From Felis catus (taxonomy: Eukaryota), in the NCBI RefSeq assembly GCF_018350175.1, contig NC_058368.1, forward strand, positions 46,316,001-46,380,000: a DNA stretch of 64,000 bases, read 5' to 3'. A model generated the notes under the pieces. That model worked only from the letters and a program-made list of their open reading frames with translations. It was not told where the DNA came from and did no database searches. This document shows positions 1 to 64,000 of this stretch, piece after piece. Each line of letters starts with the position of its first letter. Positions within the stretch are counted from its first letter, which is position 1. The position numbers and the translations under genes are program-made.

Positions 1-13800: not shown

Positions 13801-15945
13801 TATAATAGCAAAAGGATTTCTCCTTAAACTTGGGATGACTGATACATTATTATGTCTATTACTTCTTGATATACTATACCAAGATGTTTTTCACATTTAT
13901 ATTTTGAATGCATCTTACATTCTTCCAAGTTTCAAAAACCTATTAGTGTTTTTATTTTTAAAAATAAGGAGTGAATTTATTCAGCAGCTAGGACTTCTGA
14001 ATTTAAATACTTTCAGTTAACGGTGACTTAAATATTCTAATAGAGTGGAGTTGATAGTTTTTTAATATTAAGAAGATTTAAAAGTGCTTAAATATTACTG
14101 ATGATTAAGACTTTAGACCACAGTGATTCTCAGCATACAAATTAATTTTGGTATCTATTTTTAAAATCAATGTTTTCTAAAGAATTATTATCTTTTGAAT
14201 GATTTAAAGTGGTAAGCAGCAAATTACATATAGAAGTTTGAGCCTAAAATGACACAAACATATAATTAATTTCTCTACAAATGTCTCTAAATTAAGTCAC
14301 TTGTTTTAATACAGATATGTGTAGTAAGAAAGTTACAGGGCTAGTATGAGGCACATGATAAATGTAGTCATGAAAGAAAACAATTTTTAATTTAGTAGAC
14401 TCTATCAATCTGAAAAACCATGAATATTTACTATCAATTCAGCATGCTGAAAGCTAGATAAAAGTGAGAGAGTATATATAAAAAAAAGAGCAACATAAAA
14501 CACTTACTATAATAGTATTAACATCAATCACAATTTCTATGATCATATACCTACATTTGAAATCATGAGTCCAATGGTAGTTTTACATTCCTAGGAAGAA
14601 TATTAAAATAAACATTTATTTCCCTTTATAAAATACACATTAAAATACTGGAAAACCTTGGGCATATGGTCAAGGTCTTTATTCTGACAGCAAAATTTCA
14701 ATATGATAAGAAGTACCATTAATGATATAGAACGTTTTTGTATAGATCATCTTCAGAACCTTCTACCATTTCATGTAAATGTAGCTTCTAGAAGTTATAT
14801 AATTATACCTTTTCCATCCTATTACTCCTTAAAGAGTATAATCTTCACAGTTGTTTTTACTTTCTTTTACTATCACTTAGAATCTCCTAATGATTCAGCC
14901 CAGATCAGTATGGATTCATAGATTGCCTAGAAAATGTAATATACAGATAACCCCAAGGAGTTTATAGCCTTGTGTTTGGAGCAGACCAATGAAAAAATAA
15001 TTTCCAAAAAACAAGGCAAATATTGTAGTGAAGATTTTTGGAGCAGGCCTATAGGAAAACCAGAAGTGGACCCCCTCAATCAACCCAGTATGGTATTTCA
15101 GGAAAGGCTCCATGGTGGTAAAATAATAATAATAATTTTAAAAATAGACAAATAGATAGAACTCATGACTCATGAAAAAAATGGTTATGGAAATAGCAGG
15201 GAAACTCAACTTGAAGTATCAGTTTGTACAAAGCTGTCTACCAAAAATTCCAGTGGAACTCACTATTCTAATCATGTTACTGATCATGCCTTGGTGGTGT
15301 TCTCACTACCACCTTTGGGCTTTGATATTTTACACCCAGCCCTTCTCCATTAGGTTCTGGAAAAAAATTAAGCCCTAATATCTCGACATCTATTATATGT
15401 CATAAAATAACTTCCCCCTTATGCATTCCATGTGAAATCAGCTATGTAGTATCCATGGGAAAATTGAGAAATGAATGACTCAATCATTTTCTGTAGGACT
15501 TTCTTCTTTCACAGAACCCGGATGGAGAATGGTTGCTTAACTGATACAATGAATTCTTATATTTAAATATTTTTACTTAAAATTTACATCTATGAAGCTT
15601 TATATTTTCTCATGATGCTATTTTTTTATATTTCTACAAATAGGTTTTGATCAAATATAAAAGGTATATGTCAAAATATATGTAAGGTGCAATATATAAA
15701 ATATTTTTATTCATTGCTAAAGAAGAGCTTGTGAAAAAATAGAATTACATATTTAGAGACCATCTCGCTCACTGATGCATTGCATATAGTCCATCTAGCT
15801 TAGTAATAGCATTTGATATCAAATTTCAAAATGAAAAATTAAGAAGTTGCCTTAATGCTGCTCTCAATTATGCCTAGATTTTGACATATTGGCACCTAGA
15901 AAAGATTATAATTTTCTCACTGACATTCCATAATGCAGATAATCT

Positions 15946-16168
15946 TTTTTAAAAAATTTTTTAAATGTTTTTATTTATTTTCAAGACAGAGAGAGGCAGA
16001 GCATGATCAGGGGAGGGGCAGAGAGAGAGGGAGACACAGAATCTGAAGCAGGCTCCAGGCTCTGAGCTGTCAGCACAGAGCCTGACATGGAGCTCGAACT
16101 CACAGAATGTGAGATCATGATCTGAGCTGAAGTCAGACGCTTAAACTATTGAGCCACCCAGGCACCCC
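15946..16168 (-). mobile_element. Can-SINE (SINEC_Fc-like)
   Basis: Full-length reverse copy ending gagccacccaggcacccc. TSD core cagataatct. Confidence 0.95.
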
Positions 16169-16778
16169 ACACAGATAATCTAATTTGTAGAAATAATGTA
16201 CTCTTTCTCCCCAAAGGCTCAGCATGACTGTTTTTATGTTGAATGGAAAAAAAGTTTCATATAAGCATTTTTACTTTTTGTGAATAGTCTTTTTCTAAAA
16301 AGTTGCCCCACCCTAACTTTGTCTTTCTCTAACCATTTCTTTCTGTTTGATCATTAAATACCCAATTTTATTTATTTTCCTTTTTGACAGCTAATTGTGC
16401 GTTTGGTGTTTTTATGTTTTCCAAAGAGTTAATCCTTTTTATAACGCTGATTATTTGGTATTCATGTCAAAAGATAGTCAAAGTACCCAGTCTATATTAA
16501 TAAAATTTAAAAATATTAAGACGAAAAAGATGTGGAAGAATTCTTATAATCACAATTCAAACCTTACTATTTGAAACACTAAATTTGCACCTCTAGCACA
16601 AATTTTTAACATGCATGCCAAAATAATATTTAAATTTCTTCATGAAAGTATTTTATGAAATAGGACATGAAAATACCTACATCTGCCTGTGAAATGGATT
16701 AGGGTGATACAAATGAAATACAAATAGGAAACTTTCAGCTTTACACAATCTGGGCTTTGTTATTTGTTACATATAATA

Positions 16779-17022
16779 TTTTTTTATTTTTTTAATACAA
16801 AATTTATTGTCAAATTGGTTTCCATACAACACCCAGTGCTCATCCCAATAGGTGTTCTCCTCAATGCCCATCAACCCCTTTCCCCTCCCCCTCCCTCCTA
16901 CCCCCACCATCAACCCTCAGTTCATTCTTAGTTTTTAAGAGTCTCTTACCGTTTGCCTCCTTCCCTCTGTGTAACTTTTTTTTTCTCCCTTCCCCTCCCC
17001 CCATGGTCTTCTGTTAAGTTTT
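16779..17022 (-). mobile_element. 5'-truncated L1 3' end (L1_Fc-like)
   Basis: Same 3' UTR sequence as 3816-3991, extending further 5' in the element. Confidence 0.88.
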
Positions 17023-17471
17023 GAAATGCTACTAGTACATTGTTTGGTAAGATTCACTTCTATTTCCTCATTGATCCAACGATCACGTATATTTGAAACC
17101 AAAAATATTCAAAATAATGTTTCTATGTCATTGTAGCTCTATCAGGTAAAGAAAAATGACAATTGGCCCTAGTAACATTGAGAAAGACAAATAGTAGGTC
17201 TTTGGAAACTCAGTGATAACAATTAAAATAAACTGTCCACATTTTAAAGGTACTGGAAAGTAAATTATCACCTACCTGTTGTATGTAAGGAAAAACAACA
17301 GATTTTCATTCATACTTCTTTTTTGCTGAAGAGGCTTAATATTTACCTAATATTATAGCTTTTTAATATGTTTATATGCCATCTTTTGTGGGATTGAATC
17401 ACTCATTCTATGATTAAAATCTAGTCCACATGTTGAACAGGAAAAAAAAAGGCCACATAATCATATATTAC

Positions 17472-17606
17472 CTTTTTCAATATGCATCCTTTTCGATTCA
17501 TGTCCCATATCATGACCAGCCAAATCTCCCTCTTTGGGCCCAGGGAGGACGTTTGGTGACAAACCCATCAGCATCTGGTTCATGGACAACCCATTCTGAT
17601 GGACAG
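17472..17606 (-). CDS. DACH1: DACH1 internal coding exon (exon 6), 135 nt, phase 1 to 1
   Basis: Minus strand: gggcttgacag|CT GTC CAT CAG ... ATT GAA AAA G|gtaata. Encodes (P)VHQNGLSMNQMLMGLSPNVLPGPKEGDLAGHDMGHESKRMHIEK and continues the frame. Confidence 0.97.
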
Positions 17607-18279
17607 CTGTCAAGCCCGAAACAAAAGAACAAAGACAGAAACACCATAACACACAATGTTCAAACAAGTTAATTAAACTCATTTGGACTCAAAAATAAAT
17701 AAAATATGATGGTCTAAATTGGCATTATAATCTAACTCTAAGAATACTGAGAATTGGTAACCATGATAATCTTAAGAATAAGAAAAATAGTGGAAATGAA
17801 AACATTTTATCTTATTTTTATTTCACAAAGAATATAATATTTTTAATATCTGGAATACTTTTGAATGGCCATAACACTATGAGCACTAAAAGCTGTTAGC
17901 TTTCAACAAGATAAGGCACTGAAATAACTGTTTTGATATTCATAATCTATACTAGTCAATAAAACACAAGGTTTCATAGATACCAAAGTACTTCTTTAAA
18001 ATTTGGATTTGAACTCAAACTTGAATATACAAGTGCCCAATTAATATCTATTAAATGGCTGAATGAATAAAAATAATAATTGCTTTCTTGAAGTATTGAT
18101 AGTAACCTGTAACTGCTGAAATAATAAAGTAGATAACAAAACACCCTTATGATTTTCAAAATCCAGTCAATAAATTTCTTAATAAATTGCCCATGAAAAT
18201 CCTAGTTGGATGAATACATATTCCATAAAAACTTACCTTCTCTGAAAAAATAAGATTTTTTTGGAAAATATCATAAAAC

Positions 18280-19165
18280 TATATATATTAGGAATTATCA
18301 TTTGGAAATCACCATAGCAATAATTGTGTGAAGGAAGAATCTTCAGCAGATGATTCTAAAACGAGTGGAGTGAAAGTTTGATGAAAAATATAATATCCAT
18401 GTAGTCTTAATATGTTTCCTCACAAGACTTATTATTGTTACTTATTACTTACAAAGGTTTAAAAAAAAAGAGTAACTTTACAGCAGAGAAATCTAGTATT
18501 TACCACCTTAACCAAGAGATAGTTATGACAAGTATGGGAAAAACAAATGTCTACTGGAATGATATACCAAGGGCATGCTATCATGCTTCTGTGATCCTTG
18601 CCAAAATTTCATAACTTAAGTCTAATCATGAGAAAACAAAAACATCCAATCTGAGGGAAGTTCTACAAAATAAATGGCCTATATACTTTAAAAAATATCA
18701 AGATACTGAAAGACAAAAAAGACTGAGGAATGGCTCCAGATTAAAAGAGACTAAAGGAATATGACAAGCAATTGCAACACGTGATCCTGGGTTGGCTTTT
18801 GGACCAGTAAAGAAAATCTTTTGCTACTAAGAATACTAGTGAGAAAAAAAATAAAAATCAATAATAGTGGGAAAGTTGGTGAAATTTGAAAAAGATTTAT
18901 AGTTTAGAGAATGGCACTATAATAATCTTAATTTCCTGATTTTGATCAATGCTCTGTGGTTATGTAAGAGAAATTCCTTGTTTCTAGAACATAAACAATG
19001 ATGTATGTGAGGTAAAGAATCATGATGTCCACGATAGGAACATTAAAGTGCCATTAGGCCAATATCTCTTTCAGAGACACTGATGATCGGGTGAATATGG
19101 GTAACGAGTGTGAAAGAATTTTTTGTATTATTTTTGAAATGTCTGTTAGTCTAATTTTCAAAAAA
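18280..19165 (+). mobile_element. Ancient L1M 3'-end fragment (L1MC-like)
   Basis: Motifs taccaccttaaccaag, taatcatgagaaaac, gactgaggaatggctccagattaaaagagactaaag, tgcaacacgtgatcctgg. Subfamily recalled; boundaries approximate. Confidence 0.7.
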
Positions 19166-20791
19166 ACACATTAAAATATGCACATATGTGAACATGTATT
19201 TGCATATGTGTGTGTGCATGCATTTGTGTGCATGTGTACGTATTTCCATTTGGACAATCATGGTAGTCCAAGCATGCAAAAATTTCTCCCTTGTTATATC
19301 AAGAATAAAAAAGAATACAATGATTAATTTAAAACATGAATGTATAACAAAATTATTTCAAATTGTTCCCTATCTGCCCATAATTTCCATTTAAGTGTCA
19401 TGAAAAAATATTTTTCTTTCTCTAGGACAGTGCCTTTTCACTGACGACATCTTATAAAAGCATAAAAAATGAAATGAATATGCATCATAAAATCTAATGT
19501 CAGCACTGCACATAAGCATACAGAAAATATTTTATATGAGAAATTGTTTTAACGAAACCAAACTTTGGGAATTAAAGTTTGCCAGCCCCAGCAAATGTCA
19601 TTGATTTGGAATGGTTATCAAATGATATTTTCACTTTTATTAATACACAATGATTATCATCTCTTACAAAATTAGGGAAATATGTTCTAGACAGGCCAAA
19701 TCAAGTATTCATATTTAGAATTATGTTGAACTATATAATTATCAATAATTAACTACTTTTTAAATAATTGTATTACATACAATTTAACCTAATATTTCTT
19801 ATCTCAATAATATTCATATTAAGGATTTCTGCTTTATGCAAACATTCTTTATGATTTATAAAGACACTTTGTAGCACATGTTTTTCCTATTATAAAAATA
19901 TTCTCAACAACCAAATAACTTCAGTAAGTTATGTGTAATTAGATATAGTTCATACCACAAACATGATTCCTTCAAATTAACTAAATCCTGGAAAGGATAC
20001 AATGGCTATTGATTCTGTCAACCGATATAGTCACTGTTAATATGTTCATTTTATTGGAAGAAAAGTATTAGATTCTTAACACAAAATACAGATACAAAAC
20101 AACCAGTTCATTGAATGGTATTTTTAACTTTACTCTTGATTTTCTTGGTTAAATATCTAAAAACGTTATCATAAAATACAATAGAGCCCCTGCTCTTTAG
20201 AATTTAATAATAATATCTGACAATGATATGCATCATTGACTTACTAATTCAAATCCTAAAATTTAAACAATTTAAAATTCTTCCATCCAGCGGTCATAAG
20301 AATGACAAAGCAATTTTTTTAAGTCTATCGTTTTGACTGTTACTTACTTTTATTTCTCTCTGTGGATATTTTTCTCAACGCAGGGGTGAATTCTGAAAAT
20401 GGATAAATTTCAAGAACTGGTGGGGGGGGGGGAGGAGGGGACAAAGGAATAAAGTTGAATAATCCCTAAGCCATATACCTAGCCACTAGCTACCTGCGAG
20501 CTGGAGGTGTTTACTTCAGAAACTAATCTGGAAGGTTACTTTCTCTGTTTCATAGCTCAAATCTTTATGTGTGGCATCAAGGAGAGGGAGTTTATATCAG
20601 AACCTGTTAATGTAGTACCATACCTCATGATATTGCAAACTGGGAAACATAATTTTGAGAGATGGCTATTGCTACAGAGCTTCAGAACATGATACATCTG
20701 AGATCTATTTGGAATGAGGGCATTTTGATTAGAAAAGCCAGCTGCACCTAATAAAGTTTAAAATGGTGACAAGTAGAAGTATGAGACCTAC

Positions 20792-20927
20792 GGATTCTGT
20801 CAGAAGAGCTCTCGGTCCGTGCTGGGGAGCTGGACACGCTGCTGCTGCGGTGTGATGATGGGTGGCTGCCAGGCCTCCGGCCCTCCTCCAGAGAGGGTGC
20901 AGGCGAAGGGCTGTCCGGGACTCGCTC
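20792..20927 (-). CDS. DACH1: DACH1 internal coding exon (exon 5), 136 nt, phase 0 to 1
   Basis: Minus strand: ggtgccccag|GAG CGA GTC ... GAC AGA ATC C|gtaggt. Encodes ERVPDSPSPAPSLEEGRRPGSHPSSHRSSSVSSSPARTESSSDRI(P), in frame with the upstream exon. GC/CpG-rich against an AT-rich background. Confidence 0.97.
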
Positions 20928-21193
20928 CTGGGGCACCGGGGGAAAGAATCGGGGGAGAGAAGAGGTAAATACATGGGAACTTGACTTCCTTCGCGAGTGT
21001 TGATTTTCGTTAATCCAGTACTGTAGAAATGCAAAGGAAATAAATTCATCCTTCGCTGACATTTTAACCTTTCATTTGAACAAAGCCAAAGTAGGGAAAG
21101 ATGAGTTAGCAAACTGATTCTACAGGCAAGCAGATCCACAGATGCCAATCCCCTCTTTGGATAAAAAAGGAGCCCAAGAAGGCAATCCTTTCA

Positions 21194-21227
21194 TTTTTAT
21201 TTTTTTAAGCTAACTTACTCATCAAGT

Positions 21228-21279
<52 letters not shown>

Positions 21280-21438
21280 GAGGAGGGACACAGAGAGAGG
21301 GAGAGAGATAATCCTAAGCAGGCTCCACACTGTCAGCATGGAGCCCAACATGGGGCTTCACCCCATGACCCCCGTGATCATGACCTGAGCCTAAATCAAG
21401 AGTCCGATGCTTAAAAGACTGAGCCACCCAGGTGCCCC
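21194..21438 (-). mobile_element. Can-SINE with an expanded (GA)n tract, about 270 bp upstream of the exon 5 acceptor
   Basis: Reverse SINE head gagccacccaggtgcccc; about 22 GA units at about 21230-21275. Degenerate TSD agaag(g/a)caa..tttca. Confidence 0.93.
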
Positions 21439-22119
21439 AGAAGACAACCATTTCAGAGCCTATTAGACAACACAAAATAACAGAACAAAGCAGGTTTCAA
21501 TTCTAGACAATTATCAATTTAAGGAAATCCCTAGATTCTATCGCTTCAGCAGTGTCTAAGGATCATTTAGCACACAAATTATCAATGTGACAGACCATAA
21601 TAACAATACCAGAGGAGTTATTCACAGCTATTTCATCATGGCACTGCTCTGGACACACTTGGATGGTCACATTTTAAGGCATCATAGAAATCGATTATTA
21701 TTTAACATTGGAATAATTTTGTTTGATTCAAATAATTTTCAGACTACCCCCTTCTCTTAGCTCCAATTCAACCACATATATGTATTAGGAGAAATTCATG
21801 AAATACATATTAGTTGTAGCCCAGGGAAACTTGGTATTGTATTTCCTGATACTATTTTGTTAACACATTCGTCCCATTCTATATCTCCCCTGCCAAGCTC
21901 TGAACCTTCCCCCTTAAACTAATGTGCAAATATATGATATAACTGCCTCCAATGACCTATTATGGTGTTACAGATTAAATAAGATACCTACTTATTAACA
22001 TTTTCTTCTTTGAGCAGTAATACATTTATACCTTCAGACATCAAGGCACATAGGCCTTGAGGAACTGTCTTTTCCATAATTAATAAATATTTGAATGGTT
22101 AAAAGCAAACTACATATGT

Positions 22120-22130
22120 AATAAATAAAA

Positions 22131-22178
<48 letters not shown>

Positions 22179-22206
22179 ATACATACATACATACATACAT
22201 ACATAC
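22120..22206. repeat. Compound (TAAA)n(TACA)n microsatellite
   Basis: Seen directly. Confidence 0.95.
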
Positions 22207-22377
22207 TTATTCAGGTGCCAAAATGCAAATATTAAGAGAGCAGGCTTTAAAAAATATAAAAGAAAAAAAAAGTTCTAAAATAACTAACTTGTGAGAGGTC
22301 AACTGACCAGTGAGAATGAGGGTCATGCATATCTTTGGTCTCAGAGGCCCCATTGGTCTGGTCAGATTCCCATTAGG

Positions 22378-22991
22378 ATGGTTCCTGTTCCTGCTTTGCA
22401 TTAGAATCACCTGGGAAGTTCTTAAACATGCCTATGTCTGGGCTTTGCTCCCAGAGATTCTGGCTTACTCAGGATTAGGGGATGAATTGTGTCCCCAAAA
22501 AGAGTGCAGTCCTGATCCCCAGTACCTAAGAATGTGACTTCATTTGCAAAGAAGTTTTTTTGCAGCTGTAATTAGTTAAAATGAGGTCATACAGGAGTAG
22601 GGTGGGCTTTTAATCCAACATGACCCGTGTCCTTACAAGAAGACATTGTGAAGAAATGAGAGAAAATGTCCTATGAATAGAGAGGCAGAATTGGGCTTTA
22701 GAACTGAGTTAGTAAGAATGCCAAGGATTTCCAGCAACCACCAGAAGCTATGGAGAGATAAGGAATAATTCTACCTAGATCTCAGAGGAAGCACGGCAAT
22801 GACTGACATCTTGATTGCAGACTTCGGGCCTCTAGAATGTGAAAGTATACATTTCTGTTGTTTTAAACCACCCAGTTGATGGTGCTTTGATACAGCAGCT
22901 ATATACACTGAATCAGAAGTAGAGCCCAGACATCAGTATATTTTTAAGACTCCAGGTGATTTTAATGTGCATTTAAAAGTGAGCACTGCTG
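22378..22991. mobile_element. MER5A-like hAT-Charlie element split by an MLT1 LTR
   Basis: Left part attagaatcacctgggaag...cccagagattctg; right part agcccagacatcagtatattttt...ccaggtgattttaatgtgca...cactgctg. Confidence 0.7.
22474..22915 (+). mobile_element. MLT1 (ERVL-MaLR) solo LTR, MLT1C-like
   Basis: gaattgtgtcccc start, aatgaggtcat, ccagcaaccaccagaagcta, atttctgttgttttaaaccacccag. Confidence 0.85.
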
Positions 22992-23748
22992 GTCTCATTC
23001 CTGCTTAATTTTTCAGTCCTGAACATTGTTGATAAACATCTTCCACATATATGCGAAGTCTTAATTTTTGAAAAAGCATGACAAAGAAAACGAAAATAAC
23101 CAGAAAAAATGACCAAGCCCTCTTCCAAAATTCATGCCTAAACCAATTTCCCATTATATATATTCCATGGAATAAAAGAAGTAGTCCCATAAGAAACTTC
23201 ATGACCGAAGATTTGAGAGGTCTCTCAATACTGTAGCCAAAACAAAGGAAAAGAGAAACAACAACAACAACTAAAATCTTTCAAGAGTTTCAATGCATAT
23301 TAGAATCTTGTTGTAAAGATAACATTTTGAACTTTAGGAGCTTTTGGACTAAAGTGTGTGGGTTGGTTTCTGTAAAGGACAATTAAAACCTCCCACAGGA
23401 GAGATGTAGTATCAATATTATATAACACTAGCCCTTTACCTTAATTGATTAGAGGTTAAGTGCTCTATTTTCTACAAACAACAAAACTGGTATGTAGGTA
23501 AATGTAAACCTGACATAATATATTGTCCTACCCGAGTCACGTGGGGTTGCATTTGAAAGACAGAAAATAAGCAAATGAGAGACAGAAGTGGGGCAGAAGA
23601 AAGAGGAAGACATAACCCCTCAATATTAATATTTACAATTAACTTGTTTAGGGAAGTTTATGACACATCATACGTTTGTTATACTAAGGGATACCAATAT
23701 AAGATGGTATCCAACTGTGCAATTTGGAGGTGAAAATATTTTGGAATT

Positions 23749-23945
23749 GGGGCACCTGGGTGGCTCAGCCAGTTAAGCGTCTGACTTCTGCTCAGGTCAT
23801 GATCGCACAGCTTGTAAGTTTGAGCCCCGCCTTAGGCTCTGTGCTGACAGCTCAGCATCTGGAGCCTGCTTTGGATTCTGTGTCTCCCATTCTCTCTGCC
23901 CCTCTCTCTGTCTCAAAAATAAATAATAAACCATTAAAAAAAATT
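23749..23945 (+). mobile_element. Can-SINE
   Basis: ggggcacctgggtggctcagccagttaagcgtctgacttc head, CT tract, aaaaataaataa tail. Confidence 0.94.
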
Positions 23946-24224
23946 CAAACTATTTTTAAACCTATGTCTCAAATAACACAAAAATGAACATATCAGTTAT
24001 TTTTCCAAACTAAAAAAATCAAAGAAGGTATACTTCTAAATGACCTGAGGTCTTTAGTCCACACGGCAAACAAATAACCTAAGTTTCTAAAAAACAAAAA
24101 GATACATGATTTAAAAGAATAGAGAACTCATAACTGGATGCTGAAAGTTACTTCCTATCTTCTAATTGCAATTATAAATCCTTTTCTTTTTAACATTCAC
24201 TCCTACCCTAAATTATGAAGCAAA

Positions 24225-24550
24225 CTATACATTTATTATGTGTCCAGTTTAATGAGTTCTGTCAAGATCTAGAACATTCCCATAACCCCAGAAAGATTTC
24301 TCATGCCCTTTTCCAGTCAATTCCTCTGGTTCTCATAAACAACTACTTTCTGAATTCTATCACCGTAGAGTAGATTTTCTGGTTCTAGAATGTCATAAAA
24401 ATGAAATCATATAGTAAATTCTTTGTTTCTGGCTTCTTCACAACAAAATGGTCTTTGAGATTCATCCCTGATATTGCATGTGTCATTAATTTACTCTTTT
24501 CTACTGTTGAATATATTCAACTGCACAAATATCCCACAGTTTGTTACCCT
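24225..24550 (-). mobile_element. Ancient L1ME-like fragment
   Basis: agaacattcccataaccccagaaagatttctcatgcccttttccagtcaa...gagattcatcc. Confidence 0.7.
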
Positions 24551-24895
24551 CTCCCCTCCCCCAAATGGCAATAAGGTCATGTACTTAACTGCTTGAAACA
24601 ACACTGTACTTAATGTGTCTTTCCAGTAGCTATTCAGATATATCTTGGAAAAAGCATTCTTAATCCTTTATGTATAATACTGTATACAATTCATTTATAG
24701 TCTGTATAAATGTATTAATAAGTTATGCTACAGCTAACTGCATAAATGACCAGAGATACACTAAAAGGAGTCTAATCTTGATTTCTAAGAATTCTAATAA
24801 AGAGAACACAAATTTGTCTAGACTTTAAAGGTCAATTCCTCATACATCTGGCTCTCACACACAAAAGTACATGGTATGTATTTGAAAAAGAACAG

Positions 24896-25165
24896 TATAT
24901 ATATATACATGGGTGTGTATATATATATACATGGGTGTGTATATATATATACATGGGTGTGTATATATATATATACTGAACAAAATGTTTATATATAAAC
25001 ATTATATATTATCATTATATATTATCATTATATATTATGTATAATATATTAATATTATATAATGATAATATACATATTATCATAATATATTATAATATAT
25101 AATAATTATGTCATTATATATTATCCTTATATATAAACATTATAATATATATGTATATATTATGT
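24896..25165. repeat. 22-bp minisatellite (atatatatatacatgggtgtgt, about 3 copies) plus a TA-rich low-complexity tract
   Basis: Seen directly; adjoins a SINE tail. Confidence 0.92.
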
Positions 25166-25352
25166 TTGTTTGTTTGTTTATTTATTTAGAGAGCTAATGG
25201 GAGAGGGGCAGAGAGGCAGACAGAATCCCAAGCAGGCTCCACACTGCCAGCGCAGAACCTGATGCAGGGCTCGAACTCATGAACCATGAGATGGTGACCT
25301 GAGCTGAAATCAAGAGTCAGATGCTTAACTGACTAAGCCACCCAGGCACCCC
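25165..25352 (-). mobile_element. Can-SINE
   Basis: Reverse copy ending agccacccaggcacccc; tail turned into (GTTT)n(ATTT)n. Confidence 0.94.
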
Positions 25353-27215
25353 AAGAACACTCTATATTTTTCTTTGCTGAAACTAAAATTTTCTAAACTA
25401 ACCATTCTATTTTCTTCAAAAAGTCACTTTGACGATGTTAATTCATCAATATGTTTTAATATTTCTCATAATAATTATGTAAGTGATCATACATGCAGTG
25501 GCACATGTTTGGATGCACAGAGATAAAGTGCAATCTTGAAATAAATCATTCCCTCTAAAGTCATTTTGCAAGTCTGAGTTTCCTGTCATAATAGATTTCT
25601 TACTGGTGCTAATGGAAAGCATGAGAAACTGATTTTTTCCCGAGATATTTAACTCATAAACTACTTAAACACTTAATGCATAAAATTTTGGCAACGATAA
25701 TCATGCCATTAAAAATATTTATTTTATTTTCCACATAAGTATAAAAATTATTTCATTAGTCAACATATTTAACTGTCAAAGCTTTCCTTGATATTCCTTT
25801 CATTCATGCATTATTCACTTATTCATTTATACATTCAAAATACTCTAAACATCATATACTAAACTAGGTAAAAAATAAACTGGATTTAAATCTAATGTAA
25901 AATACACCTTAAAAGCATAATTGAAGGCTTAGAAAATGTAGGTGAAATTGTATTTAATTTAGCTTTAGCTTATTTTGACTTTAATTATAATTGTTTCTCT
26001 AAGAACAAAGGATACAAAGACAATACTTAATACTTTGATTTAAAGAAAATATTTTAATTTATGCAAATTTTTATTATTTAAAAGCTAAGTATTCAATTGA
26101 AACTTTCTGTAAATTGAGACACAACATATTCAGTCATTTCACTTAATGTATAATTTCAATCTTTGGAACATGATGTATTGTTCTTTGAAGAATTTCATTA
26201 AAGTAAAATCCACTGAGCAAGTAAGATTTGAATACATTGTTGCACAATAAATTAATTTATTTCAACAGCTTAATTCTTTTATCATATTTATATGCTTGCC
26301 TTTCCAGAGTATGCTATAAGATGGAGAATAATGGAGACAGTAAAGAATTGCTTAGGAGAGAATCTCATAATTATTACTGAAACAAAATAGATAATGAGTT
26401 TTATTCAGACATAATAAGAAAGAAGCAGTTCAATGTCTATAGGAAAACTATGTAAACTGGATTTATCATTTCATTTGTGTAATACCCTTTAACCTCCAAG
26501 ATGGGCCTGAAGTAGGACAAAGAGGAAGAATATTTAATTTAATACTTCAACACGCTGCTTTATAGTCCTACATCATAACTCCACCAATCAATAAAACACA
26601 ATCCTTTGCAATGTTCCATCTTTATAAAACCAGCCACAATAATAAATGAGAATTTAAGAGGAATACCCTCTCACACACACAAAAAAAGGTCATACTAATA
26701 AACTAATGGTAGCAGAATAACAATAAAGAAAAAGCTGCATTTATTGTTTCTGGGCAGAGCAAGAAGTATTAGTCTCCAAGATAATTCAGAATCAAAGGTG
26801 GAATTCAAAATAGTGTATTCCAAAATTCTAAAACAAAAAGTATAAAATGCTCAGTATTACACATGGGGCAATTGAATATTTAAAAATTACATTACCACAG
26901 CTGCCTCCTATCACAAAATGCATTATATTTTACCAACTGAAAATATTTTCTTAATGTGAGTCTAAATAATCACAACCCACTCACAATTCATTTCTCTAAA
27001 GGATTATTTCATTTAGCTTCATGTTGCTCCCTTTTTAATTATCTGGATTTTCATATGTTTATCAGTTAGAGATTCCATCACTGAATACGTTATAGAAGTG
27101 GTGAGAGGATAGTTCTAACATTAAATGTTATCATGATATAACTTTTAACTTACAAAATTGAAGTTGACTAGCACTTTATAACCCAAACTCCTGAGATTTA
27201 AGACAACTCAGACCT

Positions 27216-27340
27216 ATTCATTTATTCAAAGAACATTTACTGAACATCTAATATGTGCCAGTGTCCTAGGCTCTGGTCTTATATATACAACTAAGCAGAA
27301 CTGATGAAAATCCTTTCCCTCATGGAGCGTGTATCTTAAG
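27216..27340 (-). mobile_element. L2 3'-end fragment
   Basis: attcatttattcaaagaacatttactgaacatctaatatgtgccag...ccctcatggagc. Confidence 0.7.
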
Positions 27341-28089
27341 CGGTAAATGTTGTTAGTGGAGTCCAGAACCATATATGCACAGTGACGAAGTGTGACATCT
27401 AAATTGCCTTGCTCTGGAAAAATTACCAGACAAAATAAATAGTAGAAATAGGATTCTGGATTCAGGAAAATGTTTCAAAGTAGTTCTGGAAGACACAGTA
27501 AACAATGCTAATATACCTGTAGCTGGTCTCTGCCTTCTGTCTGTCAGGCAGACACCATCAAAATTCCGTGACTCAGAATTCTAAATTGAGGTTCCAAGGA
27601 ATATTTACATAGCTCTTTTTGTTTGTTTTTGTGATGATACACAAGAAATACTCAATGTCTCTAAATGTAAAACTGGTAGAACCCATGAGTGTAATCATAA
27701 ACAACTTAGTTTTATACCACTGTCTTCTTCGAACTTATTCAGTGGTGGTAGGGGACTATATGTCTTCCCTCATCTGCATGAAAATTCAGGTATCCTCATA
27801 ATTTCAGATTACTATTTTTTAATATATAAAGTCCTACAGTTACTTCAAACAACCACATATAGTCTTGGCTCAGGGACTATAATCCATCCCTATGTAATAA
27901 TAAATACTATCATCTTAATCAAAAGATAGGACTTCCTCTTTTCACACACTCAAGGAAGGGGGAACAGAGGGAGGAGAGAAAGAGAAAAAAAGTAAGTTTC
28001 TGACTTGGCCGTCGCTGCCATTCATTAACTGGCATCATTCTCTGTGCATGACAAATGTTTAAACCCAATTTTTATCCAGTTAAGGAACT

Positions 28090-28625
28090 GTATATGTTGT
28101 TAGAGGCCACCACCACACTGAACTGGTCCTATGCAGTTCCGGAAGGGTGTCATTCATCTCTAGGTTCCTCAGTCCCCTAAATGTCCTACATAGTTAAGTA
28201 TGGATGCTTGATTTAAGTTGAGTTTGCAGTGAGACTTCTTCATAGATGGTGTTGCATGCCTCCATCAGAAACACATAACGTCTGCTTGGCTGCATTTTAT
28301 GATGCCAGCCCCCACTGATGATCATGGTCTAGACTCCACTTCATTAGCACTGGTAATTCGGTGACATTCCAACTATACCATTCCTTATTTTTTGGCCAGA
28401 AGATTTAGATGAACAGAAAAGTTCCCCTAGTGAATTAATGATGATCCCTAGGAACAGTCTGTATGGGAAAGTCAGGAAAATGCTTGATTTCACCCCTTTA
28501 TCCTTTGCTTTTGTCCTTTAAAAGAATCAATTCCCTAGAATTCAAAGGTGAACCATGAATTTATTTTTTAGCATTATTACAAACGTATTGATTTAAACAT
28601 ATACGATTTGTTTAAATACATTGAT
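28090..28625 (-). mobile_element. Ancient L1MC-like fragment
   Basis: catcagaaacacataacgtctg...ggaaagtcaggaaaatgcttgatt...gatttaaacatat. Recalled similarity; boundaries approximate. Confidence 0.5.
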
Positions 28626-29096
28626 GTAGGGTATATTTAGTGGTGGTTGTGTTTTAATACTTTTGTTGTAAGCATCTTCTTCAAATTTAATATCAACACC
28701 CAAATAAACATTAAGAGAATGTACTTAACTATTTCTCTAAGGCCAAGTAAAAATTATATGAAATCGTTTTTTTGTGTGTGAAAAAATGTCTAAAAGTAAT
28801 GCACACATCTAGTGTTATTTATGATTGCCCCAAAATAAGCTATTCTGTACCTAAACAAACATGGGGGACATGACATTGCTCTAGGATTTTCATGTACTTT
28901 GAGAATCAGGTCACTCTGGTTCTAGTTTTTATAATATTTAAACATTTTAAACTTTCATGCACATGAAGTCCTATTTACTAATATAGTTATTTAAGGACCT
29001 GCTTTAAAGGAAATTATTAGGGATCAAAATTTTACTTGAATTTAAGTTTTTTCAATCTTTAATTCTTTAAATGAGAATGTCATAAAGTGTCTCTGC

Positions 29097-29099
<3 letters not shown>

Positions 29100-29146
<47 letters not shown>
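29100..29146. repeat. (CT)n dinucleotide microsatellite followed by a short CA-rich tract
   Basis: About 23 perfect units. Confidence 0.97.
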
Positions 29147-29152
<6 letters not shown>

Positions 29153-29669
29153 CTTTCACACACATATACACACACATATAGTCAAGAGGAGTCAATGGTC
29201 AGGGGAGAAAACTAACAAATCTAAATCATATTCCTTGTCCTCAGAAACCTCCGTAATGTAGCATGAGAGAAAGATGTTTATTCAAAGATGTAGAATAATT
29301 TGAATGTTGCCAAATTTCTCAATCTCAATTCTATACTATCCCTGATAAAAATTAAATCTGAAAAAAAAATGCATTTAAAAATTAGCTTTCTATACCAATG
29401 CACTGCAGAATTCCCCCAAAGTAAAATGCAGCACTTTTGTCAGGTGAAGAAGCCTGCACAAGAAAGAGAGAAAATTCTTACTATACAATTATGATTCTAT
29501 TTCAAAAGCTTGACACGAATCTCTTATAAGATTCTAGAACTTATTTTTAAACAAATGATTGTGAATATTTGGGGAGAAAATAATGGGAGAAGACAATGTC
29601 AGTGTACAAAAACTTTGAAAGATGTTGTGAACACTAATGTAATCAGTATGGCGACCTGAATAAGTAAAG

Positions 29670-29820
29670 GGGTCATTAGCCCCATTGTACAGAAAAGCAA
29701 ACAAAGAGATATTAAGTAACTTGTCTGAGGTCACATGACTAAGAAGTAGTAGAAATGGAATATAAACCCAAGAGTTCTTCCACCATAATCTATGTTTTAA
29801 ACCACTAAAATACACTGCTT
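29670..29820 (-). mobile_element. MIR fragment
   Basis: cccattgtacaga...ttaagtaacttgtctgaggtcacatgactaagaagt...aaacccaag. Confidence 0.75.
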
Positions 29821-30161
29821 TTCTTTTTTTCAATTTTTTTTCAACAAGAACCATTTTTTCTAAGTCCTTATGATATCATTGTGAATTTATTAAATAAAAT
29901 GTGAGAAAAATATTGATTCATTCAGGGAGATTTGGGGTTACTTGATGAATGATACCTAAAGAGAATCAATTAGTAGAACATTTCAGCCTATTAGGAATTC
30001 TCTAATGACAAGAGGAATTGATCTCTTGATTTATACTGTTTATTTTCCTCAGTGATTTAAAGTAATACAAGTAATATATCCTTTTACAATTTGGAAATGA
30101 TACAAGGATTGTATAAATAGTACGAGAGTTTAGAATGTTAATACTCAAAAGTATCTAAAGA

Positions 30162-30370
30162 ATAGGCTTCAAGTTATGAAATGAATAACTCACAGAATAA
30201 AAGGCACAGCATAGGGAATACAGTCAATGATATTGTAATAATGTTGTATGGTGACAGAGGGTAGCTACACTTATGGTGATTATAGCCTAATGTATAGAGA
30301 AGTTGAATCACCATGTTGTACTGAAACTCGTATAACATTGTGTGTCAACTATGCTTAAATTTAAAAAGTT
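30162..30370 (+). mobile_element. 5'-truncated carnivore L1 3' end (L1_Carn-like)
   Basis: cagcatagggaatacagtcaatgatattgtaata...gtgtgtcaactat. Perfect TSD aagtatctaaaga at 30149-30161 and 30371-30383. Related inverted copy at about 58.1 kb. Confidence 0.88.
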
Positions 30371-30470
30371 AAGTATCTAAAGAGCCTAAATCAGTGGACT
30401 GGGAAATACACTTAATATGGATAAATGGAAATTCCTAGTAAAAGTAAAAATGTTTAAAAGGCATGAAATG

Positions 30471-30691
30471 GGGGCGCCTGGGTGGCGCAGTCGGTTAAGC
30501 GTCCGACTTCAGCCCGGTCACGATCTCACGGTCCGTGAGTTCGAGCCCCACATCAGGCTCTGGGCTGACGGCTCAGAGCCTGGAGCCTGTTTCTGATTCT
30601 GAGTCTCCCTCTCTCTCTGCCCCTCCCCCGTTCATGCTCTGTCTCTCTCTGTCCCAAAAATAAATAAACGTTGAAAAAAAAATTAAAAAAA
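30471..30691 (+). mobile_element. Young felid Can-SINE (SINEC_Fc-like)
   Basis: CpG-rich head ggggcgcctgggtggcgcagtcggttaagcgtccgac. TSD aaaaggcatgaaatg at 30456-30470 and 30692-30706. Confidence 0.97.
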
Positions 30692-31664
30692 AAAAGGCAT
30701 GAAATGTACTGAGTCACACACACACACTCACAACAGTTCTGTGCATTCTGACTACATTTATAAGCTGTTGTCCACAACTGAGGTTTAGGTTAGTTCCAGC
30801 ATCTCTTCACTAGCCAGTTCACTTCTAGAGTATTGTATGGAAAGGACTGGGGTAAAGAGGGTGATTTTTCAAAAAAGGTCAACCAAGAAGCTTGATGAAG
30901 AATGGTCAAAAGAAGTTAGAATACTGTGTCTGGAGGAAAGAAACACTATAGTTACTACAGCAGAGGATTTATAAATTTAAATGGCTAGGACACAGAATTA
31001 GTAGACCTTTTATATTCCAGGAGAACATAATAAACTTGAGGTAGAAGCTAATGAAGACCCTCTTCATTCTTGAGTTTGCTGAAAATAAAATAGGCTTTCC
31101 ACAAAAGCTGAGCTATATAAAAATGGGTAGGGAGGATGCAAAAATTATTTTGCCACTGTAGGGAAAGCTGGATTATATAACGTCTGATGTCTCAAGTCTA
31201 TGTCTCCTCATTCATAACATTCATAGAACATTAAACAGTAAAAATATATGATTCAGTGATACATAACAGACTAATACAGAGCCCATAATAATTTAATATA
31301 TACTTATAGGCAATTGGCTATTAGGAATTCAAATTAGAATTATTGTCTAAACAGTGTATGCCCATTTCCTCCTCAAAGTTATCTTACTAAATTATTTCCA
31401 GTAGTCCAAACCAATCAGCCGGAGAAAGTCTAGATTTAATACTTTGGCAGAATCCATCATGAAGGCTTCTTTTAAAGCAAATAACAATGATACAGTGGTA
31501 CTGTCTTCATCTCTGTAATTTTCTTTTCCTCATTTCCTTTAATTTCTTTTATTTTTCAATGCCAAAACCCATGGCCCCATCATGTTTGAGAGTTTAGTTT
31601 GAGCCGCCGCAATTATCCACAGCCTAAGATTCACACGGGTATGAGTTCATTGTAGTTCTAATGC

Positions 31665-32207
31665 AGGTACCAGCATTTTTTTCTTTTTCTGTAAAGAGCC
31701 AGCTAGTCAATAGTTGATTCCACTCTGCTTTGTATGTGAAAGTAGCCATAGATGTTATATAGAGAGAGTGTAGCTAACTCCCAAAGCCATTTTGTTTATA
31801 GACACTAAAATTTGAATTTGATATAATTGTCATGGGTCGTGAATGACTGTCTTCCTGTGATATATTTCCTCACCCACTTTAAAGTATAAAACCATTCTTG
31901 GGGCGCCTGGGTGGCGCAGTCGGTTAAGCGTCCGACTTCAGCCAAGTCACGATCTCGCGGTCCGGGAGTTCGAGCCCCGCGTCAGGCTCTGGGCTGATGG
32001 CTCGGAGCCTGGAGCCTGTTTCCGATTCTGTGTCTCCCTCTCTCTCTGCCCCTCCCCCATTCATGCTCTGTCTCTCTCTGTCCCAAAAATAAATAAAAAC
32101 GTTGAAAAAAAAATTAAAAAAAAGAAAAAAACATTCTTAACTCATAGTCCATGCAAGAACTGGAAGAAGGGTGAATTTTACCCATGGACGACAGTTTTTG
32201 GACCCTG
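31665..32207. mobile_element. MER58-like hAT-Charlie element interrupted by a SINE
   Basis: ttttctgtaaagagccag...atagacactaaaatttgaattt...aaaaccattctt[SINE]aactca...cagtttttggaccctg. Confidence 0.75.
31900..32126 (+). mobile_element. Young felid Can-SINE (SINEC_Fc-like)
   Basis: Near-consensus, CpG intact. TSD aaaa(c/a)cattctt. Confidence 0.97.
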
Positions 32208-34489
32208 TTCCATTGCATGTACTGGTGTGGTGTGTACATTCTCATAAATAGGTTTATGAGAAAGTCTTTGGAGCTCCTTTACCTCCTAGAAACAGGTAAT
32301 GACAAAATGTTTTAAAAGTCTGTAACCCTGAGAGCATTGTTTTCACTTCCCTTCTGTCCTATAAATTCTTTTGCCATTCTCATGTAGGTTGTTTTCATTT
32401 TAATTCTTATCATTACTCTCAAAAAATGGAAATGGTACACTCCAGCACACGGGAAACGCCTCAACCTTCTATTTTCCCTTCAAAAGCTATTTCCCTTGTT
32501 TTATCATTCCTTCAGATGGGGGAAATCTTCTTGGTATTTAACATTTTGCTTTTAATCGGCCTTCATAATTAGAATCTTTTCAGGCAAACAAAGTTGCAAG
32601 CACTATTCTAATTGCCCACTTGGGTCCCATACTATTTAATGTGACATAGGAGTCAAACATTTTCTTTAGGGAAAATCAAACTTCCCCCAAATTAAGTTTA
32701 ACTAATATATATCATGGGAGTTTACTAAACACTTCTTGTGCTATGAAGTCTTCTATATATAAATTTAGGCAGGTTTTTTATTAACTTGTTTTCCCTAATA
32801 TTTGGAATTCTATAAAGAACCTATTCCTTACCCTCATCCTCCGAGGCTGTACTCTCGAATTCTCTCAGGTCTAGTTTTTTTTTTGTTTTTTTGTTTTTTT
32901 TTACCAAAAATTGTTAGAATTATCTTATGCTTTTCTTGAAATATGGTTAGTCTCTATGATCTTTAACATCAAATTTAAAAATATATAGGTGGCCAGCCTG
33001 CAACGAAATGGGGCAATGGGTCCTTCCACACTTCCACGATGGCCAATGGAGCGTCACTTTGATGTGTGCAGTTAAAACTACCAGCTTGTATTATTAGTGA
33101 TAAATAATAATTTTTAAAACCATCAGCTTTTATTTTCTCTAATCATTCTTAATTAGAGCCATTGTTTCTTATTCAGCTATTATCACCATTTATATCACCA
33201 CTGCTTTCAAAAGCCCAGGATTTCCTTTAACCTATCCATAGCCAAGTTTCTGAAAATATTTGCCCCGAGAGACTAGAAAATGGGCTATCACTATATTGTA
33301 GGAGGTGTTGGCACACAGTTCAAGACACAGGGCTTTGTCACTTTTTTTTATTACCTTTTTGCATATTTCCTTCCTTTCTCCCTGTCTCCCTCCTCTCCAT
33401 TCCTGACCTTAATTTAAGAAACCAAAGGAATGTTGCTGACTTTTCAATAATCTAGACTGTTTTCTAAAGGTGCCTTCCAGAGGAAACCCAACTGCTTCCT
33501 CCTACTTACCTAAATGTTGACAACCAAAGATTTAGTAAAGGAAGTTTCTCTACTTAAGTATTCTGATTAACATTGGATACAACATACACTATTTAAAAAA
33601 TATGTGTGTATTTAAAAGATAAAATAAATCAAGTTTTCTGATGTAATTAGAGTCTTCTGGATCCAGACATATGTAAGCTACCAGCTGATGTCCAAATTAT
33701 CTACAGTTAATAACTAAGTCACCCATTATGATTTTTAAACTGCTAAAATCTGTTCTTCTGCCATAGTTTTACTTTAACTACGATTCCATATCTTGTCTAA
33801 ATGAGGAACTACAAAATTCCCAGTTTTGAGAGTGAAAATTATATAATTATTATTATGAGGACGATTCTCTATAGTAATAATTACTAACTTTTTCAAAAAA
33901 TGAGAGTAATCACATCCTATAACTAATCCTTAGTACCTTTTCATTTTTTTAAAATAGCTATCGAGTACAATGATAGGAACACTTAGCCTTTTTTCTTCAG
34001 CCAAAATCTCCCTCTAGGTCACTTCAGTGAGTGAAGCAATGAGAATGTTGAATTCTCAGTAATAACTATTACCAAAAATGGTCATAAATGGAAGTATGCA
34101 GTGACATCTTGATTAACAAATCCTTTGGTAACAAAGGAACCCTCTGAAAGTCACTCCGAATAAAGAGGAATTTTTAAAAGTTATCTTCTTGGTTCCTGGC
34201 TGATGACAATGTAGCATTCATTGGCATTTTCTCAGCTGAAGATTTTTAAGAAGTTGATCTCGGTTTTCTGTGATACATATATTTTTTTCCTGGTGAGGAT
34301 ACTTCAGAAAATGGTGAGGGACTAGTATACATTTTTGCTTATAGAGCCATTGTTATAAGAAAAATTGGTATTAGCATATTATTCAATGTATAATAGTAAT
34401 GTATAAGTATGTATACAATGTATATATACATTGTATACTTATACAATGTATAAGTAGTAACATGGCCTTTTAAAAAAAATGTATGACAT

Positions 34490-35580
34490 TACCTATCATT
34501 TTGGTATAACACGGAGCATTTTCACTGCCCTAAAAATTCTTTGTACTCTCCCTATTCATCCCTGCCCCACTCCTTGGCAACCACTGATCTTTTTAGTATC
34601 TCCATAGTTTTGCCTTTTCTAAAAGGTCATTCACTTGGAATCATACAGTGTGTAGCCTTTTCAGCCTGGCTTCTTTCACTTACCAGTATACATTTAAGTT
34701 TCCTCCATGTCTTTTCATGACTTGATAATTCATTTCTTTTTAGTTGTGAATAATATTCCATTATATGGTGTCAAGCGTTTAGTTAAGCTACTCCAATAGT
34801 ATTGATGCCTAGGCATCCATTTTGTTTGGCCAACTGTCCTGGAGGGACCTTAACTGACAAAAGCCCCCTCTTGCAAGCACATGCCCTAGATAACAGCCAC
34901 AGAATCACAAGTAAATGTAAGCATGTAAGCCCTTAATAGGACTTCTTCAACAGCACTTGTGAATAAAGGTCTCCTCCTACATACGAGCCCGCTGGAGCTC
35001 ACCAAAACTATGCTCTTCTGGTTTTAATTGCCCAGTCTAGCCCTAGCCTGGGAACCTCGAAGCATTCTACTGTTGGGCCCTGACACAGGCATCTGTCCCA
35101 GATCCTGCCTTGTTCTCTCTGTACTCCACCTTGACCTCCCCATGTGGTCCTTCAAGGTATATACCCTGAGGTATTTCCACCAGAACTCGTGAGTAATAAG
35201 GTTTTCTATTTCAATTTTTCTTACAGTTTGTGTTGGACCGTGGCTCACCATCAGTCATCCCTATGTTCCACTTAACAAATGTTAATTTAGCAAAGTCATA
35301 ACATATGGATATACCACTTCTTTTTAATCCTTTCACCTACTGAAAACATCTTGGTTGCTTCCAAGTTTGGGCAATTATTAAAAAAAAAACTGCTATAAAT
35401 ATCCATGTGCAAGTTTTTGCGTAGACATAACTCTTCTACTTGTTTGAGTAAATCCCAAGGAGCTGGCAAAATACATAATCCTGTGGTAGAAGTATGTTTA
35501 GCTGTGTAAGAAACCATAAAACTGCCTCCCAAAATGGCTATAGCATTTTGTATACCTACCAGCAATGAATAAGAATTGTT
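34490..35580 (-). mobile_element. L1MC/L1MB-like 3' fragment split by a solo LTR
   Basis: ttggcaaccactgatctttt...ttggaatcatacagt...taatattccattatatgg[LTR]tatggatataccac...gttgcttccaagtttgggcaatta...ccagcaatgaataaga. Confidence 0.85.
34769..35303 (+). mobile_element. 535-bp solo LTR, family unassigned
   Basis: Begins TG, ends CA, flanked by 5-bp TSD tatgg (34764-34768 and 35304-35308); cleanly interrupts L1 sequence. Orientation inferred from TATA-like (about 35157) and aataag (about 35195) motifs. Confidence 0.85.
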
Positions 35581-36201
35581 AACAGGACTTTTTATGTAAG
35601 GCATACTCCAGAGGCCTCCTTAACTCAACTGTATCATATTCAGAAGAAAGAGGTAATGATTATCTCATATAAGGATAAGCATTAGTATCTTTTACTTAAT
35701 TTAAAAATTAATAATGTATTCTGACAATTCATTTAAAGGAATTTTGTTTAAGTACATATTATAAAATAAATTAAAGGTATATGCATACACATTTAAGGGT
35801 ATACACATACCCTCCCACACAAGGGGAAAAGAGAGAGAATTGTGCATATATACACACACATGTGATCTTTGTATAATAGTGTTATCTTCACATATAGTGT
35901 ATTTTTGAATTTATAAAAAGCATTCAATTTTATTATTTTGTTTAGTGTTTACACCTATACTGTATTCCCTACTTTTTATATTTAGAATAGAATCAGAAAG
36001 ATTGAGTCACATGCTCAAGGCAACATGGCAGAACCATAATTTAACAACAAATCAGCAACTATTTCCTATACCTTAAAGCTCATAAACCCCCACACACATA
36101 CATTGACATGCATGCATTCATGCACACAGTCATATATTTATTGAATTTGAAATATATCAATTAATTTCCTACATCCATCTCTCTCTTAATAGATAAAGAC
36201 A

Positions 36202-36400
36202 AGGACCCCTGGATGGCTTAGTTGGTTAAGTGCCTCACTCTGATTTTGGCTCAGATCATGATCTCACAGACATAAGATCAAGCCCTGCATCAGGCTCTGC
36301 CCATGGAGCCTGTTTGGGATTCTCTCTCCATTCCTCTTTCTCTCTGCACCCTCCCCTGCTTCTACTTTTTCTCTCTCAAATAAATAAATAAACTTAAAAC
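36202..36400 (+). mobile_element. Older Can-SINE, about 220 bp downstream of the exon 4 donor
   Basis: ggacccctggatggcttagttggttaag...ggagcctgtttgggattctctctc...aaataaataaataaac. Confidence 0.9.
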
Positions 36401-36620
36401 AACAGATACAATACGGAACTTAAGATTAGCCTAATCTGTCTAATACTGTAACCCTGGCTCTACCTGGTTCTAACTACTGTAAGTGATTTTTCTCACAATT
36501 TATTTACTATCATCTGTTTCGAATTTAGAATTACTTGTGGAATAAAAAAATAGACTTAGAGGTAGTGGCCTAAGACGATGTTTGGCATAAGCCAAAACAG
36601 TCACGTAAGAAAACAATTAC

Positions 36621-36793
36621 CTTAATAACAGACGTCTCAACTCTGGAAGGGGGACTCTGAACGTGAGCTGCTGCCGCCATATTTGCAATGGTGCTGAGAT
36701 GGTTCATCTGGCTCATTGCCATGGTGACAGACGCTGGAGGTAGGCTGACGGGAATTAGAGGGTGGGGCATCATCATAAAAGGAAGTTCCAGTC
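36621..36793 (-). CDS. DACH1: DACH1 internal coding exon (exon 4 in the shorter-isoform numbering), 173 nt, phase 1 to 0
   Basis: Minus strand: ttttttatag|GA CTG GAA CTT ... TCT GTT ATT AAG|gtaatt. Encodes (G)LELPFMMMPHPLIPVSLPPASVTMAMSQMNHLSTIANMAAAAHVQSPPSRVETSVIK, recognised as DACH1. Confidence 0.97.
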
Positions 36794-37253
36794 CTATAAA
36801 AAATGCACAGGTCTCATCATTGCTCTGTTCAAATAAAACTATGAAACGTAGTGTTATCTCATTTATGAAAATGGTAAAGGGCATAAATCATTGAAAATTA
36901 AAGCATTAAAAAACGTTCTAATAATGATTGCCAAAGGAAAGATATTTGTCCTCTTTATATGCAACAATACCCACTCACCACTCAGGGAAACTAGCTTTGA
37001 AGCTAACCAGTTCGGTGCCATGTTTTATCACGTCACCATGCTCCATGCGTTCAATACAAATGGTCAATTCGTTGCTGCATTATTCTTCTGATCATTCTAA
37101 TTCTTGCTTAAAATATGAGGGTTTTATTTAACATATCACAATCAGTTATCTAAATGTAGTATCTCTTCGTTATGTCCTACATTTTACAATATAATGATTG
37201 GATATTTTTTTGTGGGCAACTGCCATTTTTAGTACCAAAAAATACCATTATAG

Positions 37254-37409
37254 AATTTGGCAGAAGGTGGCTCTGCTTGAGATGGTGGAGAGGTTGCCTA
37301 AGTGGAAGGCTATTAGTTCCAGGCATGTGGGGGTGGGTAACAGAAGCCTGAGATCTCTGTGATGGGCAAGAGGACAGTGTTTGCTTATCCCAAGAACCAT
37401 CACAGCTAC
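37254..37409 (-). pseudogene. DACH1: Decayed counterpart of the 156-nt (52-codon) DACH1 alternative cassette exon (probable pseudo-exon)
   Basis: Open frame (G)SCDGSWDKQTLSSCPSQRSQASVTHPHMPGTNSLPLRQPLHHLKQSHLLPN resembles the long-isoform insert that precedes GLELPF (recalled). Expected acceptor reads ccccacAA|GT. The expected donor position is followed by CT; AATG|GTATTT lies 8 nt further on. Confidence 0.8.
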
Positions 37410-40400
37410 TTGTGGGGAATGCACATAAGCAATTTGGATGCAATATTATTCCAAATCTTCTAATAGTTTATTTGAAATGAGGTTTTAAAAAGTATATCAC
37501 ATTTCGAGTTGGCCAAGTGATTTCTTGGAAAATAACCTCAAGTAAGTAAATTTCCCCTAAACCATATATTTTTTTTGTTTTTCTTTTTCTTATATAGTTC
37601 CTCAATTAAAAAAAATTCTACAATATTTATCTCACTTTTTGAGTCTAATCTAGTTTGAATAACCAAATTAAGATAAAATGGTCTCTTTTATATACCTAGA
37701 GAATTAATTACTTCTTAGAAGTGAAGCCCACTGGTAGTTGTAGTTATTCTTGTATTAAATGATATTCTAGCCACCATTCAGAGTTAAAGTTCCTCACTTA
37801 ATTCCACCACAAATCCTAAACATGGAATTATTAAATGCCCAACTCATTTAGACACAGCACAAAGAGCCTAAAAGATCACTTTACAAAGGTTAATAATGTC
37901 AAAGCAATATATTAAATATGTGTGCCTCAATAAATATATCACCTTTATTCAACTACAAAGAAACAAAAGTTGATGATTATGGCAATATAGTGTCAAAGTA
38001 AAAACAGTACATTTGAGAGCTTTCATTTTAATAATGAGGCCATGTTTTGGATTTCAGTAGATTTTTAAACACCTTAATAGGATACACCTTAGAAGGTATT
38101 TATGAATAATTTCAATTTAGACATGTTCCCCAATTAAATTAACACTAACTTATTTACTGAATCTGTTGAATATACAAACAACCCCCTTGAAGAAAATTTT
38201 TGTAATGTCCCTGTCAGCTTAATGAGTTTTCATTTCTTAAAAAAGGAAAAGAAATAATATTTTCATATAATATACTTAGAAACAGCAAAGTTGGTAAAAC
38301 TCCAATTTAAATGCTTTAGCTCCATTAAAAGCTTCATTGTAAAATCTCTATGACATAGTTTTTAATGAAGAATACTTAGTTACTGCCATGATTTTTTTCC
38401 ATTTACTTCATGAAGACAGTTAAGGTTCAATATAAATTCAAACTCATTAGCTCAATACTGTCTGAATCTTAGAGTAAATTGTTCAGAAGTGGGTAATGAA
38501 AACTCAATTCAAATTCTTCAGCAATCAAACAAAGCAATTTTATTAAACAATGAAAAGAATCAATTAAAGTGGATATCTTTATTATCTTTATTATTTTACA
38601 AGAAACCATGACAGCTTTTGGCTAAAAAAAAGTTTATAGCTTCATCCAGAAATGACTCACATAAAAGAAATTTCTCCAGCTTGTTCCTACACTATGATAT
38701 AAAAGTTCACTTCCATATTCACAAATGGATCTACTTTATTTCTCTACTCACACCCTTTTTGATGCTTATACGAAGGTCCTAGTCAAACATGCAAAAACTG
38801 TAAGTATGTGAATTTTTCAAACGTATGGTGTCAAGAAAATATTTGATGGTGAAACATGATAAAAATTCGACTCCACAATGCCTTTATCGAGGTATGTGCA
38901 AATTTTTTCTTTAAATGTTTACTTTTTATAGTATCATTTAAAACAAGTGTTGAGGCATAATCACTGACAATTGGTATAGAAATAACACTTTGGAATAAAT
39001 GTTATTTGAAAATGAAAACTGGATAGGGAATTTATAATTAATGGATAATTTTCCCTACACATTTCATTTAAAATACCAATAAATGCAAGCATTACATTTT
39101 CATAGTATGTTGCTTATTTGAAGATAATTGATGGACTGAGTACAGAAAAATACTCACATTCATTATTTTAAATTCAGTTTGAGTTCTGCTTATATCTATT
39201 ATCTACTTTTGTTTCTCTGTTCACTTGAACCAATTTCTCCTTTTATTTGAATTCTGATTGCCAGTTAATACATTGGAAAAAGTCATTTTTCCAAATATAT
39301 TTCAGTTTTACTCTCATAGTGGAGAAGCACTGTGACTATTTTTTTCACATTATCAAGGTATAAAATATTAAGCCAAACTTCTGACTGAATCATTCTGAAG
39401 CAGATTATAGACAAAATACTATCTATTTTCACATCTCTTTTGCATCACAGGGTATTAGTCCCTTGTGTGAGGGTAAATATCAATCATCCACATGTGAATT
39501 TTCCATAGCAAGTTGATAACACTAGATTGGATTTTCCCACTACATAAAATGCTCCTAGCCATCTCCACCAATCATCATTTGTTAAATACTCATGATGTTA
39601 GCTCATTTGGGTAATAAATAGAGCAAACAATTAAGAAACTAAGTCTGATGAAAAATATACAATATATAACTAAGTCAGCTGTAAGTGATTTCTGCATTAT
39701 TTATAACATCCTTTTCCTATTAGCATGAATAAATAAGAATTGAAAATAGGCCATTTCAGAACAAGACATACCCATAGTTATTAAATGTATGATTTCAAGT
39801 GCTTTGGTTTAAGCCAATATGTTTAGTGATATAAGCCAGTATATATGTACTATGCCTACATGCAAACATATATATATACACACTTGTATACCTTTAAAAT
39901 TAACGTTTACTACTGTGACCACAGGAAATCTTGCAAGAGACAGAAGATAAAATATATAGGAAATTCTAATATTTGGTAAGGAGAGTTAGAAACAAACAAA
40001 AAAAATACCTGATGCATCTCTCTTTCCCCATTCTTATTGAATCAAACTGTTTCTTGACTTTACAGTGGAAGAACAAGGTGAAGTTGATATAGCCTTCAGG
40101 TCCCCAAAGAACATATACTATCATAGGTTGTCAAGGCATGTATGTAAAAACTCATAAAACACAATAAAATTATAAGATGGTTTAAGCAAAGGAAAATGGT
40201 CATGGGTTCATGAAAAGACTCAGTGGATCCAACTGTTGATTACTTGACATTTGTATTCATATTTTAATGTCGGGAGGAAGGAACTGAAGGGAAAGAGATT
40301 TCCCATACCTAGTCTTACACACAGATTGTGGAGAAGCGCAGGAACAGTGTCAGGCTAGACAGCTGCTTACGTAGGTTCAGCTGCAGGTAGAACACAACAG

Positions 40401-43295
40401 GCGGCTGCTATATGCTTAAATTAAGAAGCGTAACCACAAGCACAATGAAGGCCCGCTATTAATGCTATGCCATGATTTTGGTGGAGTGAAAATTAACAAA
40501 TGGAGTCTTGCAACACACACAGCCAGAGGTAAGCGGGTACATAAATGTAAGAAAGGAAGTTGAAATAAAATACCTGATTACCAATTCTGTCTCTAGCTTA
40601 AAAACTATTAATTTTGCATTCTATAGTATCTGAAACAATTCACTTACCTGCCTATATACACATATTACACATATACACATATACACCTGCCTAATATACA
40701 CATATTAAGAATTTATCAATAAAAATGTACAAATATCTGGAACTTAAATACAAAAAGCGATTGTGTGTTTAGTTTTCCTTTGTGTAAAAAGATGTGTATT
40801 CTTCAGGGACAAGCAGAGTGATCTTAAGATCTAGTGTAACTGAAACGTGAATTTGTAAAGACTGGGTATGGAACTTTCTCTGCAATCTTACACGCTTCCC
40901 ACCCCAACATTAAAACATAGCTATACGTTCTGAAAAAAAGCAAACAGCTGGATGCACTATCTCCGTCTTTTTACAAGCTCAGACTACTTTTCTTGGCTTG
41001 CTCCAGTTTATATTTTGTCTTATTCTGTGATACGTATCTTATGATGGACCAAGTTTTAAATGCAGAAATATACTGCTTTGGGGAGAAACCCTTAAATTTT
41101 GAAAGCTATCCCTACTCTAAAGGTAGTCAGATTATGGGACATTCAGAACTGCTGAGTTACAAGTATTAAATGGCTTTCTTTTTCCTCTAATTTGTGCCTT
41201 CAAACACATTTTGCCAAGGCTCCCTTTTCTGCCCCTTAATAACCTTGAGTATTAAAAAATCCATTCTAGTTAACGCTCATCTCTGTTTCTCCATCTCTAT
41301 CAGCACTGGCCATCCCTAAGAACCTAGGTGGCCTGGAAGACAATGGCTTGGATAGTTTTTCATCCATCCTCCTTCTCTCCTTCTCCTGGATAGTAGGATA
41401 AAGGTCTCCGACTCAACCAGTTCCACCTCAAGTTCTCTCTGCTTCTACGACTATGCCTATCAGCCACTTACATCTTCCACATGGCAGGTGCCTAAATGCT
41501 AAGTATCTCCTACTAAGTCATGCCTGATCCTTTAAGAGGGTCCCTTCCAGAGGAACTTCCTAGAAGCACAAGTCGCTAACAATGGAAATCTTCAGCTTCC
41601 CGCTCTTCTAAACTCCCCAAACTGCCACTGCCGCTTACCAATAAGGTCCTTCTCTTGGTGTGGGTCGTCTTGTTCCGATGATGTCCACTCTCTAGCCTGC
41701 CACCTATCAATTCCTTATCCCCCTGCTCAAATATATACAGAAAACAGATCAGCAGTTCACACCAAAATAGAAACCCAGCTCTGAAATAAGGGGAAGGCAC
41801 CTGTAAACTTGGAAAGCCTCCCTTCAACTGGTGGTGTGGAAACGCTCTCAAAAAGGGATCACTGAGTCACAGCCCTCCCAGTAGATGCTGTCTCTTCACT
41901 GCAAGGATTTCTTCAAACCCCTCTCTCTACGGTCATACTCTCTTATAATGAGGCAGGAGGATATTTGTGGGGCCTGGATGATAGTTAAGATAGGCTGGTT
42001 CAGGTGCTATTGATACGTAGCAGCTGCTTTTTACTTTCTTTAAAATGAGGGGTACCTGGTACCTTTTGTTCTTGTGTGGGACCACAGGAAAAATTCTACT
42101 GAATATCTGGTGACATGGTATATTCAATAGAACCAACAATAAATATGGCTAGAGTATAAATAAAATTTTAGTAATTGATTCTTGTGAGTAAACTGAAATA
42201 AAGGAAAGAAATGTGAATCCTCAGCATTTGGAATGTTATTTTGCAAATCAACTGAAACAATTATCAATTGAGACAGAGGTGCGAAAAAAAAAGATTACCA
42301 TGAAAAAATAATTAAAGAAGGATTAAATGCGTAGATAATCATTGGCAAAGAAAGATCACCTTGTTTTGTGGGACACAATTTTTAAGTAGAAAAGAAAATG
42401 TAAAATGCTTTGGGAAAGGATATTATTACTGTTTAATTTAAAAAAAAACACAACAAAACACAAACTTGGTTATGTGTATGAGTGGCACCAAATATCCTAG
42501 CCCCGATAATCATATTTATTATTCAACCCTGCATATATGTAATGAGGAATAGATTCCAAAAAGGAACGCCATAGTGTATTTTTATGAATTTTAGATAGAA
42601 TATATGTCAAACACAAAACTAAAGTGACCTGTAAAAAAAGAATGTCTTTCAACTACCATGCATTAAAATAGTAAAAGTACATGTAAATGTTATTACCCTT
42701 TATACTTAGGTAACATGTAACTATTCATTCAGATCTTCCCACAGGCTGACCCTGATAAAGAAGGAAATCTCAAAGGGACTAACGGTCACACCACCGCTTA
42801 GTGAGTGACACTGATAGACTGTGACGGGAACCTGACATTGTCAAGATTCGTTTACAATGAAAATGATGGCAAGAGCAGGCATTTACTACATACCATTGGA
42901 GACCACTTAGAAGGATGTCAACACTACCTTAACAATGGAAACAAGACTATTCAGTGAAAGCAAATACTAGTCACAGACACTACAGATGTTTAGTTGTTAT
43001 TTCAAAGGTAAGTGAGAATATACAAGTTACTTGCTTTTTCACCTTAAAAATGAAATATAAAATGTCAACAGTACTCCTAGTGTTTTGCATAAACAGGAGA
43101 CACAGTTCTCTCCTGAGTTAATGTAATGTAATCCTTTTAAATCTTTTTTCTTCTGGATAATGATCTGAGTTGATTTACGTTAGCATATATAAACACTGAA
43201 ATCTTTTGGTGTTTTGGTTCAACTTCATCAAATTACTTTATTTTAGAATGGAGAGGAAGTCATATTTTACGGGAACAATTAATTAGGGTCACAAT

Positions 43296-43405
43296 TAAAA
43301 AACAAAACAAAACAACAAAGCAAATAAAATAAAATAAAGTAAAATAAAATAAAATAAAATAAAATAAAATAAAATAAAATAAAATAAAATAAAATAAAAT
43401 AAAAA
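43296..43405. repeat. (TAAAA)n pentanucleotide microsatellite with (CAAAA)n lead-in
   Basis: Seen directly. Confidence 0.95.
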
Positions 43406-43816
43406 ACATCCAGTTTCAGTGCAGTGCCTCAGCAAAGAAAACACCACAAATGCCTCCTGGCTGGTATTGCAAAATAACACCCACAGAGCAGGACATTTCC
43501 AGAGTCTAAAATTTGTATACGTACACATCTCATGTTTGATTTGGAACCGCTGGGGAAAAACAAATCTGGTTGGCTGTTATGTAACCAATCCTGCTTAGCT
43601 TATGTTCTAACATCAACTTACTTTTTTTCCTTAGAGGGAAAGAATAGTATTTCCATAAATTCTAACTATCTCACTACCATTAAATAGGAGTCATTTAAGT
43701 AAACATGTTACTCTCCCAGCAATATTTAGATATATTTTCTTTAGTTATCTATCATTCAACTTTACTCTCTGTTACCTGAGTGTTAAATATTTGTCCATTA
43801 GAAATTTAAAACTCTT

Positions 43817-44029
43817 GGGGCGCCTGGGTGGCGCAGTCGGTTAAGCGTCCAACTTCAGCCAGGTCACGATCTCGCGGTCCGTGAGTTCGAGCCCCGCGTC
43901 GGGCTCTGAGAGCCTGGAGCCTGTTTCCGATTCTGTGTCTCCCTCTCTCTCTGCCCCTCCCCCGTTCATGCTCTGTCTCTCTCTGTCCCAAAAATAAATA
44001 AACGTTGAAAAAAAAAATTAAAAAAAAAA
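43817..44029 (+). mobile_element. Young felid Can-SINE with a short internal deletion
   Basis: Perfect 17-bp TSD agaaatttaaaactctt (43800-43816 and 44030-44046). Lacks the ggctgatggctc segment seen in sister copies. Confidence 0.97.
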
Positions 44030-44107
44030 AGAAATTTAAAACTCTTACAAGAAGGCTTCTATTTTACCTGTGATGTTTTCTTTTGAGAGCAGAGCTATTT
44101 TGACACA

Positions 44108-44253
44108 TTATATATCTTTTTGACATATATATACATGTATATATATTCTATGTATATACATATATATATTCTATATATATACACATATATATTGATGATA
44201 ATATAACATATAGATATATATACATATACATATATATTGATGATAATATAACA
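44108..44253. repeat. (TA)n-rich tract with a duplicated atatatatattgatgataatataaca unit
   Basis: Seen directly. Confidence 0.85.
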
Positions 44254-45729
44254 TTGGTGCTATTAAAGTCCCTGGACTCATCAGAACAATGCCTATAGCC
44301 AGATTTCTTCACCAAGTGGAGACATTTCTATTTCCTTGCATATTCTGCAAAGCTGTTGAAAGTGGCATAAGTTAACAAGCTATACAAAGTGACGTATAAA
44401 ATACTAGAATCAGAGCCACTTATTTTTTGTAGTTGAATATTCTTCACCATCGCTAATGATTATTGAACTAAAAAGAATAAGAAACAAATTGTAAAATCAG
44501 AGCTGAAGTTCAAGTCACTAGTATCAAATGGAATACATAAGAGGATCCTTAAAGAAGAGGGAGACATATAAAAAACAATTATCCTGAAAATCTTTGAGGA
44601 ATCATGGAAAACCAGAACAGCATTAGGTAACTTACGATACACAATGGCTTACATTTTAAAAGCCTTGACCTTAAATTCATAAAAATTATTAGAATGAATT
44701 GTTGTATACAGAATTCAATACTGTATGTATTTTCCCTGATTTCATACCAAAATCCAGAAAGTTTTGATACAACTTGAAATAAAAGAAGGAAGGCCATTAC
44801 TATAAAGATAAAAGGTTAAATACTTTATGTGGAGAAGACAGAGATAATTATATCAGAAAACACTTTGCTTTTTGATGCTGCTGTTTTCTTTGGATTCATT
44901 AGCACCATGCTCTAAGTGTTAACCAGGTAAAATCGATTCCCTAAACAAAACAAAACAAAAGCAGACTTAGAGTAATTAGTTACATAGGACTCGAGGAAAG
45001 AAATAGTAGCCAAATTTTATATCCAATTTGTATGGATTAAATATTTAGGTGTTTTGTTGATATGGACTATAAAATGGTTGGAAGCAAGAGCCAAATGTCT
45101 CTATTTAGTGGAAATCATATTGCAACAGATTGGTTAATTTCTACAGCTAAACTATAACACTAGCTATTATGGACAGTATAGAAATAACAATACTAAAAAC
45201 ATGTAAGCTTTCCAATCTAAAATGTATTCATGAAATTCTTCAAAATAAAGCAGTTGGGTATAATGTATCCAGTTTAACTGCATCTTTTAACCTTTCTCAC
45301 TGCCAATGTCAATGAATTTCTACCTTTTCCCACTTTAACTCATCAAATTATTTTTCCATTAGGCAAACAAATGAACTAGAAATTCTCCTCTCTAAGGATA
45401 TTGTAATTTCCCTATAGATTTACAATTACATCAAATAAAATTTCAAGTTAATATACTTTATATACTGTTAGTAGTGTAATCAACGTCGTGGTATATAATA
45501 TTAACAATTTTATGTTCATGCATAAGTGTTGTTCATGGTCAGTTGAAATCAGTTTTCATTTCCATTGTTTTATACAGTGTTTTCAGTTTTAAATGATTTA
45601 TGTTGAAATTGAAAAATTTTCTCACTTGAGCCAAATTGCTATTAAATTTTCCAAAAAGCATAAAACCCCCGTAGGTAGCATGGCATACTCGTGGAAATCA
45701 TCTCGATATTTCTCTATCTGTATGGATCT

Positions 45730-46090
45730 ACATCTTAAATTATCTTCTCCCCAAACCTAGTTAGCCTTAAAGAATGACATCACCAGCTAGTTTATAAGCC
45801 AGAAACCTAGGGATCATCTTTATCTCCTCTTCTCTGTGTGCCACAAATGACCAATTCCATTTCATGTCCTGTTGATTTCATCTACGTCATTTATCTCTAC
45901 TTCTATATCATCATTACTTTTAAGTACAAATCTGACACTATCATTCCCCTGCTTAGAGGACTTCAGTTGTTTCCCACTGTTATTAAGGAAAGACCCAACA
46001 CTTCTTGTCTTAATGTAAGCACCACGTGGGCAGACCTATGTAGCTTTTGTTCATCATTGTATCCCCAGCATTTAACAGAGTAGGAATAAC
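45730..46090 (+). mobile_element. L2 fragments
   Basis: aagccagaaacctagggatcatcttt...ttgttcatcattgtatccccagcatttaacagagtagg. Confidence 0.65.
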
Positions 46091-49000
46091 TCTCAGTTCT
46101 TGAGTTGAAAACTGCAATTCTCAGACCAATTTTTACCTTCACATGAGGGAAACTTCAATGTGGATTTTAAAAATGCTAAGCTATGGCCATTGTTCTTGAC
46201 CAGCTTACAGTGTGGGAGAGAGAGATACAAATATAAACATATGTACATAATTTTATCTTTGACTGGAATGAAAGAGAAGATGAAGAAGAAGACATAGGTT
46301 TGGTATTCTGAAAATAAGCTTGACAGAACTGGGTAATCATTTGGATACAAATGGGGATGAAGAGAATAAAATGTGAAAGATGATCTGAGTATCTAGACTA
46401 ACAGGATGTGTGGAGATATTATTAAGGAGTGATGATGATAATGATGATGATGATATCTAACATGTATTGTCTACTTTCAATGTGTTAGGCACTGCGGTAA
46501 TAAGGTTTTATACATACTATCCAATGAATCTTTGGAAACTCTGAGGTAGATCCACATTACTGTTATAAAGGTTGATTTAATTTACCCCAGGATTTAGATT
46601 CTGGAATTCTGAACATGCAATCCAAAATTTTAGTCACCTAATGAGGAAGATCTGATTTAAAAATAAATGAAGAATTAGTTCGATTTTGGACATACTAAAT
46701 ACGAAATGCTTCAGGAACAGTCAAATAAAGATTGACAATAAGCAGTGAGAAATACGGAACTGAAATTTGGAAGAAAAGCAGATACTCAGTGAGGAAGATG
46801 TGGATGTCTTTGACTTGTAGGTAGGAGATTAAGCTGTGATGCTTGGAGAGGGCATAGAAAGTATAAAGATACTTCTACTAAAAGTGTATTTGTACTGTAA
46901 GCCACATAATAAACCCCAAATAAGCCAGATGAATGATTTAAAAATAAAACAAGTAGAAGAAAAAGAAGCCCAAGAAACTGAGCAGGACCAAGCAAATATT
47001 GGTATATGACTCTTAAAATAAATTCTTAGCACAAAAGAGTACCAATGTCCATAATATTCAGGTCTCTCCACTTACTTCTAAACTATAATATTCTTTTTAA
47101 TAAGAAAATCAACATGAATTACTGAGAGATCTTGGGTCCTTAATTAATACTGAATGAATGAATGTAGGACATTATGACTAGATGTAAAGATTTAACAATC
47201 CTAACCACTATTTAGGTAAACAGACTGAACCGGGACAAACAAACAAAAAACACAAATAGACACAGCTAAGCATAGCTTGAAAAGATGCCATTCGCCCAAT
47301 TTGTAATACGATAAATAATTAGAATATCCAACAATTACAAGGTCCCCCTAAGAACATTAAGGAGAGAGGCAGCTTTAAATCAAAAGACTACATATCACAA
47401 ATAACTCAGCACATTTGAAGGACCATTGAAATAATATTATATTATAGTGGTGAGATTACATGCAGATGGCAGGCCTGTTGAAAGCTACTGTTTATATGAA
47501 ACCAAATCATTCTTTCCATAGCTTTTATTATATGTAGTGAAGACATACAATTCAAAGCACTTTTCATCAGTTTTTCATAGGCAGACATAACAGGTGATTT
47601 TCAAGGTCAAAATGACCACTATAATTTCAGTTGCTAGCAATGAAAAAAATACTTAAGATGATTAGCATTAATGTGGATAATTTCATTTCCACACTTTTAA
47701 CTCCAATTTGGGAATTAAATATAAGCATTCATTTTTCTCCCAAGAATAAATGCATATGCTTTTAGATTGGTGTCACAATGTGAATTAGAATAAGATAAAT
47801 GGTTACAAAATGTGTTTTGAAATGAGGATTGATTTTCTGATAATATCAACACTCTTAGGTCAATAGAAAGTAAAACTTAAACATCCTTATTCATTTTTTA
47901 TTTAAAAAATATCTACTGTAACTATTATAACCATAGTGTGACCAATGAAAAATATAAGGAGAATGCAACCAACCTAAGGTCACACAATGATTCAGTGTCA
48001 GAATTGAGTGTTAACATGGGTTTTATGTTCATTTAACACACACACACAAACACACACACATGCACACACTGTAGTATTGGAAAAAATCATTTTAATCATT
48101 TTTCTTCAATAAAATTTTCCCAACATCAATGCTAAAAAGATGCATGCCTTGTTAAAAGAAATAATGAATGTGGAAATTGCCATCTTTTCTAAGGTGATCA
48201 AATAGAAAAATCAGAATTTTCAAAAGTCTTAAACTTATAAAAGCAATATCTATACAAATTGTCTTTATCTGTACTAAAGATATTGTATTTCACATGTTTT
48301 CAGAGTAAAGAGACCTCTATTAAAAAATTATCATCGAGGGAGGGATCCTTATTATTGAATAACAAATAGTGATCTAATTGTAGAAAAGACCCTTTATTAA
48401 AGAAAAATATTATTATCTGTTATTTTCCTTTGTGATCCCCAAATTTGTCTTAAATAATTTCATTATCCCCTCCAATATTAAAATATTTCACTATTTCTAA
48501 TTTTTCTCTGTTCTACCACACATGTTCTCTCACATCATTACACAGGGAATGTTAGAACCACTGTCAACAGCACACAGGTGCTGTCATTTAGATGTACCTG
48601 GCCTAACACCTGGGTAAATACACCTTGTTAAATGTTGCTCTTAATTAAAATAACTTATATTAAATAGCTATTTAAGACTTCAGTTAGTAGGCTAAAACGC
48701 AATTTTTCAAAACAAATTAAATACCTCAAGATCTTCCTTTAGTTTAAATGGTCTGTACAGAAAGTGTTTTTCCTCCTTGGTAAATCCTGAAATTTTGTTC
48801 TATGAGATTTCTTGTAAAAAGCTGGATTTTGCAAAGAAATCTCTTGAACATATTTTGTACCTTATCATGTATTTGAATCATGTTCTCAAAGAATTATAAT
48901 TCTGATATGTATACATCGATAAACAAAAATTCAAAAATAACTTATTGTTTAATGGCTTATGTGTATAACACGATGGGGGACTTTTTTGTATATTTATGTA

Positions 49001-49519
49001 TCATCTATTTTAAATTTAATAAATCCAAAAAAGTATTAAGAGTTTTAGAATAGAATGCTTATTTTTAAATGTGTCAAATTTCTACTTACTGTGAAAATAA
49101 TTTTTGAAAATATTCTCATGTGAATTTGCTCAGGCTAATATTAATATATGTTTAAGTTCTGGCCTTGAAAAAGATTTCATGTTCTTGTTTATCCAAAAGT
49201 CAAGTTAATACTGCATATTAAAAATCTTGGAGAGGAAACAGGACAAAACCAGCAGACTATTAAGAATACGATGTAACCACATCAAATAGAAAAAAAAATA
49301 GAAATAGGACAGAAAACACAAATAACTTTTTAAAATATCAATATATAATCACACAAAGCGAACTTGAGGTCAAGAATGTTAGTGTACAGGACAAGGAGCA
49401 AGCAATTATATTTAAAACACCACTATACATATATAATTCATGTTTATGTATATATTTGAATAGAGTTGAATATACATAGAGTTGTTGGGGCACAAAGTGG
49501 ACACCGAAATCATTCATTA

Positions 49520-50210
49520 CCTTTTTTAACATATATCAAACATCTATTGTGTATCAGGCAGTGTTGTGAGCACCAGGACTAGAGCAGTAAAGCAAGCAGT
49601 TAAAAATCTGTATCTTCCTGGAGTTTATATTCTAGTTGGGAGGCAGATAGAGAAAACAACGAGCAGATAAATAAATAAAGTGACACTGCAGGTTAAATGA
49701 GATCCCGATCACAGAAGATTGAAAGAATGTATGTGATGTATGTGTGCACATGTAAGCATGTGTGTTAGGAGAGCACCCCGGAAAGACCTTGCTGAGAAGA
49801 CTTCACCATCAAGCACAATCCTCTCATTTTGCAGCAGAGGAAACTGGGGTTCTGAATGATTAAATGAAACTCAGGAGGCCATATAACTCTTTCGGAAAAG
49901 AGCAGGATTTGGAGTACATTTACTGCCTGATCCTTGGACCTAAATCCTTTCTACTTCGCAACAGAACACATCGAGTTGAGAGAATTGCCTGGGCTGTTCA
50001 AGAAGGCACAGCAAACATAAATGGTGGGTCTGGATGACAGCTGGTCGCTCCACTGATGGAGGAGAAAGTACATATTAGGAAAGCATCAGAAGTCAGAAAG
50101 AATTAGGTAGGCTAGGGCCAGATTATGAAAGTTCTCAGATGTCAGGATGATGAGTTTGGTCATCATCTTAGGCAGGGGAGAGATATGATTAAAGCAATGT
50201 ATCAGATGGT
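49520..50210 (-). mobile_element. L2 fragments with an embedded MIR (about 49815-49940)
   Basis: aacatctattgtgtatcaggcagtgttg...ggagtttatattctagttgggag; cctctcattttgcagcagaggaaactgggg. Confidence 0.65.
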
Positions 50211-53200
50211 CAGAAGGAGGAGAAGGAACTCATCATCAGGAATAATCATTGCAGGTTCTGTCATCTACTACATGACATTGATGTGACCAGGGCAGGAATC
50301 CTGATTCTCATATTTCATGCCACTGGAAAATTGATAAAATAGGAAAAAAAAATCTTGTGTTCTCTATCATTAGAGTTTCCTAAGATGATGATTGAGGAAC
50401 AAATTGGTTTCCAGAGCCAGACATGAAAAAACAGTTATGCTGAGTGAGGACATAACTGCATACTCTTCCCTATATCTGAACCCTGTGGCTTTTAAACCAA
50501 TTCCTCTTATATATGCACCCAATATTTTTCCCCAATAAAAGGAAAACCATGTGTGTCTTGTATGGAAGTCTTCCCGTGAAGACATACAAATTGCTCTTTC
50601 GTGACATAGGACACAGCTCACCAGTGGATATGAGTCAGCAAGGTAGGTTCTTAACAGAAAAGCAGGAGAATTGTCAGTAGGTTCAAAGTTGATAGACCTT
50701 TTTCGACCCTCCCTGAGTGACACAATTAGACAAGGCAAGAAGGAAATATTCCACCAAATTCATGATTTGATAATAAGGTTTATGAGATAGGACAAGTTTG
50801 GCTTTAATATTTTATTGAAAAATTAAATCTGGAAATGTGTTTTAATATTGCTATTTCTATTCTGGGCAGAGTGTATATTACTGTTCTGTAGCACTTCAAA
50901 TAACGGTTATCATACAGAATATTAGATATGTAAGCAGAGAGCAAAACAGTATTTACTACCCTGACATTGAAAAATAGACACCAGTAAAATAAACATCCAA
51001 ACTTAGCCAATATTTTTGCTCTCCTTCGCTTTTCCTCACTATTCACAGTGCTTAGACTTACTACACTTCCTCAAAAATATCCATATATAATATACATCAC
51101 GTAGGCAATAATATCTAGATGATGCCACAAAAATTTGATTCCCAAGACTACACATAATGTCTTATTGGAACTGTTTATCCAAATGAACGCATACAAAAAT
51201 TACTTACTTTCTTTAGGCTGATAAAATTGTAGGACATGATAAGCTTTTATTTTGCCTGGGGAGGGTTTTATTTTTCTCATCAAAACCAGAAAAAGTTTAT
51301 ATTATGTTAAGGTGCGCACATGTAAAGTAAGACACAAAGCGATACTCTGATTCATATGAGATGTCTTTTTAAAGTATATCATTTACTTTAACAATTTTTG
51401 TTTTCTTACCCCCAAAGTTTTCGAGTTAACTTCTATTATCATCTGAATGCCTCGAAACTTGATATAATTTAATATGCTAAGATGAATTTTCAAACAGCTT
51501 ACTATGTATAGACTGCTTTTAAAAATTCAAAACAGCCCCCATAAGCAAATGTCATTTCTTTCATAGTTACAAAATGCAAACTCCAAGTGTTTTATCCTAA
51601 TGAATAAATGAGTTTGTCCTTTATGTATAAAATATAGTTTGTGTTTGTTGCACAAGTTTTTAATAATAGATGAATTTTAGGTTTGCTCCAACATATTCAA
51701 TAAAGTGTGATTAATTTGGTTTTTCAAAAATGCAAACTAGACATTACTATATTACTTTGCAAAATGCACAGCTTGCAACATTATTGTCTCAGTGGGATCT
51801 TAAATTGAATTGTAAAATGTGTCTTATTTCCAGTTTGATTTATGTAAGAGATAGCAGTGGATAATGTCCCTTTTGAAGTTTCACTGCTTTGTGTGAACAA
51901 ACAATATAAACCTAAAATTCATAATACAGTTTATTAGAACCCAAAGCAAACTTTCGAGTTATATCATGTTTGACTGAAATGAAAACTTACGAGGGACTCA
52001 GAATACCACATTTCTAATGAAACAACTTCTTGAAGCTTCCTATTAGGACAGATTACACAATACATTTTTGACATTTTCTGTGATTTTTATTATGATATTT
52101 CAAGTAATTACCAAATCATGTTTTTCTCTAAAAAAGCTTTCCTGTGCCCTGAGAATTAATCTATGATACCATTTAACTTGGCTTTTTGAAGTAAATATCA
52201 CCAGATAAAAGCCAGCTGGTTCTGAATAATAGGATACTTGAATGAATGTATTAGTGTTTGAAAAAGAGAGTACAAATCTTCTAAAAAGATTAATTTCCAT
52301 AAAAAAGATAGCTCCCGGATCTACAAAAGAATAAATTCAAAAACATAATAAACTCTCAGAAAGAAAGGTAGATTAAAGTAAAAGCTGCAGCACCCTGTTA
52401 GTGCAGCTGTTGTGTGGCAATGATTCTGTATCAATTACATTTGGTTGGTCCTGTAGGGCTCTTCAAAGCTTTGTGTGGAAAGCCTGAATATGGGAAACAA
52501 GTGACACCGTAAGTAATAACTTCAGCGATTAATTTTGATGCAACACCCCTTTCATTCTGATCTTACTCTCAATATTTACAGTTGAGAGACGCTACAAAGG
52601 TTCTGATGGGAATATATGAATCCAGTATGGACGAGGTTGTTTTTTTTTTCTCCTTCATTTATTAAAGATGTGGATATGAATTTTTCTTTGTCATGAAAAT
52701 ATTGCAGCTTTATCACGCGACACAGCTGCTGACATCATCATGGAAAAACACCGAAGCTGGCCAATGGACTTCATTTTCAATATCCTGTTTCAAAACGTGG
52801 TCTCTAAGAAGGGCCATGAATTCTGTTCACGCGACTTCTCTATTTTCGTTTGTACAATTACTCTCAAAAACAAAGTTTGACCATGCATAAATTCCTCTGG
52901 CAGGTAAAATGCACTGTTCCATCCTGAATGATTCTTAGACTATTATTGTCTTTAAGAAAAAGATCAGAAGCAAATGTGGAGATAAATTAATTTCTAACTT
53001 AGATTGAAGCCTATAAAAATGTAAATCTGTTAAAAGAATTGGCATTAAAATGCTATATCAATATTAGATAATTTCATAAGAAATGCAAAATAATGACTAA
53101 AAAAGGGAAACTACTATCCCGTCAAAACAATAAGAAGAAAAACCAACTGAATAGCTAGTAAGACATTTTGTCAATTAGATTTTGAAATTAATCTTAATAT

Positions 53201-53887
53201 GCAGAGTAAAACTGCTAATTTCCCTTACTTCCCTCCAGTTTTTACATTTTTGACAGTACACTTTCAAAATCAGCCCGAAATGAAAAGCACCCTAGTAATT
53301 GTATATGTCCATTTAAACTGGGTGAGTTGTTTAAGTGTAGCGAGATGTTTAAATATGAAGTCAATGTCCATCATAATGAACACATAAAAGACATATTGCC
53401 ATTATCAGAAAAACAGCACCTCGTATGAAAGGCTACAATGTTTATCTGGAAAAGATTTTAAAGAGAAAGGTTGCTTTCTCTGCACTCCTATTAACTATTA
53501 AATGGTTATGACAATTTTTAACAGCAGCTCAAGAATTTCTTTATCATACTTCTTCAAGAAAGCTGCTTTTAGTTAAAACATAAAAATGGTAGTTACAAGG
53601 TTTCTGCAAACATAACTGCCATTCCATTAAGGAAATGGTGCGGCAAACAGTAAGTAGTGGCCTCAAGGGAAATGTAAGTATTGATTTTATTACTGTGTTG
53701 GTTGGTTTGTATTTGCAATTGTCAACTCTAATTTTGGACTATGTTTTAAGTATCTTTAAAACTGCTTAAGGAAAGGACAAATATTAATTGGGAAATATTG
53801 ATAATTATTATTCTTATGCTTGAAATATCGTAGGAGATTCTCTCTTAACAGCTTTTGATAGACTGTCTTTTAAAAATAGGAAACGTT

Positions 53888-54084
53888 GGGGCGCGTGGTG
53901 GCTTGGACAGTTAAGCGTCCGACTTCGGCTCAGGTAATGATCTTGTGGTTTGTGGGTTCGGGCCCTGCGCTGGGCTCTGTGCCGACAGCTCAGAGCCCGA
54001 AGCCTGCTTCAGATTCTGTATCTCCGTCTCTCTCTGCCCCTTTCCTGTTTGCTCTCTCAAAAATAAATAAACATTTAAAAACAT
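53888..54084 (+). mobile_element. Can-SINE
   Basis: ggggcgcgtggtggcttggacagttaagcgtccgacttcggctcagg head. TSD-like taaaaatagg(g)aaa(c/t)gt. Confidence 0.93.
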
Positions 54085-55580
54085 TAAAAATAGGGAAATG
54101 TAATTTTGTCACACGTAGTAAATGAACAACCAACTCATTTTCATTAAGTCAAATGATGCACTCATTCTGTATACTAGAAATCAGTATTTGACTCTAGGAA
54201 TAAAATCAATTACTATGAAAAGTATAAACATAGTTACATACTTCCTTAATTTAGTTTGGAAATTTAGCTTTGAAATTCATTGAGATGGAAGTTTTCATTC
54301 ACCTAAAAGACATAAAATAGCTATGAAACTAATTATAAGTCTAGAATTTTCATCATATTGAAATAAACTTCAACTCATAGTCTCATTAAATATAAATTGA
54401 TCATATACTAAAAAAAACCACAAAATTTGCCAACTTAATATAATTAATGTTTTATATTATCATCATCATTATCTTCATCATCATAGATTTCTTCTTTACA
54501 TTTCAGTAAATGACATTCACACATTTATGCTAAAGGTGTAATTAAGAACACAGATCATTTTCTTAAACCATGCCAGAGAGCATCTCTGTTTAATATGTAA
54601 ATTTTCAACTATACCTACGGGGCTGTAAATATAGTCAGTGTTAAACTTCTACAATTAACTAAAAGAAGTGTTTATGCTACACATAAATTTTAGAAATGTC
54701 CTCTGTGGAAATCTAAAGAGGTGCAAATTAATATTAAAAAAAAACATTATGGCTGTTCTTCAGATTAAAATACATAAAGTATTCTTGGGTTCACAAGCTA
54801 CACAGTACACTTTAAACATCTCATATCAAAAACAGAAAGAAAACCTTTTATAAACACACACGAAACTTTAATATCACTCAATGCCATATTCCTACATGAA
54901 TCTAGGAAGAGGGTCAAAGGAAAATGGTTCTCTTGTGTTTTAGCATTAAAGTCGTACCTGTGTTTTAAAATATTTAGAGAGGAGAAATGTCTTAATGAAG
55001 TTAAACCTTGCTTTGACTAGAGAGATGGGAATTCTTTGTGCATAATACATGTTCAATATGTGTTTGTTGGACTATATTTCTCAGTTCCAAATAATTAAAG
55101 TTTGATAGATAAATATAGAAACTGGCCTCATTGGTTGGGCTATAGACCTGAATCTTAGCTCCATCATTTGCTATACAGTTCAGAATAAAATTCATGACTA
55201 TGTGTTCATACTCTCTTTGGAATTCACCAGTCTACTGGTGAGACTACTCTCCCTAAATGCTACCTGAATGAGTGAGATGCATACAAAAATTTTACCAAAA
55301 ACATCTGACAGAACTAAACTTTTATTTACAAAAACAAGAAAAGATAAAGATAGAGATAAATAATAATCATTTAAAAATCAACAGAGACTTTGAAAATAAG
55401 TTTTCACTCATCTTCATTGTCAACCTTCCTGAGACTGTCATATTGATTCACAAGATTCTCATTTGAAACTTCTTCATTCTCCTCACTACCATCACTGACT
55501 ACAAGCATTTTTCATGAAAACTCTGGAGAAAACTTGTCGTAAATAGATCAAGGTTTCTGAACACAGGTTCTAAAAATCAA

Positions 55581-55799
55581 GGGCATCTGGATGACTCTTG
55601 TCTGACTCTTGGTTTTGCTCAGGTCATGATCTCACAGTTAATGAGTTCAAGCCCTTCTTCGGACTCGGTGCTAACAGAACCAGCATGGAGCCTGCTTGGG
55701 ATTCTCTGTCTCCCTCTCTCTCTGACCCTTCGCCACTCGCGCTCTGTCTCCCTCAAAAATAATGAAATAAACATCTTTAAAAAGCTTAAAAAGTAAAAA
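55581..55799 (+). mobile_element. Can-SINE (older)
   Basis: gctcaggtcatgatctcacag...ggagcctgcttgggattctctgtctccctc. TSD taaaaatcaag. Confidence 0.9.
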
Positions 55800-55841
55800 T
55801 AAAAATCAAGGGTCTTATTTGTAACATATAGCTTTATATGG

Positions 55842-56455
55842 CAGTGTTTCTCAAACACACTGGTTTCAGGATGTCTCTACACACATTGGTTCCATGTCAA
55901 TATTTACTATATTAGAAAAGAAAATTATGAATAAAAATATTTGTTAATTAAAAATAACTACAACCACGAATCCATCGCATATTAGCATAAGTACCATATT
56001 TTAATAAGAAATAAATATTTTCAAAAAAATACACACTTTACAAAATTCTTCAAGTGTGTCTTTTTTTTCACTGAACATTTATTTTTTATTTTTTTTCAAT
56101 ATATGAAATTTATTGTCAAATTGGTTTCCATACAACACCCAGTGCTCATCCCAAAAGGTGCCCTCCTCAATACCCATCACCCACCCTCCCCTCCCTCCCA
56201 CCCCCCATCAACCCTCAGTTTCCAAGTGTGGCTTAAGAAGTCATTTGGATTTCCATATCCACTTCTAACATTCAGTCTGTTGCAATGTCACAAAACATGT
56301 AGCCTTCAAAAGCTCCAGTACACTCATGAGAGAATGAGGTTTTTTAAAGGTAAATAAGGTCTCAGTATCATTATGCAAAATATTTTGACCTCTTGGACTC
56401 CCTGAAAGTATTTTGAGAGCCCTCCTTTCCATGGGTCCTGGGACCACACTGCTGC
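55842..56455 (-). mobile_element. Charlie1-like hAT DNA transposon relic interrupted by a young L1
   Basis: cagtgtttctcaaa end; cattcagtctgttgcaatgtcac...tacactcatgagagaatgag...ttttgacctc...gggtcctgggaccacact. Confidence 0.75.
56063..56222 (-). mobile_element. 5'-truncated L1_Fc-like 3' end
   Basis: Same 3' UTR as 3816-3991. TSD caagtgtg(t/g)ctt at 56051-56062 and 56223-56234. Confidence 0.9.
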
Positions 56456-56623
56456 TACATCTGATAACACTTTAGGACATTTTAGGACATCTGGGTATGT
56501 ACTACCTTAGTAAGTCAAATAATATCCTAATATGACTTCAGACCATAAGAACAAGATTAGAACACCCGCTTTAAAATTTCTTATAGAAAACTCATTACTT
56601 CCATGCCAACAACTGAATTTTTT

Positions 56624-56810
56624 AAGTGCTTATTCATTTTTGAGAGCGTGCAAGCAAGGTAGGCCCAGAAAGAGGGGGACAGAGGATCCAAAGTGGGCTC
56701 TGTACCTACAGCAGTGAGCCGGATGCGGGGCTCAAACTCACAAACCAATCATGACCTGAGCCGAAGTCAGACGCTCAACTCAGTCAACGCCTGAGTCACC
56801 CAGGCGCTCC
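56624..56810 (-). mobile_element. Can-SINE
   Basis: Reverse copy ending cacccaggcgctcc. TSD caactgaatttttt. Confidence 0.9.
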
Positions 56811-57701
56811 AGCAACTGAATTTTTTTTAAAGGTAGGAATAAGAAAGGGAACTCTTTTCCCTATACTTCATTTTACCTCACAAGGAATAACTAGTTAGTA
56901 TTCATTGTGAGGTGACAGAGCATGAAAGTTGGTAAAAGTTACAGGTGGCTTTAAATATCGCCTTTGTCATCCTGAGCATAGAGACTCATCCTGTACCTCA
57001 GACACTTCGTCTGAAAAGTGGGAGTAACACCTATTCAAGGGCAAGCACACAATTAAATGAGATGATGTACATGAAGCACAAAAATACATAGAACTAGGTA
57101 ATTAATAAAGAGAGCTATTATTATTAAGTAGAAATGTCAAGGTTGAGATCACAGGTGTTGAGGTCAGACAGAAATGATACAGGGACAAAATATTAAGGAA
57201 GCAGTGTGACCTCGGTCTGTCATGTGTAATGTACCAATAATGGAGGATAAGTACCAAATTAGCACTCTGAGTAGTTAATAAGCATAAACAAAGTACCTGT
57301 CATAAAACTGATATGAGGAAGAGGAGGAAGGGGAGGAGCCTGAAAATAAGGGACAATTATACCATGTCAATTTGGAGTTTATAAAATTGTAAAAAGGAAA
57401 GTATGGCCCTCCTTAAGAAATATTAGATCTAAAAGGAGCAGACTTCAAAACAAATAGAAAAATAGTGAATACACCATGAATATTAAAAGGGATTAAAATT
57501 TGAAACTAGAAAGTTCTAAAAATCCAAGTAGAACTTGACCATCTCAGTCTTACCAAGGAAAAATGCAGTATCGCTCCAAGGGGTTCCTTAAGTTCCTTAA
57601 AGGTAAAGTCTCCACTTTAAGTCTCTGCATTGCCTAGGCTTGCCAGGTACAGGGGCCAGAACAGCCATTCAGTGAACTGGCATTCAGAATGAAGGCCATG
57701 A

Positions 57702-57921
57702 GGGGCACCTAGGTAGTTCAGTCAGTTAAGCCCTCTGACTTCGTGGGTTCAAGCCCCGTGTCGGGCTCTGTGCTGACAGCTCAGAGCCTGGAGCCTGCTT
57801 CACATTCTGTTCCTCCCTCTCTCTCTGCCCCTGCCCCACTTGTTCTCTCTCTCCCTCTGTCTCTCTCTCTGTCTCTCTCTGTCTCAAAAATAAATACACA
57901 TTTTAAAAAAATAAAAGAAAA
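57702..57921 (+). mobile_element. Can-SINE with an internal deletion
   Basis: ggggcacctaggtagttcagtcagttaag head, long CT tract. TSD agaatgaaggc..tga. Confidence 0.93.
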
Positions 57922-58111
57922 AGAATGAAGGCAGTGAATTATAACTAACATTTGCATGATGCTTTGAAGTTTAGGAACCATCAATAGAATTTAGCAACAA
58001 ATGAATTGCTTGGGAGCTAGCCACCTGAGAGTTCAGAGTTTCAGTAACAATAGTGCAAAATAGTAATGAATAAGAACAAATCACCATAGAATGATAGGAA
58101 AAATTAGCAGG

Positions 58112-58402
58112 TATTTTATTTTTAAAGAGTTTTATTTATTTAAGTATAGTTGATATCCAATGTTACATTAGTGTCAAGGGTATTCCATAATGATTCGACA
58201 ACTCTATGCATTATGTTAAACTCACCACAACTGTAGCTGCCACCTGTCACCAGACAAGACTGTTGCAGTACCACTGACTCTATTCCCATGCTAGACCTTC
58301 GTCCCCATGACTTTTCATTCCATAACGGGAAGCCTGTTCCTCCCATTCCCCCACCCCTATGGCAACAGTCAGTTTGTTCTCCATATTTACAGATCTGTTT
58401 CT
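58112..58402 (-). mobile_element. Carnivore L1 3' end (L1_Carn-like)
   Basis: Reverse-complement similarity to 30162-30370 (gtatagttga...gtagctgccacctgtcacca...ctattcccatgct). Confidence 0.85.
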
Positions 58403-59349
58403 AGCAGAGGATCTAAATATAATGTTGGATTGACAAAAGTCAGGAATTAAGTTGAGACAATATAAAAAATTATTCTTATTTTTAAATTAGCAATTAACAA
58501 AGGAGAGGAATACCCTTTTATTAAAGATAGTATGAAGGTTCAAACCAATCTTTTGTGACCAATCTTTTGTGACTACTCGTTTTAGAATTCAGAGGTATTA
58601 AAATACTCTGAAAATGTTTCTCGAATTGTCTAAATTCTACAAAATTAGTGAGACCTTTTATATTCTAATATTTTAAGATCATCTGAAAGCTTTTATAAAC
58701 AACTGATGTAAATTATCTATTATATCAATGATTGAAAAAATAGACACCAATTCACTTCCAGACGACTTGGCTAATATGTTTTAATTGGCAAACGAAAGCC
58801 ACACATTCCAGGTAATCAATAATATTCCCAGTGGCATTTTTATTTCTATCAAAATTTCATTTCTAGGTTCCCAGATGCATTCAAAGCAAGCATGAAAATT
58901 TAATTTTTAGACTGCAAAATGTCAAATGAATGTTATCCATTTTAAAATTCAAGAAAGTGCTGTTGAGAGGGAATATATAGAAGAAAAAGAAAATAGCAGG
59001 ATTATGTATGCTTTCAGCCAAAAGTATTCATAATCCTTAACTTAAGAGATTTTAAAGGTCAATAATAATGGAACATTCCCATTTTTCATCACCGTTTCCC
59101 ATGGTAAAATAAGTAAAATATCTTGAATAACTATTACTAACTATGGAAAAGAATCAGTTTGAGTTCACATTAAATTTGATTAATGCATATGCTTTTTGAA
59201 AAAATAAAATCCAAATGTTCCTAAGAAAAATAGCGTCTTGAAAACTTCATTTAGTTACTTGAATACTTTAAGTATAGGTCAATAATATAATTTCCAATTA
59301 AAAACCTATTCGGCCATTAAAAACAAAAACTTAATAAAATATAATAACT

Positions 59350-59865
59350 TAAATTTGACTATTTTCAATATCTCATACACATGGAATGATGTAGTACAGT
59401 ATTTGTCTTTCTGATCTGGCTTATTTCACTTAGCTAGGGTGAGGAGGAAATAAGGAGTTGCTAATCAATGGGCATAAAGTTTTAGTTAAGCAAGATGAAT
59501 AAGGCCGAGAGATCTCCTGTACAAAATTGTACCTACACTCAACAATACTGTATTGTACATTTAAAAATTAAACAGGGTAGGGGCGCCTGGGTGGCGCAGT
59601 CGGTTAAGCGTCCGACTTCAGCCAGGTCACGATCTCGCGGTCCGTGAGTTCGAGCCCCGCGTCAGGCTCTGGGCTGATGGCTCGGAGCATGGAGCCTGTT
59701 TCCGACTCTGTGTCTCCCTCTCTCTCTGCCCCTCCCCCGTTCATGCTCTGTCTCTCTCTCTCCCAAAGATAAAAAAATAAAAAATTAAAAAATTAAAAAA
59801 ATAAAAATAAAAATTAAACAGGGTAAATCTGATGTTAAGTGGCTTCACCAAATTAAAATAAAATT
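59350..59865 (+). mobile_element. L1MA9-like 3' end with an inverted 5' segment, interrupted by a SINE
   Basis: About 59350-59433 is reverse L1 (agtatttgtctttctgatctggcttatttcacttagc); from about 59434 it is forward L1 (gagttgctaatcaatggg...tgttaagtg). Confidence 0.75.
59580..59807 (+). mobile_element. Young felid Can-SINE (SINEC_Fc-like)
   Basis: CpG intact. Perfect 18-bp TSD taaaaattaaacagggta (59562-59579 and 59808-59825). Confidence 0.97.
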
Positions 59866-60687
59866 GTTTTTACAAAGACAATAATATGAAACAATATAAC
59901 TATAACTTTTCATAACTCTCTTGGAACGCTAAATGAAATCCAACTGATAAAGCATAAATAGTAAATATATTTTAAAATGCCATGGGTTATATAATAAATA
60001 ATCTTCTTGACTGTGAATAGCACGAATAAGGAAATTTGGGGTAAGTTTTGCGTTCCTACCTGTCAATATATTACTGTGGTAATTTGAAAATACAAAATAG
60101 TTTATTAAAAATATCTATTCTATGTAAAATACCCGGGACTATATCATTGAGTCTTATTGTTTTAAAGAAAGTTATTTAATTTACTAAATATTCTTTCTCA
60201 AAATGAATTTTTATAATTGAATGCTCAGAGATTTAGAGATACATAAAATAGCTACCTACTAAGGAAACACCATTTTGTTTTTATAGATATTTTATTACAT
60301 CAATGGAAATTTCTCTATATCCTTCTATGACTAAACTCATAAGCTATAACATAAAAATTACTATCAACAATGTAGGCCAGCCATAAAATTCAATTAAAAA
60401 TCCCTACATTTTAAGCAGTTATAGTAGCATAATGTGTAAACATGAGCTGAAGTGATGTGTAGCTCCTAGAGCATGTCACATTTAGAGAATAAATGTTTTA
60501 ACCGTTTCATCATTTTTCTCAGTGCAAAGAATCTTGAAGCCCTCTCTCTTAATCCTTAATCTCACTGGAAAAGTAGTGCTTTTGTGAGAGAACAACCGAC
60601 CTGCTCATAATTTTTGTCTCAGTTAAATTTGTTTAGCAGTATTGTTTTTAATATATTTATGTACTCCCAAACACATTCCTTGTTAAG

Positions 60688-61550
60688 TCATTCTTTCAAC
60701 AAATATTGGTTGCAGGCACTGTTCTAGACACAGAGATTAGCAATGAGCAAATTGGACAACAAAGTCCCAGGCCCTAGGGGGCTGACAACCTAATAATCAT
60801 ATGCTCAGTAAATTACATGATACATCAGATTGTGATACGTGCCATGGAGAAAAACAAAGCAGGAAAGAGGTTAGGAAGTGTTTATATGTTGAGGGGGTAC
60901 GGTGCAATTTAAAATCGGGTTGTTGGTCAAAGCCTTAAAAAGAAGGTAACATTTGAAGGAGATAAGAAAACAAGATCTATGGATCTCCAGAAGAAGAGGA
61001 TTCCAAGAAGAGGGAAGAGCAATGCACAGATCCTGAGGCAGAAGTGTTCCTGCAACATCTCAGAAATAGCAAGAGGGCCAGAGCGGCTAAGGACAAGTGA
61101 GTGAAAGTGAGCACGGGAGGGAAGGCAGTCAGAGCGGAGAAGCCAGGACCCCATCACGCAGGATTATAAATTATCAAAAGATCTTTTATTATTTTACTCT
61201 ACATGACATAGGAAGAATTGGGATGGTATACACAGAGAAGTGATCTGGTCTGAGATAGCTGCTCACAGGACCACCTTGACAGCTGTAAGGGAGTAGGCAG
61301 GAAGCAAGAAATCAAGTTAGAACACCTTCACAATGATCCAGGTGCTGGGTGATAAAGGGGTTAGAGGTGGGTGTATCTGTGGACACATCAGATGCAGGTA
61401 GAAGAGAGGGAACAGCTGGCAAGGGCTGAAGGTCTGGGGCATGAGCAAGGAAGTGTGAAATGGGAGTTACTAATAATAGAGATGAGAAGACTGAAGAATG
61501 AGTAGGTTTGGAATAAGATCATCAGTTAGAGACTTTAAATTTGAGATGTC
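60688..61550 (-). mobile_element. L2 (L2a-like) long fragment
   Basis: tcattctttcaacaaatatt...aggcactgttctag...gtgccatggagaaaaacaaagcagg...aaatttgagatgtc. Confidence 0.8.
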
Positions 61551-61686
61551 CAAAACTGAGCTCCTGTTCATATTACAAGTTTGAGAAGTAGAGTCCATGG
61601 GAAGACATACTGACCCTGAAATATGTTTCCTTTAACAGAGTAACCAAATGACTAATGAGTGGATGGTCTCAAAATACACACTTCCT

Positions 61687-61907
61687 GGGGCGCCTGGGTG
61701 GCGCAGTTGGTTAAGCGTCCGACTTCAGCCAGGTCACGATCTCGCAGTCCGGGAGTTCGAGCCCCGCGTCAGGCTCTGGGCTGATGGCTCAGAGCCTGGA
61801 GCCTGTTTCCGATTCTGTGTCTCCCTCTCTCTCTGCCCCTCTCCCGTTCATGCTCTGTCTCTCTCTGTCCCAAAAATAAATAAACGTTGAAAAAAAATTT
61901 TTTTTAA
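61687..61907 (+). mobile_element. Young felid Can-SINE (SINEC_Fc-like)
   Basis: Perfect 16-bp TSD aaaatacacacttcct (61671-61686 and 61908-61923). Confidence 0.97.
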
Positions 61908-63084
61908 AAAATACACACTTCCTTCATACCTTGTTGTTTACATTTTCATTGGAAACAGTCTATCTTAAAAGTATAAAACAGTTTAATTAATATTTCTGTA
62001 TTTTCAGGATTCTCACTAACTCATTTATTAATTTAATTCATTTACTGAGCAGCCACTGAATGCGATTCACTGCTCCAAATACTACTGGGGACTACAGAAG
62101 GGATTCGGTCTGCCCTTGAGGTGTTCACAGATGACCAAGAAAGGAAAAAGATATTTTGGTGTTTATACATTTTGAGGATTTGGGAAGCAAAGTGGAAATG
62201 TAGGGCTTATATGCACTGTATTCATGTATATGGCACTGTGGTTGTTATAATCGTACTAGAAATATATGTGACTTTTAGAAAGCACACAAAGATGAAATAA
62301 GGAAAACTATTTACTGTTTTATAAAAATAAAGACAATGGCATGGAAAAGCTCAGAGAATTAAATTATCTCATTATGTTGTATTAGAGACGCATCTCCATT
62401 TACTAGGTTACAGATATGAACAAAGCACTGTAGGTCAAGCGCATGCTCACTCAAGTGGGGAAGGTCTGCATAGAAAAGGAAACATTGGAAATGTAGATTA
62501 ATGAAGGAAAATGACATTTTTGGCAGAGGCAACAACAGCAAGTTTGAATTTATAGAAGTGTGCATGCTTTTTGGGGCACATACTTTTTGGGGCACACACA
62601 CACAGCTTTTTGGGGCAAATACTTACAGCCAGTGCTTTTAAGGAAAAGTTGGGGGACTGAGAGCGGGGCATAAAAGGAGAGTCCAACACATTGCATTTAA
62701 ATGTAATATTCATTCTCAATTCCAGAAGATTTAAAATTAAATCTAAATCAAGCTTAAAGAAAATGCCACTCAAATAAACCAGCCATCTCAAATTTATTTA
62801 TTGGTTTACTCCTCAAATTAGTATAGTAAGGTATCATTTTTGTGAGTTAGCATTAATTGAGGGTCCTTCTAACCTAAAATCTACTGCACTTGTTTGAGGT
62901 GTTATTTTCTTTTATGAAAAGAAACCATATGTGTTTGTATGCTAATGTGTGACAACCTACTATTTGGCCCATGGGTTTAAATATTTTCTCAGTAAAGACA
63001 AAAATCATTGGAAAAGCCCGCTACCAGCATCACTTCACCTCCTTCATTGTGATTTCACTGCCAGGCTCTTAACAGTTCACCCTG

Positions 63085-63320
63085 CGGTTTGGGCTACAGA
63101 CTTCGGCATCTGAACAGGATTCAGATCCTAGTTCAGCCATGTCAAAGTGCATGATCTTAGGGAAATGTTTGTCCCAGTTTCCTCCTAAATCAGGAGAAAA
63201 TCATCATTGTCCCTGCCTCCTTATTGCATTGTTATATTGAATGCCTTCACACATGTAATGCACACTGGCTTGTCCATGCATATAGTAAGTGCCCAGTAAA
63301 TTGTAGGCACTATTATTAAC
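63085..63320 (+). mobile_element. MIR
   Basis: ggattcagatcctagttcagcca...tgatcttaggga...cagtttcctc...catatagtaagtgcccagtaaat...tattatt. Confidence 0.75.
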
Positions 63321-64000
63321 AGGAGTAGAATTGTTTTGTTGAAAGTGGAGGATAGAAATAAAGTTAAGTTAAACAGCTTCTATTAATAGGCGCTAACTGA
63401 AATTAGGTTTCATTGTACCATAGTCACTGGGGACTTGGAAAGACCTAAACCTGGAATCATGATATAACCGCTTTGGTAACTTTTTCTACTTAAAATTTAT
63501 TAATGTTTACTCTTCTACTCTATGAATTGTTTTTTTTTTGTGTGTGTGTTGTGAAAGCTGTATGGAAATAACTATTTATAAATGTTTACATCATAAATTT
63601 CCTCCTAAAATCATATTCAATTAAGTTCTGATTGAGATACCAATCTCGAAAGCCTATTTAAACCACTATGTACTTAGGAAATTGCATTTGCAGCCCTGTT
63701 TCAACTTGAACTATCTTCACCATATAGTTAAAGCAGAAAACCTATTTTCATAGCTCTACTTCCAACTCAACAGAGAATCTCCTGCAGCAGTAATGAAAAT
63801 TATGTGGGAGCCACACTCTCGAGCGCCAGAAATTTGCTAATTTTCCACATTTGTAAAAGAAAACAATCTTAGTACAAAGTTACCTCTGGTTATTCTCATA
63901 AATTATTCATCCTCAAATCAGGGTGACACTCATCCTTTTTAAGTGTCTTAGTCGAAGAGTTCTCCTTACTTGTATTTGGAGATCTCTCTTATTTATACCA

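What the first reader, a model, noticed from the sequence alone, without database searches (positions are those of the whole stretch)
37236..37420. The 52-codon DACH1 alternative exon appears splice-dead in this felid
Seen: a 156-nt open frame (37409-37254) 460 bp upstream of exon 4, encoding (G)SCDGSWDKQTLSSCPSQRSQASVTHPHMPGTNSLPLRQPLHHLKQSHLLPN. The in-frame acceptor reads ttccccacAA|GT rather than AG. After ...CCA AAT the sequence is TCTATAATG|GTATTT, as if an 8-nt AATTCTAT insertion had displaced the donor to 37245-37244. The two nearest AGs give starts at 37408 or 37405 and exons of 163 or 160 nt; both shift the frame and reach TAA at 37250-37248. Recalled, unverified: long human/mouse DACH1 isoforms carry a 52-aa insert at this position (human roughly GSSDGSWDKETLPSSPSQGPQASITHPRMPGARSLPLSHPLNHLQQSHLLPN). 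Against that recollection about 14 of 52 residues differ, while the neighbouring exons differ at about one. Inference: lineage-specific loss of the long DACH1 isoform, or conversion into an NMD poison exon, in an otherwise highly conserved developmental regulator.
Basis: partly seen in the sequence, partly recalled or inferred. Interest (0 to 1): 0.8.

Follow-up and report, generated by a model that had tools for sequence, protein, structure and literature searches.

The report
Decayed DACH1 alternative exon in cat
In this cat-family genome, an ancient optional 52-codon exon of the developmental regulator DACH1 has lost both of its splice signals to single-letter changes, so the longer protein form can no longer be made; this is an ordinary kind of lineage-specific exon loss.

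Summary
The open frame is real and is the DACH1 cassette exon. It hits unnamed mammalian genomic ORFs at E 3.9e-15 and a squirrel DACH1 protein at E 3.3e-16. It is the only copy found in the genome. Named proteins from bowfin, sturgeon, frogs, axolotl, turtles, birds, squirrel, goat and rat carry it.

The acceptor change is confirmed. Where three other mammals read Thr-Gly (so cAG|G), this genome reads ACA AGT, giving AA at 37411-37410.

The proposed 8-nt insertion is wrong. A gap-free alignment running from about 20 codons upstream to about 20 downstream, and a frame test, show no indel. The old donor (AAT G|GT) has mutated to AAT T|CT at 37254-37252. The GT at 37245-37244 is new.

No AG gives the conserved frame. 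Both nearby AGs give a frame that stops at TAA 37250-37248. The +52-residue isoform therefore cannot be made.

How far the loss extends among cats and other carnivores is also untested.

The residue divergence is not specific to this genome. Unnamed mammals whose junction codons still read as in the named species differ by as much.

Interest is low to moderate.

The parts
37254..37409 (-). Relic of the 156-nt, phase 1-1 DACH1 cassette exon. The frame is still open and encodes (S)SCDGSWDK...SHLLPN.
   Evidence: Homology: E 3.9e-15; E 3.3e-16, 68% identity against 82-98% for the other eight DACH1 matches on this contig at E 1e-8 or better. Named proteins carry the insert between ..NSSV-G and LELPF.
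37410..37411 (-). Former 3' splice-site dinucleotide, now AA. The codon here is AGT (Ser) where three other mammals have a Gly codon (GGN), whose first G is the G of the AG.
   Evidence: FPT-S-SCDGSW here against FPT-G-SSDGSW, FPT-G-NSDGSW and LPT-G-GSEGSW.
37252..37254 (-). Former last exon base plus 5' splice-site GT. It now reads TCT (Ser) where the others have a Gly codon (G|GT).
   Evidence: LLPN-S-IMVFF here against LLPN-G-TMAFF. Named proteins read ..LLPN-G-LELPF across the junction.
37406..37410 (-). Tandem AAG/TAG (aAGtAG), the only nearby AGs. They give exon starts at 37408 or 37405, both in the same non-conserved frame.
   Evidence: The pyrimidine fraction of the 17 nt upstream is 0.71 and 0.59.
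37244..37245 (-). New GT (ATG|GTATTT), a candidate cryptic donor 8 nt beyond the old one. The other mammals read ATG GCN here.
   Evidence: 3.6 bits on a crude matrix of my own; M-V-F here against M-A-F.
37248..37250 (-). TAA that ends the frame entered from either cryptic acceptor.
   Evidence: the 65-codon frame 37445-37248 ends ..ATFCQIL*.
37412..37467 (-). Conserved upstream intron flank, colinear with three other mammals when read in the exon's frame.
   Evidence: scores 91/113/46 in the colinear frame against at most 39 in the other two.
37180..37251 (-). Conserved downstream intron flank, colinear with three other mammals (..MxFF..TKNGSC).
36622..36791 (-). Next constitutive DACH1 exon (G)LELPFMMMPHP...ETSVIK, with a phase-1 acceptor.

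Best explanation
The segment is the relic of DACH1's ancient 156-nt cassette exon, which adds 52 residues between the exon ending ..DMNSSV and the exon starting LELPF. In this cat-family genome, point substitutions with no indel have removed both canonical splice signals. The acceptor AG is now AA (37411-37410). The last exon base plus donor GT is now T+CT (37254-37252). Because the upstream exon ends in phase 1 and no AG opens the conserved frame, the +52-residue isoform cannot be produced. The gene should make only the forms that join the upstream exon directly to 36791. I infer that the relic is now mostly or wholly skipped, making it a pseudoexon. Shown: homology, the positions of the old junctions, the three junction substitutions, and the frame consequences. 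Inferred: that it is skipped in RNA, and that the change is old and shared within the cat family.
For: 1. Identity and age of the exon. At least 15 of the 120 listed relatives (of 2177 hits) carry the insert at this junction. They include bowfin, sturgeon, frog, axolotl, tortoise, birds, squirrel, goat and rat.
2. Only one match to the insert was found in the 2.43-Gb genome at E up to 10.
3. The upstream exon ends ..AGT GTT G|gtaagt, in phase 1, 59 kb upstream.
4. A gap-free alignment with three unnamed mammalian genomic ORFs places Gly codons at both junctions in them and Ser codons (AGT, TCT) here.
5. The colinear frame scores best on both flanks.
6. None of the 8 AGs within 37347-37459 gives the conserved frame. 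Every other entry meets a stop (and my own reading of the third frame).
7. The same letters stand in runs of three other studies.
Against: The frame is still open, with no stop and no indel. That is not what long neutral decay predicts; my rough estimate is about a 1 in 10 chance.

Usable-looking cryptic sites sit 1 or 4 nt and 8 nt away from the old sites. They use the same pyrimidine tract and the same conserved flanks, so exon definition may persist.

Residue divergence does not single this genome out. It has 9 private residues; P0126 also has 9, and P0125 and rat have 6 each. A cat-versus-goat count with squirrel as outgroup gives 10 against 4, which is not significant (my count).

The comparison sequences P0123-P0126 are unnamed and are proteins. 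The third codon letters at the junctions are therefore inferred, not seen.
Confidence: 0.6

Rival explanations
1. The exon is still recognised, through the shifted sites: acceptor aAG|T at 37408 or tAG|C at 37405, and donor ATG|GT at 37246. It would then be a 163- or 160-nt frameshifting exon. Inclusion would end the reading frame at TAA 37250-37248, with at least three exon junctions downstream. The transcript would be degraded by nonsense-mediated decay, or would make a DACH1 that lacks its C-terminal half. On this reading an isoform switch has become an on/off dosage switch.
For: The cryptic sites exist and share the old pyrimidine tract. On my crude matrix the new donor scores 3.6 bits. 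My hand estimate for the old donor, rebuilt from codons, is about 2 bits, so the new one is no weaker. The intron flanks, which usually carry the regulatory signals of such exons, are still conserved and colinear. The TAA and the downstream exons at about 36791, 20927 and 17592 are in the window.
Against: An AAG acceptor followed by T is among the weakest forms (textbook knowledge). No RNA data were obtained. A frameshifting exon in a dosage-sensitive regulator would be expected to be selected against, or silenced further.
Confidence: 0.27
2. The lesions are an assembly error or a rare allele of one animal, and the species still has a working exon.
For: No reads were laid here. Contig-based indexes drop rare variants, so a second allele could be hidden.
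Against: All 92 sampled words of 36600-37480 are held by 14 DNA-type runs. These include 4 runs from 3 studies that are not flagged as a possible source. Three separate junction substitutions plus 9 private residues are not what a sequencing error looks like.
Confidence: 0.04
3. The long isoform is still made in frame by non-canonical means, such as A-to-I editing of the AA acceptor together with a non-GT donor.
For: Editing of AA to AI that creates an acceptor is known for ADAR2's own transcript (recalled, not checked here).
Against: The donor reads CT, which no known editing or spliceosome class uses. Two independent rescues would be needed.
Confidence: 0.02

Closest known systems
The DACH1 +52-residue cassette exon of other vertebrates. 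I recall it as the difference between human isoforms a and b. It is seen here in named squirrel, goat, rat, bird, turtle, amphibian and ray-finned fish proteins.
   Same: Same place in the gene, same length and phase. The peptide is homologous: 30 to 38 of 51 residues are identical to the nine compared. The flanking intron sequence is conserved.
   Different: Both splice dinucleotides are gone here, so it cannot be joined in frame.
Lineage-specific exon loss by splice-site mutation (pseudoexons, 'exon death'). This is a general class, named from established knowledge.
   Same: An exon that works in relatives, point mutations at AG and GT, and a host gene that is otherwise intact.
   Different: No stop or indel has accumulated yet in the old frame. 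Absence from RNA is not shown.
Poison (NMD-coupled) cassette exons, as in SR-protein genes. This is a general class, named from established knowledge.
   Same: If the cryptic sites are used, inclusion brings in a premature stop well upstream of the last exon junction.
   Different: Classic poison exons are conserved as such. This one would be a recent by-product of decay. Inclusion has not been observed.
NAGNAG tandem acceptors (established knowledge).
   Same: aAGtAG offers two acceptors 3 nt apart.
   Different: Here both lie out of the conserved frame, so the choice between them changes one codon only, and not the outcome.

Membership tests
DACH1 +52-residue cassette exon | Lies in the intron between the exon ending ..NSSV(G) and the exon starting LELPF | tested here: met
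   Upstream exon at G000:C1:46412204-46412374, relic at 46353243-46353410, next exon at 46352603-46352794. Window coordinates.
DACH1 +52-residue cassette exon | Peptide homologous to the insert of named DACH1 proteins | tested here: met
   75, 71 and 59% identity to the squirrel, goat and rat inserts. E 3.3e-16 and E 3.9e-15.
DACH1 +52-residue cassette exon | 156 nt, phase 1 at both ends, open frame | tested here: met
   Phase of the neighbouring exons.
DACH1 +52-residue cassette exon | AG before and GT after the 156 nt | tested here: not met
   AA at 37411-37410 and CT at 37253-37252. The junction positions are fixed.
DACH1 +52-residue cassette exon | Included in some mRNAs | not testable with these tools
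Pseudoexon (decayed exon) | Loss of the canonical splice sites of an exon that works in relatives | tested here: met
Pseudoexon (decayed exon) | Signs of neutral evolution: stops, indels, a raised replacement rate | tested here: inconclusive
   No stop or indel. There are 9 private residues, but P0126 has 9 as well. dN/dS could not be computed without other species' DNA.
Pseudoexon (decayed exon) | Absent from mature RNA | not testable with these tools
Poison (NMD-coupled) exon | Usable AG and GT around the segment | tested here: inconclusive
   aAG|T, tAG|C and ATG|GTATTT are present but weak on a crude matrix. No validated splice-site scorer was at hand.
Poison (NMD-coupled) exon | Inclusion gives a premature stop more than about 50 nt upstream of the last exon junction | tested here: met
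   TAA at 37250-37248 in the entered frame. Further exons lie downstream.
Poison (NMD-coupled) exon | Inclusion seen in RNA and raised when NMD is blocked | not testable with these tools
   No RNA evidence.

The most novel reading that the evidence does not exclude
A cassette exon kept since before ray-finned fishes and tetrapods parted has been turned, in the cat lineage, into a frameshifting switch. Both splice sites slid by a few bases: +1 or +4 at the acceptor and +8 at the donor. The conserved intronic control elements stayed. The tissues that once chose the long DACH1 isoform would now instead turn DACH1 down by nonsense-mediated decay.
Probability: 0.25. Interest if true: 0.5.

Novelty: new member of a known kind. 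Interest (0 to 1): 0.3.

Why it matters
DACH1 is a strongly conserved developmental regulator of eye, limb, kidney and vessels (established knowledge). This optional exon has been kept from bowfin to birds with only 3 to 7 changes in 51 residues. A mammal that cannot make the long form is a natural knockout of that isoform. It suggests the insert is dispensable, at least in this lineage. That fits the fast evolution of the insert in mammals generally. It also warns annotators not to transfer the long isoform to cat genomes by homology. If the relic is still spliced in, it would be a clean example of an isoform switch turned into a dosage switch. No function of the insert was found in the papers searched, which limits the weight of the finding.

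Tried and rejected
- **Read laying.** I sent four RNA runs (X17-X20) on 36500-37700. There is therefore no junction, depth or letter evidence.
- **RNA-run shares.** I draw nothing from them, nor from their labels.
- **Homology search with the cat peptide.** The 'longer' search found no hit. The 'near' search with the four-row alignment A1 found no hit either. The index also missed P0123-P0126, which exist, so these blanks say nothing.
- **Exact look-ups.** Eight ORF versions from this place, on both strands, were tried. None is in the collection.
- **Metagenome pattern scan.** It gave 6 matches, all chance matches by my reading of their translations.
- **Prokaryote-genome scan with A1.** Of 113 pattern matches, one passed tblastn: a 16-residue chance match in a Paenibacillus.
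- **Earlier findings of the scan.** There were no look-alike windows and no note mentioning DACH1.
- **Papers.** Four searches were run. No paper holds both 'DACH1' and 'Felidae'. I read the DACH1 passages of PMC4195499 and PMC8350246; neither describes this exon.
- **Rejected reading: the 8-nt insertion**.
- **Rejected as an argument: residue divergence as proof of relaxed constraint**.

Full report
**What is there.** On the minus strand, 37407-37255 translates to SCDGSWDKQTLSSCPSQRSQASVTHPHMPGTNSLPLRQPLHHLKQSHLLPN. This lies inside a 96-codon stop-to-stop frame, 37467-37180.
- ..ttccccacAA|GTAGCTGT.., with AA at 37411-37410.
- AGs at 37410-37409 and 37407-37406.
- ..CCAAATTCTATAATG|GTATTT.., with GT at 37245-37244.

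The next exon, (G)LELPFMMMPHP...ETSVIK, is 36791-36622. It has tttatAG|GA at its start and AAG|gtaatt at its end. Two further DACH1 exons lie at about 20927 and 17592.

The window is G000:C1:46316001-46380000 of a 2.43-Gb, 71-contig assembly. The upstream exon (..HGADSENGDMNSSV, ending GTT G|gtaagt) lies outside the window, 59 kb upstream of the segment. Both neighbouring introns are therefore phase 1. Any exon placed between them must begin with two bases that complete a codon and must be a multiple of three long.

**It is the DACH1 cassette exon, and that exon is old.** A search with the neighbouring exon returned 2177 relatives, of which 120 were listed. At least 15 of the 120 carry a 52-residue insert exactly between ..NSSV-G and LELPF. 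By my reading the number is 19, counting one partial and three variant forms. They are named as bowfin, sturgeon, clawed-frog relative, axolotl, tortoise, several birds, squirrel (P0035), goat (P0029) and rat (P0050).

The squirrel protein matches this place at E 3.3e-16 and matches nowhere else in the genome for those residues. The peptide alone finds three unnamed mammalian ORFs at E 3.9e-15 to 6.2e-11 among 1.84 billion proteins.

Identity to squirrel is 68% here. The other eight DACH1 matches on this contig at E 1e-8 or better are 82-98% identical.

**Where the old splice sites were, and what happened to them.** P0123, P0125 and P0126 are ORFs called on genomic contigs. P0126 has three cluster-mates. 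All are unnamed. They read straight through the exon and both flanks in the exon's own frame.

Aligned with the cat frame, they show no gap from about 20 codons upstream to about 20 codons downstream.
- **Upstream junction.** They read FPT-G-SSDGSW, FPT-G-NSDGSW and LPT-G-GSEGSW. The cat reads FPT-S-SCDGSW. The Gly codon's first G is the G of the acceptor AG, and its last two bases open the exon. This agrees with ..NSSV-G-SSDGSW in the named proteins. The cat's AGT therefore means AG became AA.
- **Downstream junction.** They read LLPN-G-TMAFF. The cat reads LLPN-S-IMVFF, from AAT TCT ATA ATG GTA TTT. The Gly codon holds the last exon base plus the donor GT. This agrees with ..LLPN-G-LELPF in the named proteins. 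The cat's TCT therefore means G|GT became T|CT at 37254-37252.

The cat GT at 37245-37244 sits in a Val codon where the others have Ala (GCN), so it is new.

As a direct test of the 8-nt insertion idea, I scored the cat's downstream flank in all three frames against the three ORFs:

| Frame | Score against P0123 / P0125 / P0126 |
|---|---|
| Colinear | 29 / 51 / 27 |
| Frame an 8-nt insertion predicts | 10 / 12 / 13 |

Upstream, the colinear frame scores 91/113/46, and the other two frames score at most 39. There is no insertion. Both sites were lost to point substitutions.

**Consequences for the reading frame.** Eight AGs lie between 37459 and 37347. By my arithmetic, none starts an exon in the conserved frame. 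The two nearest, aAG|T (start 37408) and tAG|C (start 37405), form a tandem pair 3 nt apart. Both enter the frame that ends ..ATFCQIL-TAA at 37250-37248. The third frame also meets a stop early, by my own reading.

With the new donor the exon would be 163 or 160 nt long. The +52-residue isoform therefore cannot be made by canonical splicing.

The old one, rebuilt from codons, would score about 2 bits by my hand estimate. Both are weak, as is usual for an optional exon.

**Is it real DNA?** All 92 sampled 31-letter words of 36600-37480 are held by 14 DNA-type runs of one coded organism, from seven studies. Ten of these runs are flagged as possible sources of the assembly. Four are not: X1, X2, X3 and X5, from three studies. 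I could not lay reads. Notes by earlier agents on other windows of this genome call it a cat-family genome. I did not test that.

**What the residue changes do and do not say.** Against 11 distinct ungapped inserts, the cat has 10 private residues. I dropped one frog form that is a residue shorter and merged duplicates. Four of the private residues sit in columns invariant in all others: E9Q, G18R, H38Q and Q44K. Rat, whose insert is annotated as used, has 8 private residues, 5 of them in invariant columns.

With the three unnamed mammals added, making ten sequences, the private-residue counts are:

| Sequence | Private residues |
|---|---|
| Cat | 9 |
| P0126 | 9 |
| P0125 | 6 |
| Rat | 6 |
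| Bowfin | 4 |
| P0123 | 3 |
| Bird | 2 |
| Goat | 1 |
| Tortoise | 1 |
| Squirrel | 0 |

P0125 and P0126 differ from P0123 at 13 and 16 of 51, and the cat at 14. Bird, tortoise and bowfin differ from each other at only 3 to 7. The insert is therefore well kept outside mammals and evolves fast within them.

The cat's divergence is at the high end but is not unique. A cat-against-goat count with squirrel as outgroup gives 10 against 4 (my count), which is not significant. The case for loss rests on the junction letters, not on the peptide.

**Most likely reading and rivals.**
- **Decayed exon, about 0.6.** The long isoform is lost and the relic is mostly skipped.
- **Frameshifting exon, about 0.27.** The conserved flanks, the shared pyrimidine tract and the new donor keep the exon visible to the spliceosome. 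Inclusion then brings in a premature stop and leads to decay of the message or a truncated protein.
- **Error or rare allele, 0.04.**
- **Non-canonical rescue, 0.02.**

Two observations count against long neutrality. The frame is still open, and there is no indel.

**What is left open.** No RNA evidence was obtained. No DNA of other cats or carnivores was within reach. The change therefore cannot be dated, and 'in felids' is unproven beyond this organism. The comparison ORFs are unnamed proteins, so the third codon letters at the junctions are inferred from the annotated junctions of the named species.

Four paper searches found nothing on this exon's function, and no paper holding both 'DACH1' and 'Felidae'. 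I saw only search listings, plus the DACH1 passages of two papers.

**Verdict.** This is a real but ordinary kind of event: lineage-specific loss of an optional exon by splice-site substitutions.

Noticed in passing
window 37412-37520 and 37180-37251 (minus strand): The intron flanks of the relic exon are colinear and well conserved with three other mammals when read as codons. Upstream, 20 of 26 positions match P0125, which is better than the exon itself at 32 of 51. This is typical of flanks that carry splicing control elements.
   Followed up: partly
window 36650-36665 (exon 36791-36622): This exon reads ..ANMAAAAHVQSP. Of the 120 stored sequences that hold this motif, 116 read ..AAAAQVQSP. 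Three read H: the window's own and the two axolotl isoforms.
   Followed up: partly
G000:C47:71981302-72271882 (+): The paralogue, presumably DACH2, matches the squirrel query exon by exon but has no match to the insert residues 118-169 at E up to 10. A mudskipper DACH2-like protein (P0003) does carry a related ..GSECSWEKERL.. stretch before its LELPF-type exon. The cassette may therefore predate the DACH1/DACH2 split.
   Followed up: no
proteins P0046 and P0051 (Engystomops), P0043: The frog records show further variants at this junction. One has an extra RTRCHSSLIRRQIIS stretch between the insert and LELPF. In another the insert follows ..IPPTG directly, without the ..NSSV exon.
   Followed up: no
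insert peptides: The insert differs at only 3 to 7 of 51 residues among bird, tortoise and bowfin. Among mammals it differs at 6 to 22. Constraint on this peptide seems to have relaxed in mammals as a whole.
   Followed up: partly
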